A stretch of DNA of 64,000 bases from NCBI RefSeq assembly GCF_006345805.1, contig NC_043002.1, positions 10,664,001 to 10,728,000 on the forward strand. The letters are read 5' to 3'. Shown here in pieces: positions 1-64,000 of the stretch (the first letter of the stretch is position 1; every line of letters begins with the position of its first letter). A model generated the notes under the pieces. It worked only from the letters and a program-made list of their open reading frames with translations. It had not been told where the DNA came from and made no database searches. The position numbers were made by a program, and so were the translations under genes. The stretch comes from Octopus sinensis. Lineage: Eukaryota.

Positions 1-89
1 CCTTTATTTTATTTTTTTTACTTTTTGTATAAATTTTTTTTTCCTTTTCTCTCTGACCTTTCCCTTTTTTCTCTATCACATCACTTTGT

Positions 90-225
90 AACTGAACAAT
101 CTAGTCTGTTTTATTTTAATGGCCTACCAATGTGTATAGTGCATTTCTTTGTCTATGTCAGGAAGGCACTCGGCAGGAAAAGGAAACAGAATTCAAAGAA
201 GATGATAATGGCAATAATAATGATG
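90..225 (+). mobile_element. 3' UTR fragment of an RLE-type non-LTR retrotransposon with (AAT)-like tail
   Basis: Clearly similar to the reverse complement of 24363-24480 (ttaatggcctaccaatgt...cactcggca.gaa...ttcaaagaaga), which follows an RLE ORF end. Confidence 0.6.
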
Positions 226-255
226 CCAATTTGTGTAAATACACCTACAATTTAG

Positions 256-420
256 GTGTATTTCAAAAATCGGCATTATTTGGAACTGCCCGCATATTGC
301 GTAAAGTACTGTCTGTCTGAGGTCCTTGCTTTGATTTGACAGACAGTACAAACCCCGGTGGACACAATATCTTAATCAACAACATCACAATATTGGATAG
401 TGTGTGACGTCTTAAATGAT
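256..420 (+). mobile_element. 5'-truncated 3' end of RLE-type LINE (R4/Dong/NeSL-like)
   Basis: Frame reads FQKSALFGTARILRKVLSV*, matching the typical LQK..LLGTARILRKVL* C-terminus; short 3' UTR, then (GAT)(AAT)n. Confidence 0.75.
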
Positions 421-424
421 GATG

Positions 425-460
<36 letters not shown>

Positions 461-495
461 TAATAATAATAATATAATAATAATATAATAATAAT

Positions 496-526
<31 letters not shown>

Positions 527-575
527 TAACAATAATAATAATAATAACAATAACAATAATAATAATAATAATAAC

Positions 576-656
<81 letters not shown>

Positions 657-657
657 C
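421..657. repeat. (ATA)n/(ACA)n microsatellite
   Basis: Visible trinucleotide array. Confidence 0.95.
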
Positions 658-1209
658 ACTGCGTCTGTCATCATAGAGATGGGAATGTTAAGAGAAACGA
701 AAGACCGTAGGAACAATGAACCATTCTCGAAAAGAAGAAAAGAAAGCGGAAGGATTTAAGTAAGATCCAGGAAATATGGAGAAGAAATATAAGGCTTAAT
801 TAAAGTGAACAGAAGTGAAGGAATAAGACAAACCACTTGGTGGAGAGGGGTAATTCTAGGTAAATCGGTTGCGTTAGACTCAAAAGATCAAAGAGAATAA
901 TGTTAAGATCAAAAAGATTTGAGGAAAGATGCTAATAGATAACTAAAAAGAACAAAGGAAATTAGAAAGAAAATAAATCATCTTTTCTATTATAGACACA
1001 AGGCCCGAAGTTGTTGGTGAAGAAGTCTGCTGGACTGCATCACATCAGACCTAGTGACCGACTGGTGGTTATTTTATCGATTCCGAAAGGATAGAAGACA
1101 GAGTCAGCCTCGACGTGCTAATGATTGTACACCGCCTTATTATGAAGAATAACAACAACAACAACAACAACAACAGTAGTAGTAATAATAATAATGATAA
1201 TAATAATAA

Positions 1210-1740
1210 TCCTTTCTAGTATAGGCACAAGGCCTGAAATATTTGTGGGAGAAGATGAGTCGATTACAATCGACCTAATTTTATCGACCCCGAAAGGATG
1301 AAAGGCAAAGTCGACCTAGGCGGAATTTGAACTCAGAACGTAGCGACCCGCGAAATACCTATTTCTTTACTACCCACAAGGGGCTAAAAACAGAGAGGAC
1401 AAACAAGGACAGACAAACGGATTAAGTCGATTATATCGACTCCAGTACGAAACTGGTACTTAATTTATTGACCCTGAAAGGATGAAAGGCAAAGTCGACC
1501 TCGGCAGAATTTGAACTCAGAACGTGGCGGCAGATGAAATACCTATTTCTATACTACCCACAAGGGGTTAAAGACAGACAGGACAAACAAGGACAGACAA
1601 ACGGATTAAGTCGATTATATCGACCCCAGTGCGTAACTGGTACTTATTTAATCGACCCGGAAAGGATGAAAGGCAGAGTCGACCTCGGCAGAATTTGAAC
1701 TCCGAACGTAGCGGCAGACGAAATACCGCTAAGCATTTCG
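1210..1740 (-). mobile_element. SINE-B stack: partial head + two T1 modules + terminal T2 module
   Basis: Three ~180-bp repeats with B-box GAGTTCAAATTCC and core gcctttcatcctttcggggtcgat on the minus strand. Confidence 0.9.
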
Positions 1741-1918
1741 ACGACAGAGATGTGGGCCTCCAGATACACGAAGGTCTGGAGGGATAATCGAGGAACCCCA
1801 CCGTCCGAGATTTCCTTGAAAGCCTAGGAGCAAGGGCCCTCTCTAATCCCTTCTCTCCGACTCACAGGTCTACACTTAGAGAGGTACCATCCACTCTTGC
1901 CATTTTCGCAACTTTCAG
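1741..1918 (-). mobile_element. 3' fragment of a Tx1-like LINE (ORF2 end plus start of UTR)
   Basis: Minus frame VAKMARVDGTSLSVDL* resembles VARMARMNDEATLSIIL* ending the Tx1-like ORF at 39256. Confidence 0.55.
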
Positions 1919-1929
1919 TAATAATAATG

Positions 1930-2120
1930 ACTTCAAATTTTGGCACAAGGTCTGCCAGTTCGCAGGAAATGGGTAAGTTGATTACAGTGACCACAACGTT
2001 TAACTGGTACTTATTTTATTGATCCCAAAGTGTTGAAAGGCAATGTCGACCTCGGCCGGATTTGAACTTCAGACCGTAACGACGGAAGAAAGTGTGCTAA
2101 GCAGAATTTTTGCCAATAAT
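1930..2120 (-). mobile_element. SINE-B monomer, T2 tail, diverged
   Basis: Core, B-box and tail ggccttgtgcc recognisable. Confidence 0.75.
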
Positions 2121-2156
2121 AACTTCAACAACAACTACAACAATAATAATAATAAT

Positions 2157-2375
2157 AATCCTTTTTACTGGAAGCACAAGTCCTCAAATTTGGGGGAAGG
2201 GATTAATTCGATTACATCGACCCCAGTCTGTAACTGGTATTTATTTTATCAACTCCGAAAAGATAAAAAGCAAATTTGATCTCGGCGGGATTTGAACTCA
2301 GAACGTAGTGACAGACGAAATAATGCCAAGCATTTCACTCGGCGTGCTAAACGATTTTACCAGCTTGCTGCCTTA
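2157..2375 (-). mobile_element. SINE-B monomer, T2 tail
   Basis: Head, B-box, core and T2 tail present. Confidence 0.8.
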
Positions 2376-2397
2376 TTACTAATAATTTAAATTTTTT

Positions 2398-2705
2398 TTA
2401 TGCGCCCTTTTCAAGCCCAGCCAGGTTCATGGGCCCGGTTTTCCGGTTTCTGTGGCGTATGTGTTTTCTCCTAGCTGAACGGGACGCCAGTCCATCGCAG
2501 CGTTATTCAAAAAACAAGATGAGAGAGTGAGAGAAAGTTGGGGCTAAAGAGTACAACGGGGGTCGCCACCACCCCTTGGTAGAGCATCGTGTAGCTTTTA
2601 GGTGTTTTCGTTCAATAAACACACACAACACCTGGTATGGGAATCGAAATCGCGATCCTCCGACCGCGAGTCCACTGCCCTAACCACCGAGCCATTGCGC
2701 CTCCA
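2398..2705 (-). mobile_element. SINE-A, tail A2
   Basis: tRNA-like head tggaggcgcaatggc...; tail gcgatggactggcgtcccgt...aaaagggcgcataaa. Confidence 0.85.
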
Positions 2706-3099
2706 CATTATTAATAATAACGTCAACATTATCAACAACAACGACAATAACAATAACATCAACAACAACAACAACAACAACAAGAATAATGATAATAATA
2801 ATGGAACATTTATCTGTGGAGTTAGCAAATCGATTTTGTTTGCTATTATGAATTTGTTCGCTGATGTTCATCGACAAATAGGAACGTCAGTGGTGGCGAT
2901 GGTCGCGGCTGTGGTTGGGATAGGCGGTGTCTGGGGAGCTCACGGAATGTTAATAGGGTATGCCGGAGGAGATAGCATGACAAGGGGTATTATCTGCAAT
3001 TATAGATATGATGCATTACATGGAGATAAGGATTATATGATTATGTACAGTATTCCATTCACCATATTATAGAAAACGAGAGAAAAGAAAATCTCACTG

Positions 3100-3133
3100 C
3101 ATATACACACATATATACATACATACATACATA

Positions 3134-3205
<72 letters not shown>

Positions 3206-3277
3206 TCATATATATATATATATATATATTCGTATATACATACATATATATATACATATATGTGTGTGTGTGTGAGA

Positions 3278-3318
<41 letters not shown>

Positions 3319-3334
3319 TGTGTGTGTGTGTGAG

Positions 3335-3368
<34 letters not shown>

Positions 3369-3415
3369 TGTGTGTGTGGTGTGTGTGTGTGTGTGAGTAT
3401 ATATATATATATACA
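3100..3415. repeat. Compound (TA)n/(TG)n microsatellite
   Basis: Repeated (TA)n-CATA-(TG)n-AG blocks. Confidence 0.95.
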
Positions 3416-3599
3416 CGCAATAATGTTTGTTTTTATGTTAAGTTATAAGGAAAATAATTTTCCGTTAAACTGAAGGATTACTCAATACGCTTTGTGGAGT
3501 AGAAATTGAGTACTTGTTAACGAGAATAGAATTGACAGTGACTTCGAAGCTTCGGCTTGCTAATCCATCACTGGACTATCCGATGGTTGATCAGTAGGC

Positions 3600-3905
3600 C
3601 CAAAATACCATTTTCAGAAAAGATACTTATTAATTTCAAAGTATAAACATTTAATCTTCCTCAAAATAGGATCTTTTGATTTCATTTCATTGTTGGAGCG
3701 CTCCAGCCACTCCTGGAAAGGCCTCATGGCACTCTTCCATAGCTAACTTTTTCATAAACCTCCATAATATCATCCTCTTCCAAACGACTGTCCTCTGAGG
3801 TTCTCCTTCAGCTTGGAAAACCGAAAATCTCGGAGAGCAAGGTCTTGACTGTAGGGAGGGCGAGAGACAATTTTGAAACCCATTTCCTTCAAGTAGTTAG
3901 GTACC
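3600..3905 (-). pseudogene. Decayed mariner transposase, C-terminal part
   Basis: Minus strand gives SRPPYSQDLALRDF..SKLKENLRGQSF and EAFQEWLER with frameshifts, matching mariner PPYSPDLAPSDF.LF..LK..LRG..F. Confidence 0.75.
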
Positions 3906-3912
3906 AAGAGCG

Positions 3913-4296
3913 TGGAGGCGCAATGGCCCAGTGGTTAGGGCAGCGGACTCGCGGTCATAGGATCGCGGTTTCGATTCCCAGACCGGGCGTTGTGAGTGTT
4001 TATTGAGCGAAAACACCTAAAGCTCCACGAGGCTCCGGCAGGGGATGGTGGTGATCCCTGCTGTACTCTTTCACCACAACTTTCTCTCACTCTTACTTTC
4101 TGTTTCTGTTGTACCTGTATTTCAAAGGGCCAGCTTTGTCACGCTCTGTGTCACGCTGAATATCTCCGAGAACTACGTTAAGGGTGCACGTGTCTGTGGA
4201 GTGCTCAGCCACTTACACGTTAATTTCACGAGCAGGCTGTTCCGTTGATTCGGATCAACCGGAACCCTCATCGTCGTAACCGACGGAGTGCTTCCA
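3913..4296 (+). mobile_element. SINE-A, tail A1, full length
   Basis: A-box TGGCCCAGTGG, B-box GGTTTCGATTCC, tail ends gtcgtaaccgacggagtgc; possible TSD taccaaga. Confidence 0.9.
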
Positions 4297-4415
4297 AAAG
4301 TTACCAAGATGAAATTGAGACAAGAAGTGTTTAGTGGTGTGTGTTTAAAGTGATGTTAAAGACGTCTCGTTCAGTCTTGAATAAAAATTTAGCAGGTCAG
4401 CTTATTAGAAGTATA

Positions 4416-4797
4416 GGAGCACTCCGTCGGTTGCGACGATGAGGGTCCCAGCTGATACGATCAACGGAAAAGCTTGCTCGTGATATTAACGTGCAAGTGG
4501 CTGAGCACTCAACAGACACGTGCACCCTTAACGTAGTTTTCGGGGATATTCAGCGTGACACAGAGAGTGACAAGGCTGGCCCTTTGAAATACAGGTACAA
4601 GAGAAACAGGAAGAAAGAGCGAGAGAAAGTTGTGGTGAAAGAGTACAGCAGGGTTCACCACCATCCCCTGCCGGAGCCTCGTGGAGCTTTAGGTGTTTTC
4701 GCTCAATAAACACTCACAATGCCCGGTCTGGGGATCGAAACCGCGATCCTCCGACCGCGAGTCCGCTGCCCTAACCACTGGGCCATTGCGCCTCCAC
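4416..4797 (-). mobile_element. SINE-A, tail A1, full length, inverted relative to 3913-4296
   Basis: Reverse complement aligns end to end with the previous copy. Confidence 0.9.
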
Positions 4798-5039
4798 CCT
4801 TATTTGATGTATACAAATGATAAACTAAAGTTACAATAGTCTAGAACAGCTATAATTGCATCTCCTAAAAATGTCTCAAGCCATTTGGAACGGAACACGT
4901 ATATATCCTAATAGATATATTTACGGAAGCACTTGACTGCATCCCGTCATATGACTTTAACTATGCCGGGGCTCTACCTTGTAAGGTCAGTCGAACAAAT
5001 CGCCCCTGGTACGTATATATATTCGCCAAGATAGATCGC

Positions 5040-5202
5040 TAGCCACTAAAACTTTTTCTATTTTCTCTCCCTGTTTATTTCTGTGTGCCTTTCTGGCGAA
5101 GAGCGTAGGCTCGAATCATAAAAGACTTTCTCACTTCCCGAGCGTTAAACTAATACATCTGTTTGTTGTTTACACACCCGTCTTTTGCTCTTTTGTAAAT
5201 TC

Positions 5203-5210
<8 letters not shown>
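5040..5210 (+). mobile_element. Short (TA)n-abutting element with degenerate hammerhead motif (Penelope-like pLTR type)
   Basis: CTGGCGA-A-GAGC-GTAG-GCTC-GAAT at 5093-5116; layout parallels 5640-5835. Confidence 0.5.
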
Positions 5211-5249
<39 letters not shown>

Positions 5250-5483
5250 TATATATATAATATATTTTTCGTTGTGCTTATTGTCCTGTATCTCTCTTTT
5301 TTTGCTTGTCTTGTTCCTTGGTTTGTGTCTATGTTTTTCGTCTCTCTATGTGTTCGACGTCTTTTTGGTGTCCTGTACACATATATGCGTGTATATGTAC
5401 ATGTAGAGGTAGGTACGTACATATATGTTTATATATATATGCATGTGTTCTATTTTATTAACATATATATATATTATATATAC

Positions 5484-5560
<77 letters not shown>

Positions 5561-5639
5561 ATCTATATTTGTATGTATATACTTACTTGGGAATGGATGC
5601 GTGGCGTTCAATTAAATAAACGAACTATATATATATATA

Positions 5640-5835
5640 TAAAGTTAATCCAAACAAGAAAACAAAAAAGACAACAACGCAAAGAGGTGGAACAATTAAG
5701 GTATTATTAGGCGCTCAGGAAAAAAGGGAAGAAGAAGGGTATGACGTTTCGAGCGGAGCTCTTCGTCGGAAACATAAGAGAAAGAAAGATCCCGAGGTGG
5801 GAGGACAGAGGGAAAAAAAAACGTGAGTGGTCTTC
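5640..5835 (-). mobile_element. Short (TA)n-embedded element with near-intact minimal type I hammerhead motif
   Basis: Minus strand 5769-5742 reads CCGACGA-A-GAGC-TCC-GCTC-GAA-ACGT-C-A; flanked by (TA)n on both sides. Confidence 0.6.
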
Positions 5836-5843
5836 ACGAGGTA

Positions 5844-5895
<52 letters not shown>

Positions 5896-6084
5896 TATAT
5901 ATATATATATGTATGTATATATATATGGCTACACGACGTCACCAACGGTGCAGGTAACAAACACACGAGAGCTAGACACAACACGTGGAGAGTAATCACA
6001 GGAAAAAAGAGTGAAATACGTAAACAACGTGAAAAAATGGAAAACAGGACAAGTTAACACTGTTACCACTTCATCAGTTTTCGG

Positions 6085-6680
6085 CTGTCTATATGAGGAG
6101 TAGAAAGACAGTGGACAACTTATTCTTTGTAAGCCTAGTACTTATTATGTCGGTCTCTTTGGCCGCACCGCTAGGTACGGGGAGGTAAACACACCAGTAT
6201 CGGTTGTCAAGTGGTGTTGTGTGTGTGTGTGTGGAAGGTAACCAACACAGACACACAAACACACACACACATATATATTTATATACATAAGACGGACTTC
6301 TTTAAGTTTCCTTCTACCAAATTCACTCACAAGGCTTTGGCCGCCTGGAGGCCATAGTAGAAGACACTTGTCACGCAGTGGAACTGAACCCAGAACCATG
6401 TGGTTGGTAGGCAAGCTACCTACCAAACAGCCACTCCTGCGCCTATGCACAACCACTCCTATACACACACAACACACACACACATATATATTTATATACA
6501 TAAGACGGGCTTCTTTAAGTTTCCTTCTACCAAATTCACTCACAAGGCTTTGGCCGCCTGGAGGCCATAGTAGAAGACACTTGTCACGCAGTGGAACTGA
6601 ACCCAGAACCATGTGGTTGGTAGGCAAGCTACCTACCAAACAGCCACTCCTGCGCCTATGCACAACCACTCCTATACACA
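6085..6680 (-). mobile_element. SINE-C with its 5' half tandemly duplicated (~213 bp period)
   Basis: Two near-identical head halves sharing the same deletion in the CORE-like segment, bounded by (CA)n. Confidence 0.85.
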
Positions 6681-6789
6681 CACACACACACACACACCCT
6701 TTGATACTTTGATGGGTTCGGCCAGCATTGGCCCAGGCCATGTCTAACTTAATAGCACCACCTGGTGTAGTCGTTCAAATCAGGATCCA

Positions 6790-7180
6790 GACGCCATGGC
6801 TGACTTAATTAGAGGGTCATTGTTTACGAAGGCATATCTGGGTTTAAGAGTTTACGAGATTTACCCGGAATTTCTTGGAGGAATTTGTCCAATCACTTGT
6901 TGAACTTTACGGGGTCTGTTTTTGTTTTAATGTGTTTTGCTGTAATACGAAAGAGAACGGGGCCAATAGAGGTTAAACAATTGGGCTGTATTGTTGCTAT
7001 GAGATGCGAGTGTGAATTATGTTGTTAGCCCAAGCCTTACGTGTACCTTAAAGGTGATGCCAAAATCATTTGAGAACTGCTGATGGAATATTTTCCACGT
7101 CATGCAGATGATATAACGCGCACGGCGACGTTGAAGAGAATAAATCTTGCGAATTTCTAGTCAACCCCAATAGCTAAGGC
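6790..7180 (-). pseudogene. Decayed 3' part of CR1-group LINE ORF2
   Basis: Minus frame IYSLQRRRARYIICMTWKIF ... KFNK*LDKFLQEIP, typical post-RT CR1-like C-terminus. Confidence 0.75.
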
Positions 7181-7332
7181 TTGTCATACCTTCTATCTTT
7201 TTTTGTAATTGACTTTTGGACTGCTTCAACTTGCAACTACACACAAACACACACACATACACACGCGCGCGCGCACACACACCATGTATATATACATTAC
7301 CAGTCACGTTTAGTGATACTTATAGCTCTTAT

Positions 7333-7649
7333 TGGAGGCGCAATGGCCCAGTGGTTAGGGCAGCGGACTCGCGGACGGAGGATCGCGGCTTCGATTCCCA
7401 GACCGGGCATTGTGTGTGTTTATTGAGCGAAAACACCTAAAGCTCCACGAGGCTGCACAGGGGGTAGTGGCGACCCCTGTTGTACTCTTTCGCCCCAACT
7501 TTCTCTCACTCTCTCTTCCTGTTTCTTGAGTAACGCTGCGATGGACTGGCGTCGCGTCCAGCTGGGGGGAGCACATATGCCATAGAAACCGGGAAACCGG
7601 GCCCATGAGCCTGGCTAGGCTTGAAAAGGGCGCATAAATAAATAAAAGT
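7333..7649 (+). mobile_element. SINE-A, tail A2, with TSD
   Basis: tagctcttattgg repeated at both ends; A-rich tail. Confidence 0.9.
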
Positions 7650-7720
7650 AGCTCTTATTGGTGAAACATTGCTACCTGCTGCCTATATTAATTTTGTGCG
7701 CGCGCGTGTGTGAGTGTGTG

Positions 7721-7755
<35 letters not shown>

Positions 7756-7879
7756 CTGTGTACATAAGTATACGTTCGTGAGTGTATGTATTCGGGTTTG
7801 TGATGTCTTCTATCCTACTTACAGTCTCAATAATATTGTTTTGTTTATGCATGTATATATTTTATCTGTTCTGTCTTTT

Positions 7880-8071
7880 ACTTGTTTTAGTCATTACACT
7901 GAGGCCATGCTGTGGCACTGCCTTGAAGAATTTCTATTATAGTCGAATCAATCAACCCCAGTACTTATATTTTTAAGCCTGGTACTAATTCTATCAGTCT
8001 CTTTTGCTGAAGTACCAAATTACGGGAGCGTAGTGGAGGACAAACACAGACACAAAGACACACCTATACAC

Positions 8072-8075
<4 letters not shown>
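7880..8075 (-). mobile_element. SINE-C 3' half, diverged
   Basis: ttttacttgttttagtcatt...ggccatgctg...caaacacagacac. Confidence 0.7.
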
Positions 8076-8149
<74 letters not shown>

Positions 8150-8156
<7 letters not shown>

Positions 8157-8540
8157 AAACAAGTGACGATAGAAAATGCTAAAATAATTTTATAAAGAAC
8201 ATTTCAGTACCGGTTTCAGTCATTTGAGACCTTTTCAACTGTAACGATTAAATAATTAAATTTAGAAAGATTAAAAGAAAAGTTTTTTTAAAAGAATATT
8301 TGTATAGTGTTCAAATATAAGTGGCATTTTCCTTGTTTCTGCCTTTCTCTGTCTCTCTTGCCACTTATATTTGAACACTATACAAATATTCCTTTAAAAA
8401 AATTTTCTTTTAATTTTTCTAAATTTAATTATTTAATCGTTACAGTTGAAAAGGTCTCAAAATGACTGAAACCGGTACTGAAATGTTCTTTATAAAATTA
8501 TTTTAGCATTTTCTATCTTGACTTGTTTTTTCATATATAT
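8150..8540. repeat. Fold-back palindrome (~175-bp arms) next to (TA)n, with degenerate hammerhead in each arm
   Basis: Arm atgaaaaaacaag...ataagtggca mirrors tgccacttat...cttgttttttcat; ~30-bp pyrimidine spacer. Confidence 0.9.
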
Positions 8541-8568
8541 CAACTCGTGTGTTCCTTTTCATCCTTAT

Positions 8569-8665
<97 letters not shown>

Positions 8666-8734
8666 TGTAGGTGTGTGTATGTATGTGTGTGTGTATTAAC
8701 TTTTTGAGTGAGTTATAAACAGAAGCTGCACGAC

Positions 8735-8995
8735 AGCGTGAAGTATATTTACCCGCCTAAATGTAGCTAACCCTTAGGGGGGCGATGCTACTGTAGCTTG
8801 TAGCCCCAGGAAGACATCTCCTCCAGCTGGCTATTGACACATTATCTGTGCCCTATCAGTATTTGCAAAGGGAAGTCATCGTTCAGATAGTGTATCAAAA
8901 GCCAGCTGGAGGAGATGTCTTCCAGGGGCTACAAGCTACAGTAGCATCGACCTTTAAGGGTTAGCTAATTGTAGGTGGCAAATATTCCTCACGAT
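8735..8995. mobile_element. MITE-like element with ~110-bp imperfect TIRs
   Basis: tagctaacccttag...ccagctggct mirrored by agccagctgg...taagggttagcta. Confidence 0.75.
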
Positions 8996-9169
8996 ATATA
9001 TATATATATAACGTTAATTTAAATATCGATCTTATCAAGTGGCCAGCATGGGAATAAAAAACCTACAAAGGTAATAATTATTATTAAAATAATAATTTAG
9101 GGTATCTAAGATATACCACCTCGCTGATGAATATGGTACTTACGTTGAGGCACCATATATATATATATA

Positions 9170-9330
9170 TACACCGTAGGCTTCTTTCAGTTTCTATCTA
9201 ATGAATCTACTCATAGGGCTTTGGTCTGCCATGGGTTATAGTAGAGACACTTGCCTAAACAGTAATGCGATGAGACAGAACCCGGAACCATGTGGTTGGA
9301 AAGCAAATTTCTTACCGCACAGCCACACAT
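9170..9330 (-). mobile_element. SINE-C 5' half, diverged
   Basis: acacttgcctaa...gaacccggaaccatgtggtt...cacagccac. Confidence 0.75.
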
Positions 9331-9380
9331 ACGTCTATATATTTGCGTTTTAGGCAATGCAAATCAATGTATCAGCTTAC

Positions 9381-9512
9381 CTCATTTTATGTCCATGCGT
9401 AAATTAGTGATAAATAGATAAATACAGATTGATGGCATAAATACCGAACGAAAATAACTTCGTGAATCGATAGGATCGAACTGAAAAACCGTAGCAGTTG
9501 TACATCATTTTT
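9381..9512 (-). other. Candidate spliced exon (no full-length open frame)
   Basis: Acceptor tttcgtatttttattggttgcag| and donor GAG|gtaagc; 132 nt; stop in all three frames. Confidence 0.25.
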
Positions 9513-9917
9513 CTGCAACCAATAAAAATACGAAATGCGCATTATGTACGTGTGTGAGTTGGTTGATGTGTGCGTGTGTACTTGTAATTTGCATTGCTGT
9601 TTGTTTATAAACGCATATCATTTGTACAATCGCTCACTCGTCAATATACGAAGAGCTCCATATCAGCGTGCGCGTGCATAATTCTTGTCAGTGCGTTTTT
9701 CTGTGTGCAAGATCGTATTTATGTATGTCTTAGATTGTTTACATAAAAGCAAGGAAGAAATCGATTTCGATCCAATTCGATTAACGTTTAGGACAAAAAT
9801 ATTTTTCTCCAAGATATCTGATATTGATTTTGTTAGCAAAGGAAACTATATGTTTATTTGTTTTTTTACTTATTTTTTTAATTATTTATTTTGCTTCAGT
9901 TGCTCGGGTATGATTAC

Positions 9918-10059
9918 CTGAGCAACTACATGAACGGGTGTTAATGTAGGGGTGTACGGCTGGGTGGTCGTGGGTGGAGATAGAAACTGCAGTTTATTTT
10001 GGAGGCTGTGACATGATAGTAATGCTCGCGTTTGTTGATGCAGCTTTTTTTCATTATTA
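9918..10059 (-). other. Candidate spliced exon
   Basis: Acceptor actcttatcttgcag| and donor CAG|gtaatc; one open frame NNEKKLHQQ...VHVVAQ; no recognisable homology. Confidence 0.25.
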
Positions 10060-10134
10060 CTGCAAGATAAGAGTTCAGTTAGTGTGAGTGCATGCATGTA
10101 AGTGTGAGAAAATTTAAACACATACATATATGTG

Positions 10135-10425
10135 TGATGGGGGTACATGGGCGAGTGGTTAGAGTAGCGGACTCGCGGTCGAGGAATTGTGGATTCGAAT
10201 CACAGAACGGGCGATGTGTGTGTTTATGAGCGAAACACCTAAGCTCCACGCGGCTCCGGCAGAAGGTAATGGCGAATTTCTGCTGACTCTTTCGCCACAA
10301 CTTTCTCTCACTCTTTCCTCCTGCATCTTGCAGCTCACCTGCGACGGACTGGCATACCGCCCAGGTGGGGAATCTATACGGGAAACCGGCCCTTCTGAGC
10401 CAGGTATGGCTCGAGAAGGACCCAA
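10135..10425 (+). mobile_element. SINE-A, tail A3
   Basis: tRNA head; tail gcatcttgcagctcacctgcgacggactgg...gagaagga. Confidence 0.85.
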
Positions 10426-10734
10426 CAATAACTGCACACACACACACACACGTGTGTGTGTGTGTGTGTGTGTGTATATGCGTGTGTGCAATCATACATG
10501 TACGCATAAATATATGTGTTATACTTTTAATGATCAAAAAGTTACAAAAGTATTTCATGGGTCGAGTGCTTCGTTCATGCCATTTATTAAGTAGTACGTA
10601 TGAAAATCTCGGTCTCTGATATTCATTTTTAACTGTCTGTCCATTAAAAGCAATTAAAACGATAATATATTCATGTATTTGAAATCTGGGAACCCTATAT
10701 GCGTGTGTGAATGAGTGTGGGTCTATATAACATA

Positions 10735-11295
10735 ATCCTTTCTACTGAAGGCACAAGGCCTTGAAATTTCGGTACTAGTCTGTTACATCAACTCCAGTGT
10801 CTCACTGGTACTTCATTTGTCGACCCCGGAAAGATGAAAGGCAAAGTCGACCTCGGCGGAATTTGAACTCAGAATGTAACGACGGGCGAAATACCTATTT
10901 CTTTACTACCCACAAAGGGCTAAACACAGCGAGGACAAACAAGGACAGACAAACGGATTAAGTCGATTATATCGACCTCAGAGCGTAACTAGTACTTATT
11001 TATCGACCCCGAAAGGATGAAAGTCAAAGTCGACCTCGGCGGAATTTGAACTCAGAAGACATAGCGGCAGACGAAATACCTATTTTTTTAGTACTCACAA
11101 GGGGCTAAACACCGAGGGGACAAACAAGGACAGACAAAGGGATTAAGTCGATTACATCGACTCCAGTGCGTAACTAGTACTTAATTTATCGACCCCGAAA
11201 GGATGAAAGGTAAAGTCGACCTCGGCGGAATTTGAACTCGGAACGTAATGACAGACGAAATACCGCTAACAATTCTGCAGCTCGCCGCCTTATAA
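10735..11295 (-). mobile_element. SINE-B stack: short head + T1 + T1 + T2 modules
   Basis: Three tandem modules joined at gaaata|ggtat. Confidence 0.9.
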
Positions 11296-11324
11296 TAACC
11301 TTTGTTTTTCTGTCGAGATACAAT

Positions 11325-11545
11325 GGTTTCCAATTTTGGCACAGGACTTGAATTCCAGTTTTACGGGCGGGGAAAAATCCATGAAATTGATACCAGTGCG
11401 TAGAATGTACTTTTTTTATCGACTCCGAAAGGATGAAACGTAAAGTTGATCTCGGCAGAATTTGAACTCATAACGTAAAGACAGACGAAATGCTGCAAAG
11501 CATTTCGCCCGGCTTGCTAACGATTCCACCAGCTCGCTCCCTTAT
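11325..11545 (-). mobile_element. SINE-B monomer, T2 tail, diverged
   Basis: Head, B-box and core recognisable. Confidence 0.75.
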
Positions 11546-11699
11546 ATCATGTTATAACAAAACAACTTAACATTAAACTGGAAACATATTCAGTACCTAT
11601 AGTAGATTACTTATTTACTACACTTTTATAGGAAGAATGATGATGACTCACAGTCAACACTCTATATGTAAATGTGTATATTGTATATGTGTGTGTGTG

Positions 11700-11915
11700 T
11701 ATGCTTGCCGTTGTACCTGTGTTTCTACACCACTATTTGACAACCGATTTTGGTTTGTTTACATCCCCGTGCATAAGTTATTTGGCAAAAGAGACCATTA
11801 GAATAAGTACCGGGCCTCAAGAGATAAGGACTTGGATTAATCTGTTAAACTAAAATCAGTCAAGGCGGTGCCACAGTATGGCCGCAGACAAATACTTGAG
11901 ACAAGTAAAAGATAA
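11700..11915 (+). mobile_element. SINE-C 3' half, diverged
   Basis: tttgacaaccga...gcaaaagagacc...ggcggtgccacagtatggccgcag. Confidence 0.7.
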
Positions 11916-12111
11916 AAGGCAACCCCTTGGACAGTAATGCTGCCAGTTGGAAACCTGGTCATCGTATCGTGTTACTAAGGAAAGTCAGTCAGTCCTGCAG
12001 CATGAAACTGCCAGCAAAGGTTAAACAAAAGCGAAGATTTGAACTCAATGTTTGAAATTTACAAAATTAAATATCCCATTGCAAACCATTTATTCACATG
12101 GGGTTGTTATT

Positions 12112-12418
12112 TGTTCCTTCTCGATCCATGCCTTGCTCGTAAGGGTCGATTTTCCGGTTTTCCGGTTTCATTGGCGTATAGGTTTCCAACAAGGACAGGA
12201 TGCCATTCCATCTCAGGTGAGCTGCTAAATGCAGGAGGAAAGAGTGAGAAAAATTTGTGGTGAAAGAGTCAGCAGAAATTCGACATTACTTTCTGCCGCA
12301 GCCGCGTGGAGCTTAGGTGCTCCGCTCATATACACAGATTTGGCCCAGTCTGTGATTCGGATCCGCGATGCCTCGACCGCGATTCCACTGCTCTAACCAT
12401 TCTGCCATATGCCTCCAC
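12112..12418 (-). mobile_element. SINE-A, tail A3
   Basis: Reverse complement of the 10135 family. Confidence 0.8.
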
Positions 12419-12447
12419 AATTCACATGGTAGTTATTTATAATTAGT

Positions 12448-12860
12448 ACGGCAGTGAGCAGGCAGAGACGTTAGCACGCCGGGCGAAATGCTTACCATTA
12501 TTTCGTCTGGCGTTACGTTCTCAGTTCAGATTCCGCCGAGGTCGACTTTGCCTTTCATCCTTTCGGGGTCGACTAAATAAGTACCAGTTACGCACTGGGG
12601 GCGATATAATCGACTTAATCCGTTTGTCTGTCCTTGTTTATCCTCTCTGTATTTAGCCCCTTGTGGGTAGTAAAGAAATTAGTATTTCATCTGCCGCTAC
12701 GTTCTGAGTTCAAATTCCGCCGAGGCCGACTTTGACCTTCATCCTTTCGGGGGCGATAAATTAAGTACCAGTTGCGTACTGGAGTCGATCTAATTGACTG
12801 ACTCCCTCTCCAGAAAAAACTTCGGGCTTTGTGTCTAGAGTAGAAAAGATTATTTATTTA
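12448..12860 (+). mobile_element. SINE-B stack: head + T1 + T2
   Basis: Two modules; ends gtctagagtagaaaagattatt. Confidence 0.9.
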
Positions 12861-12872
12861 TTATTATGTTTA

Positions 12873-13270
12873 GAAGGCGGCGAGCTGGCAGAAACGTTAG
12901 CACGCCGGGCGAACTCGTAGCGGAATTTCGTCTGCCGTTACGTTCTGAGTTCAAATCCAGCCGAGGTCGACTTTGCCTTTCATCCTGTCGGGGTCGATTA
13001 AATATGTACCAGTTACGCACTGGGGTCGATATAATCGACTTAATCCGTTTGTCTGTCCTTGTTTGTCCTCTCTGTGTTTTTGCCCCTTGTGGGTAGTAAA
13101 GAAATGTGTATTTTGTCTGTCTTTACATTCTGAGTTCAAATTCTACCGAGGTCGACTTTGCTTTTAATCCCTTTGGGGTCGATAAATTAAGTACAAGTTG
13201 CATACTGGAGTCCATCTAATCAATTGGCCCCTCACCAAATGTTCCGGGCCTTGTGTCTAGAGTAGAAAAG
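12873..13270 (+). mobile_element. SINE-B stack: head + T1 + T2
   Basis: Immediately downstream of the previous stack, same architecture. Confidence 0.9.
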
Positions 13271-14151
13271 TTATTTACAATTAGTCGAACCTGGACCGCA
13301 CAGGTCGAAACCAATAGCGTATTGCGAACCGTGATCATTCGGACTACAATAGAATACAATATTAACTCAAATACGGCACACGTCTATTAACTAGTCAGCG
13401 TACCAATCACGTTATTTGGGGGTTTCTTGATCTTAATGATTGATAAAGTTGAGTGAATAAGTACACAAATAACTACAAATAAATACTGAAGAAAAAAACC
13501 CATACACAGCAAAAAGTAAATCATGCTATTAATATAATCTTTAAATCGATTTAGAACAGTGATTTATGTAGCTACAGACGAGAGGTCTAAGGATTAGGCT
13601 GCAAACAAGTGTATTTTTACTATATCTTTCCTCGTGTAGTTAATTTCCCAAACTTATCTAACATTTCGATCAACAAACATAACATTAAGTTGATTGATAT
13701 TTTTGAACTGAGACTCGCAACTAGCCATGTTGAAAGGTAGTTGGACGGCCTAACAAGCAGATACAATCCGCAACGTATTGCTTCCTATTGAAGTGACCTG
13801 CTGCACTGACTATTAATAGTTATGTTGGTTTTAGCTAACATAACAGTAAGACGCACGCAATGCATGCCAGGACTTTCATTAATGTATATTACTGATTTCA
13901 CATTCTGCCGTATGCGAAATGGCGAAATCATTAACTTGAAGATCAATGGGTTACACGTGACGTGCATCTCTACGTCAATAGTTCTTGATATGAAGAAGTG
14001 GAGTTAAAGTTGTGTTCGAGATGTTTCCACTGATTCTTTCGAATTATGAGTAAAATTAACCCCCAATGTCACGGGGGGTAATTTTACTGCTAGTCACCTG
14101 CGCAATGTGACTATTTCGAAGGAGATAATGATAAAAAATTAGGTAAATACT

Positions 14152-14344
14152 CTTACTCTTTTACTGGTTTCAGTCATGTGACTGTGGCCATGCTGGAGCA
14201 CCGCCTCTTGTCGAGCAAATCGACGCCAGGACTTATTCTTTGTAGGCCTAGTACTTATTCTATCGGTTTCTTTTGCCGAAACGCTAATTTACGGGGACGT
14301 AAACACACCAGCATCGGTTGTCAAGCGATGTTGGGGGGGGGGGT

Positions 14345-14422
<78 letters not shown>

Positions 14423-14595
14423 CGTATATATACATATATACGACGGGATCATTTCAGTTTCCGCCTACCAAATCCACTCAGAAGGCTTTAGCCGGCCCGA
14501 GGCTATAGTAGAAGACACTTGGCCAAGGTGCCACGCAATGGGACTGAACCCGGAACCATGTGGTTCTTAAGCTACTTACTACACAGCCACTCCTA
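14152..14595 (-). mobile_element. SINE-C, near full length, internal (CA)/(TA) microsatellite
   Basis: CORE-like gcaccttggccaagtgtcttc on the minus strand; tail actgaaaccagtaaaagagtaagag. Confidence 0.9.
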
Positions 14596-14713
14596 AAAGT
14601 TTTTATTTTTATTAAACATAACTAGTCAGGGAACATTTTTTTTATACCACTTCGTATGATGAGAATTTGCTGGTATCTTACTTAAAAAATATCCGACAAT
14701 ATGTTAAATTGAT

Positions 14714-15131
14714 AAAGGCGGCGAGCTGGCAAAACCGTTAGCACGCCGGGCGAAATGCTTAGCGGTATTTCGTCTGTCGTTACGTTCTGAGTTCAATTTC
14801 CGCCGGGGTCGACTTTGCCTTTCATCCTCTCGGGGTCGATAAATAAAGTACCAGTTACGCACTGGGGTCGATGTAATCGACTTAATACCTATGTCTGTCC
14901 TTGTTTGTCCCCTCTGTGTGTAGCCCCTTGTGGGTAATAAAGAAATAGGTATTTCGTCTGCCGCTACGTTCTGAGTTCAAATTCCGCCGAGGTCGACTTT
15001 GCCTTTCATCCTTTCGGGGTCGATTAAATAAGTACCAGTTACACACTAGGGTCGATATAATCGACTTAATCTCTTTGTCTGTCCTTGTTTGTCCCCTCTA
15101 TGTTTAGCCCCCTGTGGACAATAAAGAAATA
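14714..15131 (+). mobile_element. SINE-B stack: head + T1 + T1-variant module
   Basis: Imperfect TSD aatatgt(t/c)aaatt; last module ends ggacaataaagaaata. Confidence 0.9.
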
Positions 15132-15832
15132 AATATGTCAAATTCATATTGCAGTAAAGATTTCTGCAAACTTTGTCAGTTTTCTACAAAAAAGGGTTTC
15201 GTTTTCTAATCTTTAACAAAACGGTATAGGGATAGGTGTGTATTAAAGAAGTTGAATTAGCAACCAAGTGGTTTAGTGTTCAATTCTGTTGTACAGTAGC
15301 TGAAGCAAGTGCTTTTACAATAGCCTTAGGTTAATTAAGACATTGTGAATAAAAAATACCAGATGAAAACTGTCTAGAAGTTCGTGAAATATCTATGTGT
15401 GTGTGTATGTATGCGAGTCAACACCATTATATGTGTGTGTGTGTGTGTTTTTGCCGGATGATTGGCTATTAAAAAGTCATCAAGGATAAACTTTTCCAAT
15501 TTGAGCAGGACACATGCGCACACTGCAGAACCAAACCCTATCAGATTGGCGGGGGATTCCCTTTTAGATCAAGACTAATTTGTTGCAAATGTTTTTATTT
15601 GTAATTGTCGGGGATTCTTTACTCTTTGACTCCGATGTTGAACAGTCAAATCTGTGGCTTTTGAGAAGGTTTCGCTTACGCTGCACTCTTCCTGCTTTTG
15701 TCACAGAGGTACAGGTAATTCAACCCTATGTCTCGATTGGATCATGAACGCCTTGTCATTCAAGTGTGTCGATTCATTTGTGCACACTGTTAACTGGAGA
15801 ATATCTTCCATAAAGTGAACTTCGTTCATACC

Positions 15833-16066
15833 TATTTCTTTACTACCCACATGGGGCTAAAGATAGAGAGGACAAACAAGGACAGACAAACGGATTAAGT
15901 CGATTATATCGACTCCAGTGCGTAACTGCTACTTATTTAATCGACCCCGAAAGGATGAACGGCAAAGTCGATCTTAGCGGAATTTGAACTCAGAACGTAG
16001 CGGCAGACGAAATACTGCTAAGCATTTCGCCCGGCCTGCTAACGATTCTGTCAGCTCGCCGCCTTA
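15833..16066 (-). mobile_element. SINE-B monomer, T1 tail, perfect 15-bp TSD
   Basis: aacttcgttcatacc at 15818-15832 and 16067-16081. Confidence 0.95.
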
Positions 16067-16139
16067 AACTTCGTTCATACCACTCTGCAGTTACTATAAA
16101 CTTTTTCACCAGCACAAGTATTTCTTGGTTAACTATCTG

Positions 16140-17010
16140 AGCAGCCTGTGAAGGTTCGTGGCTTCGCGATTAGAATATTCGATCGCATGGTCGCGATTTC
16201 GATTCTTGGCGCTGCGTTTTATCCTTAAGCAAGACACTTTATTTCACGTTGCTCTCGTGACTTCTGCTGTCGAAAATGAGTTGTACCTGTATTTGAAAAC
16301 ACTCAGCCTTGTTGCACTTTGTGCTATGCTTAATCTGTCTCAAATCTGCGTTCCGGGTACACGTGTCTGTGGAGTGCTCAGCTACATGCATTTAAATTTG
16401 TCGGGTATTTTTTAAGTAAGAGGCCAGAAAATTCTTATCATACAAAGTGGTATTGAAAAAAGTTCCCTGATTAGTTATGTTGGATCTTTTCGGTTTGAAC
16501 GGCAGTTTTTAACATGATTTCTAGGTAACTAAAAAATTTTAAATTTCGTATACTGGTAGAATGTGTTTATAAAACATCTTTTTCTCTTGGCTTTATTGAG
16601 AACATTCTATTGTTTGTAAGATATTTGTTGTTTTTTCTTCAATTTCTGCAATTTCTACCAATCAATGACGTCCATTGAGGTAAAAAAACATACTGTGCCG
16701 TATGAATATGTCCCTCGTTTACGAAACAGTTTGGGTTTATTTACATTTGTGAAGAAAAAAAGATACCCTTCCCCCCCACTCCTAACCCTAAAACAGAATG
16801 AAATGCAATAGATCGATATTAGGGTCATAATTATGGGTGACAATTTCATACGACACTGCTAGAAAAAACTGCCGTTCAAACCGAAAAGATCAGTTATGTT
16901 TAGTAAAAAAATAACTTATTTACCTAATTTTTAACATCAATGATCAACGCTAGCAGGCTGTTCCGTCGATCAAATCAACTGGAACGCTTAACGACATAGC
17001 CGACAGATTC
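16140..17010 (+). mobile_element. Old SINE (CORE-like middle, A1-type tail) interrupted by DNA-transposon sequence
   Basis: gggtacacgtgtctgtggagtgctcagc near 16357; remainder gcaggctgttccgtcgatc near 16953. Confidence 0.6.
16482..16892. mobile_element. MITE with ~28-bp TIRs and 8-bp TSD (Merlin-like by termini)
   Basis: TIRs ggatcttttcggtttgaacggcagttttt / aaaaaactgccgttcaaaccgaaaagatca; gttatgtt on both sides. Confidence 0.85.
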
Positions 17011-17125
17011 GCCAGTATATTTGAGCATCCAACATGATCTCGTTTCCTTTAGTCCACTTTAGTGTGCTGCCAGCGTTTGAAATATATCGGATTCACTGCA
17101 GGTCAAAATGCTTCGAAACACCGAC

Positions 17126-17352
17126 GGCGGTAGTTTCGCTAGGCAATAATTAAATACTGCTAATGACGTATTTTCATCAAGTTGTATTAGCAGGAGCATA
17201 CCCGAACTTGCGGCCACTTACAAAGATGAATTAGCCGTTGGCGGGACTTTCGCAAGGCAATCATTAAATACTGCTAATCACCTACTTTCATCAAGTTGTA
17301 TTAGCAGGAGCATACCTGAACTTGAGGCCACTTACATGGATGAATTAGCCGT
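17126..17352. repeat. Tandem duplication, 114-bp unit x2
   Basis: ggcgg...gaattagccgtt repeated at 17126 and 17240 with scattered mismatches. Confidence 0.9.
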
Positions 17353-17419
17353 TGTTATGTTGTGTAAGAGGATAAGAGATGGAATATTGGACATCTTCGA
17401 AAACAAAGATCAAAGAAAT

Positions 17420-17752
17420 ATACTTTTCTACTATAGGCACAAGGCTCGAAATTTTTAGGGAGGGGACCAGTCGATTAGATCGATCCCAGTACGCAACATA
17501 TATATTTCTTTACTACCCACAAGGGGCTAAACATAGTGGGACAAACAAGGACAGACAAAGGGATTAAGTCAATTACATCGACCCAGTATGCAACATATAC
17601 TTAATTTATCGACCCCGAAATGATGAAAGGCAAATTGGACCTCGGGGAAATTTGAACTCAGAACATAAAGACAGACGAAGTACCGCTAACGTTTCTTATT
17701 TCTTTATTGTCCACAAGGGACTAAACATAGAGGGGACAAACAAGGACAGACA
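17420..17752 (-). mobile_element. SINE-B stack (partial T1-variant, T1, partial T2)
   Basis: Modules recognisable on the minus strand. Confidence 0.75.
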
Positions 17753-17837
17753 AGGATCAAGGAAACATCAGCAAATAAATGGACTTATTTGAGTACGGAC
17801 TGGCAGTCAAAAGGCCCTGTGCGTCTGAGTGCATAAA

Positions 17838-17869
<32 letters not shown>

Positions 17870-17870
<1 letters not shown>

Positions 17871-18098
17871 ACGGCGAGCTGGCAGAAACGTTAGCACGCC
17901 GGGCGAAATGCGTAGCCGTATTTCGTCTGCCGTTACGTTCTGGGTTCAAATTCCGCCGAGGTCGACTTTGCCTTTCATCCTTTCGGGGTCGATTAAATAA
18001 GTACCAGTTACGCACTCGAGTCGATTTAATCGACTTAATCCGTTTGTCTGTCCTTGTTTGTCCCCTCTGTGTTTAGCCCCTTGTGGGTAGTAAAGAAA
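17870..18098 (+). mobile_element. SINE-B monomer, T1 tail
   Basis: Near-consensus head, core and tail; sits in microsatellite. Confidence 0.9.
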
Positions 18099-18344
18099 TA
18101 TATATATGTGTGTGTGTGCGCGCGACGTGTGTGTATGTGTGTATACGGCGAGCTTCCACAAAGTTTCTGCCTACCAAATTGAGTAACAAGTTACTTGTCG
18201 GTTAAAGCAGAAAAGTAGAAATACTTGCCTAAGACGCAGAGCAACTAAGCCGAACCCGAAGCCACGTAGATATAAAGCTGCTTAACCACACAACTATTGC
18301 AGTTGTAACATATATTCTTTTTTATTCTTAGTTGAGCAAATCTA

Positions 18345-18672
18345 CCCCAGAGCTTTGTAAGACTAGTACTTATCCAATCGGTCTCTTTTTGCCGAACCGC
18401 GAATTTACGGGACGTAAACATACCAGCATCAGTTGTCAAGCGATGTTGGTGGGGCAAACACAGACACACAAACATATACACACATACATATACATATATA
18501 TACATATACGAGGGGCTCCTTTCAGTTTCCGTCTACCAAATCCACTCACAAGGCTTTGATCGACCCGAGGTTATAGTAGAAGACACTTGCCCAAGGTGCC
18601 ACGAAGTGGGACTGAACTCGAGACCATGTGGTTGGTTAACAAGCTATTTACCAAACAGCCACTCCTGCGTCT
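18345..18672 (-). mobile_element. SINE-C
   Basis: Head cagccactcctgcg, CORE-like segment and internal microsatellite. Confidence 0.85.
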
Positions 18673-18770
18673 ATGTATACATATGTGTACATGTATTTGT
18701 GTGTATATTTTCCTTTTACATTTATATGTCTGTATATGTATGTGGTCTGTGTACATCTATCTGTGTATTT

Positions 18771-18809
<39 letters not shown>

Positions 18810-19233
18810 TTTAGTATGAGTATATACTGATGTGAAATATTTTAATATATTGCAATTTTAATTTTTATGTATTAATTGTATTAATCGAATTATATTTTCT
18901 ATATAATTAATGACAATATGTATTTGAATCAACTCTTCGATTTAAGGTTTTTTTCCTCGATTTTTATAATTTATATTGAACACATTTATTTTGGTTATTT
19001 TGTTTATCGCTTGCCTAAGACCGTTATTTGAAAGGACCAGTGAAACAAATCCATTCTTAAAGGTGTATCCTTTAGCTAGTTTTGATCAAATTGTTATTTC
19101 GGCTCTATTTTAACAAAACTGTCCGACGAACGGGAACGTAAAACTCCGAGTAACAGCTTTTGTTATATTTCTGCTGCTTTTAAATAAAGTATTTATATGT
19201 ATATATATATACTTTATTATATATATATATACA

Positions 19234-19304
<71 letters not shown>

Positions 19305-19859
19305 CTATACGTGTGTGTGTGTGTGTGTACGTATGTATAAGAATATACACATGTATATGTATGTAAGTATCCATATGTGCATGTAAATATATGTACGCAA
19401 CGCATGTATGTAGATGTTTATATATGTACTTGCGTACGTGTACGTCTGAATATCTGTTTAGCGCACATGTATACACGTGTGCTTGTGCGTACTTGCGTGA
19501 GTGCGTGTGTATATGTGAGTAAATTTGCTCGTGCATGTGTGGGGGTAGATGAGTGTGTGTGTGTGTGTGTTAGTAAAGCATATAAGTAAATGAGATATCT
19601 AGTTAAAGTAGAGAATGTTACTGACAGATTTCTATAGATGAAGCTACTTTGGTTGTAATAGATCTCTTCACCCAACTTGGAAACTTTTAGAATCTCATTA
19701 AAAGCAGATCGATATTTTGTGAAAATGAATTGAAGTAATTGATCCAATTAACAAAATAATACTGTTAGCAATGAGATATGAAGGTGAAAGCGGCGGGCGG
19801 GAGAGGAGGAGGAGAGAGAGTAGGGGGAAGCAAACAACAACAAATTATATAATAGCAGC

Positions 19860-19866
19860 AGCAATG

Positions 19867-19899
<33 letters not shown>

Positions 19900-20171
19900 A
19901 AAATGGTGTTGGTGGTGATTGTGCTGTTGATAGTAATAGCAGCATGTATCTATATGTATATATGCATGAACATGGATATTGTAGTGGTAGTAGTAGTAGT
20001 AGTAGTAGCATCAGCAGTAGTAGTAGTAGTAGTAGTAGTAGTAGCAGCAGCAGCAGCAGTTGTAGTAGTAATAGTAGTAGTAACAAGCGTGGTGGTAGTG
20101 GTGGTAATAGCAGTATGTACCTATAAGTATATATGTATACACATGGATACTGTAGTGGCAGTAGTAGTAGT

Positions 20172-20208
<37 letters not shown>

Positions 20209-20360
20209 TAGTAGTAGTAGTAGTTGTAGTAGTAGTGGTGGTGGTGGTGATAATAGTAGTATTAGTAGTGGTGGTGGTGTTAGTAGTAGTAGTGTTGTTG
20301 TTGTTGTTGTTGCTGTTGGTGGTGGTGGTGGTAGTAGTAGCAGTAGTAGTAGTAGTGAAG
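19860..20360. repeat. (AGT)n/(GGT)n/(GCA)n compound microsatellite
   Basis: Visible arrays; source of the poly-V/poly-S ORFs. Confidence 0.95.
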
Positions 20361-20595
20361 AATAAAAAAGCAGGAAATAATGTGTAATGAACAGAAATGT
20401 TAGTGGCGAATGATGGGAAAGATGGCGAAAATCATGAAGACTGCGTTGTAATATGACATATTGACACAGTTCGTGTATGTAAAAAGTAGTTTTCTAAATT
20501 TACATTTCAGAGAATTTAATGCGCATTAAACAAATCTTAAGATAATCAAATACGCACACACATACATATATGTCTGTGTGTGAATATATATATAT

Positions 20596-20667
<72 letters not shown>

Positions 20668-20738
20668 TGTATGTATATAATTATATATATATAATATATT
20701 ATAGATATATGTATTATTTATTTTTTATATGTGTATTT

Positions 20739-20772
<34 letters not shown>

Positions 20773-20831
20773 GCATGTATATATTTATATTTCTGTGTTT
20801 TTACACACACACACACGCACACACACACACA

Positions 20832-20894
<63 letters not shown>

Positions 20895-21532
20895 CAGCGA
20901 GATAACGATATATATGTGTATGCATGTGTATATATATATGTCTGCGTGTGTGTGCGTGTATATATGTGTATATGTGTCTATTTGTGATTGTGTGTGTGTA
21001 TATGTATGTGTGCATATGTATATGGGTGTGTGTATATATATATATATGGATGTATAAACGTATGTATATCAAAAATTGTTTTTATCCTACTGATGATCAG
21101 TTCTTTAATTAGTACACTCGCATGTTCAGATACCTCATGCCATTAAATATCCATGATTAATTATATATCAATTTAATTACTTCGCCATCCATATACATTA
21201 TCACTCAGGATTCTATGTCTATCATAAGATGCTATTTTCTGTTGCGTGTCTTGTCTCATCCAAGCCCTCAAGGGTGCATGTTGTTTTTCCTCTCTCTTGC
21301 AAGATAACAGACATTTTGCATTGCATAGAAGCTAACCCATCTACAAACCGCTGAATCATATTTATTTTTTTTAGATTATTAACACTATTTTCAGTAATTT
21401 TAAACTAGGTATAGATTACAGATTTCGCTCTAATATGACTAAGAAACTTCAATCAATACCTAGCCTTTGCTGGGCCAGATTTCTATGATTGGATTTTGGT
21501 GAAAGGAAACTGTGTGACACCCAATCGTGGAT

Positions 21533-21835
21533 AGTGGAGGCACATGACCTAGTGGTTAGAGCAGCGGACTCGCGGTCGAAGGATCGCGGGTTCGAATCAC
21601 AGACCGGGCGATGTGTGTGTTTATGAGCAAAACACCTAAGCTCCACGCGGCTCCGGCAGAAGGTAATGGCGAACTTCTGCTGACTCTTTCGCCACGACTT
21701 TCTCTCACTCTTCCCTCCTGCATCTTGCAGCTTACCTGCGACGGACCGGCGTCCCGTCCAGGTGGGGAACCTATACGCCAAGAAACCGGGAAACCGGCCC
21801 TTATGAGCCACGGATGGCTCAAGAAGGAAAAAACA
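21533..21835 (+). mobile_element. SINE-A, tail A3, well preserved
   Basis: gtggaggcacatgacctagtggttagagcagcggactcgcggtcg... through ggctcaagaagga. Confidence 0.9.
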
Positions 21836-22007
21836 ACAATCGTGGATAAATTGCTGCTTCCGACGAGTTTGACTTTGCCTTTCATCGTTTCTAGATCGAT
21901 TTAATAAATACTAATTGAGGGCTTGGGTCGATGTAATTGGCTAGTATCTTCCTTGAAAGATTGATTGATTCTAGTTTCAGCTCATGAGCTGTGGCTTATT
22001 ATAAACT

Positions 22008-22385
22008 TACAGTATCGCCCGGCGTTGCTCGGGTTTGTAAGGGAAATAACTATATAAGCATTTTTAGAGATGTAAAGTATAATAGCCATCTCAATATGGC
22101 TAACCACAAGGTTCTGAGATTTAATAATAAATTTTTAGAGAGTTACTTCCCTTATATATGCCAAAAATGCATTAAAAATGGGAAAAATGATGGTAATTTT
22201 TTTTTAAATCGTAGACTCATCGTAGACTCATCGTAGACGCGCGCTAATACCCAGAAGGGCTCGATATGAATCACGACTATAAGATACCCGGTTTTGGTTA
22301 AACTGCACCGCAAAATGTGGGAGTAGTTAGGAATCTAAATCGAAGGGGACAGACAGCACACAACCTCTCTTTTATATATAAAATA
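22008..22385 (-). mobile_element. Non-autonomous Helitron-like element
   Basis: Minus strand ends acaaacccgagcaacgccgggcgatactg, shared with 49085 and 53357; CTAG end degenerate. Confidence 0.75.
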
Positions 22386-22394
22386 TTACATGTT

Positions 22395-22625
22395 ATGCTG
22401 TTTTGAGGGTTGGTAACAACAAATCTCCTCAAATGCCAAGAAATTTTCTTAGGATTCTTTTTAGAATACAGATCCGCAATGCAATTCTCAATTCCGATAT
22501 CACTCAGTCTCATAGGTTGCCGTTTGTTTGTTGCACCAAATGTATCAATTACGATAGGAAAAAATTGCAGCCATAGTCTTCTGCAATCTTTTCATCTCTC
22601 TGCCTGATTCCTGATATTTATAAAT
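22395..22625 (-). pseudogene. Decayed RLE-type LINE 3' end
   Basis: EKIYKYQE..REMKRL....FPIVIDTFGA, typical RLE C-terminal KY.DL..E..R.W..PIV.GA.G region. Confidence 0.55.
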
Positions 22626-23265
22626 TTTTTCAGTTTCCTTTTCGTACACAGTCATTATAATTGCAAGATGTGTGATCTTTCAGTTTTATTTTTCTCACAT
22701 GCGCACACAGGAGAGAGAAGTACACACACACACACATACACACACAACCATAAAAACACAAACATAAAAACACAAATAGGAACACGCAAACACATGAATA
22801 TGCAGAATACATACATACAAACGTACACACATACATATATATATATACGAGCACACACATACATGCATGCATACACACACTTACATGCATGCATACATAC
22901 ATACATACATACATACATACATACATACATACATACATACATACATACATACAGACGGACGGACATACATTCATACATGTGTATGCGCACACAAACTTAC
23001 CCACACACATGCGTACAAGTAAACAAGAACACAGCTTTAATAACGGACAGAGTCAACAACTATTGAAAAAGTTCCAAGAGGCAACGAAAATTTTAGAAAA
23101 ATATATAAGTAAATGAGTGGAAATTTTACTGGTGAGTGTGTTAAATTATAAGGTATTAAAAGAGAATGACTCTCCTCAGGCACGACAGAATATGCTTCAA
23201 CACACGAAAGAATCTTGCAAACCAAATCCCAAAAGAAAAAATAAATCAATATGATTATTTATTTC

Positions 23266-23352
<87 letters not shown>

Positions 23353-23362
23353 ATGATGATGA

Positions 23363-23393
<31 letters not shown>

Positions 23394-23394
23394 A

Positions 23395-24297
23395 TTGAGT
23401 GAGAGTGCAGTGCATGCCATCAAAGATATACTGGGGTAAAATATACGAAGCCCAGTATACCCATCATGACTATCCGTCTGATAAGGGTACACCAGGCACA
23501 TGCATCACAGCCATATGTGCGTGACATGGTGATCTCATATCAAGATAAACAGCGCATGACCTTGCAGGTGGGGCACAGTTAAAATTTTCTGCTGGTCGAG
23601 TAGCCCATCCCGCTCAAAAGGTCCCTGAATGAGGGTTGTTTAAGGATGCTCAACGAACTATCTATGTTTCCAAAGGTGAATTATCCAAACCTCTAAGAAT
23701 TCCTTTCAACACACGCTATGATGCTCCCCCACTACTTCTGTTCGTGATCAGAGATGCACATATCGACGGCCACTAAGGGACATGGTCAACTGGTTAAGGT
23801 GAAACAACTGACAAGCAAATCTGTGGTATTGAGCACAATATTTGCTTAAGCCCATCTTTTATACCAAGACAAAACAATATACATGATAACACTTCCAATC
23901 GGGGAGGAATTACAGCCGTGATTCGTGGTCTGCTACCACAACGGCTCCTTCATAGGATCCAGTTAGCTCAAGACATCATCAGGAGGAACCACGTCCGGTT
24001 TCGGCCCCTACTCCTCTACCGTTTTGACATGGCGGTCCCCCTTCCTTTCGGAGGTGTCTTCAGCTCTGGTGTTAGGTGCATGTCTTCTTTCTTCTTCTTT
24101 CTTCTGTTCCCTGGCCTCTTCGATGTATCATCAGCGATGTCAGACGGTGACTGACTGACGTGTCAAACTTTTCCCGTTAAATACCTGCAACTCGGCTCCA
24201 GCAGGCAGCCCCAGCAAGTTGTCACGTGACATGATAACACTTCCAATCAGTTAAGATCAGAATCCATGACAGCCACTGTCTGGTACTGCATTAGGGC

Positions 24298-24300
<3 letters not shown>
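23395..24300 (-). mobile_element. Non-coding retroposon-like repeat (~570 bp) with (AAT)n/(CAA)n tail, interrupted by a 328-bp insert
   Basis: Flanked by trinucleotide arrays; continuity restored when 23901-24248 is removed; recalled as a common octopus repeat (not verified). Confidence 0.55.
23901..24228. other. GC-richer orphan insertion flanked by a perfect 20-bp direct repeat
   Basis: acatgataacacttccaatc at 23881-23900 and 24229-24248. Confidence 0.85.
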
Positions 24301-24357
<57 letters not shown>

Positions 24358-24362
24358 TTATG

Positions 24363-24730
24363 GGTTTTTCTTCTTCTTTCAAATCTGCTTCCACTTCTTG
24401 CCGAGTGTCTTCCCGACTCCTAGGGCAAAGAAACTCATAGTATACATTGGTAGGCCATTAAACTAAACTCACTAGTTCGTTCATTTTTTTTTAAGTTAAA
24501 TTAAAATACATGGGTAGTAATAGTTCTCACAGCGACAATGCTCTTCTCAATACGTGTGATGTACCAGTTAAGACAATATTTTGCTCTTCTTGCAGGGATG
24601 GTAAGCCAGGGATCATTCTCATTTAATTTTCGGTTCCCTTCTTGATCATTCCTAGTGCTCCTACGATCACTGGTACTGTAACCGCCTTGAGATGCCACAT
24701 TTTCTCAATTTCAATGAACAGGTCTTTATA

Positions 24731-24817
<87 letters not shown>

Positions 24818-25187
24818 TTTTCCCCTTCTTTCAAATTTGCTTCCATTTCTTGCCGAGTGTCTCCCGACTCCTAGGGCAAAGAAACTCATAGTATACATTG
24901 GTAGGCCATTAAACTAAACTCACTAGTTCGTTCATTTTTTTTTAAGTTAAATTAAAATACATGGGTAGTAATAGTTCTCACAGCGACAATGCTCTTCTCA
25001 ATACGTGTGATGTACCAGTTAAGACAATATTTTGCTCTTCTTGCAGGGATGGTAAGCCAGGGATCATTCTCATTTAATTTTCGGTTCCCTTCTTGATCAT
25101 TCCTAGTGCTCCTACGATCACTGGTACTGTAACCGCCTTGAGATGCCACATTTTCTCAATTTCAATGAACAGGTCTTTATATTTTTA

Positions 25188-25267
<80 letters not shown>

Positions 25268-25340
25268 TTCCCCTTCTTTCAAATTTGCTTCCATTTCTTG
25301 CCGAGTGTCTTCCCGACTCCTAGGGCAAAGAAACTTATAG
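24363..25340 (-). mobile_element. RLE-type LINE 3' end, tandemly duplicated (451-bp period) plus a third short tail, in (TTA)n
   Basis: KYKDLFIEIEKMWHLKAVTVPVIVGALGMIKKG...GTSHVLRRALSL*; identical ORFs at 24501 and 24952. Confidence 0.85.
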
Positions 25341-25358
25341 TTATTATTATTATTATTA

Positions 25359-25392
<34 letters not shown>

Positions 25393-25879
25393 GTTGTTGT
25401 TGTTGTTGTTGTTGTTGTTTTTGTTATTGTTGTTGTTGTTATTATTATTATTATTATTATTATTTTGTAATCTATATTTACATCTGATCGTCTTAATTCA
25501 ATAGTATAGTCTATCTTTATGAGGAAATCCCATAAAATGTTGTAATTCTTATTCCCTAACACAGCCCATGTTCATACCACTTCTCTCTTACTCTAAACCA
25601 TACCCAAGGAGCTCTTCTACCTACGCGGTTGTGCTTCACTACTATCGACTCCGTAATACTTGTAAACAAGTCGAATATCAATAATGTAAAACGGTTGCAT
25701 TCAGTTTTGAAATGTGTATCATGTGGAAGTCGAGTTGTTTGCTGCCGACTTATGACTTTAAACCCCATACGATGTTCCCCATTTTGTGGGGAGGTTGGCA
25801 TCTCCATTCGCTATTGTTTCTGTAATGAAAATTTGTTTTTTCTTCCTCCATGCATAAAACACCAGACGATACAGTGAAG

Positions 25880-26270
25880 GTTGTTTATTACACACATATG
25901 AGTGAGAACACTTTGAGATATTTTTGGTATCTAACATATGTCAGATACTGCGAGCGCTGCTTCTGATTGGTCAATCCATGGTGATGACCCGAGGTCACGG
26001 TGACAGCGCTGCTTCTGATTGGTCAATTCATGGTGATGACCCGAGGTCACGGTGACGGCACTACTTTTGTCATTCATAAGTTACAACTAAACGTGAAGAA
26101 TTTAGTTATTGGGTTAATAAAATATGGTCGTTTATTCGTGTGTAATAAATAAAATACCAAACTCATTCCCTATGGATACCGTATTTATTACAACTCGTGG
26201 CTTGTAAACGTATCTAACGAGCGAAAGCGAGTTAGATACGTTTACAAGCCACTCGTTGTAATAAATATTC
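25880..26270. mobile_element. Non-autonomous DNA element with nested inverted repeats (Crypton-like layout, inferred)
   Basis: tttattacacac / gtgtgtaataaa (25884, 26138), terminal hairpin 26182-26267, internal 52-bp tandem pair. Confidence 0.5.
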
Positions 26271-26884
26271 TCTCTTTTTGAGATGTGGAGACAGGAGCGT
26301 TGCCGGAACGCAGTGAAAGGATGTGTGAACGGGACGCGTTATGTTGCTGCTTTGAAATCAGACGACAGCGTAATTTTCAACTACAAATTTGATGACGAAA
26401 TGAAAATGAAAACGTAATGAAATTTTAACAAAGAAAACATTGACGTTAACAACAGCAACAACGAATTTCATGAAAAATACAAAATGAAGAAATTTAACAG
26501 GAACACTGCAACAACAACAGACATAACAGGTCTTTCAGCAACATTACTCTACAGAGATAAGTGGAACTCTCTTTCGACTCTGATTTGAAGAAAATTTTCA
26601 AAAAATTTTCAAAAAAATGCCTGGTGAAACCTAATTTTCTTGGTGTACCACCATGTCAAAAAGATCAGATCGGAAAAACAAAATCTGTCACCTGTTATTG
26701 TCTTAACAAGGACTTTAGGGCATTTGAAAATCCGACCCCAGCACAGTCATACAAGTGCCTGAAAGATGTCTGGAGGACGTGGAGCGTATAAGAGTAGAGG
26801 TAGAAGGTAGAAAGATAAAATGTTATGCTTATGGGAGTACCACCTATCAAATCCTATCGCCAACAGTATAACCACATCTATACC

Positions 26885-26963
<79 letters not shown>

Positions 26964-26981
26964 CATACATACATATATATA

Positions 26982-27024
<43 letters not shown>

Positions 27025-27049
27025 ATATATATATACACCAAATATATAC

Positions 27050-27212
27050 GACGGGCTTCTTTCAGTTTCCGTCTACCAAATCCACTCACAAGGCTTTCGT
27101 CGGCCCTAGACTATAGTAGAAGACACTTCTTCAAGGTGCCACGCAGTGGGATTGAACCCGGAACCATGTGGTTGGTAAGCAAGCTACTTACCACACAGCC
27201 ACTCCTACGTCT
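27050..27212 (-). mobile_element. SINE-C 5' half
   Basis: Near-consensus head and CORE-like segment. Confidence 0.85.
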
Positions 27213-27388
27213 ATAATTCTAAATTCTAATTTCCTAACTGACCCTATTCGTTTTCATTTAACCACTTAACGGCACTTACACTCATACACATGCACATGCG
27301 GTCACGTGTACACACATGTGAACAATACGGAGTAGTTGCGATGAATCAGTGCGGTTAGTACGAATAGTTGTGCATTGTCAAGTATGGC

Positions 27389-27820
27389 GAAGGCGGCGAG
27401 CTGGCAGAATCGTTAGCACGCAGGGCGGAATGCTTAGCTGTATTTCGCCCGTCGTTATGTTCTGAGTTAAAATTCCACCGAGGTCGACTTTGCCTTTCAT
27501 CCTTTCAGGATCGATTAAATAGGTACCAGTTACGCATTGGGATCGATGTAAGTAACTTAATCCATTCCTCCAAATTGGAGGCCTTCTGCTTCCAGTAGAA
27601 AGTATTATTAATGTTGATATGTAGTGAACTGCCAGAATCGTTATCACACCTGGCGAAATGCTTGGCGGCATTTCGTCTGTCTTCATGTTCAGAGTTCAAA
27701 TTCCTCCGTGGTCGATTTTGACTTTCATCTTTTCGGGGTCGATAAATCAAGAACAATATACGAAACTGGGATCGATGTAATCGACTGGTCCCCGCCTCAA
27801 AAATTCCAGGCCCCATGTTA
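27389..27820 (+). mobile_element. Two tandem SINE-B T2 monomers
   Basis: Two heads, cores and T2-like tails. Confidence 0.8.
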
Positions 27821-27821
27821 A

Positions 27822-28260
27822 TAAGGCGGTGATCTAGCAGAATCATTAACACACTGGACGGAATGCTTTGCGGTATTTTGCCCGTCGAAGGCGGCGAGCT
27901 GGCAGAAACGTTAGCACGCCGGGCGAAATGCTGAACGGTATTTCATCTGCCGTTACGTTCTGAGTTCAAATTCCGCCGAAGTCGACTTTACATTTCATCC
28001 TTTCGGGGTCGATTAAATAAGTACCAGTTACGCACAGGGGTCGATATAATCGACTTAATCCGTTTGTCTATCCTTGTTTGTCCTCTCTATGTTTATCCCT
28101 TGTGGGTAGTAAAGAAATAGGTATTTTGGCCGTCGATACTTTCTGACTTCAAATTCCGCCTAGGTCGACTTTGCCATTCATCCTCTCGGGGTCGATAAAT
28201 TGAGTACCAGTGAAACACTGGGGTCGATGTGAGCGACGTTATCCCCACCCCCAAGTTGCA
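27822..28260 (+). mobile_element. Old SINE-B (T2) split by a young full-length SINE-B (T1) at 27889-28119
   Basis: 17-bp TSD ggtattttg(c/g)ccgtcga at 27872-27888 and 28120-28136. Confidence 0.9.
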
Positions 28261-28789
28261 CTTGGGGCAAAAATATGAAATCATTTTGTCTAGTATGGTT
28301 ACCATAAAGGTGAATGCGAACGGCCTACTGGTTAGTGGAGTTGCAGTCACAATCGTGGTTTTAATTTCACAACCGACTGGTGCGTAATGTTTTTAAGCAA
28401 AGCATTTCGTCAGACGCTGCTCTGCGATCCCTTCGACACTGGACATGTGGTATTGGCACTCCGGCGGTTTCGTCCTTCGTTTTCCATTTAGACTGCCAAA
28501 CATTGTCCGACCGATGATAACTCTGTTGTTTGACGCAGTCTAAATGGTAAACGGAGTCGTTAGCAGTCGGACAATTTTAACAGTATTTTTTCGCCGGCTC
28601 TAAATTCAAATGCCGCAGAGGTCGACCTTGAATTTCATTTGGGATCGATAAGATAAGAACCAGTCAGGTCCTGGGATCGCTGTAACTGATTGCCCCACTT
28701 CTTTCACAATTGCAGGCCTTGTGTCCAAATTGATACAAATTGGAAGGCGAAGAGCTGGCAAAATCGTTAGCACGTCGGACAAAATACGT

Positions 28790-30235
28790 ATCCTTTTTCT
28801 TTTCTTTTAGTTGTTTCGGCCATTTGACTGCGGCCATGCTGGAGCACCAATTTTAGTCGAACAAATCGACGCCCCCCAGGACTTATTTTTTGTAAGCCTA
28901 GTGCTTATTCTATCGGTCTCTTTTGCCGAACCGCTAAGTAAACACACCAGCATTGGTTGTCAAGCGAGAGTGGGGGACAAACACAGACACAAATAACAAA
29001 CACACACATACATACATATATCCGTCTACCAAATCCACTGACAAGGCTTTGGTCGGCCCGAGGCTATAGTAGAAAACACTCGCCCAAAGTGCCATGCAGT
29101 GGAAGTATGGAAGGCCAGCGGTGCCAAAATCACAAAGTATGGAAGGCCAGCCGTGCCCAAATCACAAAGTATGGCAGGCCAGTGGTGCCAAAATTGCTGA
29201 AAAATTTTTAGGGAAAATTTTCAGTGAAAATTTTCGAAAAATTTTTGGGGAAGATTTTCGGTGAAAATTTTCGAAAAATTTTAGGGAAAATTTTCAGTGA
29301 AAATTTTCGAAATATTTTTGGGGAGAATTTTCTAAAAATCACAAGGCCAGCGGTGCCAAAATAACAATGTATGGAAGGCCAGCGGTGCCAAAATCACAAA
29401 GTATGGGAGCCCAGCGGTGCCAAAATCACAAAGTATGGAAGGCCAGCGGTGCCAAAATCACAAAGTATGGAAGGTCAGCGGTGCCAAAATCAAAACGTAT
29501 GGAGGCCAGCGGTGCCAAAATCAAAAAGTATGGAAAGCCAGCGGTGCCAAAATCAAAAAGTATGGAAGGCCAGCTGTGCCAAAATTGGTGAAAAATTTTT
29601 CGGGAAAATTTTCAGTGAAAATTTTCGAAAAATTTTTAGGGAAAATTTTCGATGAAAATTTTCGGTGAAAATTTTCGAAAAAATTTTTAGGGAAAATTTT
29701 CGTAAAACCTTTGGGGAAAATTATCGGTGAAAATTTTCGTAAAATACTTGGGGAAAATTTTTGGAAAAATTTTCGAAAAATTTTCGAGTAAATTTCGGTA
29801 AAAATTTTCGAAAAACCATTGGGGAAAATTTTCGGTGAAAATTTTCGTAAAATATTTGGGGAAAATTTTCGAAAAATTTTTGAGTAAAATTTTCGAAAAT
29901 TGTTTGGGGAAAATTTTCTAAAAATCACAAGGCCAGCGGTCCCAAAATCTCAATGTATGGAAGGCCAGCGGTGCCAAAATCACAATGTATGGAAGGCCAG
30001 CGGTGCCAAAATCCCAAAGTATGGAAGGCCAGCGGTGCCAAAATCCCAAAGTATGGAAGGCCAGCGGTTCCAAAATCACAATGTATGGAAGGCCAGCGGT
30101 ACCAAAATCGGTGAAAAATTTTTCGGGAAAATTTTCAATGAAAATTTTCGAAATATTTCCGGGAAAAGTTTTCGGTGAAAATTTTCGAGAAATTTTTGGA
30201 TGAGAAGCGAGTTTCTTACCACACAGCCACGCATC
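28790..30235 (-). mobile_element. SINE-C split by a minisatellite block
   Basis: Body ends gtgccatgcagtgg at ~29102; head resumes gagaagcgagtttcttaccacacagccac at ~30202. Confidence 0.8.
29101..30199. repeat. Composite minisatellite: blocks of a 32-bp unit alternating with GAAAATTTTC-rich blocks
   Basis: Unit aagtatggaaggccagcggtgccaaaatcaca; order A-B-A-B-A-B. Confidence 0.95.
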
Positions 30236-30239
30236 GGTA

Positions 30240-30410
30240 TTTTGTACGACTTTTCGTTCTGAGTTCAAATTCCACCGAGGTCGATTTTACCTTTCATCCT
30301 TTCGAGGTCGATAAAATAAGTAACAATTGAGTATTGGGTTGATTTAATCGGCTTCTTCCCATCACACAAAATTGCTGATTTTGCTCCAAAATTTGAAGCA
30401 AGTATTTATA
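30240..30410 (+). mobile_element. SINE-B, T2 tail, head truncated
   Basis: gttctgagttcaaattccaccgaggtcgattttacctttcatcctttcgaggtcgataaaataag. Confidence 0.75.
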
Positions 30411-30807
30411 AACTGGTGTTTGAGAAAACTTTAATAAGCTAGGATCTCTTTTTTACTTTTGTCTAGTGTGGAAAGCCACAGTCGAACCACACAATCACCA
30501 CACAAAAAGATGTTCACACGTACGCATACACTCATATCATGTGTGTGTGTGTGTGTGCGCGCATATGTGAATCTGCACTCCACATATGTATATACGCATG
30601 CGTGTCTCCCGAATTATGTTTTGTGAAATAGTTGATTTTGGAACCGCTAAGTCATAAGTACGAACTCGGGACGTAGAGATTTCATTCCAGAAGGGCTTCA
30701 GTGTACGGTGCCTGTATTTTAAACGATATACCATTATCACACCGACCACAGTGCTTCATCGCTAAAATAACTGAACTCTCATCGCTGCACTGAGCAGATC
30801 CATCAAT

Positions 30808-31230
30808 ATGGCTCAGATCCATCTATATGGCTCAGAAACATGGACGTTATCAAAGAAGCTTGAGAGGCGGTTGGATGGAACTTACACTCGCCTCCTTATG
30901 AGAGCTCAAAATCTCTCGTGGAAGCGCCATCCAACCAAAATGCAAATATATGGGAAACTACCACCTGTATCATCTCTTGTGAAAGGTAGAAGTGTCCAGT
31001 TTGCTGGACATTGTTGTAGAGCTGAAAACGAGGTAATTTCTACTTTTCTCCTCTGGAAGCCATCTGCTCGCGATACCAGAGGGCACACACTCTTCTACCC
31101 TGATGTAATCTCCAGGGATACAGGCATCCAGCAACAGGACCTCGGTAATGCTATGATGGGCCGTGAAGTCTGGCGTAGCATAGTAAATTCCATTGTCTCG
31201 ACCACGGTCGAATAATGATGATGATGAAGA
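30808..31230 (+). mobile_element. 5'-truncated RTE-clade LINE 3' end (open C-terminal frame)
   Basis: LYGSETWTLSKKLERRLDGTYTRLLMRA...QFAGHC...REVWR; (GAT)n tail. Confidence 0.9.
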
Positions 31231-31754
31231 GTGTGGAAAATGATGTAGGAATATTTTTGAATCCTGAACACAAGTCATATGTGATTCTTTAAGGAATAAT
31301 TGAAATAAACCATTAATCTCAATACAGACTGACTATGAAAAACAAGCGATAATTTCCATGGCCAATCCCCAAGCGGTATTACATTTCTTATGCATGCTCT
31401 ACAGGGATGTATACAGCATGATTTCTTAAGCTGTATGCGCCCTAGGAAGAAATGTTGGATGACGTTAGCTTCTTCTCTCGAGATACGTATTGTATTTCTT
31501 CTGCTGTTCAATGAGAGTCACAGATACTCCGTTGCAGGAAGTTATGATTGAATTCCCTCTTAACAGAGAATAAGTAGATGAAGCTGGATGTGTTACAATT
31601 ACATGCTAATTAAGTCAGCTTTCTGAGAATATTTCAAGAGACTCAGAATCAGCTTAAAATTTGAGGATCGTGTGAATTGACAAGATTTTGCCTGCAAGTC
31701 CTAAATATTGATTCCATTAACAGGACATCGAATAAGCATTACAGCAGGCCTAAA

Positions 31755-31797
<43 letters not shown>

Positions 31798-31825
31798 GTG
31801 TGTGTGTGTGTGTGTGTGTGTGGTG

Positions 31826-31862
<37 letters not shown>

Positions 31863-31879
31863 ATGTGTGTATATAAATG

Positions 31880-32031
31880 TGGCTATGTGGCTGTATTGCT
31901 TCCCAACAACATGGTTCCGGGTTCAGTCGCACTGTGTGGCACCTTGGGCAAGTGTGTTTTATTATAGCCTCGGACAGACTAAAGCGTTGTGAGTGGAAAT
32001 TGTAGAGGGAAATTGAAAGAAACTCGTTATA

Positions 32032-32072
<41 letters not shown>

Positions 32073-32270
32073 TGTGTGTGCGTTTGTGTGAGTGTGAGTG
32101 TGTGTGTGTTCATCACCGCTTTACAACCGGTGTTGCTGTGTTTATAATCCCGCAACTTAGCGGTTCGGCGAAAGAAACCGATACTACAATTTCATGGCTT
32201 AAAAAACAAGTCCGAGTATGGATTTTTTTCATCTACATCCGGTCATGGCAGTGCTGCAGCATGGTTTCAG
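31880..32270 (+). mobile_element. SINE-C, diverged
   Basis: gtggcaccttgggcaagtgt CORE-like segment, internal (TG)n, tail remnants. Confidence 0.8.
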
Positions 32271-32361
32271 AATATACAAGCTTGTGGTATAAGTTTTATA
32301 TATTTTATACATTGCACATGCAAATAACGAATCTACACATAATTGTATAGCTCTGTCTCTC

Positions 32362-32401
<40 letters not shown>

Positions 32402-33174
32402 CATAGGTATGTATATATGTGTGTGTGATTATGCATATATATAAATATATACGTGTGTGCATACATAGATACCTGCATGCATATATACATACACACTCAC
32501 TCACTGATTAGGATCGTAGACTCGTTTTATGTATTAGCATAAAAAGCATTAAGGAAATAGAACTCTTTGATTGTTTTGTGCCGGAGATGGGGGAAATGTA
32601 ATTAGAAAATAGGTTGGTTGTTAACGAGGGTTCATTGCGTTCATCGTTAATGAATGAAAGACGCCCAGAATACCAGAGTTCATTACATTTTTTAACTGAT
32701 TAATATCGTGATATACGAACTGTTGATTGAGAATAATCTAAAGGGTTTTTAAGAATGTTCGTTTTGTTTTAACGCAAATTTGCTTGTATCTAAAATATAT
32801 TTATATAAAAATTACTCCATGATTGTAACGAATAATATATGTATATGAATATATATATATATATATATAATATATATATATAATATATATTATATCACAT
32901 TTCACATATATATGCATATAAGTATATATAATAATTAATATATATATATATATATATGTACATATTATACATGTATATATGTGTGTGTATATATATACAT
33001 ATTCATGACTATACATACACATATATTAATATGTGTGTATGTGTGAGTGTGCGTGCGTGTATATCGTCATGTGTTTTTCAGTCTTCATTTGTGTGTGTAT
33101 GTGTGAAGTGTGCCCGTTTGTCCGTATATCTATGTACTTATCTACCTATCTGTTTACGTACATACCCATTACCT

Positions 33175-33205
<31 letters not shown>

Positions 33206-33356
33206 AGTAGTTGAATGAATTATCTTAGTATGGATAATTCGGTTAACCGATACCTGGGTAGCAAATTTACGTTAGAAAAACACGGTTGAAGCTACATGCC
33301 AAGGGCAGAGATCACGTGCTTTCGTGTGGAAATTTGTGTTTTTTTAATACAAATAA

Positions 33357-33509
33357 ATGAAAGAATGGAGTTGACGACGATTTAACAAAATTCCTTTTTC
33401 TCGACATATGTTCGAAGGCTGCATATTCCTAATTTTGAATATGCAGCCTTCGAAACATATGTCGAGAATAAAGGAATTTGTTTAAATCGTCGTTCAACTC
33501 CATTCTTTC

Positions 33510-33512
<3 letters not shown>
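33357..33512. repeat. Near-perfect fold-back palindrome (~72-bp arms, 8-nt loop) abutting (TA)n
   Basis: atgaaagaatggag...gcatattc / gaatatgc...ctccattctttcat. Confidence 0.9.
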
Positions 33513-33544
<32 letters not shown>

Positions 33545-33546
<2 letters not shown>

Positions 33547-33810
33547 ATATATAATATATATATATATATAAATCAAAATGAGGGTGAAAAATTGGATATT
33601 AATTTGATAACATCAGTTTTAACACCAGTGGTCTAGCATATAAAACAACTGAGATTCAGTAAATAGTATTTCATACATAAATATAAGTGGGAATTTTTTA
33701 ACCACCATGTGGAAACCCTTACGCTAGAAGATGGTTGAAACCATAGCGGATCTTCTTCTAACGTAAGGGTTTCTACATAGTGGTTCCCTCTTATATTTAT
33801 GTATATATAT
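33545..33810. mobile_element. Short (TA)n-embedded element with internal inverted repeat
   Basis: Starts gagggtgaaaaattggatattaatt like 47750; IR tggaaacccttacgctagaaga / tcttctaacgtaagggtttcta. Confidence 0.5.
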
Positions 33811-34051
33811 ATATATCAAAGGAATTCCAACCGTGTCTGATTTTCACGTTTTATTTACAATCTTATAATAATATAATATAATAGAATAAAATAAGATAGT
33901 AGAATGTTAAATATTCATTATGATTGAACTAGTACTTTCATGCATTAAATTCTGCAATCTTCAGGTTCATGTAGTAGTGGTGACAGTCATGCTTCACAAT
34001 TTTTGACTGACACAATCACACACACCCATATATTATATATATATATATATT

Positions 34052-34110
<59 letters not shown>

Positions 34111-34679
34111 ATGTATGTATGTATGTATGTATTTATATATGTGTTCAACAGATCCAGCTCTCTTTCATACCATACCAAAATACGTCAAAACGGAAACAGA
34201 TCCCATAAAATTGAAAAGTTCACTGGACAAATTTCTTTAAAAGACACTGTGTAAAACTCCTACAGCCGGATATGTCTCCAACAATAATAACTCTTAGCTA
34301 GAATGGGCCATTGGGCCCTATATACGACTAAAAGGCTTCACGCGGTGGTGCTGTTAAGTTAGACACGGCCTGGGCCTCTACTGGCCGAAACCTAAAAAAA
34401 TATCCAGGTTATATATATATATTATAAACGTTTACATAACAGCCTACTAACAACTCTACCTTGTAATATAAACTGTGAGTATTTGGATATGACTACCTTC
34501 TACGTATATTTCCTATTTAGTGCTGAGTATGTTTCACTTACGAGGACGTACTCATGCATTTGTCTGAGTGTTGTGTCCTTAGCGTGCTTGGATAAAATGC
34601 GAATGTCAAGTTTACCCAGTGTGCCTCTATATTGGTCTTTGGCATCTAGGTATATATGCATATACATACATACATATAC

Positions 34680-35087
34680 GGAGTGGTAAGTAGCTTGCTA
34701 ACCAACCACATGGTTCCGGGTTCAGTCCCACTGCGTGGCATCTTAGGCAAGTGTCTTCTGCTATAGCCCCGGGCCGACCAATGCCTTGTGAGTGGATTTG
34801 GTAGACGGAAACTGAAAGAAGCCTGTCGTATATATGTATGTATATATATATATGTATATGTTTGTGTGTGTTTGTGTGTCTGTGTTTGTCCCCCTAGCAT
34901 TGCTTGACAACCGATGCTGGTGTGTTTATGTCCCCGTCACTTAGCGGTTCGGTAAAAGAGACTGATAGAATAAGTACTGGGCTTACAAAGAATAAGTCCC
35001 GGCGTCGATTTGCTCGACTAAAGGCGGTGCTTTAGCATGGCCGCAGTCAAATGACTGAAACAAGTAAAAGAGTAAAGAGTAAAAGAG

Positions 35088-35090
<3 letters not shown>
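34680..35090 (+). mobile_element. SINE-C, near full length, young
   Basis: Near-consensus sequence; tail gaaacaagtaaaagagtaaagag. Confidence 0.9.
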
Positions 35091-35119
<29 letters not shown>

Positions 35120-35268
35120 CGTGTATGTGTGTGTTTGCATGTATATATTTATGTATGTATGCATCTATCTATCTATATAATACATGCATATATATACAGA
35201 TAGATAGATAGATAGATAGATAGACAGACAGATAAATGTATATGCATGCATATATATATACGTATATG

Positions 35269-35309
<41 letters not shown>

Positions 35310-35319
35310 CACAAAATAT

Positions 35320-36928
35320 TTCTTCTAAATATCGGAGGGCCGTTGCATGTCAACTGTAAAACAAAAGTCTCGTTCCTGAGATACCTTCGTGCATGCAATC
35401 TCAGATCTTAGACCTCATATAGGGCATGGAAAAATACACATACCACAAGATGTTGCCATACGCTCAGATTGAAGAGAAAGGAGCCATGGTGGAGTTGCAG
35501 TGTACATCCAAGAGAACCTCAGAGCACAGGGCCTACTATAATATTCAAATTCAGTGTGTTACACTCAACTAAATATTGTTATATGTACTACATATCACCC
35601 ACCGGATGCTCCAAATTATACAGACAATTATAAAGACTGCCTAGTAAAGATAGGATTTCTCAGCAAACTGGAGCAACACATGAGCTGGTCTTTGGCAAAT
35701 TTAAAGAAATCTTTAGCATTCAACTTGGTATTTTCTATAACCTAAGCTTCCTTATCTGCTCTCTGTTTTTTCTTAGTGTGGGATAGTCTGAAGGCCAGAT
35801 GCTCCCAAGATTGATACACCAGGAAGTCCCTACTCCACATTATCAGTGCTTCATTTGTGGAGCAAACTGTGCGGCAACCCACAATAGCAAATAATACACT
35901 GGATCTCTGCTTCACAAAAATACGGACATTATCCATTATGTTAAAGTGACACCGACGCTGGTCTCGGATCACAACATAATAGAGCTGTCTTTGTATGGAC
36001 CAAAAGCTCCTGCAAACCTGCAGCCTACACAAAGCACCCCAAATTTCTCCAAACTGAATTTTCATAAAGCAAACTGGACGTTGGTTGAGAAAGAGATCTT
36101 CAAACAAGATTGACCTAAATGTCTCTCCACACCAGGCATTGACATGAAACACATATTCATGTCCGTAATGCAAGCCATATGTGACAAATCTGTCCCAGAG
36201 CACAAGGCCTACATATACAAAAACAAGATCCCTAGGGAAAGTTGACGAACAAAGATTACGAACAGCCTGAACAAGCACTTCAAAAGTAGGGAAAAGACTC
36301 AGCTGGAGAGGATGTTGTTGGAGATTGAGATAAATCTGCATCAATCTCACGAGTGCATATAAGGAAGCTTGGGTTATAGAAAATATCAAGTTGAACGCTA
36401 AAGCTTTCTTTAAGTTTGCCAAACAAACAGCCTCAGTGCACCACAAGATAGGACCTTTCTTCCACAAAGACAGGAAGCCCAATGAGGATAAGGGAAATAC
36501 TGAACAAACACTTCCAAAGTGTGTTCGCTACACTTCGGAGACACAGGCAAGTGAATAAACCTTCAGAATTCTTTGTCTCTTTATTTGTAACCAAAGAGGT
36601 GATAATTGATTATAACATTAAAGAAGATGTAGCACTTGCCGTAGATGAAGTTGGCACAAACTCAGCTACTGGTCCTGATGGATTCCCAGCAATCCTTCTC
36701 AAATCGTGCAAACGAGCCCTTGCAAAACCACTGAAGCGTCATTTTCAGAGCTTTCTTGCAAATGGTAGCTTCCAGACAAACTGAAGGAAGGAATAATATT
36801 CCCTATCCATAAAGGAGAGAACAGAGCAGATGCTAAAATATCTCTCTGACCTCACACATCAAAGTCAAGGAACGAATAGTTCGTAAGGAACAAATTGCGT
36901 TCCCTGAAGAAAGTGACTTGCTGACTGG
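35320..36928 (+). pseudogene. Decayed CR1-group LINE ORF2: APE endonuclease, linker and start of RT; 3'-truncated
   Basis: SHGGVAVYIQENL, YHPPD, NNTLDLCFT, SDHNIIEL, GPDGFPAILLKSC, IFPIHKG across frameshifts. Confidence 0.9.
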
Positions 36929-36986
36929 ATAGATAGATGGATAGATTGATAGATGGATGGATGGATAGATAGATAGATAGACAGAC

Positions 36987-37056
<70 letters not shown>

Positions 37057-37074
37057 GGAGGTAGATAGATAGAT

Positions 37075-40283
<3,209 letters not shown>

Positions 40284-41221
40284 GTTTTCGATCAAAAGGG
40301 ATCTTAAAAAAAAAAGATAGATAGATAGATAGATACGCTCGCCTGCATACATACATGCAATTTTGAGTGTGTGTCTGTCCACGCGTGCGGTGTAAAGAAA
40401 AACATTTTTAAAGAGAAATTTATAGAAATCAATAGGAACCTTTCTAAAAACGTTTCGTCAGTTACATGTACTTGATACTCCCCAACATGACAGCAATGGC
40501 TAATTAACAATCTTCATATCGCAACACATTATTTTAAGCTGTTTATCGCTACCATCTTCTGCTTGATTGATACCAACCGATATGGAAAGCTAGTACATCC
40601 AGTAATTAAAACAAAAAGAAAAAAAGCTTCCATTTGGGATCAAATTAATAATTTAATTGTTTTCATATTTTGGCCTGTTTTGGAAATTCTTTAAGAAAAA
40701 ATATAAAAAATATAAAATACTGGGAATTGCTATTTGGGAACTGTGTCATTATATGACATTTTTGTATCTTCGTTAACAAGAACAAAAAACAAGAAAAAGA
40801 CACGTGTAATGATACTGATTAGAGGAGCAATTTTAAAGAAGAGAATTTTTCAAACATTAAAGCTAATTTTCCCTGCTGCCCACTGGAAATCAAATGCGAT
40901 GTGATTGTTTAGTAATAGTCTCTAAATGAATGACATTAAGTCAATTACAAGACAGAAAAAGTTTTAATCTGAAGAAACTGTAGAAAATTGTGATGGAGTG
41001 GGGTGGGGGTAAGAGGTAAGGCAAAGAAATCTAATTGGTCGAAGTTAAAAGAAAATGCGGAAAGAAATGATGTAAATAAAATAATTTATGCATGTGTATT
41101 TAATTTTTATATATATTTATGTATCTGTGTGTGCATTTGTACATTTGATTATTTCTGAGTGCGTGGTCGAATGAGCATCTAATTTTAAAATTGCTACATA
41201 CATATATGCATATATATATAT

Positions 41222-41259
<38 letters not shown>

Positions 41260-41872
41260 CGCTCACATATGCATGGAGGCATTAAATTTCTCTATAAGAA
41301 CACATGAATATTATGTTTGTCTGCACATAGATATACTATGCATATATACAATAAATATTCATAAATACATATATAGCGTGTATATATATGTATTTGATTC
41401 CCTCTCTCTCTGTCTCTCTTTCTCTCTCTCCTGCGACCTGCTGCTTCTTAAACCATTCTGTTGGCCTTCGTATCTCGACCAACATGTGTCCCCGCTACAG
41501 AAACGGTAATTATTTCTACGCCAGCTATGTTGTTGTTGTTGTTTTTGTCTCATTTGGTCTAAAGTCGTATGACAACCACCGTTATATATATTTTGTTTAT
41601 TCATTACTGTTTTCAATTTCGTTTTCGTCTCTTGTATTCACATCCGTCTTGTGCGTTCACATTCCTGTCTTCTACCAAGAAATCTAATGCTTACAGCTTA
41701 GTTTTTTTTCTTGGGCTGGCCGAGTTGGAGCAAATATCAGAATTGAACAGCCGAAATTTGCTATGATGATTCGGTGTCTGACTGAAGATTGAAGGCTTCG
41801 AATGATTTGTCTGTGTTCCGTGTTCGTCCCTTCCTGTATTTCACGTTCATTATATATAAAAACATTCATTCT

Positions 41873-41907
<35 letters not shown>

Positions 41908-42276
41908 TATATATAAACATATTCATACATACACATGCATACATGCATACCACTCGGACATATTTTTGCAAATATATAACATTAATCTAAAATTATGGCA
42001 ATTATGTTTAAATACATCTTTTAACATTGTAAATAATTTACAATTAAAAATATTATATTAAAGCAAACCTATGAAAACGTAATTTAATATAATATTCCTG
42101 CAATTAAATTATAGATCAAACATGCGATTTTCTTTACAAAGCTCTTCATACACACACCCGTGAGTTATTTGTGTTTGTTGTTGTTGCTATTTTGGTTATT
42201 TTTAGTGGTGTTGTTTGTCTTCCTACTACAGTTTCTGCTGTTGGGTTGTTGTTTAGTTCCATATCATCCTCAATAG

Positions 42277-42552
42277 TTCCATATCATCCTCATAAGGGCC
42301 GGTTTCCCGGTTTTCTTGGCGTATAGGTTCCCCACCTGGACGGAACGCCGGTCCGTCGCAGGTGAGCTGCAAGATGCAGGAGGAAAGAATGAGAGAAAGC
42401 TGTGGCGAAAGAGTCAGCAGAAGTTCGCCATTACCTTCTGCTGGGGCTCTGTTTCGCTCGTAAACACACACATCGCCCGGTCTGAGATTCGAACCCGCGA
42501 TCCCTCGACCACGAGTCCGCTGCTCTAACCACTAGGCCATGTGACTCCACAT
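42277..42552 (-). mobile_element. SINE-A, tail A3
   Basis: Reverse complement of the 21533 family. Confidence 0.85.
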
Positions 42553-42589
42553 TATCTAATGTAACTTGCCTTTTATATAGGTTTTGTAT

Positions 42590-42965
42590 AGGCGCAGGAG
42601 TGGCTGTGTGGTAAGTAGCTTGTTTACCAACCACATGGTCCCGGGTTCAGTCCCACTGCAAGTGTCTTCTGACCAAAGCCTTGTGAGTGGATTTGGTAGA
42701 CGGAGGCTGAGGGAGGCCCGTCGTATATATGTATATATATGCGTGTGTGTGTTTGTGTGTCTGTGTTTGTCCCCCTAGAATTGCATGACAACCGATGCTG
42801 GTGTGTTTATGTCCCCGTTACCTAGCGGTTCGGCAAAAGAGACCGATAGAATAAGTACTGGGCTTACAAAGAATAAGTCCCGGGGTCGAGTTGCTCGATT
42901 AAAGGCGGTGCTCCAGCATGGCCGCAGTCAAATGACTGAAACAAGTAAGAGAGTAAAAGAGAGTA
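42590..42965 (+). mobile_element. SINE-C with internal deletion in the CORE-like segment
   Basis: ggcgcaggagtggctgtgtgg... through the tail. Confidence 0.9.
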
Positions 42966-43274
42966 AAGAGAGTTCTTCTGCAACCCTAACAAACAGACTG
43001 AGAGGAAAATGATAAAATGTAGCACCTGTTATCGTTCTCCCTCTCTCTCCCTCTCTCCCTCTCTCTCTCCCTCACTCTCTCTCTCTCTCTCTTTCTCCCC
43101 CTCGTTCTTATCCTTTCTCTATTTCTGTCTGCTGATCGGTTGGAATAAACATTTCTAACGCGATGGAAATGACTGACAAAACTTGCCGAGTTGATCTTCA
43201 TTGCACCCTGCAGTGAAAGCCCCATGTTTTGTACTTTAAACACTGCGTCTACTTGCTCATCTAGATTAATTTAC

Positions 43275-43565
43275 CTGTTTCCTTTTGTTTGTTTCAGTAA
43301 TTGGACTGCAGCCAGGCTGGAGACCCTGCCTTGAAGGGTTCATTTGAACAAATCGCCCACTGCAATCGCGTTTATTTTAACTCTAGTCCTTATATTTACG
43401 GGTTCCTTTCATCGAACGTCTAAGTTACGTTGTCGTAAACAAACCAGCATTGGCTGTCAAGAGATCGAAGAACAAACACAGACACAAGAAGAAGCACACA
43501 CACTCACACACATTCATACACACACACAGACACACACACACATACACATATACACGACGGACTTC
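43275..43565 (-). mobile_element. Old SINE-C 3' half; locally duplicated at 45170-45410
   Basis: Shared private substitutions gggttcctttcatcgaacgtctaagttacgttgtc. Confidence 0.7.
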
Positions 43566-43821
43566 TATATTTTCCCATTAATCTGTTTTCCATTTATTTT
43601 TATCCTTGTGTTTTTGCCTTTTTGTTTTCTCTTTCCTTGCTTTATACGTTTTTTTTTCCTTTCTTCTAACTAAAAAAACTTCCTGCAGAAGAGGTCCAGT
43701 TCGTAATGTCAAAAAACACCTATTTTCTTCTTCTCTCAACTAGTGTCTGACTAGTATTGCATTTTTGCAGTACTTTGTGTTCAATCTTATTCTTGTCGCT
43801 AATCTGAGCCTATAAATACAT

Positions 43822-44222
43822 ACTCTTTTACTTGTTTCAGTCATTTGACTGCGGCCATGCTGGAGCACCGCCTTTAGTCGAGCAAATCGACCCCGGGACT
43901 TATTCTTTGTAAGCCTAGTACTTATGCTATCGGTCTCTTATGCCGAACCGCTAAGTAACGGGGACGTAAACACACCAGCATCGGTTGTCAAGCGATGTTG
44001 GGAGGACAAACACAAACACACAAACATATACACACACACTTATATATATACATATATACGACAGGCTTCTTTCTGTTTCCATCTATCAAATCCACTCACA
44101 AGGCATTGGTCGGCCCGGGGCTATAGCAGAAGACACTTGCCCAAGATGCCACGCAGTGGGACTGAACCCGGAACCATGTGGTTGGTTAGCAAGCTACTTA
44201 CCACACAGCCACTCCTGCGCCT
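43822..44222 (-). mobile_element. SINE-C, near full length
   Basis: Near-consensus sequence. Confidence 0.9.
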
Positions 44223-45411
44223 ACATGAACATTTATTTAAGGTTATATTTTAGAGGTATTTTTCTGTCTGCTATTTATATACGAAAAGGTAAAGCTTCGT
44301 TATCAGAAGTGGGTAGTTAAGTAGTGAACTACAATTGTAATTAAAAGTCTAAATAAAAAGTGACTTTAGGCCACAGGAGCGAAAACCGATTAATGTCAAC
44401 AGTTTAGCTAAACACATTTAATGGTCTGTAAGGAAAGATGGGTAGATGCAGAGGTCAAACACATAAAATAGAGAAAAGCAATGATGATAATTAAATATAA
44501 GAAGATTAGATTTGAAAGTCGGTCATTTTAAAAAATAGGTCAAGTATGAAAAAGAACTGCAAGGATTTCTATTGAAGTAAAGTAAATTAGAATAAAAAAC
44601 ATATATAAAGAAAAGGCATTTCTGTTCAATTAATGTAAGTTCACGTGTTTGTGATTAGCTATATTGTCTGTGCATTTTTGTTGTGTGCAAGTGTCTATGA
44701 GCGCACATAACGTGAATACTTATTTGTATCGTATTATTGAATAATTTTGAAATATTTTGAGCAATATTATATCTTTCATATCGCATCAGCTGAAACTGAA
44801 AATCTCAAAAAAGAACGTAATTATATTACTTAGAAAGATGTTAATTAGCGCTCTTCAGTTATTGTACGACATAAATATCATCATAAATACGAAACATGTC
44901 TGTGGAACGTGCACCATATTGGAGAAGATGTGTGAGTGTGTGTGTATGTATGTGTAGGTGTGTGTATGTGTGTTGTGTATATGCACTTGGTCTGTGAATA
45001 TGTGTATATAGGTGTACGCAGCTAGTGAGACGTTTTGTCGATATTCATTTTCGCTGGTTGCGTTGAGGCAAAATTTTGTAGGGTGAATTGTGAAAATGAC
45101 GTTATGGATATCGATTTTCTTGGTCTTACCAAGCGATATGTGTTTTATATGTTATAGTTTAAATGGAGATTTATTTGAACAAATCGCTCACTGCATTCGC
45201 GTTTATTTTAAGTCTAGTCCTTATTCTTACGGGTTCCTTTCATCGAACGTCTAAGTTACGTTGTCTTAAACAAGCCAGCATTGGCTGTCAAGAGATGGAA
45301 GAACAAACACAGACAAAAGGAGAAGCACACAAACACACAAACGCACACACACAGACACACACACACACACAAACACACGCACGTATACACACATACACGA
45401 CGGACTTCTTT

Positions 45412-45620
45412 AGCAGTACATTACAATAACAGATGCGAGTTAATATTAAAACTTCCTTCGATACTTTATTTATCTATCTCCTTTTCCAATATGAAATTAT
45501 AATTATTGAGGTGTCACATCACGTTTACTGCCATCGCCTGAAAAAAGGGAACTCTCCTAATATCATCTCAGAGGAATTCAAAAGTTACAGAGATGCTAGA
45601 ATTCTGTCATGAAATCATTT
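45412..45620. repeat. ~205-bp direct repeat, second copy at 47085-47290
   Basis: tagcagtacattacaataacagatgcgag...gagatgctagaatt.tgtcatgaaa in both. Confidence 0.9.
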
Positions 45621-45952
45621 TCAGATTATGTACAGCGTTATTTTTCTAAAATTTTTCATGGGTATTCTTTCTAAATCAAAAGAGGAGACAATTCACTACA
45701 CTAACATATTAAGCCTTATGGCAGTAATTTATCCAATTTATAATTTAAATTAATCGAGATTGTATATTCATATATGTAAATTTATAAAAACACTATCATC
45801 TCTTCCTTCAACATCCTGGTTGATGAAATCAGTGCTCCACATTTTCGGCGACACATAGGCCACACGTATGTGTTCCGTAATATGTGTGTACTTTCTGAGG
45901 AAAAATTAAAATCGTCACTAATAAAATATTTATGGCATTTTATTCCTTGTTA

Positions 45953-46270
45953 TCGATATCACCGTGATCACCGTGACCGATCAGGCTATCAGATGTTGCT
46001 ACACATCGCTGGTCACAATGCTCTTTGCATTGTTTTAGCCTTCAAATGACGCCACCCCGCTGGCTAAGCGAGCAGGCCAACAGAAGAAAGAGTGAGAGAA
46101 AGTTGTGGCGAAAGATTACAGCAGGGATCGCCACCACTCCCTGTCGGAGGTTCGTGGAGCTCTTAGGTGTTTTCGCTCAATAAACACTCACAACGCCCGG
46201 TCTGAGAATCGAAACTGCGATCCTCCGACCGCAAGTCTGCTGCCCTAACCACTAGGCCATTGCACCTCCA
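45953..46270 (-). mobile_element. SINE-A, tail A4
   Basis: Same head; tail tgttggcctgctcgcttagccagcgggg...ggtcacggtgatcacggtgata. Confidence 0.85.
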
Positions 46271-46384
46271 CGTTATCGATACAAGTAATGATAAATACAC
46301 AAAATACACACACACGCACATAAACTCACACACACATAAATATGTGTGTATGCATGTATATTTTTTATTAGTGTCAAAATTTGA

Positions 46385-46600
46385 AGATGGCGAGCTGGCA
46401 GAATCGTTAACACAGCGAGCAAAAATTCTTAGCAGCATTTTGTCCGTCTTTACGCTCTGAGTTCAAAATCCGCCGAGGTTGACTTTACCTTTCATTGTTT
46501 GAGTGTCGATAAAAATAAGTACCAGGTGAGCACTGGGGTGGATGTAATCGATTTACATGCCCACCAAAAGCATTTCAGGCTTTGTGCCCATAGTAGAAAA
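46385..46600 (+). mobile_element. SINE-B monomer, T2 tail, diverged
   Basis: Head gatggcgagctggcagaatcgtt; core; tail ggctttgtgcccatagtagaaaag. Confidence 0.8.
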
Positions 46601-47643
46601 GATTATTCGTTTCAAATTTTAATAAGCAATGAATTTAGCTGTATTCTTTGTAACTCAAGAGGATACGTAGGTGTTTTGTTTGTTATAATTCTAGGTCACC
46701 CTTGATTAAGGACACATATAACGAAAATGGTTCAAGCCACGTATTTTAGTCAGACATTGTGTATTTAAAACAATATTACTTAATATGCCCTATACCAGAT
46801 TATAAATAAAGCTACAAAATATATTTAAGTAAGATTTGGCTGTCAGTTCTAGCACGTCGAGTGTCCAGTTAGAGGCCCTCCGTGTTGGTTTCGGGTGAAT
46901 GTAATTCATTGCTGTTTTGATGTTCACATCGTTATCAGATGTGATTACGACGTATGTGAGGTTAAGAACGTCTTTGATAAAGAATCGAAACACTGGACCT
47001 AGTAGTAGTAGTGGTCTGTTTACCACGGCCACTTTCTGTTCTACAGTAGAAGCAAGAATGGAATTCTATGTAATCGGTAACACTAGCAGTACATTACAAT
47101 AACAGATGCGAGCTTATCTTAAAACTTCCTTCGATACTTTATTTATCTATTTCCTTTTCCAATGTAAAATTATAATTATTGAGGTGTCACATCACGTTTA
47201 CTGCCATCACCTGAAAAAGGGAACTCTCCTAATATCATCTCAGAGGAATTCAAAAGTTACAGAGATGCTAGAATTTTGTCATGAAAATTTGTTACCAATT
47301 CTGTGGGGTAATAAATATAATCTGGATATTGATTACTTCTGTCAAGTTTAAGTGCTTAATTGAATAATAATTTTCACTTCTATTATCGTGAAAACATATA
47401 TAGCTCATTGTAATGTTTAACTGAAATATTTTTCATTCGTTCGACTAATATAGTCACTCATTAAATTTTAGTCACATTAAAAATGTGACATGTACATCAG
47501 AGGACTCAGATATCACATGTTTGTAGTCTATATTGGACTAAAAGACTTCTCTTGTTTAACAGCTTATATTTTATCTTCCTCGCCTTCAATTTCCTATGGT
47601 AATTAGCTGCATATTTTAAGCATAATAGAGCTAAAGATATATA

Positions 47644-47729
<86 letters not shown>

Positions 47730-47739
47730 TATATATATA

Positions 47740-48035
47740 TAATTAATTAATAAGGGTGAGAGAATTAGATACTAATTTAATAGTATGAGCTAACAATCGT
47801 ACTGACTTTCATGGGAAACATGTATTTTTGTGGTTGAAACCTTTTGGATTAACTGGTGCTAGAGTGAGCCATATAGTGACCACTCTCTTATATTTATTTT
47901 GTAAAAATATTGTAATATATTATAAAATATTATAATAATCCAGGTTTCTCGGAGCACTAGGCCACTTGGTGTTGAATAGATATACTATTAATTAGTATCT
48001 AATTCTCTCACCCTTATTAATTAATTATAATTATG
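47740..48035. mobile_element. Short element with ~48-bp TIRs at the edge of (TA)n; 115 bp of its interior duplicated at 48321-48435
   Basis: taattaattaataagggtgagagaattagatactaatt mirrored at 47985-48030. Confidence 0.75.
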
Positions 48036-48431
48036 CTGCATTTATTTCTAAATGCTGTATTTGTTTTCCGTGAAAGTTTGGCGCGCTGTTAGTTGGGGCA
48101 TTTGAATTATAACGTCGGATGTAATCAATTGAACCACACGCGTATTTATCGTTATGGTAAAATCTGGCGTGTGATTGAGTGGATTTCATCCAGATAGTTT
48201 TGGCTGACGAGCTACAAGTGGATTTTTTTGTAAGTAAAATTACATTTAATTCATTAATAGCGAAACAATTGTCCCAAAATAATCTGTATTTTTGTTATTT
48301 TTTATTTGCCCTGTCCGTGTGAGCTAACAATCGTACTGACTTTCATGGGAAACATGTATTTTTGTGGTTGAAACCTTTTGGATTAACTGGTGCTAGAGTG
48401 AGCCATATAGTGACCACTCTCTTATATTTAT

Positions 48432-48469
<38 letters not shown>

Positions 48470-48470
<1 letters not shown>

Positions 48471-48700
48471 TCTTTTACTCTTTTACATGTTTCAGTCATT
48501 TGACTGCGGCCATGCTGGAGCACCGCCTTTAGTCGAGCAAATCGACCCCGGGACTTATTCTTTGTAAGCCCAGTACTTATTCTATCGGTCTCTTTTGCCG
48601 AACCGCTAAGTGATGGGGACGTAAACACACCAGCATCGGTTATCAAGTAATGCTAGGGGGACAAACACAGACACACAAGCATATACACACACACTTATAT
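48470..48700 (-). mobile_element. SINE-C 3' half
   Basis: Near-consensus tail; ends at the Helitron. Confidence 0.85.
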
Positions 48701-48703
48701 ATA

Positions 48704-49085
48704 TCTCTCTCTATATAAACGGCAGTTTGTCTGTGCGTGTTTCTGTGTGTCTGTTTGCTTGTACCCTCACCCTGACCACGGCTTTCAACCGATTCTAATG
48801 AAACTTGACACACACATAGCCCAATGTCATAATTCAAAACTAACGCAGGGAAAATTTTGAAAAGTTCCCCCAATTCTGAAAAAAATCGATGAATTCGACA
48901 TGGGGTCGAGAATCAGAAACACAAACCGCAAACTGTCTAGGGGACGTAACTCCACCTTTTTTAACTAAAAAAAAAATTTACCATCATTTTTTTCCATTTT
49001 TTTGCTATTTTTTGGCTATAACTCTCTAAAATGCTTTATAGTTATTTCCCTTACAAACCTGAGCAACGCCGGGCGATACTGCTAG
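48704..49085 (+). mobile_element. Non-autonomous Helitron
   Basis: 5' TC start, 3' hairpin cctgagcaacgccggg plus CTAG, A|T flanks. Confidence 0.85.
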
Positions 49086-49409
49086 TTTTGTATAAAAATG
49101 ATTACGGATGAAACACAAATTACAAAACAAACAATAGAAGGACAATGTGAGGTTAAAAGAAACAAATGTGCTCCGACCCCACAAACTTGTCTTTTTAACC
49201 GACACCTTTTGGAAGTCCTTACAGCGTGTTCACACAGGGCCTTTCGTTCCCAGCATCCGTGCAACACGCATCTATCTTTTTGTTGTACGTAGACTCTGAC
49301 AGACACCGCTCTGGCCCCACCTTCCTTTTCAAATGGAACGTAAAATCATTCACCAAGGCGAGACCAGAGATAATGTTGATGAAGACAACATTATTGCGAA
49401 CCAAGTACC

Positions 49410-49828
49410 TATTTCTTTACTACCCACAAGGGGCTAAACACAGAGAGGACAAACAAGGACAGAAAAACGGATTAAGTCGATTATATCGACCCCAGTGCGT
49501 AACTGATACTTAATTTATCGACCCCGAAAGGAGGAAAAGCAAAATCGACCTCGATGGAATTTGAACTCGGAACATAGCGGCAGACGAAATACCTATTTCT
49601 TTACTGCCCACAAGGGGCTAAACGCAGAGAGGACAAACAAGGACAGACAAACGGATTGAGTCGATTATATGGACCCCAGTGCGTAACTGGTACTTATTTA
49701 ATCGACTCTGAAAGGATAAAAGGCAAAGTCGACCTCAGAGGAATTTGAACTCAGAAAGTAACGGCAGACGAAATACGGCTACGCATTTCGCCCGGCGTGC
49801 TAACGTTTTTGCCAGCTCGCCGCCTTTT
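49410..49828 (-). mobile_element. SINE-B stack: head + T1 + T1, with 15-bp TSD
   Basis: tg(c/t)gaaccaagtacc at 49395-49409 and 49829-49843. Confidence 0.9.
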
Positions 49829-50509
49829 TGTGAACCAAGTACCACCGAGTTACATATAACTATAAGGAGCACAGGTTCTCAAGCTTTACTTTATTCTTGT
49901 TTTGTAATGCTAACATTTTTCTGTTTCGCAATTAGCATATTTCATTGTATTTCAGGATGGCTATAAAATCAATAATAAACACAAACAGTGGCTCGGTTTC
50001 ACTGGTTTATTATTTATTTTATTATATAATCGATGGAGTAATCGATTGCCAGATTAATTGTTTGATTAATCAAACCATCAATAATGCTTGCCAAAGCTCT
50101 TTAGTCACCATTCGTGATCTCATCAATGATATGCTTTCTTTATGTCAGATCTGCTTCAGGTATGTTTTAGTTAATCGGTTAAATGGTTAACCAATTAACA
50201 AATGTATGATACAGAAGCGAAGTTGTAGATTCAGTTCGTGCGTCAATTATTGGCGTAAGAAACCTCTTGAGATACTACAAAATAAGTTCCATCTCACGAA
50301 TTAATATTAAGAAGTTTGCGATCCAAATATAAAAACGTAGCAATTTTTATGGTTAATGTGACTTTACTGACCTCCGCATCCGATAATCAAAACTCGTGTG
50401 GTATTAGGTTATTAAATAAACATGGTTTTCAGCCTCACTTGCAGCACTTTTCTCTCATATTATTAATCATTACAATATTATTTAAATTAATATGTATAGC
50501 TTATACGCG

Positions 50510-50665
50510 CAGGCATGGCTGTGCGGTTAAGAAACACGATTTGAAAACCATATGCATTCACTCCCACTGCGTGATAGCTCGGGCAAATGTCTTCTGCTGA
50601 AGCCTAGGGTCGACCAGTATCGTGTGAGAGAATTTGGTTGACAGAAACTGTGTGGAGACTTGTCG
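50510..50665 (+). mobile_element. SINE-C 5' half, diverged
   Basis: gcgcaggcatggctgtgcggtt...gggcaaatgtcttctgct. Confidence 0.7.
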
Positions 50666-50996
50666 TATACATACATACAGACATGCATATTCACACACAC
50701 ACATACGAATAAAATAGCTCACAAATATAATAGCTTCATTCTATATTTCATCACTGATATACTCTGTAATTACCATACCAAATTACTAATTGCTGCTGGT
50801 CTTCGAATTTTCATTTTCTACCAGATAGATGCAAATAACCTATACAGACTGCTATTGCCTTTAGTAGGTTATTAACCGGGTTTATTACACGGGTCCCTTA
50901 TTGAGACCCGTATAATAACCTGAGCATTTTCCCTTTTCGGAACTGGCCATGGCATGAATATGAATGAAATAGACAAATACTGGTATGCTAAATACC

Positions 50997-51221
50997 TATT
51001 TCTTTACTACCCACAAGGGGCTAAATACAGAAGGGACAAACAAGGACAGACAAACGGATTAAGTCGATTGCATCGACCCCAGTGCGTAACTGGTACTTAC
51101 TTAATCAACCCTGGTAGGATGAAAGGGAAAGTCGACATCGGCGGAATTTGAACTCAGAACGTAACGGCAGACGAAATACGGCTACGCATTTCGCCCGGCG
51201 TGCTAACGTTTCTGCCAGTTC
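50997..51221 (-). mobile_element. SINE-B monomer, T1 tail
   Basis: Short TSD gcta(a)atacc at 50987-50996 and 51222-51230. Confidence 0.9.
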
Positions 51222-51671
51222 GCTAATACCTGACAACAAAAGTTCTTCATTTATTAAAATTATCTGCGCCTCTTGACAGTGTACCGTTATTAACAAATAA
51301 TAATTATGATCAGCTACACTTGAAAAGAAGTCAGCTCAAGATTTAAGATTTCCCCAAAGAGATTCGTATTGAGGAAAGGGACAGATTTATTACCTGGAGG
51401 CAAGACGACAATTATGGACACTTGCTTCTGGTTAAGTAGCCTTTATCAGCACGACTATTGTCAAGCAACGGGTGCTGAAAAGTTGCTGGCTTTAAGGGTA
51501 TCGCGAAAGACTCGACCTTCCGAGTTCTTTTAAAGCGTTTAGTAAAACCTAAGGACCGCTGAGGTAAGTGTGTGGATCTGAAAGGGGAATAAGTTGAATA
51601 AAATCATAATCCTCCTGCATTTTATTTTACCCAAAGCCACCAACTTTTCAGCAACCCCACGTATATATATA

Positions 51672-52233
51672 TCTCTTATTATAAAAGGCAGATTTTATCT
51701 GCCTCCCTTTGTCAGTTATAGAAAACTACAATATAGGATTTCTTCAATTACAATTTACCTAGCATTTTTAAGAGTAGAATGCATCGGGTCATGGCAGGTC
51801 CAGTTTTTAAAATTTAAACTCCAATTAAGCAAAATTTACAGAAAACTCACATTCTGGTGTGTATGTCAAATGCTTTTCTTAATGTGGTTTACACCACACG
51901 CACACGCACACACACAGTGTGCAACGAATAAAATGAAAGTAATTTGGAAGAGAGTAAATAGCGACAGAGTGATTTGAGGAAGACTAAACTGAAAGTATTT
52001 AAACCACTACTCAAAAAATAAAAAAACACAGCAAACAGAAACAAATAAATACATAACGATTTACTCCTCACACAATTTCTTCAATTAGAATTTACCTAAG
52101 ATTTTTCAAAGTACTCCATTCGGTCATGCCATAATATATTTCTTTCAATTTCACCCCCAATTAAGACAAAATTCGAGAAAACTCAATATTTTAACATTTC
52201 ACTCCGAAAGCATTGATGTACATGTGTGCGTGC

Positions 52234-52268
<35 letters not shown>

Positions 52269-53357
52269 ATGGGTTGTGCGACACAGAAAGTGTGGTGTGT
52301 AAGTGAAGTGCTTTTGTTAGTGTGTGTAAAGAGACAGACAGAGTGAAAGACAGAAATAACTGAACTTTTTTTATTCACTTTTTGTAGTGAGTGACTGAGA
52401 GAGAAAAGAGAGAGAGAGGTTATGTATGTATATATGTATGTATGGCTTCAGTGACACACACACACAAAAACACATACCTACGTACACCGAAAGCACGCAC
52501 ACACACACACACACAAGCGGAGCGCGAACTTCAAAATTTTGGTAGTATTAATTTGCGAGCGTACTTCTAAGCGCGCGTAATTGAAAGTTTTCACTATGAT
52601 ATCATCACGTGCGAAAAAATTCGAAGGGTTTTGAACAATTGAGATACAGATGTCACGCCTGTATTGAAACCATTGCTAAGCTGCCGTAATTGCTTAATTA
52701 AGACTTTGTTTAAATTGAAAGGGGCAAATATGTGACGAGGTTGAAAAAAAATACCCCAGAAAAAAAAATGTGCTGCTGGTATTTATATAATTCACTACTA
52801 TTTTGCTACAATGTCATGAAAAAGAAAAAATTTAGGTATGTAAATCGAATTCGCCACCCCCTTTTCCCCGTTCGCGTTTGTGTAAAAAAAATTATTATAT
52901 AAGTTTTAAAAATTATTTATTTTGTTCAAAAAATATTAATATTAATTAATTTTCAAGAATTATTTAATTTTATTCTGTAAAATAGTAATTAATTCATTTA
53001 TCTGTAAATCCGCGAGGTTGTTACTCAGGCACCTAGAATGGTAACCTTCAACTAACACTATCTCCTCCGAGACCCTGCGGCGCAAGTTGACCAAAATTGA
53101 GAGTATGGTAGAAGAAGGGTTGCTCTTCCTTCCGTAGAACATAAAATTCAAATCGGACCATGTTAACACCAAAAATTATTTACATCAAAAAGATGCTTTT
53201 TTCTATGAAAATCCCTATTTTTTACGATTTTTTCACTGCTGTGTCGCCACTTTTCGGTGTATTTCGACCAGAAAAATGTTCACAAAATTTTTACTTTTCA
53301 AAATTACAATTCCAGCGGGTCGAAACAAACCCGAGCAACGCCGGGCGATACTGCTAG
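51672..53357 (+). mobile_element. Long non-autonomous Helitron-like element (may be composite)
   Basis: 5' tctcttattataaaagg; 3' cccgagcaacgccgggcgatactgCTAG|t; A|T flanks. Confidence 0.65.
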
Positions 53358-53364
53358 TATACAT

Positions 53365-53522
53365 ATAAACGACAGGCTTCTTTCAGTTTCCGTCTACCAA
53401 ATCCACTCACAAGGCATTGGTCGGCCCGAGGCTATAGCAGAAGACACTTGCCCAAGATGCCACGCAGTGGGACTGAATCCGGAACCATGTGGTTGGTTAG
53501 CAAGCTACTTACCACACAGCCG
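53365..53522 (-). mobile_element. SINE-C 5' half
   Basis: Near-consensus head and CORE-like segment. Confidence 0.85.
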
Positions 53523-53859
53523 ATATATATGTATGTATGTACGTATGTATGTATGTATGTATGTATGTATGTATGTATGTATGTATGTATATATTATGTA
53601 TGTAAGTATGTATGTATGTATGTATGTATGTATGTATGTATATCGTTGCTCGACCAATGATAAGACAAATTTTCTTTAAATTACACAGAAGGAAAAGAGA
53701 TGAAATTACACTTAATGTAAGTATCAAATATGGATAATTCTTTTTGTATCGATTTTTAATTTCCCATGAATTTTCTTCTATGTAAATATGTACAGGATAT
53801 CCCTATTCAATATGTCAGTTGCTTTGGCTAATGTTTTATAGTTTTGGGTTTGAAATGAA

Positions 53860-54380
53860 TAGGTGCAGGCGTGGTTATGTGGTCAGAAGTTTCCTTTCCA
53901 GCCACATGGATCTTGATCCAGTCCAACGGCGTGGCATCTTGGGCAAATGTCTTCTAGCCGGCCAAAGTGTATTTGGTAGGCGGAAACTGAAAGAAGTCCG
54001 TCATGTATATATATATGCGCGCGTGTGTGTGTGTGTAAGTGTGTGTGTAAAGTAACAAATTGAGTAAAAAATATCCTTCAAAGGTGTGTGTTAAATATCC
54101 GATTCACTGGTACGTCAGTTGATTACCATATAAATATGTGTGTATGTGTATGTGGAGGGGTGCGTGTGTGTTTGTTCCTCACCGCCACTTGCAGCCGATG
54201 CTGCTATGTTTATGTCCCCGTAACTTTGTGGTTCGGTGAAAGAGACCGACAGAATATATACCAGATTTAATGGGGTAATTAGTACCGGGGATCAATTCAT
54301 TCATTTAAAAAAAGTCCTTCAAGGTGGTATCCCAGCATGGCTGCAGTCTAATGATCGAGGCCAGTAAAAGATAAAAAGAT
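53860..54380 (+). mobile_element. SINE-C, old and diverged
   Basis: gtggcatcttgggcaaatgtcttcta...aaagagaccgacagaat...cagcatggctgcagtc. Confidence 0.7.
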
Positions 54381-54582
54381 ATATATTAAATCTATTTTAC
54401 TTTTAATTGACCACTCGCAAATTATAAATTTTCTTGCAAAATAAGAGATGAGTATCTTACTATAAAAGGAATTATCTGTTGAAGTTTTTAATTCCATACA
54501 AAACGTGGCCTTAAAGTGAAGATGAACTAACGTGCATTGCACATTCTAGATCAAAACATTAGACATAGAAATTTAAAGATAA

Positions 54583-55054
54583 TCTCTCTATATATAAACC
54601 GCAAAATGTCTGTGTGTGTGTGTGTGTGTGCGTGTCCTTTATACAAATCCACAATTTTTCAGTTAGAGGGCTCGCACTCTCTATGGTCATTTAAAACCGT
54701 CCAAGGGTGGTCGTGCATATCTTTACATTTCCCCAGTCACCCCGCAAAGCCATTAAAAAATCAATAGAAGTGACTTTTTGTGAATTTTCTATCCAAAACC
54801 CAATCAAAATGCCGAAACTTGATACGTTAATTGAATGCCAGCTAGCTGTATGTGATTGGTCGGAGATTTCGACAATACTCGCGTGTATGTGCACACGCAC
54901 GCAGCTGTATATGCATGCACTATGTATATGCATGCACTATGTATATGCATGCATTATGTATATGCATGCACTATGTATATGCATGCACTATGTATATGCA
55001 TGCACTATGTATATGCATGCACTATGACCCGGCGTTGCCGGGTCATAGTGCTAG
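54583..55054 (+). mobile_element. Non-autonomous Helitron with internal 17-bp minisatellite
   Basis: 5' TC; 3' perfect hairpin gcactatgacccggc-gtt-gccgggtcatagtgc overlapping CTAG; A|T flanks. Confidence 0.9.
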
Positions 55055-55291
55055 TTGTGTATAATTATCATACAAATTTTACATAATAAAAAACGGGATA
55101 ATTAAAGCTGGAATGTCTTTGACGAGGCATGTGTTCGACCTCACCTCATCTGGAATCAGTGACAAAAACAATAGGTATAAAATTTCCTGTTTGCCAATTA
55201 TAAACATACATTAAGTAGATGACTAATATTCAGCTGTAAAAAGATCTCTCTGCTTCCGAATGAGAATGGTAAGTGGTCTTGGATGTCTTAA

Positions 55292-55861
55292 CCCATTTTA
55301 ACCCGTCGAAATTTTAACCTGTCGAAATTTTGAAGATAGTTGTGTAAATAGGCATTTACATACGGAAGGCGGCGAGCTGGCAGAAACGTTAGCACGCCGG
55401 GTGAATTGCTTAGCGGTATTTCGTCTGCCGTTACGTTCTGAGTTCAAATTCCGCCGAGGTCGACTTTGCTTTTTAAACCTTTCGGAGTCAATTAAATAAG
55501 TACCAGTTACGCACTGGGGTCGATGTAATCGACTTAATCCGTTTGTCTGTCCTTGCTTGTCCCTGTGTTTAGCCCCTTGTGGGTAGTAAAGAAATAGGTA
55601 TTTCGTCTGCCGTTACGTTCTGAGTTCAAATTCCGCCGAGGTCGATTTGCCTTTCATCCTTTCAGGGTCAATAAATTAAGTACCAGTTGCATACTGGGGT
55701 CGATGTAATTGACTTAATCCGTTTGTCTGTCCCCTCTGTGTTTAGCCCATTGTGGGTAGTAAAGAAATAGGTATAACGTACGGAAGCGTCTAGTTAACAT
55801 TTCTTGCAGTAAATAAGCCAAATACAACTGTCCTCAAACGAGGTCAGTGGATTAAAATGGG
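55292..55861. mobile_element. piggyBac-type MITE
   Basis: TTAA on both sides (55288, 55862); termini CCCATTTTAA / TTAAAATGGG. Confidence 0.8.
55369..55769 (+). mobile_element. SINE-B stack (head + T1 + T1) nested in the MITE
   Basis: Imperfect TSD ggcatttacatacggaag / ggtataacgtacggaag. Confidence 0.9.
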
Positions 55862-56109
55862 TTAAATTCGTTTATAACCTAAATCAAACCTGAACAGTAT
55901 TTATGTGCAACAGAAGCAGTATTCGTTTAGAATAGCAATCTGTGTATCGTACTCAATGCAAATACATTATCTGTTCCACATAACAAATTATTATTCAGCC
56001 GGCCAGCTAACTGCAGCATCATTGATATTTCAAATTGCTATTTTTCCATAACAATGACAACGGATTTTGTCATAATATACTGTTACCAGTATCTACATAC
56101 TCTTATTCT

Positions 56110-56490
56110 GTTACTCTTTTACTTGTTTCAGTCATTTGACTGCGGCCATGCTGGAGCACCGCATTTTAGTCGAGCAAATCGACCCCGGGACTTATTCTAT
56201 CAGTCTCTTTTGCCGAACCGCTAAGTAACGGGAACATAAACACACCAGCATCGGTTGTCAAGCAATGCTAGGGGGACAAACATACATACAAACATACACA
56301 CACATATATATAAATATACATATATACGACGGGCTTCTTTCAGTTTCCGTCTACCAAATCCACTCACAAGGCTTTGGTCGGCCCGAGGCTGTAGTAGAAG
56401 ACACTTGCCCAAGATGCCACGCAGTGGGACTGAACCCGGAACCATGTGGTTGGTAAGCAAGTTACTTACCATACAGCCACTCCTGCGCTT
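56110..56490 (-). mobile_element. SINE-C, near full length
   Basis: Near-consensus sequence. Confidence 0.9.
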
Positions 56491-57299
56491 ACTGACAAAG
56501 AACATCCCCCACCACCCAAGCAGAAATACCCATCTAACATTCCCACCTCCACTGCCGGACGATTTTAAAACTGCTACGATATTCAATTTTCATAGTGGCC
56601 TCGTTACCAGTCAGTTAATTCAATTTAATTCATATTTAAAAATAATCACATGTAAACAACACTAATAGGTACATTATTAACGGTAATTAAAACAAAGTTT
56701 TCTGTTGTTTATGTTTATGAAACAATTATTTAATCAGCTAATGAATCATATTGTGTTTTGATTATAAAATAAATTATAAAACATAATTAAATCATTTTAG
56801 TTAAACTTAGTGGTCAACACGTATAAGCAATGCTTATAATTATGTATATTCTGTGTCAGGCGCTAAAATGCTTCCATTTTGTATGCAAATTTTCTACTGA
56901 AGTTCGAGCTCAGATTGGCTGGTTTCCAAAACAGTCGCTTTCGACAAATCTACTATACACATGTACGTATATTTGCACGCGTGCAAGAACGTATGCATGC
57001 ATGTATGTATCAATGCATAACTATTTTTATGTATACGTATGTGTACACATATAACATATATGCATTCACACACACATACACACACACATATATATATACG
57101 AAAGTGCACTACCCTGGAAACCGCAAGTGGTGAACGTGCTTTGTAGGCCCACTACAACGGACATTCCTTTACCAAGGTCTCGATACTACACCTTAAGGCC
57201 TCCTACCTAAACTTTAAATGCAACTTATATATATATAGAAATATATTATAATAAAGGTAAAAATCATTAATGATTTTACCAAGGGCTCAGCGGAAATAA

Positions 57300-57430
57300 A
57301 ACGACGGGCTTTTTCCAGTTTCCGTCTACCAAATCCACCCACAAAGCTTTGGTCGGCCTGAGGCCATAGTAGAACACACTTGCCCAAGGTGAGACGCAGT
57401 GGGACAGAACTCAGAACCATGTGGTTTGGA
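57300..57430 (-). mobile_element. SINE-C 5' half, partial
   Basis: ttccgtctaccaaatcc...acacttgcccaagg...agaaccatgtgg. Confidence 0.8.
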
Positions 57431-57470
57431 AGAGAGAAAGGCAAACAGGCAGACAGACAGACAAACAGAC

Positions 57471-57542
<72 letters not shown>

Positions 57543-57919
57543 TGATTGATAAATAGATAGATATTACGTTGATGTCATATGTTATTACCTAACGTTTCAC
57601 AATTATTTGATCAATGAGACGGCTAATGTGGCCTATAATCAACATGGCTGCCTCACAGATCAATCATTCATAAAACTTTAAGTAACGGCAAAAGATGTCA
57701 GCCAATTAGGTATTCTGCTTCTTGTCTTCTTTACGAATTCTCACGTTCTTTAATAATCTTCATATCTATATGTAAATATTTGCATGTAACAGCGTATATT
57801 TGTGCGCGTGTATGTGTGTGTGTATATATGTATATATATATATATGTACACACAGACATGTATGATTTCTTTTGAATGAAACAGTTCTAGTCCTGTAGAA
57901 GCTCCTTCTATAAAATAAA

Positions 57920-58026
<107 letters not shown>

Positions 58027-58072
58027 AGATAGACAGATAGATAGATAGATAGAGAGAGATAGACAGACCGAT

Positions 58073-58104
<32 letters not shown>

Positions 58105-58214
58105 ATATGTAAATATGTGCGACATTAGAACATGTATGCATGCATATGTGTGTGTGTATGTGTGGGCGCTCGCGCATGTGTAAATATATCTGATATATAT
58201 ATGTGTATATATAT

Positions 58215-58910
58215 ATATACACGGCCTCCAGACGACTTCGGAATCCCCTGCAACTCTTCAGGACGGTCTCCTTGTTTAACTTGGTGAATTCAGTCATAAT
58301 CCTTGCCTTCAGTTGATCATTGGTGTTATACAAGGTTTTTTGCTGGTCTCTCGCTCAACTGCGCCCCACACATAATATTCAAGGGGGTTGCAGTCTGGAG
58401 TGTTAGGCGTTTAAATTTTAGGGGTGATGTGGTCGCAGAAATTTTCTGACAACTATGAATGGGGTCTCCTGCTTGTGTAGCAAGGTTTGAGCTAGAACAG
58501 CACTACCTCTACCAGTCATTTCATGTTGGTCACTGTGTTGAGCCTGAGGCCGTGTGGGAAGACGAATAGAGGTATAACGTTGCCATCACTAATGATCACT
58601 CCAAACATCATGATGGTGACTGGATATTTGATCTTTATTACTCTCGGTACATGTCCTTAAATTGCACTGTCCTCAGATTCACACTCAAACACTCTCAAAT
58701 GTTCGTATTGGAGCTTCTCGCCCGAATGCCAAGCAGTCGAGTATGTCGTTTCCGAATTTCCCGAAGAGTGAATTGCACCATGGTGCTGTTTTTCACGCAG
58801 ACGGTGTTCAAATGATCCTAATATAATGTGTACTCGACAAAATCAAAATCAACAATTCGCATTAGTGATATTGCAAACATAAACTAGCGACAATTTACAC
58901 ATCTCAGCCT
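58215..58910 (-). pseudogene. Internally deleted IS630/Tc1/mariner element (maT/DD37D-like)
   Basis: MVQFTLREIRKR start; IMMFGVIISDG; TPDCNPLEYYVWGAVERET...LKARI...FRSRLEAV. Confidence 0.8.
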
Positions 58911-58919
58911 CTATCTATC

Positions 58920-59069
<150 letters not shown>

Positions 59070-59089
59070 ATATATATATATATTATATA

Positions 59090-59129
<40 letters not shown>

Positions 59130-59899
59130 CAGCACTTCAACTCGTGACGTGCAGATAGTGTTGGCCATTTTTCTTTAAGTGCAGAAATAAAAGTCACCTT
59201 GTTTAATGCAAGAAAACTATTAATAAAAAGATGAGCAAATAAGAAACCCTATATGAGAAATGAGAAAGAAAGTTGAAAGCGTTGCACGGAAATAAAACAA
59301 AGGACGTTTTCTTTATGTTAAACAATGGATTCCGCCATGATGTCAGCATTAACTTGATTACAGGGATCGTCTGCACATCCGTGAATAGCGTCTTTCCCTC
59401 AATGACGGTGAAAATAATTGCTTAGCAATGAAGCAATAATAATCTTTGAATAATAATCTTTGATTTTCTTCCTAGAATCTGATTCTGGTAGGTGAAAAGT
59501 TAAGAAAAAGGCAAGAAAGCAGAATAGGAAACAAACTGTGATCAATAATATTGGAAGCCATTACTTACTATTTATGATATTTCAAGACAAAACACACTAA
59601 AAATGTAATAATAAATTAATAAAAATCAATTACACTTTCTAAATGAACACAGAAATTGCCCGTATCATAAGAGATTAACAACAAGTGAATGCATAAATGA
59701 ATTAATGAATAAATGGATAAATGATGAATAAAAATTCTGATCTCAGATGTTGTGTGTGTGTGTGTGGTACACGTTATTAATGTAGCATTTCGATATTTAG
59801 GCATCAATCGTTTTGTGAATGTAGCGACTATGCACTCAACATGTAGTAAAAAGTAAAATAGAAATAATGACATGCAGGAGAACGATGTTTCATGCAGTC

Positions 59900-60100
59900 G
59901 CGGTAGCAGCGGCAACTGCAGAAGCAGTATCAGAAGCAGCAGTGTTAGAAGTAGTAGTAGTAGTAGCAGCAGCAGTAGTAGTACAGCAGCAGCAGTAGTA
60001 GTAGTAACTGCAGTAGTAGTAGTAGCAGCAGCAGCATTTGCAGTGGCAGTAGTAGCAGCAGCAACAGTTGTAGTAGTAGTAGTAGTAGCTGCAGTAGTAA

Positions 60101-60142
<42 letters not shown>

Positions 60143-60196
60143 CAACAGCAACAGCAGCGGCAATGTCAGCTGCAGCAGTCGTGGTAGCAGCAGCAC

Positions 60197-60228
<32 letters not shown>

Positions 60229-60311
60229 CAGTAGTAATAGTAGTAGTAGTAGTAGTAGTAGTAGCAGCTGCAGTAGAAGTAGTAGTAGTAGCAGTAGTAG
60301 TAGCAGCTGCA

Positions 60312-60373
<62 letters not shown>
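59900..60373. repeat. (GTA)n/(GCA)n compound microsatellite
   Basis: Visible array; source of the poly-Y/T/L ORFs. Confidence 0.95.
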
Positions 60374-61780
60374 TCAATAATTCTTACACACCTGACATTT
60401 GTGATGACAGGAACATCACTTCCGAAGCAACATTCTCCTCTCTCGATTACAATAAAACAATTGTTTGTATTTTTTTTTTGTGTGTGCATTTTTTTTTACG
60501 TAGATTTCGTATCGCATCCTTTACACTTTCCATATTATTCACACACACACATACCCAAAAAAAATCATATTCCCACAGCAAATAAAGACAACCCCATTAT
60601 CTACGACATCTCAACAACAACACCAACAACAGCAACGACACCACCACCAACAACAACAACAGCAACATCACATTACAACATTAATAATATGTATCTTTAA
60701 CAAGTTCGCAAAGTCACCAAGAACACCAAAGTAAAATGAAACACGGCACTACAGAACTTGAAACAAATCGGCGCATTTACGATACCAGCATTATACTAAA
60801 ATAAAAACAACACTATCACATCAAAAACAACGCTATAACATCACTAAGCGCAATATAACTACAACAACATAATGACAATATCACTAAGAGAAGCTATATT
60901 AATGGCGGATATAAATAAATCGATAGTACTTCAGCGTTGGATAATTTTTTTCTGTGTGTATGTGTGCGCGTATGTGTTTGTGTTTGTGTCTATATTTTTG
61001 TTTTCAGTGAAACAATATTAAAATACAAAAAAAAAAAATAATCTTCAAGAGAATTATGATTATTTCTCTGGAACAACCATATTCTCTTGATTCGCTACCA
61101 ATCAGTCCAAGGTTAGAGTTTGTTTTCTTCTCAGCAACGATCCAATTACGAGTTACTTTCTTTAATTCACTTCAAAGCCAATCTAAATTTATCATCTATT
61201 TTAGAAACATATAGCTATTAGTAAGTTCATTTGGTTCCTTATCATCCAATTCGGAAGATAAAGTTCTTAATTTTGTAACACCCATTTTTTTAATGCTATT
61301 ATAACATGACGTTTGATAAACAGTAACAAATTAGATACGGTCGAGTACCAGGTACTTTTAAATAAATATTGGCGCCGAAAGTATTATGTAAATGCGTGGT
61401 CGTGCCTATACACATGCTGCTGCATCTATGTACGCGTGAATGTATGCATTATCTTCAGTTTCTAATCATTTGAAGTCTCTCTGGAAAGAAAGAGCTGATT
61501 GTAACAAAGATACAAAGCTCCATCATTGGAAGTCAGGTAACAAAAGAAAATACAATGTCAGATTTTGACATGAGAATATTCGTACCTATCTTTACTGCTT
61601 TGCATACAGTTTATATTTGTAATCTCCATGCTAGTTAATTGATTTCTTTTCTGTACGTACGTGTGTATGTATGTATGTATGTATGTATGCATGTATGTAT
61701 GTATGTATGTATGTATGTATGTATGTATGTATGTATGTATGTATGTATGTATGTATATATGTATGTATGTATGTATGAAT

Positions 61781-62285
61781 GTATTCAGTTTTATTTCCCG
61801 CTTTCTTGTCAATAAAGAATCGGTTTCTAATCTAGATCCAAGGCTCCTTGTATGTATGTATGTATGTATTATGTCAGTATTCAGTTTTATTTCAAGATTT
61901 CTTGTCAATACAGAAAGAGTCGGTTTCTAAACTAGACCGGAGGCTCCTTCACTGGAATTTCAATATCAACAACAGGGTATTTTTGTTTCCATAAATGTAT
62001 GTATATATGTATGCATGTATTATGCATGTATGTATGTATGTGCAGATTTGTATGTTTTATGTATGTATTCTCATGCATATAGTTGCATATCTAGACACGC
62101 TCATATATTTAAATGATAAACTTCTGGAAAGTTTTACAGATTTTTACAGTTCCAGTGATGAATTGGAGCTGTAGTTGTCGAATTAGTTTTCTCCTTTCTG
62201 GTTTTGAGATGCCTAATTTCTCAGGATTGGTTTTTAGGCAGTGTGTTACATATCCTAGGGCCCAATAATTACAGTTAACTTGCAT
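61781..62285 (-). mobile_element. RLE-type LINE 3' end in (TATG)n, with its last ~70 bp duplicated
   Basis: ALGYVTHCLKTNPEKLG...QFITGTVKICKTFQKFII*; terminal segment repeated at 61781 and 61877. Confidence 0.8.
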
Positions 62286-62433
62286 GTATGTATGTATGTA
62301 TGTATGTATGTATGTATGTATGTATGTATGTATGTATGTATGTATGTATGTGTTGGTATATGTATGTGTGGGCTTCTGTTTTATTTTTAATATTATTATA
62401 TAGACGGAGCTGCAAGCAAGGTGTTCGCTGAAG

Positions 62434-62853
62434 TTATAAAAAGCATCGACCCTCATAAGATTCATTGGTGCTAGGGTGATTTTGACTCACGAAACATAAC
62501 GATATCGAAAAACCTGATATCCCAGAGTTCCTAACGTTATTAGACAGAATGTGATATGAACACGTTCTTCGTAAAAGAGAAGCTCTTCTCCTGTGATAAA
62601 ACACAACAGCAATTAGCATATTCAGGTTCGAATAGATCGGAACATATGCAGTACATCGTTTGAAATATATGTTGCAAAAGCGAGTTAACTTCCAGTCCAG
62701 AACCAAGGCTCTTATTAATTTCGGTAGTCGTGTAAGCGTGTATGCAGATATAACATTACAAGCGTGAGATTTTATGCTTTGGCTTATTTGTGGATCTACA
62801 CCCTTAAACTTCTCCCTTATTTTGCATCTTTTCACATATCCATTAATGGACAA
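62434..62853 (-). other. 139-codon open frame in unique sequence, faint 7TM-like pattern
   Basis: Stop-free in non-repetitive DNA; DWKLTRFC / YVPIYSNLNMLIAVVFYHR / FSISLCF; could be chance. Confidence 0.15.
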
Positions 62854-63129
62854 TCCTTATATCTGAATTAGCTCTTTGTAGTTTTGTGAAATTCAACTGC
62901 TTAAGAATAATGCTCCGGCATCCATCTATCCATCCATCCATCCATCCATCCATCCCTTTATCCATCCATTTCCTGAGCCCACTATTCTTTGTAGGATCCA
63001 GGAAGTGACATCCTTAGACACATCTCACCTCCTCCTTAGAGCTCTATCAGAACCAACCGTCATTAAATTTTCCAGCTTGATTCCCATGCACGACCAACTG
63101 AGACTATAAAACCCTCTTCTTCTTGATCT

Positions 63130-63298
63130 ACAAACAAGAACGGACGAAGGGATTAAGTCGATTATATCGACCCCAGTGCGTAACTGGTACTTAATTTATC
63201 GACTGCGAAAGGATGAAAGGCAAAGTTGACCTCGGCGGAAGACGAAATACGGCTACGCATTTCGCCCGGAGTACTAACGTTTCTGCCAGCTCGCCACC
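63130..63298 (-). mobile_element. SINE-B, internally deleted and truncated
   Basis: Head and core joined across a deletion of the B-box region. Confidence 0.75.
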
Positions 63299-63656
63299 TT
63301 CTCTACGTCTGTTTCGCCACTGTCTCTCTATGTCTGTTTCTGCATCTCTGTCACGCTCTATCTCTCCCTTTCTTTTTTCTTTCATTTCCCTTTCTTACTT
63401 TCCTTATTTATTCATTTATTTCTCTCTCTCTCTCTCTCCTTCCCTCTTAGTATATTTCTGCTTATGTGTCTGGGGAGAGACAATGTATTTATGTTAATAG
63501 CATTCAATTAGTAAATCGTAATGTCTCTCTCCTCTCCTTTTTCCTGTATCTCTCTCCCCATCCCACCCCTCTTTTTTTCAATGAGCACATTTCTCTGAAT
63601 GTGTATGAGGGGGGAGAAAATATTTATGTGAATCGACTTCGATTAATAAATTAGAA

Positions 63657-63693
<37 letters not shown>

Positions 63694-64000
63694 ATACTTT
63701 CTCCCTCTCTGCACTCTCTCTCTCTCTCTCTCTCAAATCTCTCACTCTCTCTTTCTCTCTCTCTTTTTCTGCCCAGCATTACTATCATACCTAGCACCAG
63801 ATCTGCGTTTGGGCTTCTGTAGTATGTGAATGGAGAACTGAATAAGTTGGAGTCAACAAGAAGGATTGCAGGGAAGCATTTGTAAGTAATCACTACAATT
63901 GTTTCCACGCATTTCGATGCAGTCAGTGGGTACTAGTATGTTGTATAGTGACGACTGAGAGAAAGGGTGTAGTGGAAGACGAACATTTGAGTTTACAGAA

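What the first reader, a model, noticed from the sequence alone, without database searches (positions are those of the whole stretch)
27822..28260. A SINE inserted into the anticodon arm of its own family, with the TSD preserved
Seen: an old diverged SINE-B head stops at gc|ggtattttgcccgtcga, a young full-length T1-tailed copy follows, then ggtattttggccgtcga repeats and the old T2 body resumes. The cut position is the same junction (gaaata|ggtatttc) that joins modules in all head-(module)n stacks of the window. Inference: the stacks form by repeated targeted self-insertion, usually joined seamlessly through homology between cDNA and target, rather than by ordinary tandem duplication. I do not know of a description of this for these SINEs, but cannot check the literature.
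Basis: partly seen in the sequence, partly recalled or inferred. Interest (0 to 1): 0.8.

Follow-up and report, generated by a model that had tools for sequence, protein, structure and literature searches.

The report
SINE nested in its own family
A young copy of an octopod short interspersed element (SINE) has jumped into an older relative at the exact internal site where copies of this family are joined into short arrays, which hints, without proving it, that the arrays are built by retrotransposition rather than by tandem duplication.

Summary
A full-length 231-bp young SINE (27889-28119, "T1" tail) sits in the same orientation inside an older "T2"-tailed SINE. It is flanked by a 17-nt target-site duplication (27872-27888 / 28120-28136, 16/17). 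Joining the two old halves restores a colinear element.

In favour:
- The insertion point, SINE position 50 (GGTATTTCG), is the only GGTAY in the SINE.
- Four of the six T1 insertions into non-SINE DNA have duplications that start with GGTAY.
- Ten of 18 T1 3' ends abut position 50 of another copy.
- Adjacent modules are not each other's closest relatives, so tandem duplication in place is rejected.
- T2 end modules are older than the T1 modules upstream of them.
- A second locus (17485-17599) shows a 5'-truncated T1 joined in register, with an 18-nt duplication carrying a private variant. This is the proposed seamless mechanism, seen directly once.

Against or unresolved:
- Heads match the first module, not the oldest one.
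- First and second modules form position-specific subtypes, as multimeric master copies would.
- Template switching by the reverse transcriptase is not excluded.
- No further octopus sequence could be reached.

Moderately interesting: a new variant of known SINE multimers.

The parts
27823..27871 (+). Head (SINE positions 1-49) of the old, diverged T2b-tailed SINE
   Evidence: Aligns with the heads of the other T2 copies and carries the T2 mark T at position 22 (gaaTca). It is 77% identical to the young head.
27872..27888 (+). Upstream copy of the target-site duplication: GGTATTTTGCCCGTCGA (old SINE positions 50-66)
   Evidence: Direct repeat D3 of the repeat finder. Its best match among 31 copies is the downstream copy, 16/17.
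27889..28119 (+). Young full-length T1a SINE, 231 bp. Head 27889-27936, position-50 site at 27937, T1 tail about 28060-28119, ending gtagtaaagaaata
   Evidence: It is the BLAST query itself; other T1 copies are 88-92% identical to it. It lies 4.5% from the T1 consensus. Both ends coincide with the family ends.
28120..28136 (+). Downstream copy of the target-site duplication: GGTATTTTGGCCGTCGA. Its TTTT would also act as an RNA polymerase III stop just after the T1 tail (inference)
28137..28285 (+). Remainder of the old SINE: body from position 67 and a T2b-type tail (..ggggcaaaaatatgaaatcatt)
   Evidence: Colinear with the T2 copies once joined to 27823-27888. It lies 12.5% from the T2 consensus.
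27388..27815 (+). Two further old T2 SINEs in the same orientation just upstream (27388-27600 and 27620-27815). The old host SINE appears to sit in the tail of the second
   Evidence: The nesting in the tail was read by eye only.
17485..17599 (-). Second DNA-level T1-into-SINE event. A 79-bp 5'-truncated T1 3' part (17503-17581) lies between two copies of tatatgttgcRtactggg (17582-17599 and 17485-17502) and is joined in register with the host T2c SINE
   Evidence: The 17/18 repeat carries a private variant (tatat in place of tacca) seen in no other copy. Upstream of it the sequence continues as T1, downstream as T2c.
1200..1740 (-). Stack A: 5'-truncated head, two T1 modules, one T2a end module
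   Evidence: period 184, 90% matches.
10735..11291 (-). Stack B: head lacking positions 29-48 (T-type), two T1 modules, one T2 end module
   Evidence: period 185, 85% matches.
12450..13275 (+). Stacks C and D: each is a T1a head, one T1a module and a T2c end module. Junctions read gaaatt|agtatttc and gaaatg|tgtatttt
14715..15131 (+). Stack E: head and two T1 modules inside one duplication, aatatgtYaaattSata
49410..49826 (-). Stack I: a2-type head, an a-type module and a b-type module inside one duplication, ggtacttggttcRcaa
55366..55769 (+). Stack K: head, an a-type module and a b-type module. The duplication starts ggtat/ggcat and ends ..tacggaag

Best explanation
**The locus (shown).** An older T2b-tailed SINE was resident. 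A younger, full-length T1a SINE later inserted into it in the same orientation by target-primed reverse transcription. The bottom strand was nicked just left of GGTAT at SINE position 50 and the top strand 17 nt downstream. This gave the 17-nt duplication and a visible second head, because here the 5' end of the new copy was joined without using homology.

**Why that site (shown as a pattern; mechanism inferred).** T1 integration prefers targets whose duplication begins with GGTAY, or less often WATAT. The SINE has exactly one GGTAY, at position 50. It lies in the 3' arm of the head hairpin and reads GGTATTTCG.
- The preference may come from the nicking enzyme of the partner LINE (long interspersed element).
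- Alternatively it may come from pairing of the nicked DNA with T1 RNAs that run a few bases past the tail into ...GGUAUUU. The T1 consensus has no TTTT stop, and copies lying upstream of a ggtatttt variant would end in just that way.

**The stacks (inferred).** T1 cDNA primed at this site in a resident copy is homologous to the DNA on the other side of the break. Its 5' end is therefore usually joined in register, through the duplicated overhang or through annealing along the head, leaving head-(module)n with no second head. One such in-register join is directly visible at another SINE position (17485-17599). Multimers made in this way have no internal polymerase III stop, so they can probably also be copied as units. 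That would explain the position-specific module subtypes.
For: **The locus**
- duplication 16/17, host colinear after removal of the insert, insert ends equal the family ends, insert 4.5% versus host 12.5% diverged.

**Target motif**
- There are 18 T1 3' ends in the window (plus F). Six lie in non-SINE DNA.
- Four of those six duplications start with GGTAY and two with AATAT or TATAT. GGTAY is also present in the upstream copy of three of these four duplications (K has ggcat), so it belongs to the target.
- P(at least 4 of 6) = 5e-11 at the window's GGTAY frequency, and the T1 consensus has one GGTAY, at position 50.
- Position-50 sites reading GGTAT are joined to a T1 tail more often than sites with another pentamer: 8 of 14 against 2 of 16, P = 0.019.

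**Retrotransposition, not tandem duplication**
- All ten junctions use the exact T1 terminus.
- Identity within an array is 85-90%. Nearest neighbours are mostly in other stacks.

**Order of events**
- In all five T2-ended stacks the T2 module is more diverged (10.5-17%) than the T1 modules upstream of it (4.5-9.8%).
- The T2 end modules belong to different T2 subtypes, so at least four or five junctions arose independently.

**Join through homology**
- At 17485-17599 an 18-nt duplication carries a private variant and the truncation point is in register.
- An ENA scaffold (L003) shows a further seamless T1-to-T2c junction at body position about 126, with a flank starting AATAT.
- No antisense T1 sits at the SINE's GTACC (position 134), although GGTAC is a used target. 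Position 50 is occupied about 20 times more often than other GGTAY sites: 8/14 against 4/159, P = 8e-8. Both facts point to a role for homology or an extended motif beyond the pentamer.

**Known basis**
- Microhomology-assisted 5' attachment in target-primed reverse transcription is established for L1 and Alu (PMC1920257, citing Zingler et al. 2005).
Against: - Heads go with the first module. Stacks C and D (T2c end module) and stack I (b-type end module) have heads of the young a type (A at position 22; gcGtagcCg in I), not of the oldest module. Simple retention of the old head predicts the opposite; the model then needs heteroduplex repair or annealing along the whole head.
- In the T1-to-T2 stacks A, B and D, the first 17 nt of the upstream module are T1-like, not copies of the T2 start (12-13 of 17). 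Any duplication there is at most 9 nt, whereas T1 duplications are usually 15-19 nt.
- First modules cluster with first modules (I1-K1) and second with second (A2-K2-B2-I2). Multimeric masters would give this pattern.
- 'Upstream is younger' fails in stacks B and E.
- More than half of all T1 3' ends are at position 50, which is a lot for independent hits.
- The sample is one 64-kb window with eight stacks. Only one double-head case and one in-register case are proven at the DNA level.
Confidence: 0.5

Rival explanations
1. Template switching during a single retrotransposition event. The reverse transcriptase copies one SINE RNA from its 3' end to about position 50, either because the RNA ends or is blocked there or because the new cDNA end ...ATACC-3' resembles the preferred primer. 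It then continues on the 3' end of a T1 RNA, and so on. The last template is copied through its head. The whole stack enters the genome at once, inside one duplication.
For: - Heads match the first module in stacks C, D, I and K.
- No T2-specific sequence is duplicated at the T1-to-T2 junctions.
- Stacks E, I and K each lie inside a single duplication.
- The junction always uses the exact T1 3' end.
- Reverse transcriptases of non-LTR elements are known to switch templates (PMC1920257, PMC4758252).
Against: - It cannot explain the finding itself: old head plus 17-nt duplication, and a host three times more diverged than the insert.
- It cannot explain 17485-17599, where a private variant is present in both repeat copies.
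- It predicts solo headless modules starting at position 50. None of the six primary T1 insertions stops there.
- It needs the T2 machinery and T1 RNA to be active together, yet no T2-T2 stack is seen, and the T2 end modules are older than their T1 neighbours in 5 of 5 stacks.
- It gives no reason why duplications in non-SINE DNA start with GGTAY.
Confidence: 0.2
2. Multimeric master copies. A few head-module-module elements arose once, by whatever means, and are transcribed through, since no TTTT lies inside them. They are then retrotransposed as units, so most T1-T1 junctions are inherited rather than made anew at each locus.
For: - Module subtypes are position-specific: an a-type first module and a b-type second module in stacks A, I and K.
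- Nearest neighbours are I1-K1 (0.051) and A2-K2 (0.053).
- Whole dimers are flanked by one duplication.
- The T1 consensus has no polymerase III stop.
Against: - The heads of I (a2 type) and K (a1 type) differ. The trees of first modules ((I1,K1),A1) and second modules ((A2,K2),I2) do not mirror each other (small sample).
- It cannot account for the T1-to-T2 junctions, which involve T2 modules of different subtypes and greater age.
- It also cannot account for the finding itself.
- It explains how stacks spread, not how they first arise.
Confidence: 0.2
3. Ordinary tandem duplication, unequal crossing-over or replication slippage of a 184-bp unit in place, as proposed for SINE-derived satellites and tandem-like SINE arrays in other animals.
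For: - Tandem Repeats Finder reports arrays of period 184-185.
- The architecture (first unit with a head, later units truncated at the same head position, one duplication pair) matches arrays described in a blood clam and in squamates (PMC11481361, PMC10702118).
Against: - Adjacent modules are not each other's closest relatives, and identity within an array equals identity between arrays.
- Units of one stack carry different tails (T1 then T2) and different subtypes.
- Every unit boundary coincides with the exact retrotransposition terminus of T1.
Confidence: 0.03
4. For the locus alone: a chance neighbourhood. A standard head-T1-T2 stack happens to lie just downstream of an unrelated, 3'-truncated old head fragment, so the 17-nt repeat is family homology and not a target-site duplication.
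For: - Head-T1-T2 stacks exist elsewhere (A, B, C, D).
- Positions 50-66 are homologous in all copies, so some similarity is expected. Another copy (B3) reaches 15/17.
Against: - The old head ends exactly 17 nt past the junction position, a typical T1 duplication length.
- Its 17-mer is best matched by the downstream copy among 31 copies. The two share the gcccgtcg-type subtype, the T at position 8 and the A at position 17.
- Head and body are similarly old, and they join without a gap.
- Fragments that keep only the 5' part are not what 5'-truncating retrotransposition produces.
Confidence: 0.05

Closest known systems
Tandem-like SINE arrays of the form TSD1-(SINE)n-TSD1 in the blood clam Scapharca broughtonii (PMC11481361), and SINE-derived satellites of squamate reptiles (PMC10702118)
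   Same: The first unit has a complete tRNA-related head and later units are all truncated at the same head position. The whole array lies inside one duplication pair. Unit length is about 150-185 bp.
   Different: In those cases internal units are also truncated in the tail, arrays can be long and homogeneous, and unequal recombination is the proposed cause. Here each unit runs to the exact 3' terminus of the SINE. Units of one array differ in subtype, tail and age. Arrays have 2-3 units, and two loci show target-site duplications at the junction.
Microhomology-mediated 5' end attachment in target-primed reverse transcription of L1 and Alu (Zingler et al. 2005, as cited in PMC1920257), and, from memory, chimeric L1 formation by recombination of nascent cDNA with a resident L1 (Gilbert et al. 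2002; Symer et al. 2002)
   Same: The 5' junction of a new insertion is set by pairing between the cDNA and the DNA on the other side of the break. If that DNA is a resident copy of the same family, the product is a seamless chimera.
   Different: In the L1 cases the resident copy is usually some distance upstream and a deletion results. Here the break itself lies inside the resident copy at a preferred motif, so the outcome is an added module rather than a deletion.
SINE multimers made of full-length units, such as Dip/B1 multimers in jerboas (cited in PMC10702118), and dimeric SINEs such as Alu that amplify as dimers
   Same: Same-orientation, head-to-tail SINE units. Possible amplification of multimers as single transcripts.
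   Different: Those multimers keep every head, because units insert into tails or fuse whole. Here all units after the first lack positions 1-49.
Sequence-specific non-LTR retrotransposons (R1, R2, Tx1, Dong and relatives; from memory), some of which target other repeats. Dong-R4 and L1-Tx1 LINEs are reported as recently active in Octopus vulgaris (PMC13282606)
   Same: A preferred target sequence, and repeated use of the same site in a repeated host sequence, giving same-orientation arrays.
   Different: Specificity here is only partial: 6 of 18 ends lie in varied non-SINE DNA and share only a 5-nt motif. The partner LINE was not identified.
Octopus tRNA-derived SINEs OK, OR1 and OR2 (Ohshima and Okada 1994, cited in PMC4824008 and PMC4758252)
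   Same: An octopod host, a tRNA-like head with a B-box-like motif, and LINE-type tails.
   Different: Their sequences could not be retrieved, so identity with OR1 or OR2 is untested. No description of stacked modules in octopus SINEs turned up in four of the six literature searches run; the other two addressed other questions.

Membership tests
Nested retrotransposon insertion by target-primed reverse transcription | Direct repeat of host sequence immediately flanking the insert | tested here: met
   17 nt, 16/17, at 27872-27888 and 28120-28136.
Nested retrotransposon insertion by target-primed reverse transcription | Insert ends coincide with the family's own 5' and 3' ends | tested here: met
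   It starts aggcggcgagc and ends gtagtaaagaaata, like the solo copies F, H and J.
Nested retrotransposon insertion by target-primed reverse transcription | Host element is colinear once the insert and one repeat copy are removed, and the host is older than the insert | tested here: met
   The joined halves align without a gap at the joint. Host 12.5% and insert 4.5% from their consensus sequences.
Nested retrotransposon insertion by target-primed reverse transcription | An empty site exists in another individual or species | not testable with these tools
   No octopus genome sequence was reachable.
tRNA-derived SINE | Head recognisable as a tRNA, with internal A and B boxes | tested here: inconclusive
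   B-box-like GAGTTCAAATTCC and A-box-like TGGCAGAAACG were read by eye. ARAGORN finds no tRNA and Rfam gives no tRNA match.
tRNA-derived SINE | Short, non-coding, dispersed copies with variable target-site duplications | tested here: met
   About 30 copies in 64 kb. Duplications of about 10-19 nt with different sequences.
tRNA-derived SINE | 3' tail shared with a partner LINE | tested here: inconclusive
   Only a tail-only piece at 17697-17761 was found. SINEs of Argonauta hians share the T1-like tail. No LINE with this tail was found in the window.
CORE-SINE superfamily (includes octopus OR1/OR2) | Central domain of about 65 bp homologous to the MIR core | tested here: inconclusive
The resemblance seen by eye is only a lead.
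SINE-derived tandem array or satellite | First unit with a full head, later units truncated at one head position, all inside one duplication pair | tested here: met
   Stacks E, I and K.
SINE-derived tandem array or satellite | Units of one array are each other's closest relatives (duplication in place, homogenisation) | tested here: not met
   Nearest neighbours lie in other stacks for most modules. Identity within arrays is 85-90%.
Site-specific non-LTR retrotransposition | Nearly all insertions lie at one defined target sequence | tested here: not met
   10 of 18 T1 ends are at SINE position 50, 2 at other SINE positions and 6 in varied DNA. Only a 5-nt motif is shared.
Multimeric master SINE (Alu-like) | Fixed architecture with position-specific diagnostic mutations, and co-inherited units | tested here: inconclusive
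   Position-specific a and b subtypes are present. However, heads differ between stacks I and K, the trees of first and second modules disagree, and only three dimers are available.

The most novel reading that the evidence does not exclude
The T1 SINE and its partner LINE are semi-specific for a motif inside the SINE's own head hairpin (GGTATTTCG). Because the cDNA is homologous to the broken host copy, most such hits are resolved in register. The family therefore grows head-(module)n arrays one module at a time by retrotransposition. This would be a direct, repeatable route from an interspersed repeat to a tandem repeat, possibly reinforced by master copies whose transcripts end in the target motif.
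Probability: 0.4. Interest if true: 0.7.

Novelty: new variant of a known kind. Interest (0 to 1): 0.5.

Why it matters
How interspersed repeats turn into tandem arrays and satellites is usually put down to unequal recombination. Evidence for any other route is scarce.

If octopus SINE arrays are built by in-register self-insertion, several things follow:
- Array growth would be driven by retrotransposition and by sequence, and the order of events could be read from the modules.
- SINE counts and age profiles in octopus genomes, where SINEs make up about 12% of Octopus vulgaris (PMC13282606), would have to be read per module rather than per element.
- Gains of single modules would be usable presence/absence markers.
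- The family would offer a natural system for studying how the 5' end of a cDNA is joined during target-primed reverse transcription.

If multimeric masters or template switching explain the stacks instead, the locus remains an ordinary nested insertion.

Tried and rejected
**Getting more octopus sequence**
- Two pattern scans of metagenome contigs and one of prokaryotic genome contigs gave 0 hits.
- A protein search with an antisense SINE reading frame gave one 543-bp scaffold, L003.
- An exact look-up of the LINE reading frame was not on record.
- Homologues of that LINE protein gave only short contigs, one Argonauta hians locus (L002) and one unrelated locus, L001. The BLAST hits in L001 were low-complexity noise.

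**Recognising the head as a tRNA.** ARAGORN and Rfam, including a permissive run, found nothing.

**Reading stacks C and D as T1a insertions next to already headless T2c modules.** Short repeats (aattagta, atgtKta) sit at the T1a borders. At 7-8 nt they are much shorter than normal T1 duplications, and the flanks are AT-rich, so this was left open.

**A reverse-transcription stop or RNA cut at position 50.** Considered because the site lies next to the loop of a 13-bp hairpin. Not adopted as the main model: no solo headless module exists in the window, and the idea does not explain the GGTAY targets.

**Using CpG decay as a clock.** Dropped, because divergence with and without CpG sites is nearly the same.

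**Pairing between the T1 RNA end (GAAAUA) and the target.** The SINE top strand holds TATTTC, but priming from it would give inverted insertions, and none is seen.

**Literature.** Four of six searches looked for, and did not find, a description of stacked modules in octopus SINEs; addressed other questions. The 1994 paper on octopus SINEs and the 2015 octopus genome paper were not available.

Full report
**What the window is**

The window is AT-rich eukaryotic DNA with no tRNA gene and no Rfam match at gathering threshold. A LINE reading frame at 39256-40356(-) has a zf-RVT domain. Its relatives include proteins of Argonauta hians and Octopus bimaculoides, so the source is an octopod.

The window holds about 30 copies of one SINE group. 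All share a head (positions 1-49, numbered on the 233-bp consensus, which starts one base before the young copy) and a body (50 to about 165). They differ in the tail.
- **T1:** ccgtttgtctgtcc...cttgtgggtagtaaagaaata. These are young copies, 3-9% from their consensus.
- **T2:** several variants ending in ..ccttgtgcc..agtagaaaggattatt(att)n or ..gccaaaatttgaagtcatt. These are older, 10-29% from a pooled consensus.

**The observation**

It is correct in every detail.
- Old head: 27823-27871, followed by GGTATTTTGCCCGTCGA at 27872-27888.
- Young full-length T1a copy: 27889-28119.
- Second repeat copy: GGTATTTTGGCCGTCGA at 28120-28136.
- The rest of the old body and its T2b tail run to about 28285.

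Four lines of evidence say it is a real nested insertion.
- The joined old halves align colinearly with other T2 copies.
- The 17-mer at the end of the old head is best matched, among 31 copies, by the 17-mer after the insert: 16/17, then 15/17 and 14/17 from copies of the same subtype. The young copy's own 17-mer scores 11/17.
- Seventeen nt is a normal duplication length for this family, which ranges from about 10 to 19 nt.
- The insert is 4.5% diverged and the host 12.5%.

I rate a chance neighbourhood of an orphan head and a standard stack at about 5%.

**The site**

The window has 18 T1 3' ends (plus copy F).
- Ten abut position 50 of another copy. Seven junctions read gaaata|ggtatttc exactly, one has a variant tail end (aaaata|ggtatttc), and two read gaaatt|agtatttc and gaaatg|tgtatttt.
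- Two abut other SINE positions.
- Six lie in non-SINE DNA.

Of those six, four have duplications that begin with GGTAY (ggtatgaacgaagtt, ggtacttggttcRcaa, ggtatt(t)agc, ggtataacg...). The other two begin with AATAT or TATAT. GGTAY is also present in the upstream copy of three of the four (the fourth, K, reads ggcat there), so it belongs to the target and not to the element. At the window's GGTAY frequency, four of six has P = 5e-11.

The T1 consensus contains exactly one GGTAY, at position 50, and no TTTT. The site is the 3' arm of a predicted 13-bp hairpin, 33-45 paired with 50-62. That is where an anticodon arm would lie, but no tRNA model confirms it.

Four SINEs with a T1-like tail in an Argonauta hians locus are each followed by TAT or TAA. 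The tail, and some TAT-type target preference, therefore seem old in octopods.

**What the stacks are not**

Tandem Repeats Finder sees arrays of period 184-185. They are not duplications in place.
- Identity within an array (85-90%) equals identity between arrays.
- Nearest neighbours of most modules are in other stacks.
- Units of one stack differ in subtype and even in tail.
- Every unit ends at the exact T1 retrotransposition terminus.

**Evidence for serial insertion at the DNA level**

- In all five T2-ended stacks the T2 module is more diverged than the T1 modules upstream of it.
- The T2 modules belong to different subtypes, so these junctions arose several times independently.
- At 17485-17599(-), a 79-bp 5'-truncated T1 part is flanked by an 18-nt repeat (17/18). 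The repeat carries a three-base private variant found in no other copy. The truncation point is exactly in register with the host T2c SINE.
- An ENA scaffold (L003) shows another seamless T1-to-T2c junction, at an AATAT site.
- Position-50 sites are joined to a T1 tail far more often than other GGTAY sites: 8/14 against 4/159.
- No antisense T1 sits at the SINE's GTACC.

The last two points indicate that homology, or a longer motif such as GGTATTT, adds to the pentamer. One possible source is T1 RNA that reads a few bases past the tail, since there is no internal stop and a ggtatttt variant like the one at 28120 would end transcription there. This is inference.

**Evidence that does not fit simple self-insertion**

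- Heads carry the marks of the first module: A at position 22 in stacks C and D although their end module is T2, and gcGtagcCg in stack I, as in the solo a2 copies.
- In the T1-to-T2 stacks A, B and D, the start of the upstream module is not a copy of the T2 start.
- 'Upstream is younger' holds in three of five T1-T1 stacks.
- First modules (a type) cluster with first modules, and second modules (b type) with second modules.

Annealing along the whole head with repair of the mismatched duplex could reconcile the first two points. That makes the model flexible rather than tested. The last point is what multimeric masters would give. However, the heads of I and K differ, and the two module trees disagree.

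Template switching explains the head pattern. It fails on the two loci proven at the DNA level, on the age gap between T1 and T2 modules, on the absence of solo headless modules, and on the GGTAY targets.

**Comparison with what is known**

- Arrays in which the first unit has a head and later units share one head truncation are described in a blood clam and in squamates, where they are ascribed to unequal recombination (PMC11481361, PMC10702118).
- Microhomology-guided 5' attachment is known for L1 and Alu (PMC1920257).
- In four of the six literature searches run (addressed other questions), I found no description of stacked modules, or of a self-targeted site, in octopus SINEs. The 1994 octopus SINE paper was not available.
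- Membership in the CORE-SINE group could not be shown.

**Verdict**

- It is a new variant of a known kind, and of moderate interest.
- The decisive test is a comparison of orthologous loci between octopus genomes, looking for gains of single modules.

Noticed in passing
window 17485-17599 (-): A 79-bp 5'-truncated T1 piece is joined in register into a T2c SINE. It is flanked by an 18-nt repeat, tatatgttgcRtactggg, that carries a private variant. This is a second, independent insertion into the same SINE family proven at the DNA level.
   Followed up: yes
window 17697-17761 (-): A T1-tail-only piece (variant ggacaataaagaaata, also found in module E2 at 15131) directly abuts head position 17 of the same host SINE. 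It could be a LINE 3' end or a template-switch product.
   Followed up: partly
window 12425-13290 (+): Two head-T1a-T2c units lie inside one flanking repeat, ttatttaYaattagt. Short repeats (aattagta, atgtKta) sit at the T1a borders. The T1 parts are about 90% alike and the T2c parts about 80%. The history of this locus is unresolved.
   Followed up: partly
window 28744-30110 (+): A head-only SINE piece breaks just after GTAT, near position 54. It is followed by a different repeat family and by minisatellites with 32-bp and 37-bp units (29103-30109).
   Followed up: no
window 17872-18100, 50996-51223, 49593-49826, 63130-63300: A T1 subtype (a2, head gcGtagcCg) reads CGTAT instead of GGTAT at position 50. 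None of its four copies has a T1 tail joined at that site.
   Followed up: partly
L002 (Argonauta hians) 1-204, 2729-2990 (-), 15990-16226, 16900-17082: Four SINEs with a different tRNA-like head but a T1-like tail (..cttgtggctaRtaRagaaatM). Each is followed by TAT or TAA, and none is stacked. The tail family therefore appears to predate the split between Octopus and Argonauta.
   Followed up: partly
L003 (ENA metagenome scaffold, 543 bp): Host contamination carrying a T1 element with a T-type head. It is joined seamlessly to a T2c SINE at body position about 126, and the flank starts AATAT.
   Followed up: partly
window 27388-28300 (+): A cluster of same-orientation SINEs. The old host SINE itself seems to sit in the tail of the 27620-27815 copy, because a tail-like tgtctagtatgg resumes after 28285. 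That would make a three-level nest.
   Followed up: no
window 24300-25341 and 6251-6697: Two young tandem duplications unrelated to the SINE: 451 bp x 2.3 copies at 97% identity, and 213 bp x 2.1 copies at 98%.
   Followed up: no
window 39256-40356 (-) and 30808-31215 (+): LINE remnants. The first is a 366-aa reading frame with a zf-RVT domain, surrounded by (TAGA)n arrays. The second is a 135-aa reading frame ending in (ATG)n. Neither carries the T1 or the T2 tail.
   Followed up: partly
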